Below, piece after piece: positions 1 to 64,000 of a stretch of DNA of 64,000 nt. Within the stretch, counting starts at the first letter, position 1. Each line of letters starts with the position of its first letter. A program made the translations under genes and the position numbers. Under the pieces are notes generated by a model. It ran no database searches. It was not told the DNA's origin and saw only the letters and a list, made by a program, of their open reading frames with translations. Origin of the DNA: Acidobacteriota bacterium (lineage in GTDB: Bacteria; Acidobacteriota; UBA890; WLXD01). Where the stretch lies: the NCBI GenBank assembly GCA_963666215.2, contig CAXWPL010000003.1, forward strand, positions 352,001 to 416,000, given 5' to 3'.

Positions 1-488
1 ACGACGACAACACCTACTCCGCCGTAGTCGAGATCGCACCGCCCACCGACGCCGACGGGCGCTACGTCGTTCCGGAGAGCGAAGCCTTCGGTCCAGCGGA
101 ACCGGCCTGGCGTTACACCGCCCCTGAGCCAACCGATTTCTTCGCGCCGTTCATCTCGGGCGCGCAAAGGCTCGCGAACGGCAACACGCTGATCAACTCG
201 GGGCCGCAGGGTCGCTTCTTCGAGGTGACTCCCGGGGGAAAGATCGTCTGGGAGTATCGCGACCCCTACTCGGGGCAGGTGCGCATGGCCGACGGGTCCA
301 CACCGCATCCGGTAGCTGACTTCACCCACGCTGTCTTCCGCGCCACCAAGATCACGCCCGATCACCCTGCGTTACAGGCCAGACAGCTTGGTCCGCTCGA
401 CCCACAGCCCCCGATCCCGGAATCGACGGCGCCCCCCGAACCCGCAGAGGAAGACGTAAGCGAAGAAGAGGACGTATCTGAAGAATGA
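1..488 (+). CDS. Arylsulfotransferase (ASST)-like beta-propeller protein, C-terminal part (5' truncated by window edge)
   Basis: Frame open from nt 3: ...FFAPFISGAQRLANGNTLINSGPQGRFFEVTPGGKIVWEY, the typical ASST C-terminal motif. Confidence 0.75.
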   Translation, partial: DDNTYSAVVEIAPPTDADGRYVVPESEAFGPAEPAWRYTAPEPTDFFAPFISGAQRLANGNTLINSGPQGRFFEVTPGGKIVWEYRDPYSGQVRMADGSTPHPVADFTHAVFRATKITPDHPALQARQLGPLDPQPPIPESTAPPEPAEEDVSEEEDVSEE

Positions 489-754
489 GCGATCTCACCG
501 CGCTGCTGGTACTTGTTGGCGCGGCGATCGCCCTGCTCTACGGCATCGGCCGCGCGCTGAAGAAACGGGAGGAGCGCTGGGAGAGCGACGACTGGCGGCG
601 GAAGACGCCCACCATCAAGGTCGGCAACGCTCTGCTCGAGATCCAGTCTCTTGTCGATCCGGGGGCCCGCGCGGCACTCGAAGAAAGGCAGCGCGAGCGC
701 AAGGAAGAAGAGGGCGAAGGCGACCCGCCAACCGCGGGCGACAGCGCGGTCTGA
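485..754 (+). CDS. Small single-pass membrane hypothetical protein
   Basis: ATGA overlap with upstream stop; N-terminal hydrophobic helix followed by charged tail. Confidence 0.6.
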   Translation: MSDLTALLVLVGAAIALLYGIGRALKKREERWESDDWRRKTPTIKVGNALLEIQSLVDPGARAALEERQRERKEEEGEGDPPTAGDSAV

Positions 755-769
755 ATCAGCGGTCGGCCG

Positions 770-1093
770 CTAGCCGATGCCCATGCGACCGACGACAACC
801 GTGATGTTGTCGGTGCCGCCGTTCGCGATTGCTGAAACATGCTCGCCCAGCACCTCAACCGCGGTGCGGCTGGCGAGCTGACCCCCGTCGGAGCCTTTCA
901 CGCCATCCGCCACGACGAACAGCAGGGCGTGCGAATCCTCGAGTCCCGGAAGTCCACTCACGTCGAGGCTGGTATAGAGAGGCTCGGCGGACTTGTGGAG
1001 CTGCACGATCAAGAACGCGTCTTCGTTCGAGTCCCGTCTCTTGCCTTCGTCAGTAATCCCGAAGAGATCGTGCTCCACCTTGTCTTCAGTCAT
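770..1093 (-). pseudogene. PP2C/PPM Ser/Thr phosphatase with large in-frame internal deletion
   Basis: N-terminal motifs (DEGKRRDSNED, VVADG) are joined directly to the C-terminal GGTDNITVVV; central GDSR and SDG motifs are absent; only 107 aa. Confidence 0.75.
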
Positions 1094-1592
1094 CGCTCTG
1101 GCTCAACGTTGCGGTGGCAAGCCGGTGAAAGGCTTCCTCAACGTGATCCCCGGTTTTGGCGCTGGTCAGAAAAAAGGGCAACCTCGCCGACTCCAGGCGA
1201 CTGTAGGCGTCGCTGCCCAGCTGCCAGTCGCTCTCGAGGTCGCTCTTGTTGAGCGCAACAATCGACGGCACGTCGCCGACCGCTTCGACCACACGATCTC
1301 GCAACTCGAAGGCGCCGTCGAGCGTGTCGGGACGCGTGCCGTCGACCACATAGAGAATCGCGGCCGCGCCGCGGAGATAACTGACTCGCAGATCGCCACC
1401 GTTGCCCCGGCCCTCGAGGTCCCAGAGCAACAGGTTGACGTCGGTGCCACCGAGATCGACCGGCTTACGATCGATTTTCACCCCAACGGTGGATAGATAT
1501 CTCTCTGAGAAAATCGAGTCGACGAACTGTCGCACCAGGCTGGTCTTGCCTGTGGCGTGAAACCCAACCATGCAGATTTTCTTCTGGATCAA
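1086..1592 (-). CDS. Ras/Rab-like small GTPase
   Basis: G1 GFHATGKTS, G2 YLSTVGV, G3 WDLEG, G4 NKSD, G5 TSAK; TTG start at 1592 with GGAG upstream. Confidence 0.88.
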   Translation of the reverse strand: MIQKKICMVGFHATGKTSLVRQFVDSIFSERYLSTVGVKIDRKPVDLGGTDVNLLLWDLEGRGNGGDLRVSYLRGAAAILYVVDGTRPDTLDGAFELRDRVVEAVGDVPSIVALNKSDLESDWQLGSDAYSRLESARLPFFLTSAKTGDHVEEAFHRLATATLSQSDD

Positions 1593-1690
1593 GGCTCCGC
1601 TTCCTCGGCGGCGAGCGTGAGGATGAACGATACGCTGCGATTCAGCGCTCCCGGCTCTGCACCGGCGGGCGCAGTGAGCGGCTCGGGTGG
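1589..1690 (-). pseudogene. Possible C-terminal remnant of an OmpA-like protein
   Basis: Minus frame reads EPLTAPAGAEPGALNRSVSFILTLAAEEAEP* (NRxVxF resembles the OmpA C-terminus); its stop overlaps the GTPase TTG (TTGA); no start codon. Confidence 0.4.
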
Positions 1691-1767
1691 TCACCCGGCT
1701 CCGACGGTCAGATGCGGCCCAAAGCGGACAGCAGCGAGTTTCCCTGCCATCCCTCGAGTGCCCACGG

Positions 1768-2064
1768 CTACCCGTAGAACACTGCCAGCCAAACAGTTTC
1801 CTCGTCGGGGTCGGTCCATTCAATCCGGTGCCGCACGCGCGCCGGGATGTCGACATGGTCGCCTGGCCCGAGATCGAGGCACTCGGCGTCGCCCTCGAAG
1901 CGCAGCCGCGCTCGCCCGGACAGCAGCGTTACCCACTCCGCCTCGGCCTGGTCGTACCAGAAGTCGGGGGGAGAACAATGGCCGCGAGAGACAATGCGCT
2001 CGATGCGGACGTGCTCTCGCTCCAACAGCGACTCGACGATCTCCTCGCCTTTCCCGTTCACCAT
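1768..2064 (-). CDS. Cupin-domain protein
   Basis: VRIERIVSRGHCSPPDFWYDQAEAEWVTLLSG...IPARVRHRIEWT cupin motifs; start uncertain. Confidence 0.8.
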   Translation of the reverse strand: MVNGKGEEIVESLLEREHVRIERIVSRGHCSPPDFWYDQAEAEWVTLLSGRARLRFEGDAECLDLGPGDHVDIPARVRHRIEWTDPDEETVWLAVFYG

Positions 2065-2327
2065 CGACGCATTGTGCCGCCGGATGCACGCTCGCTCAAT
2101 CGGCACGCCGCAGACCTCCGAAAAGCAACCGGCAGCCAGCGTGATCGAACCGCATCGCTCGGGTAGAATGCGGCTGGATCCCATCGGGATTCCGCCTGAC
2201 GGCACCGAACTGGCCTGAGCCCTGAGTGCTGCCGCGATCCGATCTTGGATGTCGCCGGCCGGCCGACAACCGCGCGTTCTCCGCGCGCGCGCCCGCTCGG
2301 CTTCGTCCTCCGCAAGAGAGAGCGACA

Positions 2328-3329
2328 ATGAGCAATCGATGGGCAGACTTCGGCAAGGTCGCCGTCCGCCAGATGGCCAACGTGAAGCCAGGCGAGACCT
2401 TCCTCGTGCTTGCCGACACCGCCACCGACAGAGACTTGGCGGCGGCCTCGCAGCAGGCCGGAATCGACGTGGGCGCACGTGCCGCGCTGTTGACCATCCC
2501 GTCTATGGACACCAGCGACGCCAGCGATCTTGATCCGGCGACGATTGCCGCGATCGCCACGGCCGACGTGATTCTGGGCCTGTGCGCCTCGACGTTCGTC
2601 GAGAAGGAGTCGACGATGAGGGCTCTCGAAGGCAAGCTGCGCATCACGTCGACCAATATCGAGGGGATGGAGGACTTCGTGACCGAGGGCATCCGCGACG
2701 TCGACTACCCACTCATGATCGAGATCGGCAACAAGATCGGCGAGCTGTGGATGAAGACCGAGCTGTGCCGCGTGACCTCGCCTTTTGGCACCGACATCAG
2801 CTTCGATATGCGCGATCGGCCCATCGACGTCGGCCACGGCATCGTGAAGAACCCGGGCGAGGCCGACTACTTCCCTGGCGTCTCGGTTGCGAACGCTCCC
2901 ATCGAGTCGACGATTCAGGGGACGATCGTCGTCGATGGCAACGTCCCGCCGGGGCGCTTGGTCGAAGAACCGGTGACGCTACGGGTTAAGGACGGGATCA
3001 TCGTGGCCTTCGAGGGTGGCGCCGACGCCGATGCCGTGCGCGAGTTCTTCGAGGCCAGCGGCGACCCCATCGCCACGCATATCTGCCACTTCACGCTCGG
3101 GCTCAATCCGCGTGCGCGCACCTCGGGCAGCATCCACCAGGACGAGCACGTGCTCGGTGCCATCACCTTCGGCTTCGGCGCGCAGAACGCCATCTTCGGT
3201 GGCAACGTCCCGCCCTGTGGCGTGCACTGCGATGTGGTGTTGACGACGGGCAAGATCGAGATCGACGGCAAGGTGATGCTCGACAACAACGTGCTCAGCG
3301 AAGAGATGGGACTCGGCGGGATCGCTTGA
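2328..3329 (+). CDS. Aminopeptidase T (M29/COG2309)-fold metalloprotein, possibly a NicX-like dioxygenase
   Basis: GTDISF, GTIVVDG, HFTLGLNPRA...DEH..GAITFGFG...HCD C-terminal motifs. Confidence 0.7.
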   Translation: MSNRWADFGKVAVRQMANVKPGETFLVLADTATDRDLAAASQQAGIDVGARAALLTIPSMDTSDASDLDPATIAAIATADVILGLCASTFVEKESTMRALEGKLRITSTNIEGMEDFVTEGIRDVDYPLMIEIGNKIGELWMKTELCRVTSPFGTDISFDMRDRPIDVGHGIVKNPGEADYFPGVSVANAPIESTIQGTIVVDGNVPPGRLVEEPVTLRVKDGIIVAFEGGADADAVREFFEASGDPIATHICHFTLGLNPRARTSGSIHQDEHVLGAITFGFGAQNAIFGGNVPPCGVHCDVVLTTGKIEIDGKVMLDNNVLSEEMGLGGIA

Positions 3330-3393
3330 TCGGAGCTGGTTGGATTCGAGCCAGCGCGAGTCGGGGTCGTGACGTGAACGGCCCCGGCGGCTG

Positions 3394-4218
3394 ATGTCGT
3401 CGGTCTCGGAGCTGCTGCGATCGTTCCGCCACCCCGGCTTCGGGCTGGTGTGGTCGTCGATCTGTCTGAACGGCTGGTCGTCACACGTTTCCACCATCGC
3501 GATCAGCTGGCTGGCGCTCGAGTTCACCGGCTCGCCGGTGGGTGTGGGGATTGCCCTGGCTACAAGGGTTCTCCCCAGGCTCTTCCTGGCGATCCCGTTC
3601 GGCAGCCTGTCGGATCGTCGTGACCGCCGGGTCTTGCTACAGGCAACCAACACGATCGGCGCCGGCATGGCGGCCTTGGCCGCCATCGCCAGCCTCCAAG
3701 GCTGGTTCGGCTTCGGGAGCGTGATCCTGGTGGCGACGTTTGTCGGGGTGTTCGACGTTGCCGAAACGACGCTTGCCAAGTCGTTCGTCTACGACGTCGT
3801 CGGACCCGACGACGCCGTGAACGGTATGGCTCTCGAGCAGCTCGCCAACAAGCTGTTCGGCGTCATCGGAGGGGTCACAACCGGCATTGTGATGTCGCTC
3901 TGGGGCGGCGTCGGCGCCTTCGTGATGATGTCGATCGCCTACGGCTGCAGCGCCTTCCTGTTGATGCTGATGCCGCGCGTAGCTCCCACCGCCGGCTCGT
4001 TTCGCGAAGTGGCTTCGTTGGCCGACGGGGAAGCCGACGACGAGCAGCCAGCGATCTGGGAATCGATGCTGCAGCTCCTGCAAACACCGTCCGTGCTCGT
4101 GTTCGCTGTCATCGCGCTTGCCGGCGAAGTGTTCGCCTACTCGCACGAGGCGCTCGCCCCCTCCTTTGCGCGCGACATCCTCAACGTCGGCGAGCGTGGT
4201 CTCGGCCCAGCTGGCTGA
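3394..4218 (+). pseudogene. MFS transporter, C-terminally truncated
   Basis: GSLSDRRDRR motif A and about 7 TM helices; ends after ARDILNVGERGLG, lacking the last ~5 helices. Confidence 0.75.
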
Positions 4219-5923
4219 ACAGTATCCAATCGACAACGAGGGCCGCAGGCTGACGCTGGTGCCCACGCTGCAGGCGCGGGTGAATCCGAACGTGCGCGAC
4301 GGCTTCGTGCAGGCAATCGGGCTCATGGTCGTCATCGTTGGCTTGGTACTGCTCATTGCCTGTGCCAACGTCGCCAACTTGCTGCTGTCGAAGGCAACCG
4401 GGCGCCGCCAGGAAGTGGCGATGAAGCTGGCGCTCGGGGCGCGCAGCGGCCGCCTGCTACGGCAGTTGCTGACCGAGAGTGTGCTGCTGGCGCTCGTCGG
4501 CGCGGCGGTCGGGCTGCTTGTTGCCCAGTGGACAACAGGGCTCTTGATCAGAGCGATTCCACCAACGCCGTTCCCCATCGCGTTCTCCTTCGATCTCAAC
4601 GGCTCGGTGCTAATGGCGACGCTCGGCATTGCCGTCGGCACCGGGCTGATCTTCGGCTTGGCGCCGGCGCTGCAGGCGTCGCGCGCCGACGTTGCGTCGG
4701 TGCTCAAGAACGAGTCGGCAGCGTCCATGGGAGTCGACCGCCGTTTTGGCCTGCGCAACCTCCTGGTTATCGGGCAGGTCGCGATCTCGCTGATACTGCT
4801 CGTTGGCGCCGGACTGTTTATCCGCAGCATGCGCTCCGCACAGGCGATCGATCCAAGGTTCGTGATCGACGGCGGCCTGGTGGTGACAATGAACCTCGAT
4901 CTCGAGGGGTACACGCCGGAGAACGGCCGTGCGTTCCTGCGCGAGCTCACCGAGCGGGTGGGAGCCACGCCTGGGGTGGAATCGGCAGCCGTCGCTCAGT
5001 CGCTCCCCCTGAGCCTGTTCGGAGCCGGTCTGTCGCGGACAGTCTTCATCGAGGGAGCACCAGCAGCCAACGAAGAAGATGGTGTTCTGGTTGGCGTCAA
5101 CAGCGTCGGCCTCGGGTTCTTCCGAACGATTGGCATTCCGATCGTCCAGGGCCGTACCTTCGACGTCACCGACAACGTCGACAGCGCGCGCGCGGCGATC
5201 GTCAATGAAGTCATGGCGGAGACGTTCTGGCGCGGAGAAAATCCGGTCGGCCGCCGCTTCATGTACCACGGCCAGCTCGACCGCCCGCTCACCGTGGTGG
5301 GAGTCGCCGCCTACGCCAAGGTGGGCACGCTTGGAGAAGACCCGACGCCTCTCATCTACATGCCGCTGGAACAAGAGTACAGCGGCGGCATCTTCCTGCA
5401 GGCGCGAGTCGAAGGTGAGCCTCTGGCGCGCGCCGACGACGTCCGGCGCTCTATCCGCGAGCTCGATCCGGAGATGCCGGTGTTCGGCATCACCACGCTG
5501 CGCGATCAGCTCGACGCCTCGCTCTTCCCCTCCCGCGTGGGCGCCGGCATGCTGGGCGTATTCGGCCTGCTCGGTCTGACCCTCGCGGCGATCGGCCTGT
5601 ACGGCGTGATGAACTATTCGGTGGCACGACGAACCCGCGAGATCGGCATTCGCATGGCGCTCGGCGCCAATCCCGCCGGCGTCCTGTCGCTCGTGCTCCG
5701 ACAGGCCCTTCTTCTGGTGGGCGTGGGTTTGCTGGTCGGCGTAGTCCTGGCAGCGCTGATGGGCCGTCAGATGGCCAGCTTGCTCTACGGTGTCAGTGGC
5801 ACCGATTTGCTCGCGTTCGGAGGGACTTCTCTGGTACTTCTGCTTGTGGCCGCTGTAGCCAGCCTGGTTCCGGCACTGCGCGCGACCCGCGTCGATCCGG
5901 TACGGGCGCTGAAATTCGAGTAG
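4196..5923 (+). pseudogene. MacB/FtsX-type (ADOP-like) ABC permease lacking its N-terminal part
   Basis: LVLLIACANVANLLL, LLRQLLTES, RTREIGIRMALGA, RATRVDPVRALKFE; begins mid-periplasmic domain at SAQLAEQYP. Confidence 0.8.
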
Positions 5924-5988
5924 CCGCTGCAGGGACTTGTTCCAAACTGCGAGCACTGGCGACCGCAGCGCGTGGAGGTTCCTCTTTC

Positions 5989-6882
5989 GTGATCGAGCAG
6001 GGTGTCATGAACGACCCCGGCGCCGCACCGTTGCCGTTCTCCAAACGGTTACACAAGCGACGGCTGTTGTGGTGGGGACGCCCTCGCACCTGGCGGCGGC
6101 TTGGCGACTTCACAGGGCCCCTGAGGGGGCTGCCGCTACGTTTCACGTCGCACAGCCGAGACACGCCTGACGAGATCTGGCGGCGTGGTCCGCACTGGCA
6201 GAGAAGACTGAACAACAAGTGGAACTCGCGCGAGTTCGCACAACTACACGGCTGCCAGGTGGCGCGGCTGTACTGGCACGGTCGACGGCTCTCGAAGCTA
6301 CCGCAGCCACTCCCCGAGCACTTCGTAGTCCGACTCGCGTGGGGCGAAGCCAAGAAACAGGTCTACATTTTCTGGGGCGAGCGGGAGATTCTGCGCGACG
6401 TCGTCGTCGAGCGAACGCGATTGCGCCGGTTCCTACGGCAAGCATTCGGACACTTCTCGCCTGACCTGATCCTCGTGGAGGAATTCCTTCGTCACGAAAG
6501 CGGGCGACTCGAGAGACCCGTGGAAGTCAGGTGCTACATGTTCGGCAGCACGGTCGCGGCGATCCAATGTCTGGGGCGTGAAGAAGGCGTTGAGACTCGC
6601 TTCTACGGGTTGCCTTGGAAAGCTTTCGAGTCGCCGCTGGTGCGGATCGACCATCCGCGGCGGCAGTTCAGCCCTCCAGCCTGCCTCGATGAGCTCCTCG
6701 CCAGTTCCCGACGCATGGGTGCCGAATACCAGACGTTTGTCAGGATCGACTACTACGTTACCGATCACGGCTGTGTGTTCGGCGAGTTCTCCACCGTCCC
6801 TGGACGTGGCAACATCTTCACTCCCTGCGGCAACGAGTACTTCGGCAGGGTTTGGGAAGAAACTATCCCGGACGAGATCTGA
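5989..6882 (+). CDS. TupA-like ATP-grasp amidoligase, paralog 1
   Basis: LPEHFVVR, ILVEEFL, EVRCYMF, FVRIDYY, FGEFSTVPG. Confidence 0.65.
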   Translation: MIEQGVMNDPGAAPLPFSKRLHKRRLLWWGRPRTWRRLGDFTGPLRGLPLRFTSHSRDTPDEIWRRGPHWQRRLNNKWNSREFAQLHGCQVARLYWHGRRLSKLPQPLPEHFVVRLAWGEAKKQVYIFWGEREILRDVVVERTRLRRFLRQAFGHFSPDLILVEEFLRHESGRLERPVEVRCYMFGSTVAAIQCLGREEGVETRFYGLPWKAFESPLVRIDHPRRQFSPPACLDELLASSRRMGAEYQTFVRIDYYVTDHGCVFGEFSTVPGRGNIFTPCGNEYFGRVWEETIPDEI

Positions 6883-7072
6883 GCGCTGAGCACGATCTCG
6901 TCGTCCCTCGAGGCGAACACTGAAGCCACAGGAGATCCCGGGGTCGGCACTCGAGCGATGTTGCGATGAACGAGGAATCTGACCACCGAGCTTCTTTCTC
7001 CGACAGGCTCGAGAAGCGACGGCGCCTGTGGTGGGGACGCCCTCGCACCTGGCGGCGGCTTGGCGACTTCAC
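6068..7072 (+). repeat. 46-bp exact direct repeat (6068-6113 and 7027-7072) shared by the two ATP-grasp paralogs
   Basis: TGTGGTGGGGACGCCCTCGCACCTGGCGGCGGCTTGGCGACTTCAC occurs twice; a second 26-bp identity lies at 6211-6236 and 7170-7195. Confidence 0.9.
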
Positions 7073-7853
7073 CGGGCCGATCGGGCGGCTCCCGATGCGC
7101 TTGGTGCTGCACAATCGCCACACCCCAGACAATGTGTGGCGGCGAGGCAAATACTGGCAGCGCAAGCTCAACAACAAGTGGAACTCGCGCGAGTTTGCAC
7201 TGCGCCACGGGTGTCGTGTGCCGGAGCTGTATTGGCACGGTCGACGCGTGCGAGACCTGCCGCTCCACGCCATGCCCGAACAGTTCGTCGTACGGCGAAC
7301 GTGGGGCAGCGCACAGAGAGCTGTGTGCGTTTTCGCGGGCGGGCGTGAGCTACTCCGAAACATCGAGCTGCCGCTCTCCCGCGTGCACGATTATCTTGCC
7401 GACGAGCTCGGCACGTTCTCGTTCGATCTGATTCTCGCCGAGGAGTTCGTCGGGATCGAGTCGGGACGGTTCAGCCTGCCCTGGGAATACAAGTGCTACA
7501 TGTTCGGTGAGCACATCGCTGCGATCGCGCTCTTGCGCCGCTCGGCCGAGAACCCGAAGAAATACTCATGCGATCACTACACGCCGTCCTGGGACCCTAT
7601 CGAAGAGGACTTCTTGACCGTCGAGCGCAGTAACCTGGTGGAGTCACCGGCGTGCCTCGATGAAATGATCGCGAGCAGCAGGAGGCTCAGCGCCTCCTAC
7701 GGCTGCCCTGTGAGGATCGACTTCTACGCCACTGACAGCGGCTGCCTTTTCAGCGAGTTCTCTACGGTTCCGGCATTGGACCCCTACATTACGCCCTTCG
7801 CCGACGAGCTACTCGGCCGAGCCTGGCAAGAGAGATTCCCCGGCGAGGTCTGA
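6966..7853 (+). CDS. TupA-like ATP-grasp amidoligase, paralog 2
   Basis: MPEQFVVR, ILAEEFV, EYKCYMF, VRIDFY, FSEFSTVP; clear paralog of the upstream gene. Confidence 0.65.
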   Translation: MNEESDHRASFSDRLEKRRRLWWGRPRTWRRLGDFTGPIGRLPMRLVLHNRHTPDNVWRRGKYWQRKLNNKWNSREFALRHGCRVPELYWHGRRVRDLPLHAMPEQFVVRRTWGSAQRAVCVFAGGRELLRNIELPLSRVHDYLADELGTFSFDLILAEEFVGIESGRFSLPWEYKCYMFGEHIAAIALLRRSAENPKKYSCDHYTPSWDPIEEDFLTVERSNLVESPACLDEMIASSRRLSASYGCPVRIDFYATDSGCLFSEFSTVPALDPYITPFADELLGRAWQERFPGEV

Positions 7854-8074
7854 GCCATCGGCGAGTAGAGCCTTCGGACCAGGCTCTAGCCGCCACTCGA
7901 CGCCCAGCGGTCGGCCAGCGAGAGCCCGCTCATCGTCGGCGTGAACAGCGCCTGGCGGCGCCGGCGGTCGCCCGCGCATACAATTCCGGCGCAAAGCTGA
8001 CGGTCGGCGCAGAACTCGGCGCAGCCGGCGAGAGCGCACACCGCTCGACCGGCGTGAAGGGACGGCACAAAGGC

Positions 8075-9208
8075 ATGAAAATCGAAACGTTCGAGCTCGA
8101 ACGAATCCAGTCACTGTGGGAAAACCTCGTCGAGATCAACCTGACCGAGAGCGGTATTCATCCGTACAGGCTCGACGAGATTCTCAGCACCGATGAGATC
8201 GCCGAGCTCGGTCGCATGCGGATTGGCTACGGGCAGACCAACGGCTCGATCGAGCTGCGCGAGGCGATCGCGGCGCTCTATCGCGACGCCGATCTCGACA
8301 ACGTTCTCGTGACCACGGGCTCCGCTGAAGCCAACTTCGTCGCCATGTGGAACCTGCTCGAGGCGGGCGACGAGCTCGTTCTGATGCTGCCCAACTATCT
8401 TCAGATCCAGGGCATTGCCAAGTCGTTCGGCGTCGAGGTCAAGCCGTTCCGTCTGCGCGAAGAGCTCGATTGGGCGCCGGACCTCGATGAGCTCCGCGCA
8501 GCTGTCTCGCCACGCACCAAGGTCATTGTGCTGTGCAATCCGAACAACCCCACCGGATCACTCCTCAGCGCGGCGTCGATGCGGGAGATCACCTCTCTGG
8601 CCACCGAGAACGACGCATGGATCTACGTCGACGAGGTCTACCGCGGCGCCGAGCTCAACCTGCCGCCCGAGGAGTCTTCGCCGAGCTTCTGGGATTTCGC
8701 CAGCCACCACGACAAGGTAATCGTCACGGGTGGTCTGTCGAAGGCCTATGCCCTGCCCGGTTTGCGCGTTGGCTGGCTGGTGGGCCCACACGGAACCATC
8801 GCCGACATGTGGGCGCGGCGCGACTACACCACCATCGCCACCAACATCATCAGCAACCGCGTCGGAGCTCGCGTGCTACAGGCCGACAAGCGACCGGTCA
8901 TCTTCGAGCGCAACCGCGCCATGCTGCGGCAAAACCTGGTGACGACGCAAGCCTGGGTTGAAAGCCACGGTGGACTCCTTCATTTCGTTCCGCCCAAGGC
9001 CGGCGGCATGGCGTTCATTCGCTACAATTTCGACATCAACTCCACGGACCTCAGCCTGCGGCTCCGCGAGAGCAAGGGGACCTTTGTCATCGCCGGCGAC
9101 TGCTTCGGGATGGACGGGTACCTGCGCATTGGTATGGGCGGCGAGCCGGACCAGCTGGTAGAGGGCCTCCAGCGAGTCGACGAGGTCATCGCCGACCTCG
9201 CGCGCTAG
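8075..9208 (+). CDS. PLP-dependent aminotransferase class I/II
   Basis: NPNNPTG, DEVY, GLSKAYALPGLRVGW. Confidence 0.92.
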   Translation: MKIETFELERIQSLWENLVEINLTESGIHPYRLDEILSTDEIAELGRMRIGYGQTNGSIELREAIAALYRDADLDNVLVTTGSAEANFVAMWNLLEAGDELVLMLPNYLQIQGIAKSFGVEVKPFRLREELDWAPDLDELRAAVSPRTKVIVLCNPNNPTGSLLSAASMREITSLATENDAWIYVDEVYRGAELNLPPEESSPSFWDFASHHDKVIVTGGLSKAYALPGLRVGWLVGPHGTIADMWARRDYTTIATNIISNRVGARVLQADKRPVIFERNRAMLRQNLVTTQAWVESHGGLLHFVPPKAGGMAFIRYNFDINSTDLSLRLRESKGTFVIAGDCFGMDGYLRIGMGGEPDQLVEGLQRVDEVIADLAR

Positions 9209-9248
9209 CGATCGCGCCAGCCGCGCCAGCCGCGCTAGCCGCACGATC
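9201..9248 (+). repeat. 9-bp tandem repeat (CGCGCYAGC) seeded at the aminotransferase stop
   Basis: cgcgctagc ... cgcgccagc cgcgccagc cgcgctagc cgcacgatc. Confidence 0.7.
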
Positions 9249-9311
9249 CGGGCCGTTATCTCACACGCGACGGCTCGCCGCGGCGTTGTTGGGATCCAGG
9301 GGTCGACGGGG

Positions 9312-9901
9312 CTAACGGATTTGCTCGATCTCGTCGGCGAGTCCCGTCATTTCCCAACCACCGGCACCGCGCGCAGCTTGTTACCGGCATCGGCCACGCC
9401 GTCGGCACTGAGCGTGAGCGGCAGCTCACTGATTCGCAGCCTGCCTTGGCGCGTCGGGCCGGCTCCCGCCTGGGTTTGCAGATAGAAGCCCGGATCGCGG
9501 GACCAGGGCCGCATGACGCGGTGGTAAAAGTCGAGGCCGTTCATCTCAGCACGCACGAGCAGCAAGTCGGCCTGCTGCTCGACCGGCCATGTGGAGGCGC
9601 TCGACGCCCCTTCGATGGCCGCGAGGCGTTGCTGCAACGCCCCCAGGTGTCCATGCTGCGCGGCCATGGCTGCCGCGGAATAGTCCGGCGTGCCGTCGGG
9701 TGCGACCACTTCCTGCAGCTCGCGGAACTCAGTGAAGACACCGAGCAGATCTTCGTAGGTTGTCGCCTCGGCCCCTGCCGTATCGCGGCCGCTCCTTGCC
9801 GGGTCGCCTTCACCTGATTCAGCGCATGCCAAGACGCCAAGCAGCAGAGGCACTACACAGGCCAACGGCAACACCGGCGACAGGCGGATCCTGGCTCTCA
9901 T
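9312..9901 (-). pseudogene. DUF885-like lipoprotein with internal deletion
   Basis: Lipobox VLAC, PDYSAAAM, LVRAEMNGLDF.HRV.RPW.RDPGFY; frame ends at about 180 aa and a different frame gives the C-terminus-like WEMTGLADEIEQIR* (9356-9312). Confidence 0.65.
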
Positions 9902-9928
9902 GGCCTTGCTCTCCGATTTGCGGGCACG

Positions 9929-9962
9929 AAAAAGCGGAGGGGGATTCGCCTCCCCCCTCCGC
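9929..9962 (-). terminator. Rho-independent terminator of the TonB receptor gene
   Basis: Minus strand GCGGAGGGGGGA-ggcgaa-TCCCCCTCCGC-TTTTT, 27 nt after the stop at 9989. Confidence 0.8.
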
Positions 9963-9988
9963 CAGATCGATACCAGCTGGTGACCTAC

Positions 9989-12813
9989 CTAGAAGATGAT
10001 CCGGAACCCGAGACGGATGTTCCGCGGGAAGCGGAGCCGCCTGATTCTCTCGAAGTCGAGCTCGCCGCTGAACGGATCGTCTTCCCTGACCACGCGCGTT
10101 GGAGTGGCCGCGTTGAACAGGTTGAAGACATCGATGCCGGCGGCGATGCTGAAATCGTTGACCCGGAAGATCTTCTCGGCGCGCAAATCAACGTTGCTCT
10201 GGTTGGGCAACCGTCGCGAACCACGCGGCTCGCCGAAGACCGTGATGCTACGACCGTTCGAACGCACGCCGCGGAAGTTCACCTCACGCGTGTAGACCTG
10301 ACCCGACTGGAACCAGTAGAAGAACCCGGCGTCGATGTCGAGCGGCAGTCTGAACGAGCCGATCACCTTGATGTTGTGGGGATGATCGTCCTCGAGAGGC
10401 CCGAAGGCGTTAATGTGCTGGTTCGGGTTCGTCCACAGGTTCGATGGTCCGAGTGCCGAGCCACGACCGTTCTCGAATGCGGTGTCGTCGGTGCCCTCCG
10501 TCTTGCTGTAGAAGTACGAGCCGGTGAGCTGCCAGTTGTTCGAGAAGCGCTTCTCGACCGTCAGGCCAACACCCCAGTACTTGCGCGACTGCTCGAATGT
10601 GTCGAACGGAAAGCCCAAGTTGAGGTTGCTCGGGGTGGTGATCAGGATCTCTGACTCGTTGGCATTGAGCTGATCGAAGAAGTTGTACGTCGTACCGGTG
10701 ACCGGATCCGTCGCCTCCACCCTTCCGAACACGCCGTTCGTCAGGATCTTGTCGAGGAACCCCTCGTTTCGACGCACGATCCCGGTGAGCTCGACCGACA
10801 CGTCGTCGGCCACCTGATGCTCGACGGCGACACTGAACTCGCGGAAGTACGGCATCTCGATGTCGGGATCGATCGGGTCGCCAGGCAATCTGAACTCGGT
10901 CTCGACGATCTCGAAGTCCCCGATGTCAGGATTCCACTCCGAGAACTGGAAGAGCCGCTCACCAGGCGCCAGGTACATGCTGGTGATCAGCTGTGAGTAG
11001 TACTTGCCGTAGTGCACCTTGAAGGCCGTCGTGCCATCACCGGTGATGTCGTAGGTCAGACCGAACCGTGGGGCCAAGCCCATCTTGGGCTCGAACAGGC
11101 AGCCGTGGTCGACGGTGAGCGCCGGGAAGCCGGTGACGGCGTCCTGGACCGACTGGCCACACCCCTGCCACCAATTGATGCGCACACCCGGATTGATCGT
11201 CACGCGATTGCCGGCGAACGTCCAGGCGTTCTGCAAGAAGCCGGAAACCTGGCGGTTCTCAGGCTGGTCGTCCTGCGCCGGGGTCTCGTAGCGATACAGC
11301 GGCTCGCCGCCGTAGTCCACGTAGTAGGCACCCATGATGTAGCCGGTGAACGTGCGCGTCGGCGACACGTCAACCTGAACGCCAGTCTTGAAGTCGTGCG
11401 ACCCGTTCAGGAACTCATCGGCGTAGTGGCTCAGAGCCACGTTGACCTGATAGCGGTTCCTGGTGCGGTCGAAGAAGAAGCCCGGGCTCTCCGATAGGAC
11501 TCCCGTGACCAGGTCGAAATGCCCTGCCGGCAGAAGATTGCTCGGGTCGGTGTCGGGGTGGATGTCTTTGGCGCCCGGGCCATCGGCGCGGTCGGCGTCG
11601 ACGAACGCGGAGTGCACCTCAACCAGCGTCGTGTCGGAGAACACCTTCAGGTAATCGAGCATGAAGATGCGCCACAACCCGTACGGCGCCAGCGTGGCTT
11701 CCGGGGTGATGAATGCATCGGCCGGATCGAGAGCGTCTTCCTTCTCCCACGAGATCTGGCCCGTCACGCGATCGGTCGTCGACGCCTGCCAGGTGAGCTT
11801 GGCGAGGAGCTGATTGCGGTGGGCAAAGCCTTTCGTGCCGCCAGAAAGCTCGGTGGCGAAGTTCCGCACACTTCGCCGGAACGAGCCGTAGCCCCACAGC
11901 TTGTCCTTGGCGAGCGGGCCACCCACGTCGAGATGCCACTGGTGCTCGTTGTCGAGGTCGCGCCTGAACTCGGGGTCGTCAGAGTTCTGCGTGGTGAAGC
12001 TGTCGAGACGGAAGAAAATGTTTCCCTGACCGTGGAGCTCGTTGCTGCCCGACTTGGTGACCAGGTTCATCACCAGGCCGTTGTAGCCGCCGACCTCGGC
12101 CGGAGCGCCGATGCCGCCGAAGTTGACCTCGGCGACGTTGTCGAAGTCCATCTGGAGCTCGACTTCACCACCCTCGGAGCTGTTGACATTCACGCCGTCG
12201 AAGGAGAACTGAGCGCCATTCTTGGTGCCGCCGAACTGGGATCCGCCGCGGCCGGTGACGCCGCCCGCTCTATCCGAGCTCCCGACGGTGGCGCCAGGGG
12301 CCATCCCCAGCAGGTCTGTGGCACCAGCGTTCGTGCGCGCCGACGGCAGACCCTGGAAGTAGTCCGCGGCCATGGTGGTCTGTACCGCAGACGAGCCCTT
12401 GACGTCAATGAGCGGTGCCTCGCCCATGACGGTAACGGTCTCTTGAACGCCGAGCCGCATCTGGAAGTTGGCGGCCATCCTCGAGCCGATGGACACCCGA
12501 ATGCCCCCGAGGGCCTGCGAGATGAACCCGTTAAGCGAGGCCTCGACGCTGTAGCTGCCGAGCGGCGTAGCCGGGAAGCGGTACCTGCCATCGGCACCGG
12601 TGACCGCAGTGCGAGTGTCGCCAATCAAGGCTGGCGAGGCGAGAGTTATCGTCACTCCAGGAAGAGCGACGCCGTCGACGTCGGTCACGGTGCCCTCGAT
12701 CGTGCCGTACCGGCCCGTAGCCTGCCCGTAGCCTGCCCGTAGGCGGCGAACGGGAGTGCGGCTACGAGAACGAGAGCGAGCATCGAAAAAGCTCGTGCTC
12801 AGGTTGTTCGCAT
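9989..12813 (-). pseudogene. TonB-dependent receptor (carboxypeptidase-regulatory N-domain, Oar-like) with disrupted signal-peptide region
   Basis: 899-aa open body ending in the beta-signal LGFRIIF; strong RBS AAAGGAGAGG before ATG 12813, TGA at codon 5, and an 11-bp repeat frameshift at 12713-12742. Confidence 0.8.
12713..12742. repeat. 11-bp tandem repeat, 2.7 copies (GCCCGTAGCCT)
   Basis: Read directly; removing one unit restores AAYGQATGRYGTIEGTVTD. Confidence 0.9.
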
Positions 12814-12814
12814 A

Positions 12815-13546
12815 TCAGTTCCTCTCCTTTGAGGGTGCGACCATGACATGTGCGGTTCCATCTCTATTGGGGATGTTGGCCCAGGGTGCGTCCAGTACTT
12901 CCCGGTACGTCGTCGAGCGGTTGATTTCCAGAATCTCGAGCGCGCTGTCGAAATCACCCTCTTCAATGGCATCGAGGATTTCACTGTGCTCACGGATTGA
13001 GTCTTCCCACTCCGCGATGTTCGAGAAGGCCCAGATTTCGAGGCGATTCACCAGGCTGCGCATCTCGTCGAGCATCCGCCGCAGCCGTCGATTGCTGCTT
13101 CCCGCCGAGAGCAGGTGGTGGAAGTGATTGTTGCACTCGATGCCAGCGGGCATGTCGGCGCTTTCGAACGCCTGCGAGTAGCGCGCGTTGGCGTCGCGCA
13201 GCTCCATCAGCGCGGCGGCATCGAGATGCGGTAGCGATTCCTTGCCGGCAAGAACCTCGAGAGCGCACAAGATCGGGTAGAACTCCACCAAATCGGCGAC
13301 GGAGTCCTCGGGAACTCTGAACCCACGATGCGGAATGCGTTCGAGGAAACCCTCCGTCGCGAGTCTCCCGAGAGCCTCGCGAACCGGGGTGCGGCTCACG
13401 CTGAGCTTGTCGCTGACATCCTGCTCTCGAATGAACTCACCGGCGTCGACTTCGCGCGACAGTATGCGGTCTCGCAGCACCGTGTACACCTGGTCGGTGA
13501 GGGTTGAGCTCGTTACCGAAGGCCAGCTTCCACTCATGTTGGGCAT
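12815..13546 (-). CDS. GntR-family (FadR/FCD) transcriptional regulator
   Basis: LSVSRTPVREALGRL wHTH, N..FH and EHSEIL FCD motifs; start 13546 or 13537. Confidence 0.9.
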   Translation of the reverse strand: MPNMSGSWPSVTSSTLTDQVYTVLRDRILSREVDAGEFIREQDVSDKLSVSRTPVREALGRLATEGFLERIPHRGFRVPEDSVADLVEFYPILCALEVLAGKESLPHLDAAALMELRDANARYSQAFESADMPAGIECNNHFHHLLSAGSSNRRLRRMLDEMRSLVNRLEIWAFSNIAEWEDSIREHSEILDAIEEGDFDSALEILEINRSTTYREVLDAPWANIPNRDGTAHVMVAPSKERN

Positions 13547-13548
13547 TT

Positions 13549-13570
13549 CATACTGTATTCTGCATACAAA
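13549..13570. promoter_or_regulatory. Candidate GntR operator
   Basis: AT-rich inverted repeat TGTAT-tctgc-ATACA (13554-13568) immediately upstream of the GntR start in a divergent intergenic region. Confidence 0.5.
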
Positions 13571-13655
13571 AGCAATGGCTGGCCTCCAATCAGCGCGTAC
13601 TGGGCGATCATGGGCAGACGCGGCTCGGGGGGCAAAAGTGGGGCAAAGCTTGGCT

Positions 13656-15995
13656 ATGAGGGCGTGGGCGAACAGGCCGTGGGTCCGTTTTGCTGGGCTT
13701 CTTTCGCTAGCTGCAGTCGCGGCCGTGGTCTCGCTGCTGTGGCTCGGCGAAGGCAACAGCGACTTCGTTTCACTGCGTGGTGATACGCGCCTCAACGTAC
13801 TGGTCATCACCATCGATACGCTGCGGGCCGACCGGCTCCCGGCGTACGGCTTCACCGGTGTGCAGACACCCACGATGAACGCTCTGGCGTCTCGGGGCGT
13901 CCTGTTTCGTCGCGCCTCCTCCACCACGCCGCTGACCTTGCCGGCGCACACGACGATCTTCTCGGGCACCTATCCACCACACCACGGCGTGCGCGACAAC
14001 GGCGGCTTCATCGTCCCGGAAAGCCTCACGACGCTGGCCGAGCTGCTGCACGATCGCGACTACGCCACCGCCGGTTTTGTCGCCGCCTACGTGCTCGACG
14101 CGCGATGGGGTCTCGACCAGGGCTTCGATACGTACGTCGACGATTTCGACGTGGGAGGCGAGCGCATCATTGCGATGGGCGGTGTTCAGCGGCCCGCCAA
14201 CGAAGTCGTCGACAGCGCCCTCGAATGGCTCGACACCGAGGCCACAGGCAACGCGCCGTTCTTCTTGTGGACCCATCTGTACGATCCGCACGCTCCATAC
14301 GAGCCGCCCGAGCCGTACCGTTCGCTCTACCCGGGGCAGCCGTACCTGGGCGAGATCGCCTTCACCGATTCACAGATCGACCGACTGCTCGACGGCCTTC
14401 GCGCCCGCGGCGATCTGAACAACACGATTGTCGTGCTGGCCGCCGATCATGGCGAGAGCCTGGGCGAGCACGGCGAGACCCAGCACGGCTTCTTCATCTA
14501 CGAGGAGGCGACACACGTGCCGCTGATCTTCTCGGTTCCGTACGCCCAGCTCCATGGCATCGAGAGAAGCGAAGTGGTTTCGCTGGCCGACATCATGCCG
14601 ACGGTGCTCGAGATGATCGGGGTCGAAGCTCCTGCCGAGATCCAGGGCAAGAGCCTCCTTCCCCTGTTTGCCAGAGACGGAGCCCAAGCCGGTGGCGTAC
14701 CCGAGCCGCGCTATGTCTACTCCGAGAGCTACTACGCGCGCTACCACTTCGGCTGGAGCGAGCTCGCGGCGATTCAGGACGGGCGCCACAAGCTCATCAT
14801 CTCGCCGGAACCGGAGCTCTACGACCTCGTGGTCGATCCGGACGAGGCCAACAACCTGCTGGATGGCAGCGCCAGCAACGCGCTGTACGCCCGTATGAGT
14901 GCCGACGCCGATCGCCTGATTGCCGAGCTCGGAGTCGGCGCAGCGGGCGCGGCTCCGAGCCAGCTCGACGGCGACACACGCGCGAAGCTGGCGAGCCTCG
15001 GTTATCTGGGCAGCTTCCAGGCCGACGACGACGGTACCGAGCTCGAGAGCCCGCGGGCGAAGATCGGTATTTACAACCGCTCGATCGAAGCTCGACAGCT
15101 CATGCAGCGTGAGCGCTACGACGAAGCCGAGGCGCTTCTACACGAGATCATCAACGAGGATCCGCGGGTGATCGACGCGTACACGAGCCTGGGTGAGCTG
15201 TACACCCAGCAGCAGAGCTACGAGCAGGCTGCCGCCGCCTCCCGCGCTGCCATCGCGCTGAAGCCGACCGATCCCTACGCGCACACCTTTCTGGCGGAGT
15301 CAGAGATCGCCCTCGGGCGCCTCGACGACGCGGAGCGGACGGCGCTGGGGGCACTCGAGTTCATCGAAGACGCGCCGCAGATCTACCACCTGCTCGGTGA
15401 GATCAAGATGCGCCAGCAGAACTACCCGCGCTCAGTCGAGTACTTCAACCAATGCCTGTCGCTCAACCCTGACTCGTCTCCCGCGTTCGCCGGACTCGCC
15501 GCCGTCAAGCTGCTAATGGGCGATCCGGCCAGCGCCGAGCAGCACGCCCGGCGCGCGCTCGACATCAACGCCACCGCCCCCGGAGTCCACTTCACACTGG
15601 CGCAGGCGCTGGCGCGGAATGGTCGGCCCGAGGAAGCGATGGTGGAGTATCAACGCCAGCTCGAGGACAAACCCCAGCACATCGGCGCTCTCTTCAACCT
15701 GGCGATGTACCACCGCGAGAACGAGCGGGAGAGTGAAGAGGAGCAGTATCTGGCGCGCGTTCTGGAAGTCGATTCCGAGCACGCTCTCGCCAACCTCTTC
15801 ATGGCGCGCATCCTCATGCGCCGGGGCCAGGAGCTCGGGCGAGCGCTGCAGATGGTCAAGGCAGCTGTCGCCCAGTCACTCGAGCGTCGCGATCTGACGC
15901 TGGGCCACTTCCTCCTGGCCGACTTGTACAACCGCCTGGGGCAGCCCGAGCTTTCGCTCGAGCACGCTCGACGAGCGGAGGCGCTGCGACGCTGA
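13656..15995 (+). CDS. Sulfatase-like hydrolase with C-terminal TPR repeats
   Basis: ITIDTLRADRL, PLTLPAH, HLYDPH, ADHGE, LASLGY followed by TPRs. Confidence 0.88.
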   Translation: MRAWANRPWVRFAGLLSLAAVAAVVSLLWLGEGNSDFVSLRGDTRLNVLVITIDTLRADRLPAYGFTGVQTPTMNALASRGVLFRRASSTTPLTLPAHTTIFSGTYPPHHGVRDNGGFIVPESLTTLAELLHDRDYATAGFVAAYVLDARWGLDQGFDTYVDDFDVGGERIIAMGGVQRPANEVVDSALEWLDTEATGNAPFFLWTHLYDPHAPYEPPEPYRSLYPGQPYLGEIAFTDSQIDRLLDGLRARGDLNNTIVVLAADHGESLGEHGETQHGFFIYEEATHVPLIFSVPYAQLHGIERSEVVSLADIMPTVLEMIGVEAPAEIQGKSLLPLFARDGAQAGGVPEPRYVYSESYYARYHFGWSELAAIQDGRHKLIISPEPELYDLVVDPDEANNLLDGSASNALYARMSADADRLIAELGVGAAGAAPSQLDGDTRAKLASLGYLGSFQADDDGTELESPRAKIGIYNRSIEARQLMQRERYDEAEALLHEIINEDPRVIDAYTSLGELYTQQQSYEQAAAASRAAIALKPTDPYAHTFLAESEIALGRLDDAERTALGALEFIEDAPQIYHLLGEIKMRQQNYPRSVEYFNQCLSLNPDSSPAFAGLAAVKLLMGDPASAEQHARRALDINATAPGVHFTLAQALARNGRPEEAMVEYQRQLEDKPQHIGALFNLAMYHRENERESEEEQYLARVLEVDSEHALANLFMARILMRRGQELGRALQMVKAAVAQSLERRDLTLGHFLLADLYNRLGQPELSLEHARRAEALRR

Positions 15996-16073
15996 CAGCG
16001 AGTGGTGCCCGTGCGGCGGCCTGGCGAACCAGGCGTGCGGCGCGCGCGTGACCCCGTCGGCGAAACACCGGCG

Positions 16074-17966
16074 CTATTGCGCGGCGACCGCCCGCCGCGC
16101 AATCACACCCCGCCGCTCGTCGACCACGAGCCAGCCGCCGCTGCCGATCTGGACGGCATCGAGCACGGTGGAGCTGCCGCTGGGCCAGCGGATCTCGACG
16201 CGATCGGCGCGACCACCTGGCAAAAACACCGACAACCGTGGATCGTTGCTGCCCAGGTAACCGTCGCTGTGGCGCAGCTCGAACAACTGCTTGGTGTCGC
16301 CTGCTTCGACGATCACCTGTGCCCCGTAGGCGTCGCGGCTGCCGTCGCGCGCGACCAAACTGAGGCGCAACGCGGGCCACACCATCTCGCCGTCGTTGAC
16401 CAGCAGGTCGGGCGAGTCGTTGAGGTTGGTGACGATCAAATCGACGTCACCGTCGTTGTCGTAGTCGGCGAGGGCGGCGCTCCGCGACACGGCAGCAAGG
16501 TCGAGCCCGTTCGCGGCTCTGTCGACCCGTTCGACGTCGGCAACACCCCCCTCTCCCGCGACCTCGCCCGGCTCGACCCACTCGACGAAAGCCGCCGTAC
16601 CCGACTCCGCCAGCTGATTGAGGAACAGCAAATTGCGCTGCCGGTAGGTGTCGAGCTCGACGGGGTCCACGCCAGGCTGGAAGGGCGACTCCATCGAAGA
16701 CGCGGCGCCGAGGTTGGCAGCATCGAGCCGGTCGACTTGAGGATAGATGTGGCCGTTGGCAACGAAGATGTCCTGATCGCCGTCGCCATCAATGTCGACA
16801 AACAACGTGCTCCAGCCCATGTACGGGATGGTTGCCGCGCCGATTCCGAGCGGCTCGCTGACGTCTTCGAAGCTACAGCCCCCGACGTTGCGATAGAGCG
16901 TGTTGTGATCGTGCTGGAAGTTCGACACCACCAGGTCGAAGTCCATGTCGCCATCGAAGTCGGCGGCAGAGACACCCATCCCTGCCTGCGCAACCCCGCC
17001 CCCACTGAGGCCCGCACCACTCAAGAAAGACCAGTCGTCAAGCACGACATCGGCGTCGTAGCGGTACAACAGATTGATCGTGGAGTCGCTGGCAACATAG
17101 ATGTCGGGCCGGTGGTCGCCATCGCAATCAGACGCCAACAGCGCGAACCCGAAGGTCTCCTCGGGATCCACATCCGCCCCCGGCCAGCGCTCAAAGCTGC
17201 CATCACCTCGATTGCGGTACAGAATATCGCGCTCGCCGCGAAGTCCGCGCGGACCACAGAACACCTCGATCCCGCCGAGGTAGTGGCACGGCCCCAGCGC
17301 CTCCGGATCCTTCAGGTTGGAGCCTTCGACATCGACATAGTTGACCAGGTAGAGATCGAGGTTGCCGTCGGAGTCCCAGTCGGTGAAGACGGCGCTGGCA
17401 CCCCAGCCCGGGTCTTCGACGCCTGCCGGCCAGGGCACGAACGTGCCGTCGCCGTTGTTGCGGTAGAGCCGATTCTCGCCAATCGCGGTGACGTACAAAT
17501 CGACGAACCCGTCGTTGTCGACGTCGGCTGCCGCAACACCGTTGCCCCAGGCACGATCGGCGGCGCCGGCGACGCTGGCGACGTTCGTGAAACGTCCGCG
17601 GTGGTTCCTCTGGAGCCGATGCCCGCCCGGATGTAGCCCCTGGGAGCTGTCTGCAAGCGCCGCCGCCGTCGCCTCTACCGGCTCGTTGGCTGGCCCTTCG
17701 ATCCCGTTCACGAGGAACAGGTCAACCCAACCGTCGCGGTCATAGTCGAGCCAGGCCGCACCAGAGCCGCCCATCTCGGTGATCAGACGCTTGTCCGGGC
17801 CGCCATAAACGTTGACGAACTCGATTCCCACCGCCACGGTAGCCGCGCGCAGACGGACGGGCCGCCGCGTGGACTGTGCGTCGGCGGCCGGCGACACACA
17901 CGCCACAGCCAACGTCAACGCACCGTGGACAACGACGCGCCGCGACCAGGAGAAGGAGGCAAGCAT
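16074..17966 (-). CDS. CRTAC1/ASPIC-UnbV family FG-GAP repeat protein
   Basis: DYDRDGWVDL, DVDNDGFVDLY and DFDGDMDFDL repeats; C-terminal GYLGSND...VEIRWPSG. Confidence 0.88.
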   Translation of the reverse strand: MLASFSWSRRVVVHGALTLAVACVSPAADAQSTRRPVRLRAATVAVGIEFVNVYGGPDKRLITEMGGSGAAWLDYDRDGWVDLFLVNGIEGPANEPVEATAAALADSSQGLHPGGHRLQRNHRGRFTNVASVAGAADRAWGNGVAAADVDNDGFVDLYVTAIGENRLYRNNGDGTFVPWPAGVEDPGWGASAVFTDWDSDGNLDLYLVNYVDVEGSNLKDPEALGPCHYLGGIEVFCGPRGLRGERDILYRNRGDGSFERWPGADVDPEETFGFALLASDCDGDHRPDIYVASDSTINLLYRYDADVVLDDWSFLSGAGLSGGGVAQAGMGVSAADFDGDMDFDLVVSNFQHDHNTLYRNVGGCSFEDVSEPLGIGAATIPYMGWSTLFVDIDGDGDQDIFVANGHIYPQVDRLDAANLGAASSMESPFQPGVDPVELDTYRQRNLLFLNQLAESGTAAFVEWVEPGEVAGEGGVADVERVDRAANGLDLAAVSRSAALADYDNDGDVDLIVTNLNDSPDLLVNDGEMVWPALRLSLVARDGSRDAYGAQVIVEAGDTKQLFELRHSDGYLGSNDPRLSVFLPGGRADRVEIRWPSGSSTVLDAVQIGSGGWLVVDERRGVIARRAVAAQ

Positions 17967-18045
17967 GCGAGGGTATTCTTCTCGAAACCGATTTCATGAA
18001 CTGGGCTTGCAGAGAGATCGAACCCCGATCTTATAAGGAGGCTGT

Positions 18046-19014
18046 TTGGTAGCGACGGTCCGGATCGGCGTGGTCGGCTGGGGCGACATCGCCCGCGACC
18101 ACGCATCGCACTTCGCGGCTGCCGGCGCCGAGCTCGCCGGTGTTGTCTCGCGTCGGGACGCCCACCACCTGAGGGTGGGCGCTGACGTCGCGGTCTACCG
18201 TCGACTCGCCGACATGCTGCCGCACGTCGACGCCATCACCGTCGCCGTCCCGAACCATCTACATGGGCCCTGCTGCCTCGAGGCCGTGCGCGCCGGCAAG
18301 CCGGTGCTGGTCGAGAAACCGATCGCCATCGACGTCGCTCAGCTCGACGAGCTCGAATCAGCATTCGAGTCGCTGCGAGCGCCGGTGCACGTAGGCTACA
18401 GGCTGCGCTGGAACCCCAGCATGATCGAGCTTCGCGAGCGCATCCGCGCGGCCGGCAACGTGCGGCGTATCCGCTGCGTCTATCGACTCGGCATCGATCA
18501 GCTCGCCGACGGCAAAGACTGGACCCGACGGCTCGAGACCACGGGGGGTGCTTTCTTCGCGCTCGGTGTTCACACGCTGGACTTGGCACGCTGGCTCGCC
18601 GACGCGGGAAACTCGGCGCTGGCCGACCTCAGCGCGACCGCCCGTCATCGCGATGACACCGCCGACTTCCCGCTCGACGTGCGGCTCTCAGGACGGCTGC
18701 CGAACGGAATCGAAATCACCGCCGGTACCGACTTACGCGGCGATGCCGATTCGACCATCGAGCTCGAAGTCGACGGCGGCAACAAGGACAGCCCGATCTC
18801 GATCTATCCCAATCCCACGCTGGCACAACCCGTGCCCTCTGATGAGCCGGTGGAATATGCTGGCCTCATCTCGAACTTCGTCGCAGCCACGCGCAACCAG
18901 AGCGTGAACCTGGAAGACGTGAAGGCCACCGTGCAGACGCATCGCGAGCTGCTGGCCGCCCGCGAGCTCGCCGATTCTACCGAGCCCGCTCAGCGGGCAG
19001 CGACATGCACATGA
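18046..19014 (+). CDS. Gfo/Idh/MocA oxidoreductase
   Basis: GVVGWGDIA, VPNHLH, VLVEKP, GVHTLD. Confidence 0.85.
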   Translation: MVATVRIGVVGWGDIARDHASHFAAAGAELAGVVSRRDAHHLRVGADVAVYRRLADMLPHVDAITVAVPNHLHGPCCLEAVRAGKPVLVEKPIAIDVAQLDELESAFESLRAPVHVGYRLRWNPSMIELRERIRAAGNVRRIRCVYRLGIDQLADGKDWTRRLETTGGAFFALGVHTLDLARWLADAGNSALADLSATARHRDDTADFPLDVRLSGRLPNGIEITAGTDLRGDADSTIELEVDGGNKDSPISIYPNPTLAQPVPSDEPVEYAGLISNFVAATRNQSVNLEDVKATVQTHRELLAARELADSTEPAQRAATCT

Positions 19015-20486
19015 CCCGGACGATCTCGATCGCCGTTTGTTGCCTCATGGGTGCCCTGGGAGGCCCACCACCGGGCTACGGGCTGGCGGCGCCCACCACC
19101 GCGACCCAGCAGGTGGCCGGACTGCCGGACGCGCGCCGGGCACTCGCCGAGGGTCGGGTCGAAGAAGCCACCGCTTCGCTGCGCCGGCTCGCCGACGAGC
19201 ACCCGAGCTCGGCGCTGGTTGCGCTGTGGCTCGGCCACACGCTTCGGCGAGGCGGCGCCCGTCCGGGCGCCTCTCGTGAGTACCTGCGCGCGTTGGAGAT
19301 CCGCCCCGACACCACCGGCGCGCTCATCGCGCTCGGCGATCTGCAGCAGGACGCCAGCGATCTCGCCGGCGCGCTGGGCTACTACGAACACGCCGTCGAG
19401 CTCGCGCCCGAGCTGCCGGTCGTACACCGCAAGGCCGCCGCCGTGGAGGTTCGCCGCGAGAATCACGGCCCCGCGGCGCGCCACCTGGAACGCTACGTGG
19501 AACTGCTACCGAACGACGGTGAGGCACTTACGGTCCTCGGCATCGAGCGCTACCTCAACGAAGAGCTGGATGCGGCGCTCGAGTCGCTGGAGCGCGCGCT
19601 CGCGATCGACCCCGACAACGCGCAGGCCCACTTCGGCGTCGGACTCGTGCTCGCCGACCGGCCCGCGGAGCACGTACGCTCTCTCGAGCATCTGCGCCGC
19701 GCCGCAGCGGCCGACCCCGACAACCCCACAGCGCACTACCTGATAGGACGCGTGCTCGCAGCCCAGGGCGAGCTCGACCCGGCCCTGGCGGCTCTGCAAC
19801 GCGCCCTCGAGCTGGCGCCCGAGCTGCCCGACGCTCACTACAGAATCGCGCTGGTGTACGCCCGATTGGGAGATCGCGAAGCGGGCCGCCGGCACCAGGA
19901 TCTATTCAACGAGCTGGAGCAGCAGCAGGATGCAGCGGCAGAGCGTGACCGCCGCGTTGGCCTGCTGCAGCAAGCGCTCTCTCTGGCCGCCGCCGAGGCG
20001 GATATGCAAGCGGTGCGCGACGCGGCCGCAGCGCTCATCGCTGCCGACCCCGACGACCCCGACGTGCTGGCGGTGCTGGCGCGCGTAGCGCTCGCCGAAG
20101 GCGACATCGAAGGTGGCCTGCGCGCCACCACACGAGCGCTCGAAGCCCAGCCCGACCACTGGGAAGTGCTGTACCTCCACGGCCTTCTGCAGCACAGCTC
20201 GGGTCGATCGGCGGAGGCTCGGGCGAATCTGGAGCGCTCGCGCCAGATCAGCCCGCTCTACGCCCCAACACACGCCGCTCTCGGCAATGTGCTCATGCAC
20301 ATCGGTCAACCGAGAGACGCGCTACCCGCCTACGAGACGGCGGTCCGGCTCGCGCCCGACAACGCGGCCTACCATCTGAACCTCGCCACCGCGTACGGCC
20401 GACTCGGCATGGCCGAGCAGGAGGCGGCCGCGATGGCCACGCACAAGCGCCTGCTCCGCGAGCCTCGCTCGAGCGAACCGCGCTGA
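19011..20486 (+). CDS. Exported TPR-repeat protein
   Basis: Signal-like N-terminus, many TPR units, ATGA overlap with upstream gene. Confidence 0.85.
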   Translation: MTRTISIAVCCLMGALGGPPPGYGLAAPTTATQQVAGLPDARRALAEGRVEEATASLRRLADEHPSSALVALWLGHTLRRGGARPGASREYLRALEIRPDTTGALIALGDLQQDASDLAGALGYYEHAVELAPELPVVHRKAAAVEVRRENHGPAARHLERYVELLPNDGEALTVLGIERYLNEELDAALESLERALAIDPDNAQAHFGVGLVLADRPAEHVRSLEHLRRAAAADPDNPTAHYLIGRVLAAQGELDPALAALQRALELAPELPDAHYRIALVYARLGDREAGRRHQDLFNELEQQQDAAAERDRRVGLLQQALSLAAAEADMQAVRDAAAALIAADPDDPDVLAVLARVALAEGDIEGGLRATTRALEAQPDHWEVLYLHGLLQHSSGRSAEARANLERSRQISPLYAPTHAALGNVLMHIGQPRDALPAYETAVRLAPDNAAYHLNLATAYGRLGMAEQEAAAMATHKRLLREPRSSEPR

Positions 20487-20591
20487 TCGCGCTGTCGCCT
20501 CTCTCTCGCCGGCGCACCTCGTCGGCGCACTCCCGCCGGCGTAGGCCGCCGACCTCGCATGTAACGAGCGCCGCCGTCAGCTCGTCGCGGC

Positions 20592-22018
20592 TTAGCTCGC
20601 TGGCTGCTGCTGGCTGGCGCAATGCATGCCGCCACCGTAGTAGTTGATCCCCAGCGTATGGAGCTGGACGATCTCGCGGTCGGGGAACAGCTCAGCGAAG
20701 ATCTCGCGTGCCCGCTCGTCCTTCTGCCTTTGCGACTCGGGCATACCCTCCTGCCAGTATTTCGGGATCAGCACGAGCCCGTTGGTGACCAGGTAGTTGA
20801 GGTAGCTGGCGGCAGCCACCTGGTACATCGTATCGCCCGGCTTCAGGCCAGCGGCGTCGAACTCGCTCTTGCCGCGCTCGTAGCGCTCCTCGGTCAGCGT
20901 GTATTCGCGCCGCAACGGATCGACCTCGGGTAACGCGATACGAATGATCTCGAAGAGGTTGCCATCTTGGTCGGTCTGCTGCCGCAGCGCGAGCAGGTTG
21001 TTCTCCAGCACGTCGTAGTTGAGCTCGTTGACCGGGTTGTCGTGGCGTTCCGCCTCCGGCACTTCGGCAAGCAAGATCGTCGACGAACCCACAAAGCGGG
21101 CGTACTCATCGAGATGACCATTGGCTCCACCGCCCGTGTAGTTGGCCGCAATCGGGCCAGGAAGCCAGAGGTCCTCGACAAGCGGCTCGGGCACCCAGAC
21201 GATCTTGCGCTGCCCCATGACTCGCAGATATTCGGTTTCGATCTCCTCGAGCGAGTGATCCGGGTTGCGCTGCAGAGTGGTCCAGCGGGTCACCATCAAG
21301 GTGCCGCGGCCGTTGACCGTCATGCCGCCACCCTCCCGGTCGAGATCACCTCGAGGCCGAGCATGTCGGCGACGTAGCGGTCGGTGTCACCGGTCAAGCG
21401 CCGACGGCGGGCACGCTCCGAATCTTCATCATCGTCGGTCTGGCTCGCCCGGCCGTAGCTCGTCCAGCGGAAGTCGACGACCTTCGTGTCTCCGGCGCTG
21501 TTGCGCACGAACAGCGGGCCAGGGTCGCGCATCCAGAAGTAGGGCAACTCGTGGACGTGGAGCGAGACGCGACTGCCCCAGGCGCCTTCGGCGCGTAGAC
21601 GCTCCTCGGCCTCGACCGCTGCATCCTCGGACTCCACGAAGACCTCCACATCAACATGGTCGCGGAGCACACGCACCATCTCGACGGTCATCGCGTTCAT
21701 CGTTACCTTGCGCTCCGAGCTCCTGCCGCCGAGCCCCTCCCCTACCCAGGCCACCCAAACCGCATCGTGAGGCTCCCACTCCGCTGGAAAGCTATAGTGC
21801 TCGGGATCGACGACAGCCTCGGGCTCGGCGGGCGGGATTCCTTCAGAGGAGCCCGCCGGGGCGGCGCAGCCGACCGAAGCCGTCGCGGTGAGAACCACAA
21901 CCGCCAGGCCAACCGCCATCGATCGCCGACTCGCGCCCATTGCCGTCTCCATCGCCCGAGCACATCCAGAACCGCCCCAGCGCCTCAGCCCATCGGACAT
22001 CTTGTATCCCCTCGTCAA
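20592..22018 (-). pseudogene. Agmatine deiminase / peptidyl-arginine deiminase family, frameshifted
   Basis: FPAEWEPH and WMRD.GP in 21320-22018; EGGG...GHLD, SYLNY and GGMHC in another frame; frame switch near 21338. Confidence 0.85.
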
Positions 22019-22168
22019 GTCTCCAGGTCGTGCTTCAACTACATCGGCCGCACACTACACAAGATCCCCAATCACTCCAACGGGGGCCTCCCGCGCGCCG
22101 GGCTCGGCCAATCGATCGTGGCGACTCGCAAGGCCGGCGAGGCCCGCGGACGGCCTCGCGGCCACAGA

Positions 22169-22891
22169 CTAGAAGCGGGGCTCTCGCGTGAAGAGATAGC
22201 CGGCGCCGCGCACGGTGTGAAAGTGTTGCGGCCGATGCGGATCCGTCTCGAAGCGGCGCCGCAGTCTCAGGACGAAGTTGTCGATCGTGCGATCGGTGGG
22301 ATAGAAGCCCGCACCCCACACGCGGTCCAGGATCTCGTTCCGCGACACCACCTCGCCCTCACGGTCGGTCAGGAGTCGCAAGATCGCGGCTTCCTTGCTG
22401 GTGAGAAAGTGCTTGGCGCCGTCGGGACCGCGGCCGACGTAGCGCACCAAATCGACCTCGCTTTCGCCAAACGTCAGCGGCGGTGGCGGATCGGAGTCAG
22501 ACGGTCGGCTGCGCCGCAGAATCGCCGCCACGCGCAAGAGCAGCTCCTCGAGTCGGAAGGGCTTCGGCAGGTAGTCATCGCCACCCGCGGCAAGTCCCCG
22601 GATGCGATCGTCGGGATCGCTCCGGGCGGTCAGAAAAAGAACCGGCACCTCGTTGCCCGCCTGCCGCAATCTCTCGCACACCGAGAAGCCGTCGAGCCCC
22701 GGAAGCATGACGTCGAGGACGATGAGATCGAAGCGCTCGCCGGCACGCGCCAGTGCATCGATACCGTCGTGCTCCACCGCCACCGCATAGCCTTCAGCCT
22801 CGAGGTTGCTGCGGATCTCATCCGCTAGGCCGGGCTGATCCTCGACGACGAGCAGCCGGCTGGCAACGCTCTCGCCTGCGGACCGACTCAC
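22169..22891 (-). CDS. OmpR-family response regulator
   Basis: LLVVED, LDVMLP, FLTA, DDYLPKPF, TVRGAGY; GTGA overlap with the kinase stop. Confidence 0.92.
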   Translation of the reverse strand: MSRSAGESVASRLLVVEDQPGLADEIRSNLEAEGYAVAVEHDGIDALARAGERFDLIVLDVMLPGLDGFSVCERLRQAGNEVPVLFLTARSDPDDRIRGLAAGGDDYLPKPFRLEELLLRVAAILRRSRPSDSDPPPPLTFGESEVDLVRYVGRGPDGAKHFLTSKEAAILRLLTDREGEVVSRNEILDRVWGAGFYPTDRTIDNFVLRLRRRFETDPHRPQHFHTVRGAGYLFTREPRF

Positions 22892-23979
22892 GACGGTGGT
22901 GCCGCGAGCGGCCAACGAACCTCGAACGTGGCACCGTGTCCGTGACCCGGTGACGTTGCCGTGATGCCACCATCGGACAGAACGACAACTTCCCGAGCGA
23001 TGTGCAAGCCCAGGCCAGCACCGCTGCCGCCGCGGCGCAGCTCGTCCCCGGGTCGGTAGAACTTCTCGAACAGCAGATCGACATCGTCGGGATCGAAGCC
23101 GCAGCCGTTGTCGCGAACGACAACAGAGACGTCGTGCGCGCCGCGTGTCGCGTCAACCGACAAGCGGGGCTGCTCGGTCTCCAGCAGGGCCTCCAGCGCG
23201 TTGTCGAGCAGGTTGCGCATGACAGCTCGCAGCGCTTCGTCGTCGGCCATGACCCAGAGGTCGCCAGGAAGGTCGACGGAGAGATCGACTCCGGCCTCGC
23301 CGCAGTTGTCCTCCAGGTTGCGCATGACCGGTGCCAGAGCCTCCTGGAGGTGGAGCGCGGCCGGACGCAGAACGAAGCGTCCCTCGCCTAGACGGACCGT
23401 GTCGAGCAGGTTGCTGATCATCGACTCGAGCCGCAACAGGTTGCGCACGATCCGCGACGTCTTGACGCCGCGTTCTTCGGGGGCAAGGTCGTGTCGTTGT
23501 AGGCCCTCGGCCGCGAGCAGCGCCGTTGCCAATGGGCTCTTGAGCTCGTGGCTGGCCGCTGCCAAGAAGTTCTCTTGTCGCCGTCGCAGCACGGCATCCT
23601 GTTGGACCGCCCGCGCCACGACACTCACCGCGCCGAGCAGGACGAGCAGAAAGAAGCCCCCCTCCCAGCCGTATTGGTTCAATCGGTGCCAACGCTCATC
23701 TGCCTGTGCGGTGTCGCGCTGTGGATCAACAATCACGCGGCGACCGTCAACTCGAATCGCCGGCAGCACCCTCTCGACCGCCGAGGGTGTCTCTCCGAGC
23801 TCGAGAAGCCGCTCGGCGGCTCTCACCTGTTCCTGGTCCGAGCGGTCTGCGCGCTCCTCCACCAGGGCGATGAACCGCCACTGATCGAGCATCCACCAGG
23901 CTACCTGTGCCGCGCTGATGATCAGCAGCACACCGAGCCCGATGCTCAGAAAGCGAGTCGTACGGCGTTTTGTCGGCAA
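22888..23979 (-). CDS. Sensor histidine kinase (2 TM)
   Basis: SHELKSP H-box, NLLDNA, DNGCG, FEKFYR, GAGLGL. Confidence 0.92.
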   Translation of the reverse strand: MPTKRRTTRFLSIGLGVLLIISAAQVAWWMLDQWRFIALVEERADRSDQEQVRAAERLLELGETPSAVERVLPAIRVDGRRVIVDPQRDTAQADERWHRLNQYGWEGGFFLLVLLGAVSVVARAVQQDAVLRRRQENFLAAASHELKSPLATALLAAEGLQRHDLAPEERGVKTSRIVRNLLRLESMISNLLDTVRLGEGRFVLRPAALHLQEALAPVMRNLEDNCGEAGVDLSVDLPGDLWVMADDEALRAVMRNLLDNALEALLETEQPRLSVDATRGAHDVSVVVRDNGCGFDPDDVDLLFEKFYRPGDELRRGGSGAGLGLHIAREVVVLSDGGITATSPGHGHGATFEVRWPLAAPPS

Positions 23980-24071
23980 GGAGGACCTCGAACAGTTGGC
24001 CAGAGCAAGCTCTCAACGATCGCCACGATTCTAGCGGCGTCGCCTGCTCCGGCCTCGCTGCCCGCCGCCTT

Positions 24072-27065
24072 CTAGAAGCGCACCGTGGTACCCAAGCGAA
24101 TATCGCGCCCAATGCCCGGCGTCCCGAAGCGCGCATTCTCGTAGCTGCGATCGGCCAGGTTACTGATCGCCAGGTGCAGCTCCAACGGCTGCCCGGCGAC
24201 CCCAGTGGCCCAGGTTGCCTGGAAATCGTGGAGCACGTAACCCGCCGTCGCCTCGACGCCCGTCGGCACGCGATCACGATCGCCGTAGATGCGGGTGAAC
24301 CAATTGGCGCGCAGGCCGAGCTCCGGCCGGCGCCACTCGGCTCCGAGAACGAGCTTGTCGTTGGGAATCTGCAGCAACGGCTCTCCAGTGGCGTTGTCCT
24401 CGCCACGAGTCCGCGAGAACGATCCCCGCAGAACGATGTCGCGCTGCGGACTCAGGTCAACGGAGGCTTCGAATCCCGTCATCTGGGCGTCGAGGCGATT
24501 GGTCGCCTGCCACAGCTGGATCTGAGTGCCTCCGGTCACAGGAAACTCCGAAGTGAATACCGGCAGCAGCTCGATGAAGTTCTCGACGTCCGCACGCCAC
24601 AGCGAGGCACGCGCCGAAACGCGCCCACGACGGAACCTCAGGCCGCCGTCGAAGTTACGGCTGGTTTCGGCGACAAGATCCTCGTTGGGCAGAAACAGCG
24701 CCAGAAAAAAAACGTCTTGCGTCAAGGGAAAGGCGAAGTGGGTGCCCGTCAGGAAGAGCTCCTGGAAGAAGGGCGCACGGAACCCACCGCCGTAGCTGGC
24801 CGAGGCGAAGAGACCCTCACTGAGCTGGTAACTCGCCCCCAACTTGGGCGAAAGGCGATCGACCTTCTGGGAGCTGAGCTCGACAAGGTCCGGCTTGCTG
24901 TTCCAGCGGTCGTAGCGCAGGCCAGGAACCACCGACAGTCGTCCGTCGAACAGCGACAGCTCGTCTTGCACGAAGGTGCCGAGCTGCGTGCGGCTGCCCG
25001 ACGGGAAGAATGCGTGGGCATCGCCGTTGCGAACGGCGTCCTGGCGCTCCTGCACGAGCTCGAAGCCGTAGGTGACGGCGTGCGAGCCGCCCACGAGCGC
25101 CGTGTTGCGCGCATCGATGCCCCAGGTGCGGTAGCCGATGTCGTCAACGCGACCGTCGGCGATCCGGGACTCGTCGATCTTGGTCTCGTTGACGTAGACG
25201 GTGGCGTTGAGGCTGTTGTCCCACCAGTTCTCCCCTGTGCGGGTGTAGCGCGCGTTGACGCCCGCCGAGCGAGTGGCGCGGTCGATCAACTCGGCAGCGC
25301 CGACATCCATCAACGCGAGGTTCGTTGACGATCTGCCTTTCTGGCGAAAGTAGTTGCCCGAAAGGCGCAGCAGGCCGGAGCTACCGAGCGGCGTGTGCAG
25401 GCGGGCGTTGAAGTCGTTGATGTCCTCCTCGGCCTGTTCCAGATTGGACTGGACGCCGGCAATCTGAATCGAGCCGTCGTTGCGCCTGCCGGTGTAGGAG
25501 GCCATCCAGCTGAGGCCCGAGTCGGACCTACCGTAGAGACGAGGAGCGACGGTCCACTCGCCGTAGGCCGACGAGTAGGTCGAGCGCACCTGAGCGCCCA
25601 GGGTCTGGCGCGGATCGAGCAGGTCGCCCGGCGCGCGGGTGGTGATCGAGATGACGCCACCGATCGCCCCCGAGCCATACAGCGCTGAGGCCGGACCCTT
25701 GACGATCTCCACCTTCTCGATGTCATCGGTGTCGAAGAAATACGTGCCCCGGTGACCCGAGTTGAACTGCGCCACACGAGCTCCGTCGCGGAGCGTGAGG
25801 ATTCGCTGGTCGTCGAAGCCACGGATGTTGGGCGTTTGCCCGAGGCGTCGAGGCGACTCGCTCATCTCGACACCCGGCTCATAGCGCAGCACGTCATCGA
25901 GCCCACGCGCCTGCGTGCGGTCGAGATCATCGCGATCAATCACCGTCACCTCGCCAGGCACCCCGAGCGTGTCGCGCTCCGTGTGCGTTGCCGCCACCGT
26001 GATGCGCTTGGAGTAGGGCGCCAGCTGCAGCTCCACGTCGAGGTTCAACGAAGATCCAGAGGAGATCTCCACGGCCTGAGCCCAACGCCGGAAGCTGTCG
26101 ACATCGACCACCACGAGGTACGTGCCTGGACCGACCTGTTCGAAGCGAGCCAGGCCCTCCTGGTTGGTCGTACGTGAGATCACCTCGTCTCCCAATCTCA
26201 GCGAGACGGGTATCGATGGCGCCAACCGACCGTTGGGTGAGTAGACGGTCACCTCGACGATGGCTGACTGTTGCGCCTGCGCGACGGGAGCCACCGACGC
26301 CACCAGCATCACAGCGCCCACGACGGTCGCGGCTGTTCTGACCGCGGGTCGGGCCGGCGACGGCGACCGTCGTCGAACGTTGAGCCAGTAACCGGTCCAG
26401 ATCAGGAGGATTCCGATGATTTCCATGACGTACAAGACCTCCGTGCGCCCCATGCGACTGGCCGCACCGCCGATGCCCGGCAGAATTGCGCCGGATGCGA
26501 TGAACACGTTGCCGACGAACCGATCGCGGGCAACAACAGCACCGCTGCCGTCCCCCCGGGACGCGCGGTAGAAACGCCAAGCGGAGTAGATGGCTCCGCC
26601 GATCAGAAAGATCACGGCGTAGGTGTTGATGAAGGGGCTGAACGCCCGTACCCATTGCCAGGCGAACGCGCGTCCACTCGGCAGGTGGGGGTCCACCACC
26701 GCCATGTTGATGGGGCTGGCGATCACGCACGCGGCGGCGACTGTGACCACCGACACCAGAGCGATCGTCAGGCGCCGCGCTACCCGCGGTCGAAGCAGCA
26801 GCCAGACCGTTCCCTGCGCCAGCGGCGCACCCCCGAGGAGAGCCCCGACCACGTACCAGAACTTGAACATCACCGGGCTCCAGCCGAAGAGCGTGAACCA
26901 GCTCTCCGCAAAGGTCCCGAGCCCGTAGACGAGAATGCCAGCGCTCCACCAGAGCAGGTGGTTACCGCCACCCCGGTACAGGTAGCGGCGATACACCACG
27001 ACGGCAAACACGAACGAGATCACGGTCGTGGCGATCGGTAGGTAGTGAACAGCGGTGGGTTGCAT
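24072..27065 (-). CDS. Fusion: 7-TM membrane domain + internal signal peptide + heme-type TonB-dependent receptor
   Basis: Seven hydrophobic helices in aa 1-230; RRR...VVGAVMLVASVAPVAQA|QQ; plug NIRG, FNSGHRG, EIVKGPASALYGSGAIGG; FRAP...H...NEDL; C-terminal TVRF. Confidence 0.85.
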   Translation of the reverse strand: MQPTAVHYLPIATTVISFVFAVVVYRRYLYRGGGNHLLWWSAGILVYGLGTFAESWFTLFGWSPVMFKFWYVVGALLGGAPLAQGTVWLLLRPRVARRLTIALVSVVTVAAACVIASPINMAVVDPHLPSGRAFAWQWVRAFSPFINTYAVIFLIGGAIYSAWRFYRASRGDGSGAVVARDRFVGNVFIASGAILPGIGGAASRMGRTEVLYVMEIIGILLIWTGYWLNVRRRSPSPARPAVRTAATVVGAVMLVASVAPVAQAQQSAIVEVTVYSPNGRLAPSIPVSLRLGDEVISRTTNQEGLARFEQVGPGTYLVVVDVDSFRRWAQAVEISSGSSLNLDVELQLAPYSKRITVAATHTERDTLGVPGEVTVIDRDDLDRTQARGLDDVLRYEPGVEMSESPRRLGQTPNIRGFDDQRILTLRDGARVAQFNSGHRGTYFFDTDDIEKVEIVKGPASALYGSGAIGGVISITTRAPGDLLDPRQTLGAQVRSTYSSAYGEWTVAPRLYGRSDSGLSWMASYTGRRNDGSIQIAGVQSNLEQAEEDINDFNARLHTPLGSSGLLRLSGNYFRQKGRSSTNLALMDVGAAELIDRATRSAGVNARYTRTGENWWDNSLNATVYVNETKIDESRIADGRVDDIGYRTWGIDARNTALVGGSHAVTYGFELVQERQDAVRNGDAHAFFPSGSRTQLGTFVQDELSLFDGRLSVVPGLRYDRWNSKPDLVELSSQKVDRLSPKLGASYQLSEGLFASASYGGGFRAPFFQELFLTGTHFAFPLTQDVFFLALFLPNEDLVAETSRNFDGGLRFRRGRVSARASLWRADVENFIELLPVFTSEFPVTGGTQIQLWQATNRLDAQMTGFEASVDLSPQRDIVLRGSFSRTRGEDNATGEPLLQIPNDKLVLGAEWRRPELGLRANWFTRIYGDRDRVPTGVEATAGYVLHDFQATWATGVAGQPLELHLAISNLADRSYENARFGTPGIGRDIRLGTTVRF

Positions 27066-27067
27066 CG

Positions 27068-27118
27068 AGAGCTCCCTAGAACGGCGTCGTACGACGACTT
27101 CGGTTCTTTACGAGCTCT
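27068..27118 (-). promoter_or_regulatory. Imperfect inverted repeat overlapping the RBS of the fusion gene
   Basis: mRNA sense AGAGCTC-gtaa-AGAAC-cgaagt-CGTC-gtac-GACG-cc-GTTCT-agg-GAGCTCT-cg-ATG. Confidence 0.45.
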
Positions 27119-27153
27119 GATTGAACCAACGCGGCGGGGCCGCTATGTCATCC

Positions 27154-27624
27154 CTACGTCACGAGATCGGAATCTCGATCAACGCCGTCTTTCGCCGCCT
27201 CGCTGGCGTCGGTAGCGATCGTCAGCTGCGCCTCGGTGGGAGCATCGAACTCCAGCCTGATCGAGTCGCGCTGCAGCAGGAAACGGGTCCACAGCCCTAG
27301 GATCGTGCCGAAGGGAACAAACAGGCACAGGAGAACCACGGCGATACGGCAGAACCGATAACGCTGGCGACGCTGGATGAAGAAGCTGGCGCGCAGAATC
27401 GTCACCGACCACCAGATCACGAGTATCGCGAAAATCGTCGTCAGCGAAGTCGCGACCAGATCGATGAGCGCCACCAGCAGGCTCTCGGAGCCGAGAGTGC
27501 TCAGCGCGCCCAGCATCGGGCCGCACATCAGCAGGCCCATGAAGATGAAGAAGGCCCCGATCACCCGCATGACAAAGACCATGTTGCGCAGGTGACCGTG
27601 CAGACTGCTCGGTCGCAGGTTCAT
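27154..27624 (-). CDS. Small membrane protein (C-terminal PFGTILG motif)
   Basis: AAGGAG RBS before ATG 27624; 3-4 hydrophobic segments. Confidence 0.65.
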   Translation of the reverse strand: MNLRPSSLHGHLRNMVFVMRVIGAFFIFMGLLMCGPMLGALSTLGSESLLVALIDLVATSLTTIFAILVIWWSVTILRASFFIQRRQRYRFCRIAVVLLCLFVPFGTILGLWTRFLLQRDSIRLEFDAPTEAQLTIATDASEAAKDGVDRDSDLVT

Positions 27625-27698
27625 ATGAAGAGCTCCTTGGCGGTCGAGGAGACTAGACTGGCGCTTCCCGAAACCATCGAGCAACTGGCGATCTGTCC

Positions 27699-28100
27699 GT
27701 GCAACGAAACACCCTTAACCGGAAGCTAGCCGCTGCGGCAACCGTCGGCAACGCTCTCGCCCTCCTCGCCACGGCTTGTATACCCAGCGCCGACCCGGGC
27801 TCCCCGGCCGACCATTGGCCCGGATTCCTCGGGCCCACGGGGATCGCGGTAGGCCATCATCCGGACCTGCCGGAATCCTGGTCGGCGTCGCAGAACATCG
27901 AGTGGAGCGCGGAGATCCCGGGCAGGGGCTGGTCCTCGCCGGTCGTCTGGGGCGATCGAGTCTTCCTGACCGCCGAGACCAGCGAGCAGACGCTGAAGGA
28001 GCCGGGGTTCGGTGTGGACTTCGGCAACGAGTACATCGCCGAGCTCCTCGCCGAGGGGCGCAGCGAGGCCGAAGCCTCCGATATGGCCGACGCCCGCCGG
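27699..28100 (+). pseudogene. N-terminal fragment of a PQQ-like beta-propeller lipoprotein
   Basis: ATAC lipobox-like, WPGFLGP, LPESWS...NIEWSAEIPGRGWSSPVVWGDRVFLT; similarity lost after ~28100. Confidence 0.75.
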
Positions 28101-28533
28101 CACGCTGTCGCTGCTGATGGCCGATCTCGACGGCGACCATCGCCTCGACGCTGTCCACGGGCAGGGCGAGAATCCCGCGGCTATCGAGGAGAAGATCTTC
28201 CTCGGCAGCGGGCTGGATCCCGATACAGCGCCGCCTGTCGTGGCGCGAGTCGAGGCCGAGCTGAAGCCGGTCGATGGGCGCCAGGCGCTCCGGATCCGAG
28301 CCCGTGTCCATGATCGTAAGAGCCCGACGATGCCCCACGACTGGCAATCGGTGACCCTGCGCTGGGCTCAGGAGGGCAGCGAGGAGGAGATCCCGATGAC
28401 CTGGTATGGCGAATACCTGTGGTTCGCCGAGATCCGTTCCGAAAACCTTTCCGGGATCACCTACCGTGTCTGCGCCATCGACGCGGCCGGCAACCAGTCG
28501 TGCTCGAGCCCCCACTCCGCGGAAGGGACATAG
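28100..28533 (+). pseudogene. C-terminal fragment of an FG-GAP/VCBS-repeat protein
   Basis: ADLDGDHRLD, DTAPPVV, YRVCAIDAAGN in a different frame from the upstream fragment. Confidence 0.65.
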
Positions 28534-28540
28534 CACAGCT

Positions 28541-28609
28541 CACCTGGCCCATACCGCCCGCACCGAGGGGCTCGAGCAGACGGTAGGGCCCGAGGGTTTC
28601 GCGATGCAT
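28541..28609 (-). pseudogene. 23-codon remnant of a Hanks-type Ser/Thr kinase
   Basis: MHRETLGPYRLLEPLGAGGMGQV (subdomain I Gly-loop), then similarity ends. Confidence 0.7.
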
Positions 28610-28614
28610 GGGCG

Positions 28615-29181
28615 TTAGCTCTGGGTTCTTTGCGAGAAGAACAGCGTTTCGGTGACGCGAATGTCGTCCGCAGGACGCTCGGCGCTGACGCTCTCGAGCG
28701 TCTCACCGGTTTGCGGATCTTCGAAGAGGATCGTCCAGCTGCCGGGATGCGGGTTGAAGACACACTCAGGGAAGACGATGTGGTGGTGCCAGTGTCGGTC
28801 GTGAGCACTGAGCTCCGCAGCCCGTCGCATCATCGCAATGACATTCGGTGAACAGATCTCGAGCTCGAGATCCTCATCCGTTGAGGGATTCGTCGATCGG
28901 TCCGCCGGCCGGTGCCGTGACGCGAGCGGATCCACGCCGTGCACCAGAGTCGCCAGCCGGCGCCCCACCTCCATCATCGGCTCGTCGGAATAGACGACGT
29001 AGACCTCGCCGCGATCGGACGCCTCGACGACAAGCGCACACTGCGGACGGTCGTTGAGCCTGCAGTCGGTCGACAGCACATGGTTGTGCCAACGCTCACC
29101 GCTTGCCGCCAGCTCGTCACCGAGCTCGAGCAGCCGATCCACACTCACCTCGATCACGTCAAAGTCGCTGAGGGTCTTCAC
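28615..29181 (-). CDS. Hypothetical protein with duplicated WHxH...C domain
   Basis: RWHNHVLSTDC and HWHHHIVFPEC repeats; GGAG RBS before GTG 29181. Confidence 0.7.
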   Translation of the reverse strand: MKTLSDFDVIEVSVDRLLELGDELAASGERWHNHVLSTDCRLNDRPQCALVVEASDRGEVYVVYSDEPMMEVGRRLATLVHGVDPLASRHRPADRSTNPSTDEDLELEICSPNVIAMMRRAAELSAHDRHWHHHIVFPECVFNPHPGSWTILFEDPQTGETLESVSAERPADDIRVTETLFFSQRTQS

Positions 29182-29274
29182 AAAGAGCACTCCTGGCGAT
29201 TCTTCATAGAGAGCGGTCCACGCAATCGAGCCTCCCGAGTACGCGATAGCCCATCAGCCGCTGGTTGCGAGTTA

Positions 29275-30033
29275 CTACATGAATTGTCCACCGTTGACGC
29301 TGAAGCACGCTCTGGTGCTGAATTTGGCGCCCACGACACCGTCAACCATCCGCAGCAGGTCATCGAGCTCGCCAAGCCGGTTCATCGGGATACGGCCGAG
29401 CTCGACCTCCAGGCCCGATTCGGACTCCAAGTTGTACCGCTCCATGACCTCGCGCGTCTTGATCGACCCGGGAATCACGCAATTGACGCGAATGCGCGGC
29501 GCCAGCTCGAGCGCCATGCATTTGGTGAGCGCCAGGATGCCGCCCTTGGCACTGCAGAAGTTGGCGCCGTTCTCGCGACCTTCGATGCCGCAGGGAGCGG
29601 CAAAGTTGATGATCAGGCCTTCGTTGTCGGGACTATGGAAGACAAACTCCTGCGAGCAAACGAAATGGCCGCGCAAGTGGGAGGCGATAACGCTGTCCCA
29701 GTGCTCGTCGGTGAGCTCGAGGAACGGAGCGTCGCGGTTCCTACCGGCGGAGTTGATGAGCATGTCGACGCGGCCGAATTTCTCGATGACCGCATCGAAC
29801 ATCGCCCGCACCTGATTGCGATCGGCGACATCAGCCTTGCACTTGATGACCGCCGAAGATCCCGCCGGAGCGACCGCGAGCAGCTCACTCTCAGCACGCT
29901 CGCCGCGGGACTCGGAAATGTAATTGACGCACACACCGAGACCCTTGCCGGCGAAGTGCGCGGCGAGCGCGGCGCCCAGACCGCTGGAGCCGCCGGTGAT
30001 GACCACCACCTTCTCGTTGAATGTGTCGGACAC
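29275..30033 (-). CDS. SDR family oxidoreductase (atypical active site)
   Basis: TGGSSGLG, CKADV, INSAG, NFCSAK in place of YxxxK, VNCVIPG. Confidence 0.88.
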   Translation of the reverse strand: MSDTFNEKVVVITGGSSGLGAALAAHFAGKGLGVCVNYISESRGERAESELLAVAPAGSSAVIKCKADVADRNQVRAMFDAVIEKFGRVDMLINSAGRNRDAPFLELTDEHWDSVIASHLRGHFVCSQEFVFHSPDNEGLIINFAAPCGIEGRENGANFCSAKGGILALTKCMALELAPRIRVNCVIPGSIKTREVMERYNLESESGLEVELGRIPMNRLGELDDLLRMVDGVVGAKFSTRACFSVNGGQFM

Positions 30034-30139
30034 GTGCTGGCTCCTCGCGTCTGCGCGCTCACTTTTCCCAGGACGGGTCAAGCGGAGAGCCTCGAAGGGG
30101 TAGCATGCCCGGCGATACCTCTCAAGCAATCAACGCTGG

Positions 30140-31111
30140 GTGCCTGTATTTTGGGCGGTTCCTGGCGGTACACATGCGTTTGGTAGAGAAGAAGTAGTGC
30201 TAGTTCCCGCGCTCGTCGGCGATTGGTGGCAGGTTGCAGGCATTCCCAACTTGGGGGCCTTCAACAGCAACGGACAGCAGACCGCTGCGTTCGGCCTGTG
30301 GCAGGCGGCCGACGGCACCTGGCAGCTTTGGGGCTGTATCCGCAAGACGAACGTCGGGGGCCAGTCCCGGCTGTTCTACCGCTGGGAGGGCGCCAAGATC
30401 ACCGATACCGAGTGGGAGCCGAACGGTATCGCCATGGTCGCGGAACCCGACTACGGCGAGGCGCCGGGCGGACTGCAAGCGCCTCACGCATCGCGGATCG
30501 GCGACGAGTATCTGATGGTCTACGGCGACTGGGAGAGCGTCTGCCTGGCACGGAGCGACGACGGCAAAAGCTTCGAACGCCGAGTCGTGACCTCCGAGAA
30601 TCCGGAAAATGCGGCTAACCCGGGGAACACCGGCAAGACCGGGATGTTCAACGAGGGACTCGGAAACGCCACTCGCGACCCCATGATCACCAAGATCGGC
30701 GATCTATACCACGTGTACTACACAGCCAGCCCGGGCGGCGTGGGCTCGGTGTACTGCCGGACGTCGCCCGACCTGCGAGCCTGGAGTGAATCCGTGATCG
30801 TCTCGGCCGGGGGCAGCGCCGGCAGCGACTGGAGCGACGGCGAGGAACCCTACGTTCTCTTTCACGACGAGGAAGCGGCCTTCTACCTCTTCCGCACGCA
30901 CACACAGCCCGACACCGAACACATGCTCACGTCGGTCTACCGGTCGACCGATCCGCTCGACTTCGGAGTCGACCACGACGAGAAGCTGGTAACGACTCTG
31001 CCGGCCGAGGCGTCGTGGATCGTCCGCGAGGACAACAACTACTACATCGGCTCGGTGCTGCCGAACCTACAGGGGTACCGCATCGCGCGGCTCGAGTGGG
31101 TCCTTCGATGA
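30140..31111 (+). CDS. Five-bladed beta-propeller glycoside-hydrolase-like protein
   Basis: LQAPH, LARSDDGKSF, RDPMI, TSPDL..W, EEPYV; start uncertain. Confidence 0.65.
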   Translation: MPVFWAVPGGTHAFGREEVVLVPALVGDWWQVAGIPNLGAFNSNGQQTAAFGLWQAADGTWQLWGCIRKTNVGGQSRLFYRWEGAKITDTEWEPNGIAMVAEPDYGEAPGGLQAPHASRIGDEYLMVYGDWESVCLARSDDGKSFERRVVTSENPENAANPGNTGKTGMFNEGLGNATRDPMITKIGDLYHVYYTASPGGVGSVYCRTSPDLRAWSESVIVSAGGSAGSDWSDGEEPYVLFHDEEAAFYLFRTHTQPDTEHMLTSVYRSTDPLDFGVDHDEKLVTTLPAEASWIVREDNNYYIGSVLPNLQGYRIARLEWVLR

Positions 31112-31163
31112 TGACGACCGTGGGCTGAGCCGAGCGCCACTCCTGGAGCATAGCGGCGACGAC

Positions 31164-32540
31164 TCAGCGAATGATGTGGAACTCGGTCTGCCTGTTGAGG
31201 TACTCGAAACCGTCCTCCGTAAACGCGACAATCTGGCCGTGGCCGAGCTCGAGACCCTGGTCGCCCCATCCCGGGATGTGCACGTCGATGTGGGGCTCGA
31301 AGGCGTAGAGCGTGTTGGTGTGCAGCTCGTGGTCGTTGGTGACGATCGAGGTCGGAGCATAGCCAGGCCCGGAAGTCATGCCAACGACGGCTGTCTTGGT
31401 CGACAGCATCCAGCCGTCGCGGAGGAAGCGGTAGAAGTACTTCGGCGGCGGGTGGAAGTCATTGGTCGCGCCGACGACGTTTGCGGGGAAGGTCAGCGCC
31501 TCCGACGCCGCAACGATCTCCTTGCCGGTGCGCCCTACATTGAACTCCGCCGCGAAGCGGTCCTCGATGTGGTTGGCCAGATGGAGGGCCGCCCTGAGCT
31601 CTGCGGGCACCTCGGTTTCCCCCGTGCGCAGCACGTAGGCGTACTGATGTGTGTCGGTAACAAGCCCGAACATGAAGATGTCGGTGTCGACGCGGAGAAC
31701 GTCGCCGCGTCGGATCACGACGTCGATGTCGTTGCGCGTCCGCGCTCCAGTGACGTGCTCCAGCGGGTCGTCGTACTTGGCGATGTCGGCGAGACTGCGC
31801 TGGATCGAGATGCTGGGGTGGTTCTCGTGCTCGATGCCGAGATCGGCGGTGCGCTGGCGAAACCACCAGTTGAGGTCGTCGGTCGTCGTGACGTTGGGAA
31901 GTATCACCTGGTTCGAGTAGGCCTCGGCGATGAGGTCATCGGCGATGCCTACCATGTGGCGATAGATATCGATCATGTGAGGGCCGACGGTCTCGTACCA
32001 TCGCACACCGAGCGTCCAAGAATCGACGGTCCTGGACGCGTGCTCGCCCAAGGCCGCCACCATCGGCTCGTTCCGAAAACCGCTGATTGCGATACGTTGC
32101 GGGTCGCGCGCCGCAACCAGCTCGCTGATGTGGGCGTAGTCGCGCGCGTCGACGTATTCGATCGCGGTGCCGGTGTCGTGGAACATCAGGAAGACCGGCC
32201 GCGCATCGCCGTGCTCGCTGTCGAAGATCATGCCGCGCGAGTCGGCTGGAACCAGCGACGAGAAGATCGGCCCCTCGTTGTTGTAGTACTTGTCGGCTTC
32301 GTCGTCGCGGACGATCCACATATCGACGCCCTGCTCGCGCATGACCATCGGCAGCACATGCTCCTTGCGCCACTGCCAGAAGCCCTCGGTAATCCGGACG
32401 CGATCGCGCAGCGGCAGGATATTCTTGACATAGTCACCAACGCCGATCTTGCCGTGCTGAGCCGCGGCGCGCTCGGATGGCGCAAGTGCGCTGAACATCA
32501 TCAGACAGAACGCGATGACCAAGATCGATTGCCGTCGCAT
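31164..32540 (-). CDS. Exported M24 (Xaa-Pro aminopeptidase-like) protein
   Basis: Signal peptide; LPMVMREQGVDMWIV, PNVTTTDD, IRRGD...D...TDTHQ, FEP. Confidence 0.75.
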   Translation of the reverse strand: MRRQSILVIAFCLMMFSALAPSERAAAQHGKIGVGDYVKNILPLRDRVRITEGFWQWRKEHVLPMVMREQGVDMWIVRDDEADKYYNNEGPIFSSLVPADSRGMIFDSEHGDARPVFLMFHDTGTAIEYVDARDYAHISELVAARDPQRIAISGFRNEPMVAALGEHASRTVDSWTLGVRWYETVGPHMIDIYRHMVGIADDLIAEAYSNQVILPNVTTTDDLNWWFRQRTADLGIEHENHPSISIQRSLADIAKYDDPLEHVTGARTRNDIDVVIRRGDVLRVDTDIFMFGLVTDTHQYAYVLRTGETEVPAELRAALHLANHIEDRFAAEFNVGRTGKEIVAASEALTFPANVVGATNDFHPPPKYFYRFLRDGWMLSTKTAVVGMTSGPGYAPTSIVTNDHELHTNTLYAFEPHIDVHIPGWGDQGLELGHGQIVAFTEDGFEYLNRQTEFHIIR

Positions 32541-32628
32541 GGTTGTTTCCTCTTTGTCGAGCTGTCGAGCATGTCGACGCAAGTGGTCCCGGCTCCGCCT
32601 CGAAGCTCCTTGGCCTGACTCTTTCTAG

Positions 32629-34593
32629 CTAGTCGTCGTCGGGGCGGGCGCCAAGCGTGATCGACCGTGAATCTCGCCCGGCCTGGGGGGCTTTCGCGGC
32701 GACGGTGACGCTAATCGGCCCGTCACCCGTTCGCCGGATGCGCCATTCGACCACTTTCGTGGACTCATCGGCCCCGGCGCCCCAGCGCCAGATGTAGGAA
32801 TGACGCCCGAGGATGTGCCCGGCATTGAGCAGGCTGCGCGAGCCCACGACCTCGGCACCTTCGAGCTGCAGCTCGGCCAGAATCGGGACGTCGCGCCGAA
32901 TTTCGAGCGCCTTGCGACTGACGTAGGTGGCCAAGTACCCGGTGTTCTGCAGGGTCGCCACCACGCGGTACTCATCGTCGCCAACGGGCTCTGTCTGAAG
33001 ATCAGCAACGCTCAACATGGGCGACAGGTCGGCGAGATAAACCAGGAACTTGTAGTGCAAATCGCCCTCGACCCTCATGCGCTCATCGAGCGCCGGCGGC
33101 ATGCCACGTAGGCCGCCGATCTCCACCTGCCCGAGCGTCGGATCCTCGCTGGCCTCCCACGGAATCCAGAACTGGCCGTTCTTCTCCTCGTCGTTCCAGC
33201 GCAGGATCTCGAGCATCGTCACGTAGCGGTCGCCGTCATAGTCCTTGCCGACCGCCATGCCCTCGGGCATCAGCGAGTGAATGCCACGACCGATGTAAGC
33301 CCAGTCGACCTCGCAGCCATGCTGGATGTCGGTGTACGCCCCGGCCGCGATCTCCTGGCTGTAGTAGTTGTTCTCGATGATGTTGCCGCCGCCGAGCGCC
33401 GACCAGACGGCGCCAATGCGGTTGTAGAACTCGTTGTCCTCGGGGTCCATCCAATCGTACGGATGGTGCATGCCGGGCCGGGCGGTGTAGTTCCTCGCCG
33501 TCTGGTCGGCGTGCATGTTGTATTGGAAGAAGATGTTCTGGTGCGCGGCGATGAACTTGGCTGCGGCTCGCGTCTCGGGTAACGAGAACGGGAACGCGCC
33601 GCCGCCCGGCTCGTCGGGCCGCCACTCGGCGCTCCAGTCACGATTGAAGTCGGACGGCGGCGGGTCAAAGCCGACGTTGCGCTCGAAGCCATCAACCGTC
33701 AGGTTGAAGTCGTCGCGCCGATGCAGCGGAGACGAGCCCTCGGTATAGATCGAGTAGCGGTTCTCCGGTGGCGCCAGGTAATCGATCTGCGGCGGGTCCT
33801 CGCCGGTTGGCATCCAGCGCGCCTGCGGACCGACGGTCGTGGCGCCCACGACCTGCGGACCCGAGGAGCGGAAGAACTTGGTCTCGTCGTAAACCGTCGG
33901 GACGTAGTTCCAGCGCCCCTCGTCGCGCGCCCGCAGTCGCAGCATCAGGCGATCGTCCTTGGGGCTCGCGTACCACATGCCCTCTGGATCCTTGACCCGC
34001 ATGCTGGTAACGAAGCCGTCGCCGTTGAGGTCGCTGCCCAAGTGCTGTGAGGGCTGGTGGCCAGGCCAAGCTGGGTGACGCGTGAGCGAGCGCTCGCCGC
34101 CGTCGGCGTCGAACATCGGGACAATGTAGAAGACCCTGCTGTCGAGGATCCGTGTCACCACCTCGTCGCGGCCGTACGTGGCGAGCAGCCGCTCGATCAT
34201 GTACATCGCGCGCACCCGGCCGTTTGACTCGTGGGCGTGCAGGTTGCCATCGATCCACAGCCCGGGCTTGTTGTCCCCCGGACCGGTCTCCGTGTTGGTG
34301 ACCTCCATCAGCCACAGGTCGCGCCCGGCTGCCGTCTTGCCGATGCTGTGCAACGTGGCGATGTTCGGATGCTCTGCCGCCAGCTCCTGGAGCCTCGCGG
34401 TGACCTCGGCGTAGAGCGGATAGGGCCAACGCCCGAAGTCGTAGTCGATGTCGATCAGGTTCTCGGCGATCGCGTCGAGGGCCCCTTGGCCGCTTGCTGC
34501 GGGCGCGATGGCCGACAGGCTGACCATGGCGATCAGGCAAGCCACCAGAAACGAAATACGTAGCAGCGGATCACGCATCAGTTGTCTGATCAT
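32629..34593 (-). CDS. M14 zinc carboxypeptidase
   Basis: SIGKT..GRDLW, DGNLHAHE, DFNR, FPFSLPE; ATGA overlap with upstream gene. Confidence 0.85.
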   Translation of the reverse strand: MIRQLMRDPLLRISFLVACLIAMVSLSAIAPAASGQGALDAIAENLIDIDYDFGRWPYPLYAEVTARLQELAAEHPNIATLHSIGKTAAGRDLWLMEVTNTETGPGDNKPGLWIDGNLHAHESNGRVRAMYMIERLLATYGRDEVVTRILDSRVFYIVPMFDADGGERSLTRHPAWPGHQPSQHLGSDLNGDGFVTSMRVKDPEGMWYASPKDDRLMLRLRARDEGRWNYVPTVYDETKFFRSSGPQVVGATTVGPQARWMPTGEDPPQIDYLAPPENRYSIYTEGSSPLHRRDDFNLTVDGFERNVGFDPPPSDFNRDWSAEWRPDEPGGGAFPFSLPETRAAAKFIAAHQNIFFQYNMHADQTARNYTARPGMHHPYDWMDPEDNEFYNRIGAVWSALGGGNIIENNYYSQEIAAGAYTDIQHGCEVDWAYIGRGIHSLMPEGMAVGKDYDGDRYVTMLEILRWNDEEKNGQFWIPWEASEDPTLGQVEIGGLRGMPPALDERMRVEGDLHYKFLVYLADLSPMLSVADLQTEPVGDDEYRVVATLQNTGYLATYVSRKALEIRRDVPILAELQLEGAEVVGSRSLLNAGHILGRHSYIWRWGAGADESTKVVEWRIRRTGDGPISVTVAAKAPQAGRDSRSITLGARPDDD

Positions 34594-35750
34594 CTCTGTG
34601 CTCTCAAGGTGAGTGTTTCCTGGTCGCTGCCGGCCTTGTGGGCCGAGGCGCGCACGCGCACGGTCACCGGCCCGGGGCCGGTGGGGCGCACCCTCCATTC
34701 GACCGTCTTGGAAGGAACCTCCTCACCGCCGTCTGCCCATTGCCGGATGTGGGCAAGCTTGCCGAGCAAGTGCCCGATCTCCTGACTCGAGGCGCCTGAA
34801 ACCAGCTCGCCTCCTTCGATCTGGATCTCGACCACAACCGGGAACTCGCGACGGCGGATGTTCAGAGCCGCGCCAGGGCCGGCCTGGGTGGTGGCGCCGC
34901 CGATCTCGAGTGCCCTGCGAGTGACGTAGGTCGAAATCCACCCGTCGTTGCGGACCGTGGCAAGCACCCGATGCGTCCCCTGCGACGCCGGCTCCGAAGT
35001 CACCTCCACGAGGCTCACCTCCGGAGCCAGGCCAGCCACGTACATCAGGAACTCGAAGCTCTTGTCGGTGCGGTCGCTCATCAGGCTCCCGATCGCCGGA
35101 GGGAACTGCCCCTGCGACGAAACGTGCGGGCCACCGATCTCGATCGAGCCGAGCACAGGGTGCTCGTAGGGTTGCCAGGGTTGGGCATAACGGCCACCCA
35201 TCTCCTCCTGGTGCCAGCGCTCGAGCTCATCCGGCAACACTTCACCATTGCCGTCGTAGTCGATGCCACTGCCGCCCAGCTCACCGCCGAAGCCGAAGAT
35301 GCCCTGGTGCAGATACGCCCAATCGGGCGGCAGGCCGCCGATCGTCGCCCCCGTCCCATCGGGCGTGTAGTAGTCGTCCAGTGTGAAGTCGCCGGGGCTG
35401 ATCACCGACCAGGCCGCTGCCAGTCGCACATGCCAGTCGTTGTCCTCGTGGTGCATCGCCTGGTAGGGTGCGTTGCTGAGCCCGCGGATCATGAACTCGC
35501 GGCCGACGTTGGCCGAGTGGACGTCGTAGAAGAAGTAGATGTTGCGACGATCGGTGACCGCCTTGGCGACCGCGTAGAACTCGGGCAGCGAAAAGGGATA
35601 GTCGCCTGCTCCCGGATCGGCGGCGTTCCACTCCTCGGCCCACTGGCGGTTGTAGTCGGGCTGCTCGCGCCGGCCCGTCCAGTGGCGCTCGCGGTCCTTC
35701 ATCTCCCAGCGAGCCGGGTTGTTCGGGCGCGGTCGCCACACGTAGCCCAT
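34590..35750 (-). pseudogene. M14 carboxypeptidase paralog lacking its N-terminal (HxxE) part
   Basis: DYNR, YPFSLPE and EIGHLLG match the C-terminal two-thirds of the neighbour; no signal peptide or HxxE; an in-frame stop lies just upstream in AT-rich DNA. Confidence 0.7.
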
Positions 35751-35764
35751 GCTGTCCTCGTGCT

Positions 35765-35820
35765 GATTCTATTCTCTTGATTATTTATTTGGATATTATG
35801 CTCGTGTTAGCTTGTTAAGC
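35765..35820. promoter_or_regulatory. AT-rich island, likely promoter/operator region of the DUF2892 gene
   Basis: attctattctcttgattatttatttggatattat in otherwise GC-rich DNA. Confidence 0.4.
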
Positions 35821-35875
35821 TGCAGAATGCCCCGGCCGCCGGGCCGGGCTCGCATCGACCGACGGAGGAGACGAA

Positions 35876-36094
35876 ATGATCGCCAGGCTGCTACCTCGGA
35901 ACGAGAACATCGCCGATCGATTGTTCCGCGGGTACCTCGGAGCGACGCTGCTGAGCACCGTCTGGATTGGGCCTCAGACCGCCTGGGGCTGGATCGGCCT
36001 GATCCCGCTCGTCACCGGCCTAATCGGCAGCTGTCCCGCTTACACGATATTTGGGGTCAGCACATGCGCGGACTGGCGCCGCCGCGACACCTAG
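35876..36094 (+). CDS. DUF2892 (YgaP-like) small membrane protein
   Basis: N...DR..R, WGWIGLIPLVTG..GSCPAY..FGVST; GGAGGAG RBS. Confidence 0.85.
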   Translation: MIARLLPRNENIADRLFRGYLGATLLSTVWIGPQTAWGWIGLIPLVTGLIGSCPAYTIFGVSTCADWRRRDT

Positions 36095-36160
36095 GGCGGT
36101 GTGCGTGTCGACGTCTACGCGATCATGAGTCGGCCAAGTCGCCCTGATTGAGTGAGGACG

Positions 36161-37549
36161 TTATTGCAGGTAGCCCAAGGCTCGTAACTCGCGGAGCATC
36201 TCCGGGGAGTTTTCGATAACAACGTCCATCGCGGCGCCCTCTTCGATATAGCGCGCGAGTCGCGCCAAGAGGTTGTCACGCATCTCGGCGGCGCGCTCGG
36301 GATGTTGGGCGATCACGTCGGTGCTCTCGTGTGGATCCGAGCGCAGGTCGTAGAGCACGTCGGCATCCTGAGTGTGGTGCAGGTACTTCCACTCGGGCGT
36401 CTGAAGGGCGAAGCGCTTGCCCTCGCCCCATTGGTTCGGGCGCTCTTTGAAGGTGCGCTGCGAAAAAGCCTCGCCGCGCTGGGCGGCGAGCAGGTCGATG
36501 CCCTCGAACTGCGCCAGAGCGGCTCGATCGAGTGGCAGATCGATCGCGGCAGCGATCGTCGGCAGCACGTCGATACCTGAGGCCAGCCCGCTGTAGCGTC
36601 GCGGTTCGATTCCGGCTGACTCCGGAAACTTGACGATCAGAGGCACGGTGAGCTGCTCGTTGAAGATCTCTCCGTGGCCGATGATGCCGTGCTGTCCGAG
36701 TCCCTCGCCGTGGTCACCCGCCACCACGATGACAGCGCGGTCGTACCAGCCCGTGTCCCGCAAGCCTTGAAAGAGGCGGGCAAGTTGATCGTCGACGTAC
36801 TTGAGCTCGGCGTCGTAGTTGACGTTTTCCTTGAGCGTCGGCTCTTCGATCGAGTTCGCGATGCCGAGCTCGTTCAAGAAGGCCACCAGATCGTCGTCGG
36901 CCCTGAAGTGACGACGGTAGCCCGGCGGCGGCTTGCGCGGCTCGTGCGGATCGAAGTAGTGAACCCACAGAAAACTCGGATCGGTGGCTTCCTCGCCGAG
37001 CCACCGCAGCACCAGATCGGTGGTGTCGCCGCCCGGCCGCTGGCCCTTCTCAGGCTCATCGAAAACCTCGAAGCCAGCATCCATCCCGGTGCGTGCCTTG
37101 ACCGGCGAGGCGGAAACGAAACCGGCGGTGCCGTAGCCGAGATCGCTGAGCATCTGGGCCAGGAAACGCACGTCGGGTCCCAGAGCATTGATACGAGTGC
37201 CGTTGGCCACGACTCCGGTCTGCAGCGGATACATCCCGGTGAACAACGAGACGTGTGCCGGCAGCGTAGTCGCCATCACGCTGATGGCGCGCTCGAACAC
37301 GATCGCTTCCTCGGCGAACGCGTCGAGCGCTGGCGTGGTATCACGGAAGTAACCGTAGGTGCCGAGGCGATCGGCGCGCGTGGTGTCGAGCGTGATGAAC
37401 ACGATCGGCGGAGCGGTGGCCATCCATTCGGCGCGGCCGTCGCCGCGCATGCGCGAGCAGCCGACCGCCGTTACGGCGGCGAGGAAGAGGGCCACCATCA
37501 GAAGAGCGACGGGTGGCCGCTCCGAATGGCTTTCGTGAGTGTCGTGCAA
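36161..37549 (-). CDS. Sulfatase-like hydrolase (lipoprotein)
   Basis: AVGC, ITLDTTRADRL, TTLPAH, HYFDPH, GDHGE, LRALGYLQ. Confidence 0.88.
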   Translation of the reverse strand: MHDTHESHSERPPVALLMVALFLAAVTAVGCSRMRGDGRAEWMATAPPIVFITLDTTRADRLGTYGYFRDTTPALDAFAEEAIVFERAISVMATTLPAHVSLFTGMYPLQTGVVANGTRINALGPDVRFLAQMLSDLGYGTAGFVSASPVKARTGMDAGFEVFDEPEKGQRPGGDTTDLVLRWLGEEATDPSFLWVHYFDPHEPRKPPPGYRRHFRADDDLVAFLNELGIANSIEEPTLKENVNYDAELKYVDDQLARLFQGLRDTGWYDRAVIVVAGDHGEGLGQHGIIGHGEIFNEQLTVPLIVKFPESAGIEPRRYSGLASGIDVLPTIAAAIDLPLDRAALAQFEGIDLLAAQRGEAFSQRTFKERPNQWGEGKRFALQTPEWKYLHHTQDADVLYDLRSDPHESTDVIAQHPERAAEMRDNLLARLARYIEEGAAMDVVIENSPEMLRELRALGYLQ

Positions 37550-37735
37550 GTCCGGCCTTCCGAGCTTTCTCAGGGGGGTGGGGGCAAGTGCGCGGCATCG
37601 GCGACCCGACGCGCAGCCAGCAGGTTAGCATTCGGAGGCTTCAGATGTCCTGGATGTTTCTTTAGAGTGGCGCGGGCGTCAAACACCTACGGTTGCTGGC
37701 GTCACGTCGATTCCGCCAAGCTCACGAGGTTTTCG

Positions 37736-39568
37736 TTGCGTCGTCTGCGCCGCCATGCTTCTTTCGGGTCGCTCCCCACGCTCAGCTTTGTGCTCGTGAG
37801 TCTCGCCGGCCTCGCGACAGGGATCATGGCGGGCTGCGCTCCCACCGACCCCGACCCGTACGGGCTCGAACAGCCGAACCTCCTCGTGGTCCTCACCGAC
37901 GACCAGCGCTGGGACACCCTCTGGGCGATGCCGTTCGTCACCGAGCGTATGGTCGCCAACGGCACCAACTTCGTTAACGCCATCGTCACTACGCCCGAAT
38001 GCTGCCCGTTTCGCGGCAGCTACATGTCGGGCGGGTACTACGCTCGCGACACCGGAGTGCTGACCAACCATCTGCCCAACGGCGGCATGTTGCAGTTCGA
38101 CGACACCAACTCGCTGGCCGTGCAACTGCAGCGCGCCGGCTACCGCACGGGCTTCATCGGCAAGTACTTCAACAACTACGAGACCAGCTCGAGGATTCTC
38201 TTGAAGCGGCGGCAGCTGGTTGCCGAGGGAGATACCGGATCCGCCTACATCCCCCCGGGATTCGATCTTTTTCTCGCAACGAGCACGCAGCAACGCATCG
38301 GTGACGCCGCCTGGACCGACTACCTCGTGGCGCGTGGCTCGAGCACTGCCGATGCCTCGACGATCGGCGACAGCTTCCGCACCACGCAGTACGTCACCGA
38401 CTATCACACCGACCAGGCGCTCGACTTTCTCGATTGTTTTGGGCAGCAGCCTTTCTACCTGCGCGTCGCCACCCACGCGCCGCACCTTCCCGCGATCCCG
38501 GCGGAAGAGGACCTGGACGATTTCACCGATTTCGTCTACCGCGGCCGCGCCTTCGGCGAGGACGACCTGCGCGACAAGCCGGTGTGGATGCGAAACCGCG
38601 GCACCGACGACACGTTCCGCGATCGCTGGGGCGATCGGCTCGAGGTGCCACGTCGGCAGCTGCGCACGCTTCTCGCCGTCGACCGTGGCGTCGAGGCCCT
38701 CGTGACCAAGCTCGAGGAGCTCGGTGTGCTCGACAACACGATCGTCGTATTCGCCTCCGACAACGGCATGCTGTGGGGCGAGCATCGTGCTTTTGGCAAG
38801 AATCAACCGTACGAGGAGTCGATTCGTGTACCGCTGGTGATCCTCTACCCAGGCGGCCGCCGAGTGGATGTGGAGGAGCTCGTGGCGGTGAATCTCGACC
38901 TGCCAGCAACACTGCTCGACTACGCTGGCATCAGCACCCCCAACAGTGCCGGCGGTGTGCCGCGGCCGGAGAACCAGACCCCCAAGTCCTACGGCGGAGA
39001 AGGACTCAGTCTTCGTGGACTGATTGCGCAGCGCGAGCAACCGCAGACATGGAGTCGTGAGCTGCTCATCGAGCGCTACGGCGACCCCGTGTGGGCCGGC
39101 CTCCGGCGGATAGAGCTGCAGAACGGCCGCGTTGTCGCCAACTGGAAGTACGTCGAGTCGGCGGGCCACCACGTCGAATACTACGACTTGATCGCCGATC
39201 CCTACGAAGAGTTCAGCAAGCATGAGGATCCGGATCTGGCCACCGATCTCGCCGCCCTGCATGAGCGCCTCGGCGAAGCTCGAGGGATCTCGCTGCGTCG
39301 CCCCAAGCTCCCTGACGCTCGCGTGGGGAGCGTCTACCTTGCCGACTTCGATCTCAGCGGGGGCGTGGCGCCACTGACCTGGCGAATCCGCGGCGAGCTG
39401 CCACCCGGCCTCGAGTTCGATGAGGACAAGGCATTCGTCCAGGGAACGCCCACGCGCGCCGGGAGCTACCCGCTTGTCGTGCGCGTTTCCGACTCGTCGA
39501 CGCGCCGATACACAGGCGTTCCCCGCGAGTACGTCCGCGAGTACCAGATCGATGTGTCGGGTCGCTAG
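37736..39568 (+). CDS. Cys-type sulfatase lipoprotein with C-terminal Ig-like domain
   Basis: MAGC lipobox, LTDDQ, CCPFR, GYRTGFIGK, SDNG; C-terminal GELPPGL...GTPT..GSY; start inferred as TTG 37736 after GAGG. Confidence 0.85.
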   Translation: MRRLRRHASFGSLPTLSFVLVSLAGLATGIMAGCAPTDPDPYGLEQPNLLVVLTDDQRWDTLWAMPFVTERMVANGTNFVNAIVTTPECCPFRGSYMSGGYYARDTGVLTNHLPNGGMLQFDDTNSLAVQLQRAGYRTGFIGKYFNNYETSSRILLKRRQLVAEGDTGSAYIPPGFDLFLATSTQQRIGDAAWTDYLVARGSSTADASTIGDSFRTTQYVTDYHTDQALDFLDCFGQQPFYLRVATHAPHLPAIPAEEDLDDFTDFVYRGRAFGEDDLRDKPVWMRNRGTDDTFRDRWGDRLEVPRRQLRTLLAVDRGVEALVTKLEELGVLDNTIVVFASDNGMLWGEHRAFGKNQPYEESIRVPLVILYPGGRRVDVEELVAVNLDLPATLLDYAGISTPNSAGGVPRPENQTPKSYGGEGLSLRGLIAQREQPQTWSRELLIERYGDPVWAGLRRIELQNGRVVANWKYVESAGHHVEYYDLIADPYEEFSKHEDPDLATDLAALHERLGEARGISLRRPKLPDARVGSVYLADFDLSGGVAPLTWRIRGELPPGLEFDEDKAFVQGTPTRAGSYPLVVRVSDSSTRRYTGVPREYVREYQIDVSGR

Positions 39569-39602
39569 AGCGCCCGACAAAGCCGACGGAGCCTGTGCAC
39601 CC

Positions 39603-42368
39603 ATGGACCGACTGAACTTCAAGCTGACAATCGCCGCGCCCTCGATCGTCCTACTCGTGGTCCTGGGGGCCACCATGGGACCGGCCCAGAGCCAGGAGGC
39701 GACCTGGTACCCCGACCCTTCCGATTACGATCCTGCGATCCCGACGCTCGAGCAGGTCGTCGGACATGCCCCAGGTGATCGCATCACATCGCCCGAAGAG
39801 GTCGGTCGTTACCTGCAGGCGCTCGCCCAGGCAACGCCGCGCGTCCAGGTGTACGAGTACGCCCGCACCTGGGAGGATCGACCGCTGTGGTACGCGGTGG
39901 TGGCGTCGGAAGAGAACATGAGCCGGATCGAAGAGATCCGATCTGACAATGTTGCGCTCGCCGACCCCAATGCCACGTCAGAGGCAGAAGCGGATGCAAT
40001 CATCGCCTCGAATCCGGTGGTCACGTGGCTTGCGTACGGCGTGCACGGCAACGAGATCTCGAGTACCGACGCCGCGCTGCTGACGATCTATCACCTCGTC
40101 GCCGCTCGCGCCGACAGCCTGGCATCCAGCGTTCTCGCGAGCTCGGTGGTGGTCGTCGACCCCATGCAGAACCCCGACGGTCGCAACCGATTCGTCAACC
40201 ACTACCGGCAGGCTGTGGGACGCTGGCCGAATGCATCGAGCGCTTCGGTGGAACAGAACGAAGCCTGGCCGGGCGGCCGCACGAACCACTACCTGTTCGA
40301 CCTGAATCGCGACTGGTTCGCCCAAACGCAGCCCGAGTCGCGCGGCAAGGTGGCGGCGTTCATGCACTGGCGCCCGCAGGTCTATGTCGACCTACACGAG
40401 ATGGGCGGCAACTCGAGTTATTACTTCCCGCCACAGGCCGCACCCCTCAACCCACACATGGCGGCCGACACCCACAAGTGGACGCAGGTCATCAGCGACA
40501 ACAACGCGCGCTGGTTCGATCGCCTGGGCTTCGACTACTTCAACAACGAGGTGTTCGACTCCTTCTACCCCGGGTACGGCGCCAGCTGGCCAACCTACCA
40601 GGGCGCGATAGGCATGACCTACGAGCAGGCATCGTCGCGTGGCCTGCTCTACCAGCGCAACGATGACACTGTGCTCGCCTACCGTGAGACGGTCCGCCAC
40701 CACTTCATCGCCTCGCTGTCGACCGCCGAGGCAACGGCGAACAACCGCGCGGAGATCCTGCGCGACTTCTACGACTTCGGCCGCGAGGCAATCGATGAGG
40801 GCGCTGCCGACGAAATGCGCGAGGTCATCATCGATCCCGCACGCGACCCTGGCCGCGCCGCCAAGCTGGTGCAGCTACTGATGACGCAGGGGGTGGAGGT
40901 GTCGCGCTCCGCGGCCTCGTTCAGCAACGTCGTGGTCGGCTACCACGGTGGCGATCCGGCGCCGCGCGACTTCCCCGCTGGCACCTACCGCATTTCTCTC
41001 GCCCAGCCGGCGAAGCGGCTGGTGAAGGTTTTACTGGCCCCAGAAACGCCCATGGACGAGGAGTTCATGGCTGAGCAGCGTCGACGCTACGCGCGCCGTC
41101 TCGGCGACCAGATTTACGACATCAGCGGCTGGTCGCTGCCGCTGCTGTTCGACCTCGACGCCTACATCGCCTCGGAGCCCTCGAGCAACGCCGACACGCT
41201 TGCGGCCGACCGACTGGCACCGGCCGACGACGCCTCGAGCACCGACCTCGCAGCGGGCGGCGTTCACGGCGACACCGCCAGCGTGGCCTACCTGCTCCCC
41301 TGGGGAACGCAGTCGACCCTGCGCGCACTGGCGATGATGCATCGGCACGACATCCGCGTGCACAGCGCCGACGACGAGTTCGCCATCGGCGGGCGTGACT
41401 ACCCGGCGGGCTCGCTGATCGTCAAGGTCGCCGGCAACCCCGACGACCTGCACGAACAGTTGGTTCGCATCGCGAGCCACTCGGGTGCCGACATCTACCC
41501 GGCCAACAGCTCGCGCGTGACCTCGGGCGTCAACTTCGGCTCCGGTCGCGTGCGCTACCTACCCAAGCCGCGTGTTGCGCTCGCCTACGACGTGCCCACG
41601 AGCGCCTATTCCGCAGGCTGGGCGCGCTACCTGCTCGAGGCCGCCTACGAAGTGCCCGTGACGATCGTTCGTACTTCCCAGCTCGCGGGGCTGGCGGCGC
41701 GCGAGCTCGAGAAGTTCAACGTGATCATCCTCCCGGACGCCGGGGGCTTCTCCGGAGGTGGTGGCGGAGGCTACGGAAGCTCGTTTGGTGAGACATCACT
41801 CGACAGGCTCAAAGCCTGGCTCCGTGCTGGCGGCACGCTGGTCACGATCGGCGGCGCCACCCGATGGGCCACCGACGAAGAGGTCGGCCTACTGGCCACC
41901 AAGCGTCGCCGGAAGACCAACGACCTGGAGAACGAGGACGCCGTTGGCCAAGCAGACTCCGAGCGACCCGCCGACCCAGGACTACCAGACGGTGTCTACG
42001 CCGAGGAAGAAGAGCCCACGGCGTTACCTGGCGCCGTGCTGCGCGCCCAGGTCGACGGAGAGCACTGGCTCGGCTTCGGGTACAGCGACCGCGTGAACCT
42101 GATCGCACAGTCACGCAACTTCTACGATCCATTGACGCTCGACGAGGGCCTCAATGTCGCAACTTACCTACCAGCCGAGGAGCTGCTCGTCTCCGGAGTC
42201 GCGTGGGAGCCGGAGCTCGAGCTCATCGCCGGAACGCCCTTCCTGATGGTGCAAAGCCACGGCCAAGGCAACGTTGTGGCCTTCACCGAGGACCCCAACT
42301 TCCGCGCCTACTTCGACGGGCTCAACCTGCTGTTCCTCAACGGCGTCCTCCTGGGCCCGGGCCACTAA
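39603..42368 (+). CDS. M14 zinc carboxypeptidase with C-terminal GATase-like domain
   Basis: VHGNE, NPDGR, DLNRD, DLHEMG. Confidence 0.88.
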   Translation: MDRLNFKLTIAAPSIVLLVVLGATMGPAQSQEATWYPDPSDYDPAIPTLEQVVGHAPGDRITSPEEVGRYLQALAQATPRVQVYEYARTWEDRPLWYAVVASEENMSRIEEIRSDNVALADPNATSEAEADAIIASNPVVTWLAYGVHGNEISSTDAALLTIYHLVAARADSLASSVLASSVVVVDPMQNPDGRNRFVNHYRQAVGRWPNASSASVEQNEAWPGGRTNHYLFDLNRDWFAQTQPESRGKVAAFMHWRPQVYVDLHEMGGNSSYYFPPQAAPLNPHMAADTHKWTQVISDNNARWFDRLGFDYFNNEVFDSFYPGYGASWPTYQGAIGMTYEQASSRGLLYQRNDDTVLAYRETVRHHFIASLSTAEATANNRAEILRDFYDFGREAIDEGAADEMREVIIDPARDPGRAAKLVQLLMTQGVEVSRSAASFSNVVVGYHGGDPAPRDFPAGTYRISLAQPAKRLVKVLLAPETPMDEEFMAEQRRRYARRLGDQIYDISGWSLPLLFDLDAYIASEPSSNADTLAADRLAPADDASSTDLAAGGVHGDTASVAYLLPWGTQSTLRALAMMHRHDIRVHSADDEFAIGGRDYPAGSLIVKVAGNPDDLHEQLVRIASHSGADIYPANSSRVTSGVNFGSGRVRYLPKPRVALAYDVPTSAYSAGWARYLLEAAYEVPVTIVRTSQLAGLAARELEKFNVIILPDAGGFSGGGGGGYGSSFGETSLDRLKAWLRAGGTLVTIGGATRWATDEEVGLLATKRRRKTNDLENEDAVGQADSERPADPGLPDGVYAEEEEPTALPGAVLRAQVDGEHWLGFGYSDRVNLIAQSRNFYDPLTLDEGLNVATYLPAEELLVSGVAWEPELELIAGTPFLMVQSHGQGNVVAFTEDPNFRAYFDGLNLLFLNGVLLGPGH

Positions 42369-42376
42369 AGGCCGAC

Positions 42377-43279
42377 ATGCGTGGGCCGCTTCGCACGGTG
42401 TGGCCGATTCTGCTGGTCGTGTTCCCGCTCCCGCTCCCGCTCCAAGCCTTGTTGCCCGCGTCGGCCGCGGGCAACGCCTCGCGACCGGTGCCGACGGCCG
42501 CGCTGCCCCACGCCAGCTCGCAAGGCGCAACGTGTGCCGACCCCGCGCTCGCCGCTCTGACTCCGCCCGAGGTTCCGTCGGAGGAGCCGCCTATCCTCCC
42601 CTACGAGAAGATCAACCCGGCCGGATCCAGGCTCTACCTGGGCATCGGCCGCCTCCACCCGACCGGGGGTGGCGGCTGGGATTGGTATCGCCAAGCACGA
42701 ATCCCGCTCTTCGCAGCCCCAGGCGAGGAGCCGCTCCTGTGGATCCTCGACGGCTGGCTGCTCGTTGGTCGTCGTCCGAGCGGCACGTTCAGCACGGTGC
42801 AACCTCTTGAAACGGCCGGCATGGTGGAGACCGAATACGAGGTCCCCTCGTTCATCGTGCTCGAGTCGCGTAACGACGGCTGGATTCGTCTGCGCTGGGC
42901 ACCCGACAGTGCCGGCGTCGCGTGGACCCACAGCTGCCTGCTCAGCCTCGGGCGGCAGCCGCTTGTTGTGCAGACGTGGGCCGAGCTGTTCGAAAGCTTC
43001 GAAGACTCTCCGATGTACTTCCGCTCCGAAGTTCGACATTCGCTGCGCACCGGCGCCTCGATCGACAGCGCCCGCATCGGCTGGGTGCCGGCAAGCCCCA
43101 ACGACTACCACTTGGAGCCGCTGGAGATACGTGGCGACTGGATGCGGGTTGAGCTCGTGGAGCCTTCCGACTACTGCGCCGGCCCCGATGCGCCAGCATC
43201 AACCCGGCGCGAAGGCTGGGTGAAGTGGCGCGACGACGAGATCGGACCCTGGGTCTGGTACTACACGCGCGGCTGCTGA
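42377..43279 (+). CDS. Exported hypothetical protein with SH3b-like segments
   Basis: Signal-like N-terminus; VLESRNDGWIRL, LEIRGDWMRVEL...EGWVKW. Confidence 0.6.
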   Translation: MRGPLRTVWPILLVVFPLPLPLQALLPASAAGNASRPVPTAALPHASSQGATCADPALAALTPPEVPSEEPPILPYEKINPAGSRLYLGIGRLHPTGGGGWDWYRQARIPLFAAPGEEPLLWILDGWLLVGRRPSGTFSTVQPLETAGMVETEYEVPSFIVLESRNDGWIRLRWAPDSAGVAWTHSCLLSLGRQPLVVQTWAELFESFEDSPMYFRSEVRHSLRTGASIDSARIGWVPASPNDYHLEPLEIRGDWMRVELVEPSDYCAGPDAPASTRREGWVKWRDDEIGPWVWYYTRGC

Positions 43280-43346
43280 GACCTATCATCCGCAAGACTC
43301 GCGCCCCGTAGGCTTCGCCAGGCAACACCACCGCGTTCGAGACACC

Positions 43347-45149
43347 ATGAAACACGTCCGCAATTTCTGCATCATCGCGCATATCGACCACGGCAAGTCG
43401 ACCCTCGCCGATCGGTTGATCCAGGCGTGTGGTGGCGTGTCGGATCGCGACTTCCACGACCAGCTGCTCGACTCGATGGACATCGAGCAGGAGCGTGGAA
43501 TCACCATCAAGAGCAACACGATCACGCTGTCGTACAAGGCCGCCGACGGTGTCGAGTACGAGCTCAACCTCATCGACACGCCCGGTCACGTGGACTTTTC
43601 GCACGAGGTGCGCCGCTCGTTGATGTCGTGCGAAGGCGCCCTGCTGCTCATTGACGCCTCGCAGGGTGTCGAAGCCCAAACGGTGGCGAACCTCTACCTG
43701 GCGCTCGAGTACGACCTCGAGGTCGTTCCGGTCATCAACAAGATCGATCTTCCGTCGGCCGACCCAGAGAGAGTTCGCGAGCAGATCGATGCCGATCTCG
43801 GGCTCGATCCATTCGAAGTCGTGCTGGCGTCGGCCAAGACGGGCGACGGCCTCGACGATGTGCTCGAGGCGATCGTCAGCAAGCTACCAGCGCCCAAGGG
43901 CAATCCCGACCCGGAGGCACCTCTGCAGGCGCTGATTTTCGATGCCGAATACGACGCCTATCGCGGCGTCATTCTTCTCGTGCGCATTTTCCAGGGGCGT
44001 CTGCGCAGCGGCGAAGCGATCAAGCTCATGCACACCGATGCCGACTACCAAATTGAAGAGCTCGGCAAGTTGCGACTGAAGCGCGTGCCCGACAAAGAAC
44101 TGCTCGCTGGCGACGTCGGCTACCTGATTGCGGGCGTGAAGTCGGTGAGCGACATCGATGTGGGCGACACGATTACACACGTCAACGCGCCTGCCGCCGA
44201 ACCGCTCCCCGGGTACGTGCCCGCCAAGCCAGTGGTTTTCTCGTCGATGTACCCGATGTCATCGGACAAGTACATCGAGCTCGGCAAGGCGCTCGACAAG
44301 CTCAAGCTCAACGACGCCTCTCTGACGTTCCAGAAAGACTCGTCGAGCGCTTTGGGGTTCGGGTATCGCTGCGGCTTTCTGGGGATGCTGCACTTGGATG
44401 TAGTGCAAGAGCGCCTCGGGCGTGAGTACGACTTGTCGCTGCTGCTCACGGCGCCGTCGGTGCAGTACCGCGTGACCACCACCGATGGTGTGCCGCGCGT
44501 ACTCGAGAATCCGATCGAGTTCCCCGATCCCGCAACCATCGAGTCTGTCGAGGAGCCCTACATCAAGGCCTCCGTTCTCATGCCCGACCGCTACCTGGGG
44601 GTGGTCATGGAACTGCTACTCGACAAGCGCGCCAGCGCAACGAAGTTCAGCTACCTGGCGGTGGGTCGGGTGGAACTGACCTGCGACGTACCGCTGGCAG
44701 AGGTGCTGTTCGACTTCTACGACCGGCTGAAAACAATCACTCAAGGCTACGGCTCGTTCGACTACGAAGTTATCGACGACCGCCCCACCGACGTTGTCAA
44801 AGTCGACATCCTGGTCAACGGCGAGCGTGTCGACGCGCTGGCGATGTTGGTGCACCGCGAAAAGGCCCGCGCTCGCGCGCTGCAGGCCTGCGAACAGCTG
44901 CACAAGCACATCCCTCGACAGAACATCAAGATCGCCATCCAGGGCGCCATCGGCCGCGACATCATCGCCCGCAAGACACTCTCGCCGTACCGCAAGGACG
45001 TCATCGCCAAGTGCTACGGCGGCGACATCACCCGCAAGCGCAAGCTGCTCGAAAAGCAGAAGGCGGGCAAGAAACGCATGCGATCGTTCGGATCGGTGGA
45101 GATCCCGCAGGAGGCTTTCCTCGCGGTGCTCCGAACCGACACCGAGTAG
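43347..45149 (+). CDS. lepA: Elongation factor 4
   Basis: IAHIDHGKSTLADR, DTPGHVDF, GFLGMLH, CYGGDITRKRKLLEKQK. Confidence 0.98.
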   Translation: MKHVRNFCIIAHIDHGKSTLADRLIQACGGVSDRDFHDQLLDSMDIEQERGITIKSNTITLSYKAADGVEYELNLIDTPGHVDFSHEVRRSLMSCEGALLLIDASQGVEAQTVANLYLALEYDLEVVPVINKIDLPSADPERVREQIDADLGLDPFEVVLASAKTGDGLDDVLEAIVSKLPAPKGNPDPEAPLQALIFDAEYDAYRGVILLVRIFQGRLRSGEAIKLMHTDADYQIEELGKLRLKRVPDKELLAGDVGYLIAGVKSVSDIDVGDTITHVNAPAAEPLPGYVPAKPVVFSSMYPMSSDKYIELGKALDKLKLNDASLTFQKDSSSALGFGYRCGFLGMLHLDVVQERLGREYDLSLLLTAPSVQYRVTTTDGVPRVLENPIEFPDPATIESVEEPYIKASVLMPDRYLGVVMELLLDKRASATKFSYLAVGRVELTCDVPLAEVLFDFYDRLKTITQGYGSFDYEVIDDRPTDVVKVDILVNGERVDALAMLVHREKARARALQACEQLHKHIPRQNIKIAIQGAIGRDIIARKTLSPYRKDVIAKCYGGDITRKRKLLEKQKAGKKRMRSFGSVEIPQEAFLAVLRTDTE

Positions 45150-45179
45150 CTGGCTGCGCTACCCAACAGAGCCTCGCCC

Positions 45180-47922
45180 ATGATCGGCACGACCGTTTCC
45201 CACTTCAAGATCACCGCCAAGCTGGGTGAGGGCGGGATGGGAGAGGTATTTCGAGCCGAGGACACGAAGCTCGGCCGCGAGGTGGCCCTCAAGGTGTTGC
45301 CAACCGAGGTGGCCAGCGATCCGGAGCGGCTGAAGCGGTTCAGTCGCGAGGCCAAGTCGGTCGCGGCGCTCAACCATCCGAACATCGTGACCATCTATGC
45401 GGTCGAAGATGCCGTCGGTGTCCCCTACCTCGTCATGGAGCTCGTCGAAGGCAAGAGCCTCGATCGGCTAATGCCGCCTTCCGGCTTCGACCTCGCTTCC
45501 TTCTTTCCGATCGCGATTCAACTCGCCGACGCGCTGGCCGCAGCTCACGACCAGGGCATCGTCCACCGTGACATCAAGCCGGCCAATGTCATGGTCACCG
45601 AATCGGGCCGGGTCAAGATCCTCGACTTCGGTCTGGCCAAGCTGGCAAAGGCCGCGACTGACAACGCCGAGACCGAGCTCACGCGGGACGGCATGATCCT
45701 TGGGACAGCGCCGTACATGTCTCCGGAGCAGGCGCAGGGCGACACGGTGGATCCGCGCAGCGACATCTTCTCGCTCGGGATCGTGCTCTACGAGATGGCG
45801 ACCGGTCAGCGGCCGTTTCAAGGCGACAACGCGATTGCCGTCATCTCCGCGATCCTGCGCGACGCGCCACCTCGGGTAACTGAGGTGCGGGCCGAGCTTC
45901 CTCGACACCTCGGGCGAATCATCACCCGCTGCCTCGAAAAAACCCCGGCTGAACGCTACCAGGCCGCTCGCGAGCTTCATCTGGAGCTTCGACGACTGTA
46001 CGAGGAAACACAGGCCCCGAGCCTCTCGACGCCTGTCTCGACCGTACGGCTGCCCGCGCAACCAACACTCTTCATCGGGCGCGCGAAGGAGGTAGCGGCG
46101 GTGAAACAGTTGTTGCGGCGCGATGACGTTCGGCTGGTAACGCTGACAGGGCCTGGCGGGACGGGGAAGACGCGCTTGAGTCTGCAGGTCGCCACCGCTC
46201 TCCGCGACGAGTACGAGCATGGAGCCTATTTCGTCGATCTGGCGGCGGTCACCGATCCCGAGCGCGTGCCATCGGCAATTGCGACCGCTTTGGAGGTCAC
46301 CGAGGTCGCCGGCCAAGCGATGGGAGACACGCTCGGGCACCACCTCCAAGACAAGCAGGCGCTGCTTGTGCTCGACAACTACGAACAGATCGTCGAATCG
46401 GCTCCTGTGGTGGGTGATCTGCTGGCGGCGGCACCCGGCGTCAAGGTCATGGCCACTAGCCGTGAGTCGCTGCGCCTGAGTGGCGAGCAGAACTACGCCG
46501 TGCCACCACTGGGTCTGCCCGACCTGCAGCGTACCGAGCCGATTGCCGAAACCTCGCGGTACGAGTCGGTCGCCCTGTTCATTCAGCGCGCGAAGGCCGT
46601 GCGGCCTGATTTCGAGATCGACGAAGAGAACGCCGTCGAGGTCGCCAAGATCTGCGTGCGGCTGGATGGCCTGCCACTGGCAATCGAAATGGCGGCGGCT
46701 CGTGTGGCGATCTTCTCGACGGCGCAGCTGCTTGAACGTCTCGAACACCGGCTCAACACGATGAGCAGTCGGCTACGCGATCTCCCTCTTCGCCAACGCA
46801 CACTGCGCGGCACGATCGACTGGTCCCATGACCTTCTGGATGAAGACGAGAAGACGCTTTTCAGGCGGTTGGCTGTCTTCACGGGTGGGCGGGCACTCGA
46901 AGCGGCAGAAGCGGTGTGCGGAGGTGGTGCCGGCGGGGCCGAGCACCTGGCGCCCCTGCAGATCGATGTGGCGGAAGGGCTCGAGTCACTGGTTCACAAG
47001 AGTCTGTTGCGGCGAATACCAGGACCCGGTGGCGAGCCTCGCTTCGTCATGTTGGAAACGATTCACGAGTATGCGCGCGAGCGTCTGGACGAGCACGACG
47101 AAGGCGAGCGGTTGCGTGGTCTACACGCACAGTATTTCGCCGCGCTGGCTGAAGAAGCCGAACCCGTTGTCGACACCGGCGAGTTCGCCACTTGGAAGCC
47201 GCGCTTTGTCGCCGAAGCCAACAACATCTCATCGGCGCTCGCCTGGTCGTTGACGAGTCGCGATATCGCGCCGGGAATCAGATTGTTGACGGCTATCAGC
47301 TTCTACTGGTTCCGCACCGGAAGTCATGCGCCCTTTCAAGAGTGGGTGAATCGAGCACTGGAGCGGATAGACGACGTGCCCGTGGCGCTACGATCCAAGT
47401 TCTTGCTGACAGCGGGGCTGAGCGCTGCCTCAGAGGGTACGATGGCACGATCACGCGGGTTCGCGCAGGAAGCGCTTGCGATTGCCCTGGAGGAGGGGAA
47501 CAAGCAGCAAACTGCGCGCGCGTACCTTTCTCTGATGATGACGGCAGTGGGAATGCGCGATTCAGACTTGTATGAGCAATCCAAGCTATGGCTGGACGAA
47601 GCCTTGGTGATCGGCGACGAATTGCAGGATCGCAATATGAAAGCCAAGGGTCTGAACGCGATGGGTGAGATCGCCCGTTCAAACGATGACTACGTGACAG
47701 CCAAGCGCATCGATCGGATCGAAAATCCAGGCCGCAGACGTCGCCCAGTACGAGCGTGGTCGGGCCGCTGTAAGAGCGCTCATGGAGGCTGCGGAGTTCG
47801 ACAGGTTGCGGGCGGAAGGGCGGGAGATGTCGCTTGATGACGCAGTGGCCTACGTGCTCGCCGACGACACCGAGGAGCGAGCGACTCGGACGGGTGGTAT
47901 TCCGGATCGAGGTCCTGGCTAG
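45180..47922 (+). pseudogene. Ser/Thr kinase + STAND-like ATPase + TPR protein with deletion/frameshift near the C-terminus
   Basis: LGEGGMG, HRDIKPAN, DFG, GPGGTGKT, LDNYE, LDGLPLAIE; the normal-looking C-terminus (EGREMSLDDAVAYVL) is in another frame at 47710-47922. Confidence 0.8.
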
Positions 47923-48008
47923 TTCGCGGCTCGATCGAAGGCGGTGCGCGCGGCGGAGACTCGCCGCGACTAAAGATGGGCATGGGATTCCGCGGCGTCC
48001 AGCCGGGC

Positions 48009-48755
48009 TCAGCCCAGCTCCCGACGAGCCGCCGCGAACACGTCGGCGAGCATGGGACGCGTGAGCTTGCCTGTGAAGGTGTTCTGCTGGCTCGGGTGAT
48101 ACGAGGTGATCAAGGTCAAGCTCGACGGGCCGGCCGCGGCGATCGGATCGTCGCGGATCACCGAGACGTGGCGACCATGGCCGAACTTCGGCTTCGGCAC
48201 CGGCACTCTGAAACGGCGATCACGTAGCACGCGCAGCGTGTGGTCGTAGGCGAACTGGCCCAGAACGACGATCACGCGGAGCCGATCGTCGCCACCGAGC
48301 AGGTCGAGCTCGCGCTCCAGAAACGGGCGACAATTGTCGCGCTCACCCGGGGTTGGCTTGTTGGCCGGCGGGGCGCAGCGCGCCGCCGCCGTGATGAAGC
48401 AATCGGTGAGCTCGAGCCCGTCGTCAACCGAGTTGGACGCCGACTGGTTGGCGAAGCCGGCCTCGTGCAGTGCCCTGAACAGCCAGTCTCCGGAACGATC
48501 GCCGGTGAACATGCGCCCGGTGCGATTCGCTCCGTGTGCGGCGGGGGCAAGACCCACAATCAGCAACCGCGCGCGACGGTCGCCCAGCCCTGGGACTGGC
48601 TTACCCCAGTAGGTCTCGTCCGCGAAGGCAGCTCGTTTGACGCGGGCCATCGTCTCGCGATGCTCGACGAGCCGCGGACACCGCCGGCACGCCGTGACGT
48701 CGGCGTCGAGCGCGTTCCAGCGCGAGGCGGCGTTGACGCTTGTGCGCTCGCTCAA
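48009..48755 (-). CDS. Uracil-DNA glycosylase family 5 (UdgB-like)
   Basis: CRRCPRL, GLAPAAHGANRTGRMFTGD, YHPSQQNT. Confidence 0.92.
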   Translation of the reverse strand: MSERTSVNAASRWNALDADVTACRRCPRLVEHRETMARVKRAAFADETYWGKPVPGLGDRRARLLIVGLAPAAHGANRTGRMFTGDRSGDWLFRALHEAGFANQSASNSVDDGLELTDCFITAAARCAPPANKPTPGERDNCRPFLERELDLLGGDDRLRVIVVLGQFAYDHTLRVLRDRRFRVPVPKPKFGHGRHVSVIRDDPIAAAGPSSLTLITSYHPSQQNTFTGKLTRPMLADVFAAARRELG

Positions 48756-49931
48756 CCGCACGTGGGCTCGTATCCGTGGGGAATCGTCAGCTCGTCGAGA
48801 TCTCGAACCGAAACGTACGGCACAAAGCCTTGCGCCAGTGCGCGGGCGACGAAGTCGGCGATCTTGGCGGCGTCGGTCAAGTAGTCGATTGCCAGGACGG
48901 GTAGGCCCGCGGCAACGAACTCGCCGAGCAGCTCCACGGTCTCGAGCTGTGGGTCGAGCTTGTTGTTCTCGCTCTTGTTGCCGAAGTAGAAGGTGTCTTC
49001 AGCGCCGATCACGTCGATCTGCTTGAAGTACTTGCGACGCTGCTTCGCGGCTTCCTTCACGGGATCGGAGGCATCGGGATACGACCAGTCCGCGATGATC
49101 GCCGAGCCGTTCTGAGGAATCGTCAGGAGGAATCGTCAGAAAGAACGGCACGTTCCGTTTCTTGCGCGCGTACTTGGAGAGCTTCTTGACGAGCTTGACC
49201 ATGTCGGCGGCTGCTTGGCGACGCTCGTCGTTGCCACCGTTCTCCGACGACCCCCAGAACTCGAAGGCGTCGATGATGTCGAGATAGACGCCATCGAAGC
49301 CAGCACCGATGATGCGGTCGAGGTAGCTCTTGCCGGCCCCCGACTTGACGCCGAACAGGATCTTGCGCCAGGCCTTGTGCCAGAAACGAACCTTGTAGTT
49401 GTCGGGGAAGTCGGGATTGAAGCCACCGAGCCAGGCCGGCGCCACCGCCGTCGGCAGACCGGCGGCGGCGATCCAAGCGTCGTCCCAGTAGTAGCGATAC
49501 GTCTCTGCCTCGCCGATGCTCAGGTAAGCGAGAACCACTCTGCGGCCGCACGGCCCGTCCTGCTTGAGGGATTCAATCTGCGCCGCTGGCCACTCCGAGT
49601 CGCCATCGCCATAGCGCGCGTAGTCGATGACCACCAGATCGAAGCGCGACGCACCGATGACGCCCAGGTCGGCGCCGTAGCCCTGCAACTGGTAGGCATA
49701 GTCGTCGATATCGATCGGAAAGTGATCGCCAACACCGCGAACAGGCACGCCGACGACGCCAGGCGAACTGCTCAGCCACGCGAGCGGGAGCAGAGCCATA
49801 CTTGCCACCAACGCCGATCTGCGTCTGGGCCTCGAGCCCCTCCGGTCACCGGACTCAGCGGCCAGACTCCGATGACGCCGACAGCGCCACCTCGACGCCG
49901 CGGCGCTGTGACCGAGGCGGAGGCGTCTCAA
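48752..49931 (-). pseudogene. GH114 / TM1410-MJ1477-like endo-alpha-1,4-polygalactosaminidase, frameshifted by a 13-bp duplication
   Basis: YQLQ, LVVID, AYLSIGEAE.YR.YW, GFDGVYLD; GAGGAATCGTCAG doubled at 49114-49139, and removing one copy gives LTIPQNG...IGAEDTFY; start uncertain. Confidence 0.85.
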
Positions 49932-50563
49932 GTCGTTCGCGTGCGGCGACCGTGCCAGATGTACCAGCAGCCGATCGAACGGTACGGGCGCCAGGGCTCG
50001 GCAATCTGTGATACGCGGTCTGCCGATGGGCGATCTCGGAGATCGTAGAACTGCTGGATGCCGTCCTGAATGCCGAGATCGTCGGCCACCAGAACATCGA
50101 GACGTCCGAGCCGGAAGAGCAGGAACACTTCCGCGGTCCAGCGCCCGATACCGAGAACCTGCGTGAGCTCGGCGATGACCTGGCTGTCGGTCATCGCCTT
50201 CAGGCGGCGGAGCCGGACAACGCCATCGTCGACCTTCGCAGCGAGGTCCTTCAGGTACCGAAGCTTCCGAGACGACAAGCCGGCGGCGCGCAGATCGTCG
50301 TCTGCTGTGGCTCGGAGTCTCGCCGCGGACGGCGCCCGACCTCCGTACAGGGCCAGGAACTTCCTGCGAATCGACGCCGCTGCTGCCACCGAGATCTGCT
50401 GCGAGATGACCGCGTAGATCAAAGCGGCGAGCGCGGGATGGTACGGAGTCTCGTCGATCCGACAGCGACCGACTTCGGCCATCACGTCACCCATGACCGG
50501 GTCGACGCGTCGCAGGTGGCGCTCGGCTGCCCTCAGCTCGCGTGGGTCGAAGATCCTCGGCAT
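49928..50563 (-). CDS. DNA-3-methyladenine glycosylase II (AlkA-like)
   Basis: ISQQIS..AA, GIGRWTAE HhH motif, DLG, WRPYRS. Confidence 0.9.
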   Translation of the reverse strand: MPRIFDPRELRAAERHLRRVDPVMGDVMAEVGRCRIDETPYHPALAALIYAVISQQISVAAAASIRRKFLALYGGRAPSAARLRATADDDLRAAGLSSRKLRYLKDLAAKVDDGVVRLRRLKAMTDSQVIAELTQVLGIGRWTAEVFLLFRLGRLDVLVADDLGIQDGIQQFYDLRDRPSADRVSQIAEPWRPYRSIGCWYIWHGRRTRTT

Positions 50564-50725
50564 CGGGGCAGCGTAACGACTTGTCGGGCTGGACGCGAGG
50601 TTCTAACGTGCGGCCATCTGCCAACCACGAGGCGTTGCGGCGTCCTCGATAGGGCACGACACCGTCTGGCGGGGCCGACTCACCTCGATCCGTCTCATTC
50701 CGAGCAACGCTCTACCTGGGAGCCC

Positions 50726-51904
50726 ATGGAACAGCTCACGCAATTGATCGACACCGAACGCTGGCTGGAAGTGTTTCAGACGTTTGTGCTACCGCGACTC
50801 ATTCAGACCGGGCTGCAGATCCTCGGCGCCACCGTGGCTCTGTACGCCTTCCGGTGGCTCAGTGGAAAGATCCATACGCACCTCGCAAGCCGTACAAGAA
50901 CTCTCGTCGACGACATCTTGTCGCACGCGGTGCGCGGCTGCGGTCAGATATCGATTGGCTTCTGGGCAGCGATGCGAATCGCGCAGATCTGGGATCTCGG
51001 CGGACTGGCCGACACCCTCGTGGCAGTGTGGATCGTTGTTTTCTCCTTCCCGGTGAGCAAGTTCGCCACCGACCTGCTGGAGATCGCCGAAGCCGGAATC
51101 GTCGGCCACACGGGCAGCAAGCTCGACGACACGGCGCTGCCGTGGGTCAACCGGCTGGCGCGAATCGCGATCATCGGCGGCGGTGTCATGATGGCGATGA
51201 ACTGGCTCGGGGTGAGCATCACGCCGCTGCTTGCCGGAGCCAGCGTGGCGGGATTGGCCTTTTCGTTCGCCGCCAAAGACACGCTGTCGAACCTGATCGC
51301 CGGGATCCTGCTCATCATCGACCGACCGTTCCAGGTGGGCGATCGCATCGAGCTGTGGGGAGGCCTGCCGTCGCAACAGGCAACCTGGGGCGACGTCAAG
51401 GAAATTGGGCTGCGCGCAACAGTCATCGAAACACCCGACAAGCTGACCGTGATCATCCCGAACAGCGCGATCATGCAGCGCGACATTGTCAACTACACCG
51501 CATCGGGCCCTCTGATGCGCCTGCGCATCCCGATCGGGGTCGCCTACGATGCCGATATCGACCTCGCGAAGCGTCTGGCGGTGCAGGTGGCCGAGGGAAC
51601 CGAGGGCGTACTCGAGAGCCCGAAGCCGGTGGCGATCGTGCGCAGCTTCGGCGACTCGGCCGTCGATCTGCAGCTGCGAGTGTGGCTGAGTGACGCCCGC
51701 AAGCGTCGTGACATCGGCGACGTGATTACGGATCGCCTGAAGACTATCTTCGACGAGAATGGGGTCGAGATCCCCTACCCCAAGCGCGATCTCTACATCA
51801 AATCCATGCCGCAGGAGCTCGGCGCCGCGACCGGCGTGGGACCCGCTGCCACGCCCCGAATCGACCACACCGCCGAGAGCTCTAGCGAGGAGTCCGAAGC
51901 ATGA
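50726..51904 (+). CDS. Small-conductance mechanosensitive channel (MscS family)
   Basis: AAKDTLSNLIAG, PFQVGD, IGLRAT, IPNS, GVEIPYP. Confidence 0.92.
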   Translation: MEQLTQLIDTERWLEVFQTFVLPRLIQTGLQILGATVALYAFRWLSGKIHTHLASRTRTLVDDILSHAVRGCGQISIGFWAAMRIAQIWDLGGLADTLVAVWIVVFSFPVSKFATDLLEIAEAGIVGHTGSKLDDTALPWVNRLARIAIIGGGVMMAMNWLGVSITPLLAGASVAGLAFSFAAKDTLSNLIAGILLIIDRPFQVGDRIELWGGLPSQQATWGDVKEIGLRATVIETPDKLTVIIPNSAIMQRDIVNYTASGPLMRLRIPIGVAYDADIDLAKRLAVQVAEGTEGVLESPKPVAIVRSFGDSAVDLQLRVWLSDARKRRDIGDVITDRLKTIFDENGVEIPYPKRDLYIKSMPQELGAATGVGPAATPRIDHTAESSSEESEA

Positions 51905-52260
51905 GCACGGGCATCGTGAAATCACGCGACGCGATCGATCTCCACGAGGTAGCCGCGGGCACGGCGACGCAGATGCACACGCTGCTCGGTCCCGACGACG
52001 GCGCCCCGAACTTCGCGCTCCGCCGCTTCGTGATGGGCGAAGGCGGCGGCATGCCGCGGCACACCAACGCGGTCGAGCACGAGCAGTACGTGCTGTGCGG
52101 TCGCGCGCGCATCAGCATCGGCGACGCGGTCCACGAGGTGAAGGCCAACGACGTGGTCTACATCCCGGCCGGCGCGCCGCATCACTACGAGGTGCTCGAG
52201 GCGCCATTCGAGTTCCTCTGCATGGTGCCCAACAAGCCGGACCGCATCGAGCTCGAATAG
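51901..52260 (+). CDS. Cupin-domain protein
   Basis: APNFALRRF, PRHTN..EHEQYV, IPAGAPH. Confidence 0.88.
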   Translation: MSTGIVKSRDAIDLHEVAAGTATQMHTLLGPDDGAPNFALRRFVMGEGGGMPRHTNAVEHEQYVLCGRARISIGDAVHEVKANDVVYIPAGAPHHYEVLEAPFEFLCMVPNKPDRIELE

Positions 52261-52385
52261 AGGACCCTCCCCGCATCCGATCTGGCGCTGCCTGCCGCGC
52301 CTGCGTAGGCTGTCGAAACCGCCCGCGGCCGACGCCACCAACTTCTTGGCGGCGCCATCGCAGACTGGAACCGGAGGCTCTCGTC

Positions 52386-53237
52386 ATGTCCAGGACCGCT
52401 CTAAGAGCACAGGCCCTTGGCCTTCTCGTCCTCACGCCCGTATTCGTCGTCGTGGCCGGGTGCAGCGCTACGATTGAGTCGGGAAATGGGCCTTCGGGCG
52501 ACGCCAACCAGACAGGGCTTCCTGGCGGTTCGGACTGGCGCATTGTCGAGCTGACCCACGAGCTCAGCCCCGACTCCATCTACTGGCCAAACGGCTCGGC
52601 GTTCGAATTCGAACGCGAAGTGTGGGGCCACGACGAGGCCGGCGACTGGTACGCGATGGCGCGTTACGCGACGCCGGAACACCTTGGAACGCATCTCGAC
52701 GCGCCAGTTCACTTCGCTGAAAACGGCTGGACAACCGCGGAGATCCCGCTCGAACGCCTGATCGGGCCGGCGGTGGTCATCGACATCTCGGCGCGGGCCG
52801 CCGAGAACGCCGACGCCGCGCTGCAGCCAGACGACGTCGACGCCTGGGAGGCGCGCAACGGCAAGATACCCGACGGCGCGATCGTGCTCGTGCGCTCGCG
52901 CTGGTCGGAGCGCTGGCCGGATTGGAACACCTACTACGGCAGTGACGATCCGTTCGACACGACTTCGCTGCACTTCCCCGGCGTTTCTCCCGAGGCCGCC
53001 CAGGCGTTGGTGAGCCGTCGCGTCGCCGGAGTGGGTGTGGACACCACCAGCGTCGACCCCGGCAACGACACGGCCTTCCGCGCCCACCGTCTGCTCGGCC
53101 CGGCCAACATCTTCAATCTCGAGAACCTGACGAATTTGAGCGAGCTGCCCGAATCGGGAGCGATGGTGTTCGCGCTACCCATCAAGATCGCCGGCGGCAG
53201 CGGCGGCCAGGCCCGCGTGGTCGCCCTAGTCCGCTAA
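52386..53237 (+). CDS. Cyclase / kynurenine formamidase family lipoprotein
   Basis: VAGC lipobox, EHLGTHLDAP.H, GVDTTS.D, LENL, GGSGG.AR. Confidence 0.88.
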   Translation: MSRTALRAQALGLLVLTPVFVVVAGCSATIESGNGPSGDANQTGLPGGSDWRIVELTHELSPDSIYWPNGSAFEFEREVWGHDEAGDWYAMARYATPEHLGTHLDAPVHFAENGWTTAEIPLERLIGPAVVIDISARAAENADAALQPDDVDAWEARNGKIPDGAIVLVRSRWSERWPDWNTYYGSDDPFDTTSLHFPGVSPEAAQALVSRRVAGVGVDTTSVDPGNDTAFRAHRLLGPANIFNLENLTNLSELPESGAMVFALPIKIAGGSGGQARVVALVR

Positions 53238-53270
53238 TCCGCTAATCCGCTAATCCGCTAGTCCGTTAGC
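53223..53270 (+). repeat. 8-bp tandem repeat (CCGCTAAT) seeded at the cyclase stop codon
   Basis: gccctagt ccgctaat x3 ccgctagt ccgttagc. Confidence 0.85.
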
Positions 53271-53366
53271 TCGCCAGGTGGCGTCGCGAGCTCGACCTCC
53301 GGCCGAACGCCAGCGCTGCTGTCAGACGCGCGACTCCGTCTCCGGCGACCAAGCCGCCCACCCGTG

Positions 53367-54491
53367 CTAGTAGCTCGTAAAGATGCGGCGCAGCTCGGCC
53401 GGATCGTCGGTGTGGGCGAGCGCCACCATCAGCAGGATGCGCGCCTTTTGCGGCGTCAGGTCGTCGGCCGCGACCGAGTTGCCACGACCGCCGCGAACAC
53501 GCCCCGAACCGGTGCGGCTACTACGAACAACAATCACGCCTTGCTCCGCCACTTCGTCCGCAGCCTCTGACTGCGCGCGAGTGGTGGCGCCGCCGCCGGA
53601 CCCAGCGATGATGACGCCGCGGGCACCGGCCGCCGCGAAGGCACGGATATCGGTGCCGTCGGCGCCGTTGTAGGTGTACGAGATGTCGACGCGCGGTAGC
53701 TCTTCGGCGCTGAGCCCCGACACGTCAAACTCACTGTCGGCGGTATGCCGTTTCTCCAGGCGCCGATAAAAAACCGGGCCGTCTGGATCGACCGTTCCGA
53801 GCGCCCCCCACACGCGCGACTGGAACGTCTGTACTCGCAGAGCGTTCGTCTTGGTGGCGTCACGCGCCGCGTTGATCTCCTGGTTGAGCACCACCAGAGC
53901 GCCGCGGCCACGCGCCCGCTCGTCGGCCGCCACTTGGATCGCATTCATGAGATTCAGCGGTCCATCGGCCGACACGGCCGTGGCCGGGCGCATCGCCCCG
54001 ACGATGACAACCGGCTTGTCGCTGCGCACCGTCAAGTTGAGAAAGTACGCGGTCTCCTCGAGCGCGTCGGTGCCATGCGTAACCACAACGCCGTCGACCG
54101 TGTGGCCGTCAACGCCTTCCGTAAAGAGAACGTTGATCCGCTGCGCCAGCGCCAGCCAGTCGGAGGGCAACAGCGACGTGGAGCTCACGTTGCTGTACTG
54201 CTCGGCGCTGACGTTGGCGATCTCGTCGATATCTGGAACCACCGCGAGGAGCTCCTCCACGGGAATCGCTCCGGACCGGTAGCCCGAGAGCTGCCCGGGC
54301 CCCGCCGCCCGACCGGCAATGGTGCCGCCAGTTGCAACCACGCGTACGTATCGGAGCGCCTCTTGCGGCACCGCGACTTGGGCCTGCGAGTTCGCGAAGG
54401 CGGGCACAACCGCCAAGCCCGCGACCAGCAACAACCCCGATGCTTGCCTGGCGCCGATTCCGCGTCGTCGGTGCTGGTTGGTTCGATTCAT
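53367..54491 (-). CDS. Type II-like L-asparaginase (exported)
   Basis: ATGGTIAG, HGTDALEE, GAMRP, ADGPLN. Confidence 0.92.
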   Translation of the reverse strand: MNRTNQHRRRGIGARQASGLLLVAGLAVVPAFANSQAQVAVPQEALRYVRVVATGGTIAGRAAGPGQLSGYRSGAIPVEELLAVVPDIDEIANVSAEQYSNVSSTSLLPSDWLALAQRINVLFTEGVDGHTVDGVVVTHGTDALEETAYFLNLTVRSDKPVVIVGAMRPATAVSADGPLNLMNAIQVAADERARGRGALVVLNQEINAARDATKTNALRVQTFQSRVWGALGTVDPDGPVFYRRLEKRHTADSEFDVSGLSAEELPRVDISYTYNGADGTDIRAFAAAGARGVIIAGSGGGATTRAQSEAADEVAEQGVIVVRSSRTGSGRVRGGRGNSVAADDLTPQKARILLMVALAHTDDPAELRRIFTSY

Positions 54492-54585
54492 GTCGTTCCT
54501 CGCTCGTGTCGAGTCAATGCCATGGGGAGTAGAGCGCAAGGCGCCCGCGAGCCGCGCAAAACCCGACGCAGGCTACTACGCGTAG

Positions 54586-55254
54586 CTACCTGAACTCGCG
54601 CACACCGGTGTCGCTTCCCATGAGCACGAGGTCGGCACGGCGCTGCGCGAAGATGCCGCAAGTCACGACGCCCGGCATCGCTTCGATCTCGAGCTCGATC
54701 GTCAGCGGGTCGACAATGCGAAGCCCGTGTACGTCGAAGATGACGTTGCCGTACTCGGTAATGAGGCCTTGACGCAGCTTGGGATCGCCGCCGAGGTCAC
54801 GGAGCTGGCGAGCCACCGACGCGTGGGCCATCGGGATCACTTCCACCGGTAGCGGGAAGCCGCCGAGCACGTCGACGCGCTTGCTGTCGTCGACGATGCA
54901 GATGAAGGTCTGCGCTGCGGTGGCGACGATCTTCTCGCCGGTCAGCGCCGCCCCGCCGCCCTTGGTGAGCGCCAGCCCAGGCTCGAACTCGTCGGCCCCG
55001 TCCACATAGATCGCCAGCTGCGGAACGTCGTTGAGATCGAGAACCGCGAAGCCGCCATCGAGCAGCAGCGCTGTGGTCCTTTGCGAGCTCGACACCGCCG
55101 CGGGGAGCGATCGCCGGCCGCTGTCGACCTCCGCCGCGAGCAGCTCGATGAGGTGATTCACCGTCGAGCCGGTGCCAAAACCCACCACGGGCTCCTCGCC
55201 GAGATACTCGATTGCCGCTGCCGCAGCGGCACGTTTGGCTGTGTCACTACTCAT
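54586..55254 (-). CDS. rpiA: Ribose-5-phosphate isomerase A
   Basis: GFGTGST, DGADE, KGGGAAL..EK. Confidence 0.95.
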   Translation of the reverse strand: MSSDTAKRAAAAAAIEYLGEEPVVGFGTGSTVNHLIELLAAEVDSGRRSLPAAVSSSQRTTALLLDGGFAVLDLNDVPQLAIYVDGADEFEPGLALTKGGGAALTGEKIVATAAQTFICIVDDSKRVDVLGGFPLPVEVIPMAHASVARQLRDLGGDPKLRQGLITEYGNVIFDVHGLRIVDPLTIELEIEAMPGVVTCGIFAQRRADLVLMGSDTGVREFR

Positions 55255-55278
55255 CAGAAAGACCTCTGAAGAAACGCC

Positions 55279-56256
55279 TCAAGTTGCCGCTCCAGCTAGC
55301 GGCGTAACAACGATCTGCTGCAGACGGCGGATGCGATCTTCGGTGGGTGGATGCGTTGCGAGCAACCCGCGCGCCCGCTTCTCGAACTTCTTGATGGGCT
55401 GCACAACATAGAGGTGTGCCGTGGCTCGGTTAGCCGCCTCGAGCACCTCGTCGTCGGCGTCGAGCCGGCGTAGCGCCGAGATCATCGCCTCCGGGTTCCG
55501 CGTCAGCTCCACGGCGCCAGCGTCGGCAAGATACTCGCGCTGCCGGGACACCGCTAGTTGCAGCACCCGCGCCACCAGCGGAGCCAAGATCGACAGCACG
55601 ATCGCCAGCACGAACAACACCAGAGCCATCCCGCCGCCGCCACCTTTCGAGTCGCGCCGGCCGCCGCCTGCGCCGCTCCAGGATCTGAAACGAAGCGTCC
55701 GCCAGAAGAAGTCGGTGACCAGCGCGACGATCCCCACAAGCGTCGCCAGCAGCATCATCAGCCGGATGTCGAAGTGGCGGACGTGCGACATCTCGTGCGC
55801 CATCACCGCCTGCAATTCGTCGCGCGACAGCTTCTGGCGTAGCCCCCAGGTAATGGCCACAGCCGCGTGCTCCGGATCGCGCCCGGTAGCGAACGCATTC
55901 ATCGCCGTGTCGCGAATCAAATAGACCGGCGGCACGGGCACGCCGGCACCAATCGCGAGCTCCTCGACAACGTTGTAGAGCTGCGGGTCGTCGTTCTTGG
56001 CGATGCGCTCGGCGCCACTCATCCGAAGTATCGCTGGTCCTCCGCCGTAGTAGCTCCAAACCGCCACCACGCCCGCCACGCCCATGGCGAACAATCCCAC
56101 CGGCGCCGCGGCCGCGGGTTCGCCGCCGACGAGCGCCGCGCTCAGAAGGCCAACCAGGACACCCGTGAAGGCGATGAAGCCGACCACCAAGAGCACGCTG
56201 TTGCGCTTGTTGCGCGCAATCAGATCGTGGTAGGTGGCGTCACTGTCGTGGCCCAT
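55279..56256 (-). CDS. htpX: M48 zinc metalloprotease HtpX-like
   Basis: NAFATG, HEMSH, SRQREYLAD, THPP..DRI. Confidence 0.88.
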   Translation of the reverse strand: MGHDSDATYHDLIARNKRNSVLLVVGFIAFTGVLVGLLSAALVGGEPAAAAPVGLFAMGVAGVVAVWSYYGGGPAILRMSGAERIAKNDDPQLYNVVEELAIGAGVPVPPVYLIRDTAMNAFATGRDPEHAAVAITWGLRQKLSRDELQAVMAHEMSHVRHFDIRLMMLLATLVGIVALVTDFFWRTLRFRSWSGAGGGRRDSKGGGGGMALVLFVLAIVLSILAPLVARVLQLAVSRQREYLADAGAVELTRNPEAMISALRRLDADDEVLEAANRATAHLYVVQPIKKFEKRARGLLATHPPTEDRIRRLQQIVVTPLAGAAT

Positions 56257-56318
56257 GATGCCATCCTACGCCACAAACGAAGAGCGCCGAACATGGTCGC
56301 AACGTCCGAGGGCGACGG

Positions 56319-56873
56319 CTAGAACTCGACTTTCGGAGCTGCGCGCTCGGCGTCGAGCTCAACTTCGAAGAACTCGCGACCGGCGAAGCCAAAGGTGCCG
56401 CCGACGAGGTTGTTCGGGAAGGTTTCGAGCCCCGTGTTGTACTGCCGCACGGTGTCGTTGTAGTGCTGGCGGGCGAAGGCAATCTTGTTTTCGGTCGACG
56501 AGAGCTCTTCCTGCAGCTGCGCGAAGTTGGTGTTGGCTTTGAGGTCGGGATAGGCCTCGGAGAGGGCAAACAGCTTGCCGAGCGCTCCCGTGATGAGGTT
56601 CTCAGCCCGCGCCTGATCGCCCACGCTGCTGGCGTCGATGCCCACCTGACGAGCCTGGATCACGGCCTCGAGGGTCTCGCGCTCGTGGCTGGCGTAGCCC
56701 TTGACGGTTTCGACGAGGTTCGGGATCAGGTCGTAACGGCGTTTGAGCTGGACGTCGATCCCCGCCCATGCATCTTCGCAGCGCACCTTGAGGCGAACGA
56801 GTCGGTTATAGATGCCGATCAACCAAACGCCCACGACAACAAGCAGTCCACCGAGCCCGAGCAATGCGGTCAT
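56319..56873 (-). CDS. lemA: LemA family protein
   Basis: IDVQLKRRYDLIPNLV, EAYPDLKA, TENKI, FP.N. Confidence 0.93.
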   Translation of the reverse strand: MTALLGLGGLLVVVGVWLIGIYNRLVRLKVRCEDAWAGIDVQLKRRYDLIPNLVETVKGYASHERETLEAVIQARQVGIDASSVGDQARAENLITGALGKLFALSEAYPDLKANTNFAQLQEELSSTENKIAFARQHYNDTVRQYNTGLETFPNNLVGGTFGFAGREFFEVELDAERAAPKVEF

Positions 56874-57017
56874 CACGTCCTCTACGGGTAACCGATGCGG
56901 CGGTCTGCCAAAGCGGCGCACCGCTGCGACGCCCCACTCTTTTTCGGGGCGGCCGCGCCTAGGTTATCAGCGCCGTGACACTGCGTTGGCGCCACTCAGG
57001 CCGTAGGACCTTTGGCA

Positions 57018-57063
57018 TATGCGCATAAACGATGCGTCGCACGCGCGGCGTTGGACGTATAAT
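57018..57063 (+). promoter_or_regulatory. Candidate sigma70 -10 box (TATAAT 57058-57063) with upstream palindrome TATGCGCATA (57018-57027)
   Basis: Consensus -10 in the divergent lemA/oxidoreductase intergenic region; no clear -35. Confidence 0.45.
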
Positions 57064-57293
57064 GTTCGGGCTTTTCGAGCGGTGGGTGAGCTGCCCGCCC
57101 AGCCCCCGGAAACGGTTGCCGATCGCGACAGGTTCTCGAAACGACCATCAAGGATCTCGACAAGGTTCCGCAGGTTTCGAACCGTCTTTCACCGATCTTC
57201 GGGGGCACCCCTATATGGTGGCCGCGCCCGAAGTCCCGAGCTGCGCGCTCCTGACCCCGACACGATCGGGCGGGAGAGTGGAGAGTCGAGGCA

Positions 57294-59252
57294 TTGGGTA
57301 GCAACGGCAAGATCCAAGACATCGCCTGGCGTACCGGTGGTCCGCAGGGCAGTGGTATCGACACAGCTGCACTGATCTTCTCGCGCTCGTGCGGACTCGC
57401 TGGCCTGGAGCTATTCGGCCGCCGCGAGTACTACTCCAACATCATGGGGCGGCACAGCTACTACGACGTGCGCGCCTCCGACGCCGTTCAGACATCGCAT
57501 CGTGACGTCGTCGACATGCTCACCACCTTCGAGGCCGAGACGCTGTTGCGTCATTACACAGCTGTCTGCCCGGGTGGGGCAATCGTGTACCCGAACACCG
57601 AGGCCGACGTTCCTCTGTCGATCGCGACCTTCCTGGACGAGCGCTTTACGGCCGACATCGCGGCCGAGCTCGAAAGCCAAGGCCTGCCGCCCACGACCGC
57701 CGGGGCCATCGAGTCGGCGCGGGCGCGCGGAGTGCTGTGCTACGAGATCAACTTCGATGAGATCATCAACGATCTCGCCGAAACGCTCGGCGTGCCGTAC
57801 AAGATCGCCGCGAGAGCCCGCAACACGCTCGCCGTGGCGGTCTCGACGGCGATCCTCGAGTTCCGCCGCGACATCGTGAAGCTGGCGTTGGAGAAACAGT
57901 GGCCGGGCCGCCAAAAGATCATCGACATGAACGTCGAGGCGGTTGAGCAGGCCTACAACTACACGCGCGAGAAGCTCGACCTCTCGGGATTCATCTTCCG
58001 GCTCGACGCCAGCGAGAGCACCGACAAGCGCATCATGGTCAACGGCAACCAGGCGGTGGCGCTAGGCAAGCTGGCCGGCGGCTTGACGATGCAGAGCTAC
58101 TACCCGATCAGCCCGGCCACCGACGAGAGCACGTACCTCGAGGCGCACGCCGAGTTCCCGACACGCGACGGCGGCGAGGGCTACGTTCTGGTCGTACAAA
58201 CCGAGGACGAGATCTCGGCCATCACGATGGCGGCCGGGGCGGCGCTCACCGGCGCCCGCAGCTCCACCGCCACTTCCGGTCCCGGCTTCGCGCTCATGAC
58301 CGAGGGCATCGGCTGGGCCGGGATCAACGAGGTGCCTCTGGTGGTCACGCTTTGGCAGCGTGGTGGCCCGTCGACTGGCATGCCGACGCGCAACGACCAA
58401 GGCGACCTCCTTTTTGCCTGCAACGCCGGTCACGGCGACTTCCCCAAGATCGTCATCTCCTCGGGCGACGTGATCGAGGCGTTCTACGACGCCGCACAAG
58501 CGTTCAACTACGCCGACCGCTACCAGACGGTTGTCGTCCACATCCTCGACAAGGCGCTCTCGAGCCAGTCGCGAACGATCCCGCCGTACGACCTCGACCA
58601 GGTCAAGATCGAGCGCGGCGAGATCGCCGAGCCACGCGGCCTGACCGATGGAAAACCCAACGGCGAAGGGGCCTTCCATCGCTTCGCGTTCACCGAGTCG
58701 GGGATCTCTCCACGGACGCTTCTCGGCCAGCCGGGCAACGCACACTGGATGACCGGTGGTGAGCACACCCCTCAGGGTCGTGTCACCGAAGACCCGATCA
58801 TCCGCGAGAAGATGATGGAAAAGCGTGCCCGCAAGATGGAGCTGGCGGCCGCCGAGATTCCCGTCGACGAGAAGTTCAAGGTCTTCGGCGACCGCGAAGC
58901 TGACCTGACGATCCTCACCTGGGGGTCGAACAAGGGCGCCGTTCTCGAGGTGCTCGACAAGCTCGAGGCGCAAGACGCGTCCGCGCGGCTAGTGCAAGTT
59001 CGGCTGATGGTCCCGTTCCCCATGGAACTGGTCGCCGTTCTCGAAAGTGCCAAGCCCCTGGTGATCGTCGAGTCGAACTTCTCCGGACAGTTCGCTCAGC
59101 TCCTGAGGCAACAAACGGGGATCACGCCGGACCATCAAATCGTCAAGTACAACGGCCGACCGATCTCCGGCGAGGAGCTTCTCCGCGCGATCAACGAAAT
59201 TCGCGAAGGCGGCGCCGACAGCCGCATCGTCCTCCGCAACCCCTACCAGTAG
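57294..59252 (+). CDS. 2-oxoacid:ferredoxin oxidoreductase alpha (gamma-alpha fusion)
   Basis: GGPQGSG, YYPISPA, EDEI, TSGPG, QRGGPSTGMPT. Confidence 0.93.
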   Translation: MGSNGKIQDIAWRTGGPQGSGIDTAALIFSRSCGLAGLELFGRREYYSNIMGRHSYYDVRASDAVQTSHRDVVDMLTTFEAETLLRHYTAVCPGGAIVYPNTEADVPLSIATFLDERFTADIAAELESQGLPPTTAGAIESARARGVLCYEINFDEIINDLAETLGVPYKIAARARNTLAVAVSTAILEFRRDIVKLALEKQWPGRQKIIDMNVEAVEQAYNYTREKLDLSGFIFRLDASESTDKRIMVNGNQAVALGKLAGGLTMQSYYPISPATDESTYLEAHAEFPTRDGGEGYVLVVQTEDEISAITMAAGAALTGARSSTATSGPGFALMTEGIGWAGINEVPLVVTLWQRGGPSTGMPTRNDQGDLLFACNAGHGDFPKIVISSGDVIEAFYDAAQAFNYADRYQTVVVHILDKALSSQSRTIPPYDLDQVKIERGEIAEPRGLTDGKPNGEGAFHRFAFTESGISPRTLLGQPGNAHWMTGGEHTPQGRVTEDPIIREKMMEKRARKMELAAAEIPVDEKFKVFGDREADLTILTWGSNKGAVLEVLDKLEAQDASARLVQVRLMVPFPMELVAVLESAKPLVIVESNFSGQFAQLLRQQTGITPDHQIVKYNGRPISGEELLRAINEIREGGADSRIVLRNPYQ

Positions 59253-59271
59253 CCGACTGGGACCGAGCACA

Positions 59272-60249
59272 ATGACGACCGCAACGGAAACTCCCAAACT
59301 CAAGGCCAAGGACTTCCAGGTTCCGCACCCCAACGACTGGTGTCCCGGCTGCGGCGACTTTGGCATCATCAATGCCATCCAGCAGACGTTCGCCAGGATG
59401 GGCCTCGACCCGTCGAGCGTCGTCATGGTGGGCGGCATCGGTTGCTCGGGGAAGGCGCCGTACTATGTCGGCTCCTACGGCGTCCATACGCTGCATGGCC
59501 GTCCGCTGCCCTTCGCGACCGGCATCAAGCTCGCCAACCCCGAGCTCACGGTGATCGCCGCCGGCGGCGACGGCGATGGCCTCGGCATCGGCGCCGGCCA
59601 TTTCGTCAACGCGGGGCGGCGCAACGTCGACATGACGTACGTGCTGTTCAACAACGCTGTCTACGGCCTCACCAAGGGCCAGGCGGCGCCGACACTGCCG
59701 ATGGGCCTGCAGACCAAGAGCCTCGCCGAGCCCAACATCCAGATGGAGATCAACCCGCTCATGCTGGCGTTCGCGTCGGGCTTCACATGGATCGGTCGCG
59801 GCTACAGCTACAACATCAAAGAGCTCGTGGGGTTGATGCAGCGAGCCATCGAACATCCAGGTCTGGCGTATCTGGATGTCTTGCAGCCCTGCCCGACGTA
59901 CAACAACATCCACACCAAGGAGTGGTTCGCGGGCAAGGATCTCGAGGAAGTACGGCCACGCGTGCGGCCGCTGCCCGAAGATTACGACGGCATCATCGAG
60001 CAAGGCGCCAGCGAAGAAGACGTTTTCGCGAAGATGAATGACTTCATCGCGATGGCGCACGAGTGGGGGGACTACATCCCCACCGGGGTCTACCTCGAAA
60101 ACCGTTCGGTCTCGAAGTTCGAGGACCGCATCAGCAACCGCATGCCGAGCTACGCGGATGCGTCGCCGGCGGGGCGTCCGATCGCAGACGCCGACGGGAT
60201 CACGCGGACGGAGCTGGCGAGGATCTTCGAGGAGCTGGCGATTAACTAG
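59272..60249 (+). CDS. 2-oxoacid:ferredoxin oxidoreductase beta
   Basis: WCPGCGD, GIGCS, GDGD TPP motif, NN..YGLTKGQ. Confidence 0.93.
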   Translation: MTTATETPKLKAKDFQVPHPNDWCPGCGDFGIINAIQQTFARMGLDPSSVVMVGGIGCSGKAPYYVGSYGVHTLHGRPLPFATGIKLANPELTVIAAGGDGDGLGIGAGHFVNAGRRNVDMTYVLFNNAVYGLTKGQAAPTLPMGLQTKSLAEPNIQMEINPLMLAFASGFTWIGRGYSYNIKELVGLMQRAIEHPGLAYLDVLQPCPTYNNIHTKEWFAGKDLEEVRPRVRPLPEDYDGIIEQGASEEDVFAKMNDFIAMAHEWGDYIPTGVYLENRSVSKFEDRISNRMPSYADASPAGRPIADADGITRTELARIFEELAIN

Positions 60250-60417
60250 TCGGGGGTGCGGGCGGTGCGGCGAGAGGCGCCCCTCGTAGCGGGGCCCGCA
60301 CTTGTGCTGCGCCCTTCGTCCGCTAGGCGACAGCTCGGCACCCGTCAACGGCAGCGACACTGAAGTTGAAGCGCGCCCCGCCTAGAGGGGTGCCTCTCGC
60401 CCCAGGCCCGTCCCAAC
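60249..60417. repeat. About 170-bp imperfect palindrome (core arms 60269-60299 and 60371-60401)
   Basis: ggcgagaggcgcccctc-gta-gcggggc-c-cgc pairs with gcg-c-gccccgc-cta-gaggggtgcctctcgcc. Confidence 0.75.
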
Positions 60418-60513
60418 AGACTCTCGCCCTCGCCAAACACCCGAGGCGCCGCGCTATCATCGCGAGCCAGAGGTCGCGTTCCCTGTCCGCTCGACGATTC
60501 CCGGAGGCCGCTG

Positions 60514-61059
60514 ATGAAGCGCTTGTTCTGTTTGGTTCTGATGGTGTCTCTGCTCCCCGCTTGCAACACGGGATCACCCAGCAACGGCTCCAACGGGGTG
60601 TTCAGCGTCGCGCTCGGCGACGTGGTCTCGGAGCTGCGCAGCGTGATCCAAAGCGGCAAGGTCCGGTCGCTCGGCCCGTGGAAGCGCACGTTCGAGGAGC
60701 TCACCAGTGGTACGTACTTGGTCGGCGTCGCGATCATCGGGGTGAAGGCGGATGGTACGCCCAGGAAGGCCGTCAACCAGATCCGGCTCAACGCGAACGG
60801 AAAGCGCAGCATCGGTCGTTACCAGGCCGACATCGGCGCCGCGGTCGCGTGCGTGAACGTGTCGATTCCGCCTGCCGGCAAGGACCTCAATGTGACCGTG
60901 GTGGCACTCGGCGGGCCCAATCTCCCGCCCGGTACTTTCTTCGGGCACGTGGCGACGGCTGCCAGTGTTACCGGCTTGGGAGTCACCCCGAACGATTGCA
61001 AGAACGTCCTCGGCGCCACACTTGCAACCGGTGTCGAGAGGATGTTGCGGTCCGAATAG
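60514..61059 (+). CDS. Hypothetical lipoprotein
   Basis: GGAGG RBS, MKR + hydrophobic stretch + LPAC lipobox. Confidence 0.7.
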   Translation: MKRLFCLVLMVSLLPACNTGSPSNGSNGVFSVALGDVVSELRSVIQSGKVRSLGPWKRTFEELTSGTYLVGVAIIGVKADGTPRKAVNQIRLNANGKRSIGRYQADIGAAVACVNVSIPPAGKDLNVTVVALGGPNLPPGTFFGHVATAASVTGLGVTPNDCKNVLGATLATGVERMLRSE

Positions 61060-61166
61060 CCGCGTCGGCAGCACCCATCGCGACACCCGCGGAGCGGAGG
61101 GTGACTCGACAAGCGCACGAGCACCACTGCGCACTCGATGCCGCGTGGCACGGTGGAGTCACCCGA

Positions 61167-61871
61167 TCAACGCTCCGAGGACGACTCGAGCTCAATCGAT
61201 TGAACGTCCAGCGATGCGGTGTGCGTGCCCTGAGCCCACGACTCCTCGTGGAACGGAAACAACACGCCGGAAACGTCGCGGAAATCGGAGTAGTCGGTGG
61301 CGAACTGCAGCTGCATCTCGCCGGCCGAGACGAGCGATTCGGTACGTACGATGCGATGCGTCTCGGGCTCGATCGAGATCCGTAGCGAGACGCCCGCGGG
61401 CGACACCAGGCCGACCACGATGCGCTCGGGCTCTCTCGAGAGAACCTCGACGGAGTCGCGAGCCCCCGCCAACAACCACGGCAAGTTGGCGCGCATCGCC
61501 TGTCCGATCATCGACGTCAGCATCGGTCCTTCGGCCGCGCGTAGGTCTTCCTCCGAAGAGCCGCGCCAACCCTCCCCTGCAACCAGCCGCCGGATCTCTG
61601 CGCGATCGGGGTAGCTGATGCGCACCTCGAGCGTATCGGCTCCAGACGACACCCTCACAACCGTCGCGTCCTCACCTCTGCTGGTGCGCATGGTCGCGTC
61701 ATAGCGATACCCGGCAATAGCGCGCAGCCGCTGGACGCCTCCATACGCGCCGAGCACAGCGTCAACAACCTGGCCGGCCTCCTGCGCCCCCACGGACACA
61801 CTCGAGGCGCTCGCTACGACAGCCGCGAGAACGATCCCCGCCCGTATCCGCACGCACACCTCCGACGTCAA
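61167..61871 (-). CDS. Exported hypothetical protein (possible LolA/LolB-like beta fold)
   Basis: Signal peptide VGA|QE, AYGG..L, YSDFRDVSGVLFPF. Confidence 0.6.
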   Translation of the reverse strand: MTSEVCVRIRAGIVLAAVVASASSVSVGAQEAGQVVDAVLGAYGGVQRLRAIAGYRYDATMRTSRGEDATVVRVSSGADTLEVRISYPDRAEIRRLVAGEGWRGSSEEDLRAAEGPMLTSMIGQAMRANLPWLLAGARDSVEVLSREPERIVVGLVSPAGVSLRISIEPETHRIVRTESLVSAGEMQLQFATDYSDFRDVSGVLFPFHEESWAQGTHTASLDVQSIELESSSER

Positions 61872-61970
61872 GAAGTTCTGGGAGCACTGCCGCGATTCTA
61901 GCCCGCCCCCCGCGCTCCACCGAGCACTCGATCGAAACGTGCAATCGGACTCGCAACGGATCCGAGCCAG

Positions 61971-63789
61971 CTACTGCAGATACCCCAACGCTCGCAACTG
62001 CTCGAGAAGCTCGCTGCTCGGGGCCGGCCGCGCACCCGCGGGGTCGAGACGCGCAGCGGCGAGCCGATCGGTCCAATCGGCCAGCAGACGCGAAAGCGCG
62101 GTAACGCGTTCGTTGGCCGTACCCAGTTCGTCGAACAGATCGCGCAGCTCACGAGGGTCAGAAGCGAGGTTGTGCATGCGATAGCTCTCCGCGCGGCGAT
62201 CGTGAACGAGCTTCCAGTCGTCCCATCGGATCGCTGCGAGGTTGCGACCATCGAGAGCCAACTCAGCCAGCAGGGCCCGCGCAGGGGGCGGCGCGCTTCC
62301 GTCGCCGGCTCCGAAGACCTCACTGAGGTCTTCGCCGTTACCGAAGTCGACCGCCACTTTCGCCAACGACAGCAGCGTGGAGCCAACGTCGACAAGGGAA
62401 GCCGGACGGGTCACATCCCCCCGCGCCGGTACCACTCCGGGACCCCACACCACGAGCGGGACGCGCAGCTCTTCCTCGAAGAGCGTGCGGCCGTGGCCGA
62501 AGCGATCGTGCTCGGCGAACTGCTCGCCGTGGTCGGAGGTGACGACAACGATCGTGTTGTCCAGGGCGCCGCGCGCGCAGCGCCTCCAGGAAGCGCGCCA
62601 ACTCGCGGTCTGCGTACGCCAGCTCACCGCGGTAAAGAGTGCGCAGGTCGGCGATCGTGCGCTCGTCGGCACCTTCGCCGTCGAGTCCGCCGAGCACCTC
62701 GGGCGTTGCAGCGCCGGCGGGACGTTCGCCCGGCAGTAGCCACTCCGAAGGGTCGTATGGGGCATGCGGCTCTACCGTATGGACGTACATCAGGAACGGT
62801 CGCGACCGATCCAGGCGCGACAGAGCGCCGAGGGCGAGCTCGTGAACCTGTTCGGCCCGGGCGGGGTGCGAGGAGGCGATCTCGCCGGCATCCTGGTTGT
62901 CGTCATCGCCTTCAGGACGGGCGCGATCGTACACCTCGAATCCCTGATCGAAGCCCCAATGGGCGGCGATGTTGGGGTTCGACACCACAGCCGCAGTGGC
63001 GTATCCGGCGGCGCGAAAACGCTCGGCGAGAGTCCATGCCGCTTCCGGCAGTACGTCGTCGCGCCCCTGTACTCCGTGGACGCTCGAGTAGAGCCCCGTC
63101 AGCAATGAGGCCATGGCCGCGCGGGTCCAAGTGGCCGCGGTCCAGGTGGTTGTAAACCGCACACCTTCCGCCGCCATACGCCGGAGCTGAACAGTGGCCG
63201 GAGCATCCTCGGGTCGATCGAGGACGTCGTTGCGCAGAGCGTCGATGACGTACAGCAGCACATTCGGGGCGCGTACGGGGGCCACGATGTGCCAGCTCGC
63301 TGGATCGCCGCCTCCGGCGTCGGATTGCCCCTCGACCTCGATCGCCAGCTCGCGCCAGCGGATTCTCGGCCGCGGACCCATCTGTACCGACACCGACAGC
63401 AGGAGCTCGCGGCCCGCCCAGGCGCCCAGATCTACGCGCTCGCGCAGCTCGGCGGTCAACTCGCGGTCGAGCAGCTGCTGTGCCCCCCCGTTCTCGTCGT
63501 GCGCCCAGACCGCCAGCCGTGATCCGGCGTCGCGGCCGCGCAGGCGCGCCTCGAGGTCGAGTACGAGCGCAGCGGAGTCAGGTGGTAGCCGCAGGGCCAC
63601 ATCCACGCGAGACCGGGTGGATTCGGCCTCTGTGTCTTTGCTGGCTCCCGTCACAGCGAGCAAATCGAGCCGCCGGGGATCGTTTGACTGATCGAACCAG
63701 GGGCTCGAGCAGGCGGTCGCCACGAGAACCAGCAGCACCAGCACAAGACGAGCTCCGCTCGGCTCGGGCGTCGCTCTGTCACGGCTCAC
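61971..63789 (-). pseudogene. Sulfatase-like lipoprotein, frameshifted in a (GC)n run near 62575
   Basis: ATAC, VIDALR.D and HTVEPH in one frame; TSDHGE and LRALGYLQ in another; adding 2 nt restores LRARGALDNT. Confidence 0.85.
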
Positions 63790-64000
63790 TGGATGTAGCC
63801 CAACGCGCGCAGGCGGCGGGTTTCCTCGGGCGTCAGCCGGATCTCAGCCGGCTGGCGAACGCTCTGCCGGCTGCGATCGAGCTCGGCCGCCCACTCGTCT
63901 GCAAGATCGCGAAATGTCGCCACGTCGTCAGGTCGATCGGCGCTGACGTCGAGGCGTTCGAGCGGGTCGTTGGTCAGATCGAAAAGACTGAAACCGCTGC
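63786..64000 (-). CDS. C-terminus of another sulfatase-like protein (runs off window)
   Basis: LFDLTNDPLE...TRRRLRALGYIQ*; GTGA overlap with the next gene. Confidence 0.75.
   Translation of the reverse strand, partial: SGFSLFDLTNDPLERLDVSADRPDDVATFRDLADEWAAELDRSRQSVRQPAEIRLTPEETRRLRALGYIQ

Follow-up and report, generated by a model that had tools for sequence, protein, structure and literature searches.

As a rule, an outer-membrane receptor is synthesized as a precursor of its own with an N-terminal signal, and receptors that import haem are marked by a histidine in the plug domain together with the FRAP...His...NPNL motifs, as in receptors of the HmuR/ShuA/HemR type. A single chain that is divided between membrane compartments is represented by FbcH of Bradyrhizobium, whose single precursor contains both cytochrome b and cytochrome c1 and is divided into the two at a signal peptide within the chain. 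A looser parallel is offered by hiuABC of Caulobacter, where the gene of a TonB-dependent transporter is reported to stay together with genes whose small inner-membrane products, a PepSY/FoxB-like protein and a small protein, are required for use of the substrate after import; the genes are separate, regulated by Fur and dedicated to a siderophore (PMC13001220). Our literature search found no paper describing the fusion of a seven-helix membrane protein with such a receptor.

The window analyzed here, a stretch of 64,000 nucleotides from an Acidobacteriota genome, holds a gene on the reverse strand that joins a seven-helix (7TM) domain to a complete TonB-dependent receptor. As in FbcH, one chain runs from a polytopic inner-membrane protein through an internal signal peptide to an exported protein, and the two parts of FbcH belong to one functional system, as we propose for the 7TM domain and the receptor. 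The locus differs in that the second product would reach the outer membrane, that the partners are a receptor and an uncharacterised 7TM protein, and that processing is predicted from sequence. It resembles hiuABC in keeping a receptor together with inner-membrane accessory functions, whereas the protein families differ and the hiuABC genes are separate (PMC13001220). We consider it fairly probable, on sequence and comparative grounds, that the fusion is a natural polyprotein cut by signal peptidase I and that the 7TM domain is the receptor's inner-membrane partner.

Reading frame and domain make-up

The initial annotation described a single reading frame of 997 codons, and the translation agrees: the frame is open throughout 24072..27065 (-) and encodes 997 aa, beginning at an ATG at 27065 (-) with GGGAG upstream of it and ending at a stop codon at 24072-24074 (-). 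The segment 26270-26400 had been singled out as the place where a stop might appear; none is present, and over the surrounding region 25900-26900 contigs from four runs of four studies, one of them possibly the source of the assembly itself, show no other letter and no gap. The stretch is present in 20 sequencing runs from 9 studies.

Residues 1-230 (26376..27065, -) form the inner-membrane domain. Seven hydrophobic helices with basic clusters had been proposed for this part, and hydropathy, the charge map and an AlphaFold model (pLDDT 95.1) bear them out, with helices at 5-31, 35-60, 64-90, 93-116, 137-169, 175-204 and 208-230. About 18 Lys and Arg residues lie in the loops after helices 1, 3, 5 and 7 versus about 5 in the remaining loops, a distribution that fits a predicted topology with the N-terminus outside and the C-terminus inside. 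The fold is a generic GPCR-like bundle: structural comparisons give Z values as high as 12-15 across 200-227 residues, values that also arise among unrelated helical bundles, and the best Foldseek E-value is 4.8e-3. Database comparisons give the domain no name. Pfam yields no family for residues 1-235 even at E 10, NCBIfam yields none for residues 1-230, the sole sequence match in the PDB is a chance histone at E 0.082, and the closest clusters in the ESM Atlas are all labeled "hypothetical." A search of representative proteins nevertheless finds 961 relatives of the domain at E<=1e-3, named just "hypothetical protein" in their sources. The wider family alignment shows no conserved His, Cys or Met of the kind typical of haem ligands; the polar residues conserved in the domain include E54, W70, Y71, R140, N147, Y149, E209 and E215.

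Several candidate relationships of this domain were dropped. An internal 3+1+3 duplication received an hhalign probability of 1.65% when the N-terminal half was compared with the C-terminal half, and homology with the multi-helix N-terminus of neighbouring Gemmatimonadota kinases received 0.65%. HisKA_7TM (PF16927) and GPCR-like bundles likewise have seven helices and an N-terminus outside; the window's domain differs in carrying no kinase domain, and it has no match to the HisKA_7TM profile at E<=10. Such matches were found in only 2 of 34 family members (best E-value in that test, 0.017), and one relative, P0048, has a marginal match at E 3.5e-4; a marginal match in the Atlas has a score of 0.83.

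The remainder of the chain, residues 265-997 (733 aa, within the ORF at 24072..27065, -), is identified by Pfam and NCBIfam as a complete TonB-dependent receptor, a class defined by a plug that precedes a 22-strand barrel. It opens with a CarboxypepD_reg beta-sandwich at residues 270-347 (26025..26258, -; PF13620, E 3.9e-8), an N-terminal extension of the mature receptor over which the model places beta strands at 268-345. Residues 355-360 (25986..26003, -) are probably a TonB-box-like segment, judging from their position directly before the plug; V357, A359 and T360 do not vary across 23 fused proteins, and the region 349-360 has low pLDDT. The plug spans residues 368-471 and includes His438 (25653..25964, -; PF07715, E 2.3e-31), and the barrel occupies residues 566-997 (24075..25370, -; PF00593, E 1.5e-46, with the match spanning 566-970). 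The full-length model contains a plug and an extended series of barrel strands, for the most part at pLDDT 80-95.

The haem-receptor motifs listed by the initial annotation are all found in the sequence: in addition to His438, these are FRAP at 762-765, His776, N794 with L797, and the C-terminal Phe. The protein shares plug and barrel with HmuR/ShuA/HemR-type receptors and carries candidate forms of their motifs; it differs from them in that its receptor part lies behind an in-frame 7TM domain of 230 residues and lacks a separate N-terminal signal peptide. Across the 23 fused proteins (alignment A3), N794 and L797 hardly vary, and the second box reads NEDL in the window and NPDL in the fusion-carrying genome G003, compared with the NPNL of the described receptors. 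The NCBIfam model TIGR01785 (TonB-hemin) scores 383.2 bits, above its cut-off of 316.85, and its sister model TIGR01786 scores 310.5 bits, below its cut-off of 323.75. These results point to a receptor of the haem type, with haem or a related tetrapyrrole as its proposed substrate.

Recurrence, neighbouring genes and the haem theme

The succession of 7TM domain, signal peptide and TonB receptor occurs in 65 protein clusters, and a plug, or a plug with barrel, follows the 7TM domain in 65 of 81 long proteins that carry it. An AU test rejects a single clade of fused forms (dlnL 117.5, p 2.1e-8), placing them in at least two lineages, which implies that the fusion arose or was kept more than once. 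Across 23 fused proteins, 58 columns of the 7TM domain are invariant (alignment A3). The initial annotation had asked whether the fusion recurs in independent genomes and had allowed that it might be confined to this assembly, with relatives having two separate genes; the 65 clusters and the conserved operon order in G003, which belongs to a different genus, answer for recurrence and against confinement.

The other fusion partners of the domain follow a consistent pattern. When the partner is exported, as are the receptor, the HmuY lipoprotein and GDPD, a signal peptide or a lipobox always lies between (a lipobox in the HmuY fusion, a signal peptide in the GDPD fusion), whereas FecCD, an inner-membrane permease, is joined to the 7TM domain directly, without a signal peptide. 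This comparison backs the topological logic of the initial annotation, in which a 7TM domain predicted to end in the cytoplasm would be followed by a signal oriented N-in/C-out. The FecCD fusions count toward a haem or transport theme for the family; fusions to GDPD and to MMPL also exist, neither with an evident haem link.

Related loci were searched for with a closer alignment (A2), the wide alignment (A1) having no conserved stretch. Stand-alone 7TM genes are found in 79 of the best 80 loci. Since they are commoner, the fusion is a recurrent derived arrangement and not the family norm, and it appears dispensable for function. For 66 stand-alone loci, the upstream sequence extended to 2500 nt or more and was scanned with an HMM made for the purpose from 27 receptors confirmed by Pfam: a TonB receptor ORF on the same strand ends no more than 400 nt upstream in 38 and no more than 1500 nt upstream in 48; a receptor ORF is absent from the fetched flanks in 17. 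Pfam confirms the upstream receptor in 20 of 20 loci, a count biased by the choice of loci with a large upstream ORF, so that 38 or 48 of 66 is the unbiased figure. The usual order is receptor followed by 7TM gene. An HmuY gene lies between the two in 5 loci, with HemS/ChuX beside one of these. On the questions raised in the initial annotation, whether homologs stand alone and whether they sit near haem genes or this kinase type, many loci have receptor, HmuY or two-component genes nearby, and most homologs stand alone.

In the window, as the initial annotation stated, the fusion is followed on the same strand by a histidine kinase of 363 aa (HisKA and HATPase_c; 22888..23979, -), which starts 92 nt past the fusion's stop codon, and by an OmpR-type response regulator of 248 aa (receiver and Trans_reg_C; 22169..22915, -), which overlaps the end of the kinase gene. 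This gene order is that of a two-component system; none of the NCBIfam equivalog models reaches its cut-off for either protein. G003 has the same genes in the same positions, with 63% identity for the fusion, 51% for the kinase and 64% for the regulator. The three genes would form one operon unit. A scan of 21900-27900 gave no promoter-like site and one terminator-like site, which lies within the kinase gene, and shuffled sequences give more. A search for riboswitches pointing to B12 or thiamin gave no Rfam match of any kind in the window, and ten related loci yielded one tRNA and nothing else. Two-component genes of other kinds also adjoin 7TM genes: in three Fidelibacterota loci (L015, L017 and L029) an OmpR regulator and a HAMP/HisKA kinase lie directly upstream, with no receptor gene between, and in 9 of 9 Gemmatimonadota loci scanned the neighbours are a HisKA_3/GAF kinase and a LuxR regulator.

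Several observations strengthen the haem reading of the initial annotation, namely the TIGR01785 score, the HmuY and HemS/ChuX neighbours, the lack of haem-synthesis families in G000 and G003, and the presence of COX1 in G000. ALAD, ferrochelatase and URO-D had no match in G000 and G003, both of the fusion-carrying genomes searched. As haem-synthesis genes go undetected in genomes that carry the fusion, the system may supply an essential cofactor. HemS, HmuY and the PF01126 haem oxygenase are absent from the genome to which the window belongs. Two further genomes differ from this pattern: G001 has none of the three haem-synthesis families and no 7TM match either, and G006 has a stand-alone 7TM gene together with all three. 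Receptors that partner stand-alone 7TM genes scored 132-228 bits on TIGR01785, below its cut-off, in 13 of 14 tested, and the partner receptor of locus L010 matched no NCBIfam model at E<=1e-20; because these receptors fall below the cut-off, their substrate may not be haem.

The junction and its proposed processing

Between the two domains lies a segment with signal-peptide character (residues 231-264; 26274..26375, -). The initial annotation had described a basic linker, a hydrophobic stretch and AQA followed by QQ, and all are present: five Arg precede an uncharged stretch of 27 residues that ends in AQA, which puts the predicted signal peptidase I site between 26274 and 26273 (-). Basic n-region, hydrophobic core and small residues at -3/-1 identify the segment as a candidate Sec signal peptide under a hand-made and loose -3/-1 rule that was run without a shuffled control. 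Among 65 distinct fused proteins, the linker is net basic in all, the median length of the uncharged stretch is 21 aa, and a small-residue -3/-1 site occurs in 64 (AxA or VxA in 48). The segment varies from 22 to 68 aa among fused relatives, always in frame, and its mean pairwise identity is 22%, versus 57% for the 7TM domain and 54% for the plug. In the full-length AlphaFold model, 234-266 and 349-360 are the only stretches of at least 10 residues with pLDDT below 50; the junction is not modelled as an eighth helix packed into the bundle. CarboxypepD_reg begins 5 residues past the predicted cut, and stand-alone receptors have a similar spacing, for example that of locus L011, with CarboxypepD_reg starting at aa 28; the predicted mature end thus resembles that of ordinary receptor precursors.

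Translation from 27065 would produce a seven-helix inner-membrane protein with a cytoplasmic C-terminal tail. Residues 244-264 would then enter the membrane N-in/C-out, as a conventional Sec signal peptide does, and lead the remaining chain into the periplasm, where signal peptidase I would cut after AQA264. The released 733-aa precursor, consisting of CarboxypepD_reg, plug and barrel, would become a haem-type TonB-dependent receptor on assembly into the outer membrane, and the 7TM protein, with an extra C-terminal helix, would remain in the inner membrane. The fusion of the initial annotation has proved real and conserved, and its topological logic and haem reading have gained support; the cleavage, the 1:1 yield of the two products and the role of the 7TM domain, as permease, co-sensor or otherwise, are the predicted part of it. 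If this is correct, the locus would be a rare bacterial case in which one translation product feeds two membranes, with the receptor's signal peptide lying 230 residues inside the chain and a large beta-barrel precursor exported co-translationally behind an SRP-type membrane protein.

Other explanations can be weighed against this polyprotein reading. That the fusion reflects an error of assembly or sequencing, or a locus in decay that has lost a stop and a start codon by deletion, finds some support in signs of decay: the adjacent PAD_porph gene is broken into two ORFs, and P0002, a relative of 315 aa, retains just the last receptor strands. The junction, however, is identical in contigs of four studies, the 65 fused clusters include several from contigs longer than 1 Mb, the synteny recurs in the second genus, and the invariant 7TM columns are accompanied by well-conserved plug motifs over the 23 fused proteins. 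We regard this reading as refuted for practical purposes, with a negligible chance of being right. Separate translation of the receptor from an internal start, with the read-through fusion tolerated as a by-product, cut or uncut, is improbable. The first in-frame ATG, GTG or TTG past helix 7 is a GTG at Val249 (26319..26321, -), inside the hydrophobic core, and an equivalent GTG at the n/h boundary is the only such start in both the window and G003; in 22 of the 65 fused proteins, moreover, a Met lies 5-8 residues ahead of the core, like a relic or working start. Nevertheless, a start at Val249 would leave a 16-residue signal lacking a basic n-region, no GGAGG-like Shine-Dalgarno motif precedes it, 43 of the 65 proteins have no Met in the linker, and the frame is kept despite linker indels. 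The GTG is therefore a weak candidate for initiation, in keeping with the earlier view that no separate ribosome-binding site or start precedes the n-region. As no stop codon intervenes, every ribosome on the 7TM domain would continue into the receptor, and the fused chain would be made regardless.

An uncut fusion, in which segment 8 would persist as an additional helix and the receptor would be held at the inner membrane or lack function, would accord with the use of some internal hydrophobic segments as stop-transfer or anchor helices. We find it very unlikely, given that the window's protein has only about 100 residues between hydrophobic segment and plug, too few by our estimate to cross the periplasm, and that the spacer appears to be just a few dozen residues in a large clade without CarboxypepD_reg. 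The uncharged stretch, followed by small -3/-1 and acidic residues, is also typical of cleaved signals, and plug, barrel and C-terminal Phe show the conservation seen in functional receptors. A different proposal accepts the cut and makes the 7TM domain a GPCR-like, periplasm-facing sensor that signals to the neighbouring histidine kinase. Two-component systems beside 7TM genes in three unrelated forms, the resemblance to GPCR bundles and the marginal HisKA_7TM matches in P0048 and in 2 of 34 members lend it some weight. Yet the fold match is within the range of unrelated helical bundles, the window's domain has no HisKA_7TM match at E 10, no homology links it to the multi-helix N-terminus of the Gemmatimonadota kinases, receptor operons are commonly regulated by two-component systems without a co-sensor, and the FecCD-permease fusions favour transport. 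Overall, we see this proposal as unlikely, though it deserves serious consideration.

Role of the 7TM family

With the polyprotein reading, the 7TM family would serve such receptors specifically, as their partner in the inner membrane. Its most likely task is to move the receptor's substrate, here haem or a related tetrapyrrole, across that membrane or to pass it on; signalling of a periplasmic substrate to the adjacent kinase is less likely. Because the family's approximately 960 relatives lack a Pfam family and are linked to TonB receptors in most loci, the family is a candidate uptake component, probably for haem, acting at the inner membrane in nutrient uptake by abundant uncultured soil and marine phyla.

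A broader possibility, which we offer tentatively, is that this widespread family of GPCR-like proteins, present in Gemmatimonadota, Acidobacteriota, Fidelibacterota, Rhodothermota and their neighbours, represents the missing inner-membrane step in the uptake of haem (tetrapyrrole) through TonB receptors, with the fused forms as split polyproteins. The step would be import or hand-over, and the domain would have been welded repeatedly to a receptor, to HmuY or to an ABC permease. Signal peptidase would in such cases yield one inner-membrane product and one outer-membrane product or lipoprotein.

Architecture of the fusion ORF and its 7TM domain

The fusion ORF occupies 24072..27065 on the minus strand and is open throughout its 997 residues. 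In the hydropathy profile, the residues up to 230 include seven hydrophobic segments, and an eighth spans 244-262. Behind them, on the same minus strand, Pfam recognizes CarboxypepD_reg (aa 270-347), Plug (aa 368-471) and the TonB-receptor barrel (aa 566-970); it matches zero families in the first 235 residues, up to E 10, and every NCBIfam match begins at or after residue 345. With the NCBIfam TonB-hemin model, TIGR01785, the protein reaches 383.2 bits, above the curated cut-off of 316.85, which supports the heme-type TonB receptor proposed in the initial annotation; NCBIfam's rule places the receptor part in the haem/haemoglobin receptor family as an ordinary member. That annotation's description of the ORF, helices, basic clusters and junction proved correct in every checkable detail. 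The window stretch is present in 20 sequencing runs from 9 studies. Across the junction, where read mapping had been suggested, contigs from four runs of four studies, one of which may be the source of the assembly itself, cover 25900-26900 with zero differences and zero gaps.

The first 230 residues belong to a family whose members, where named at all in the sources, are called "hypothetical protein." When 1.84 billion representative proteins were searched in full with HMMER, 961 relatives were found at E<=1e-3, 55 of which reach 1e-30, and most full-length domain matches are 220-260 aa long. AlphaFold, given a 34-sequence alignment, predicts a seven-helix bundle with very high confidence (pLDDT 95.1, pTM 0.90). 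Foldseek searches of the PDB with this model yielded none below E 1e-3, the top rows being GPCRs at about 5e-3. A different structural aligner gave Z 12-15 to several GPCR classes and 12.9 to alkaline ceramidase, values that unrelated helical bundles also reach. The modeled fold thus appears to be a generic GPCR-like arrangement, uninformative on function. Matches to HisKA_7TM are marginal and confined to distant family members, and no internal duplication is present in the domain.

Some neighboring genes are also of note. The fusion's immediate upstream neighbor, a 176-aa ORF of the same strand (27154..27684, minus), contains several hydrophobic segments and matched no family in Pfam or NCBIfam. 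A PAD_porph gene (agmatine/peptidyl-arginine deiminase type) lies in two adjoining ORFs at 20592..22018 (minus), with 21320..22018 covering profile positions 2-113 and 20592..21323 positions 136-321, which suggests a frameshift or a true split. Elsewhere in the window's own genome (G000:C4:611594-611818; locus L002, ORF 1159..1758, plus), a 199-aa ORF without a Pfam family matches 7TM helices 5-7 only (44% identity, E 3.2e-9) and could be a partial paralogue or remnant.

Recurrence of the fusion and its junction

The possibility that the fusion is unique to this assembly, raised in the initial annotation as grounds for rejecting it, fails: a relative's genome and the wider database carry it too. 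Among 61 close relatives searched for the 7TM domain, G003, from a different genus, has the same uninterrupted frame (63% identity over the full length), followed as in the window by the kinase (51% identical) and then the regulator (64% identical); an 8-residue indel separates the two junctions, which show little conservation besides, yet the frame is maintained. Three other relatives (G010, G006 and G035) have stand-alone 7TM genes of about 240 aa.

In the wider database, limited to proteins of 548-1745 aa, 81 proteins carry the domain. A TonB receptor follows it in 65, including the window's own: 63 with Plug and barrel, and two with Plug only (613-614 aa). The others join it to a FecCD ABC permease (two), an HmuY-family lipoprotein (P0217), a periplasmic glycerophosphodiester phosphodiesterase, GDPD (P0187), an MMPL/RND-type transporter (MMPL; P0219) or, in eleven proteins of about 1070 aa (P0220-P0230), ten haem-copper oxidase subunits I (PF00115) and one protein without a Pfam family on record. 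In all eleven, the 7TM copy is distant (27-32% identity) and C-terminal; in P0220, a long non-membrane stretch precedes it. For several fused genes, the contig exceeds 1 Mb. One shorter relative, P0002 (315 aa, 71% identical to window aa 3-233), passes from the 7TM domain and signal-peptide segment directly to the last TonB receptor strands only and looks like a fusion with an internal deletion.

In a phylogeny built from 147 domains, the domain of the window's protein clusters with those of six fused proteins, nested in a strongly supported 25-row clade whose remaining 18 rows are stand-alone (Fidelibacterota-type); a further 56 receptor fusions make up a clade of their own. An AU test on a 55-row subset, its group chosen after the first tree had been seen, rejected the grouping of all 23 fused rows in one clade (dlnL 117.5, p 2.1e-8). 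On this evidence, the arrangement was acquired, or preserved from fission, on more than one occasion.

The junction was surveyed in 65 distinct receptor fusions, counting P0185, listed twice, once. All 65 have a net basic linker after helix 7, then an uncharged stretch (median 21 residues, range 14-52). By a loose, hand-made rule, applied to the natural sequences alone, a small-residue -3/-1 site lies near its end in 64 (AxA or VxA in 48), usually followed by acidic residues. The linker has no Met in 43 of the 65; in the other 22, a Met stands a few residues ahead of the core, as if a former start codon had been absorbed. Mean pairwise identity in a 23-sequence alignment is 57% for the 7TM domain, 54% for Plug, 38% for the barrel and 22% for the linker and signal segment, whose length ranges from 22 to 68 residues. 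Signal peptides change rapidly in sequence while keeping a steady physico-chemical pattern, and the segment appears to behave in this way. In the full-length model, the only low-confidence stretches of at least 10 residues are the junction segment (234-266) and the TonB-box region (349-360), and the eighth hydrophobic segment is unpacked against the bundle.

Processing and topology

By our own count on the charge map, about 18 Arg/Lys residues follow helices 1, 3, 5 and 7, compared with about 5 in the other loops, which would make the N-terminus external and the chain from residue 231 cytoplasmic, in keeping with the positive-inside topology claimed initially. The most telling junction evidence comes from the non-receptor fusions: in the HmuY fusion, a lipoprotein signal complete with lipobox lies inside the chain, as does a signal peptide in the GDPD fusion; the FecCD permease, which begins its first helix on the cytoplasmic side, follows without an extra segment. 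These arrangements fit a cytoplasmic 7TM C-terminus with a working export signal behind it.

The best-supported reading of these sequences is that the fusion product is a polyprotein. The seven helices would be inserted co-translationally, segment 8 would act as an internal signal peptide cut by signal peptidase I after AQA264, and the 733-aa receptor precursor would proceed to the outer membrane, leaving the 7TM protein behind. A permanent tether, in which the receptor stays joined to uncut segment 8, is argued against by a spacer of roughly 100 residues from segment 8 to the plug, by our own estimate too short to span the periplasm, by an apparently even shorter one in the clade without CarboxypepD_reg, and by the motifs of working receptors kept in the receptor part. 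Translation of the receptor from an internal start is an unlikely alternative, and even then the fused chain would still be made: the 7TM frame has no stop codon, so every 7TM chain runs on into the receptor. The earlier view that no separate ribosome-binding site or start is visible ahead of the n-region also stands. The earliest in-frame ATG/GTG/TTG past helix 7 is the GTG at Val249 (26321..26319), already within the hydrophobic core and without a GGAGG-like motif upstream; the ATG of the fusion ORF at 27065 has GGGAG upstream.

The polyprotein principle, proposed from sequence for the fusion, reportedly has a precedent in Bradyrhizobium cytochrome b/c1. The literature searched describes neither the 7TM family nor any receptor placed behind a polytopic membrane protein in one chain. 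The architecture, recurrent and undescribed, brings together a receptor of known type, a processing principle known from elsewhere and a partner family that is uncharacterised. Inner-membrane helpers also accompany receptors in some known operons, for instance hiuABC (PMC13001220).

Gene neighborhoods, haem synthesis and possible role

Stand-alone homologues, which the initial annotation had proposed to look for, do exist, some of them near HmuY, HemS/ChuX or two-component genes. Among the best 80 loci (one genome per species; Gemmatimonadota, Fidelibacterota, Acidobacteriota, Rhodothermales, Calditrichota, KSB1, Latescibacterota and others), the frame ends within 44 residues of the 7TM domain in 79. 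With a local profile built from 27 Pfam-confirmed receptors, a same-strand receptor ORF ends within 400 nt of the 7TM start in 38, and within 1500 nt in 48, of the 66 loci having at least 2500 nt upstream; in 17, none was detected in the retrieved flanking DNA. Pfam found Plug and barrel directly upstream in 20/20 loci chosen for a large upstream ORF, a HisKA_3/GAF kinase and LuxR regulator preceding the receptor in 9/9 Gemmatimonadota loci, an OmpR regulator and HAMP/HisKA kinase immediately before the 7TM gene in Fidelibacterota, and an HmuY gene between receptor and 7TM in five loci, one of them with HemS/ChuX alongside. TonB-hemin was the best NCBIfam match for 10 of 14 partner receptors, TonB-B12 for two and a "ligand-gated channel" model for one; the L010 partner had no match at E<=1e-20. 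TonB-hemin fell below its cut-off in all 13 matching partners (132-228 bits), so that only the window-type receptor passes it. The window and ten related loci were also searched for riboswitches, and none was detected.

The window's genome (5 contigs, 91.7% complete) has no match for ALAD, ferrochelatase or URO-D, and none for HemS, HmuY or PF01126 haem oxygenase; it encodes a haem-copper oxidase and a single FecCD permease, located elsewhere. The three synthesis families were likewise undetected in G003 (97% complete, 2 contigs), so both fusion carriers appear to be haem auxotrophs, in line with a haem receptor, though the sample is tiny and the genomes are related. G010, with a stand-alone 7TM gene, lacks detectable ALAD and ferrochelatase, and G006, also stand-alone, has all three families, as does G002, where no 7TM gene was found. 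G001, with neither a detected 7TM gene nor any of the three, is a counter-example to a strict link. ALAD was detected in 46 of the 61 relatives, including the unpublished G047, and several of the genomes G000, G003, G010 and G001 may be haem auxotrophs.

Because many loci pair a receptor and a 7TM gene without another permease, and FecCD fusions exist, we tentatively consider the 7TM protein an inner-membrane step of uptake, at a little short of an even chance. A sensor for the adjoining kinase is a rather unlikely though serious candidate, and some other function takes up the rest of the probability.

Three loci showed further peculiarities. At L069 (5070..7235, plus), the receptor gene that precedes HmuY and the 7TM gene falls into two ORFs, one coding for Plug only (394 aa) and the other for the barrel only (323 aa). 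The 7TM proteins of L016, on a 3.7-kb contig labelled Heimdallarchaeota, and L014 (Marinimicrobia) are nearest neighbors in the tree (end branches 0.03 and 0.048), and the archaeal label therefore looks like a binning error. At L034 (3114..4952, plus), an EF-Tu-type GTP-binding domain (aa 9-286) precedes HisKA_3 and HATPase_c at the kinase position, where the other eight loci compared have a multi-helix/GAF N-terminus; this ORF may be an odd fusion or an ORF-call artefact.
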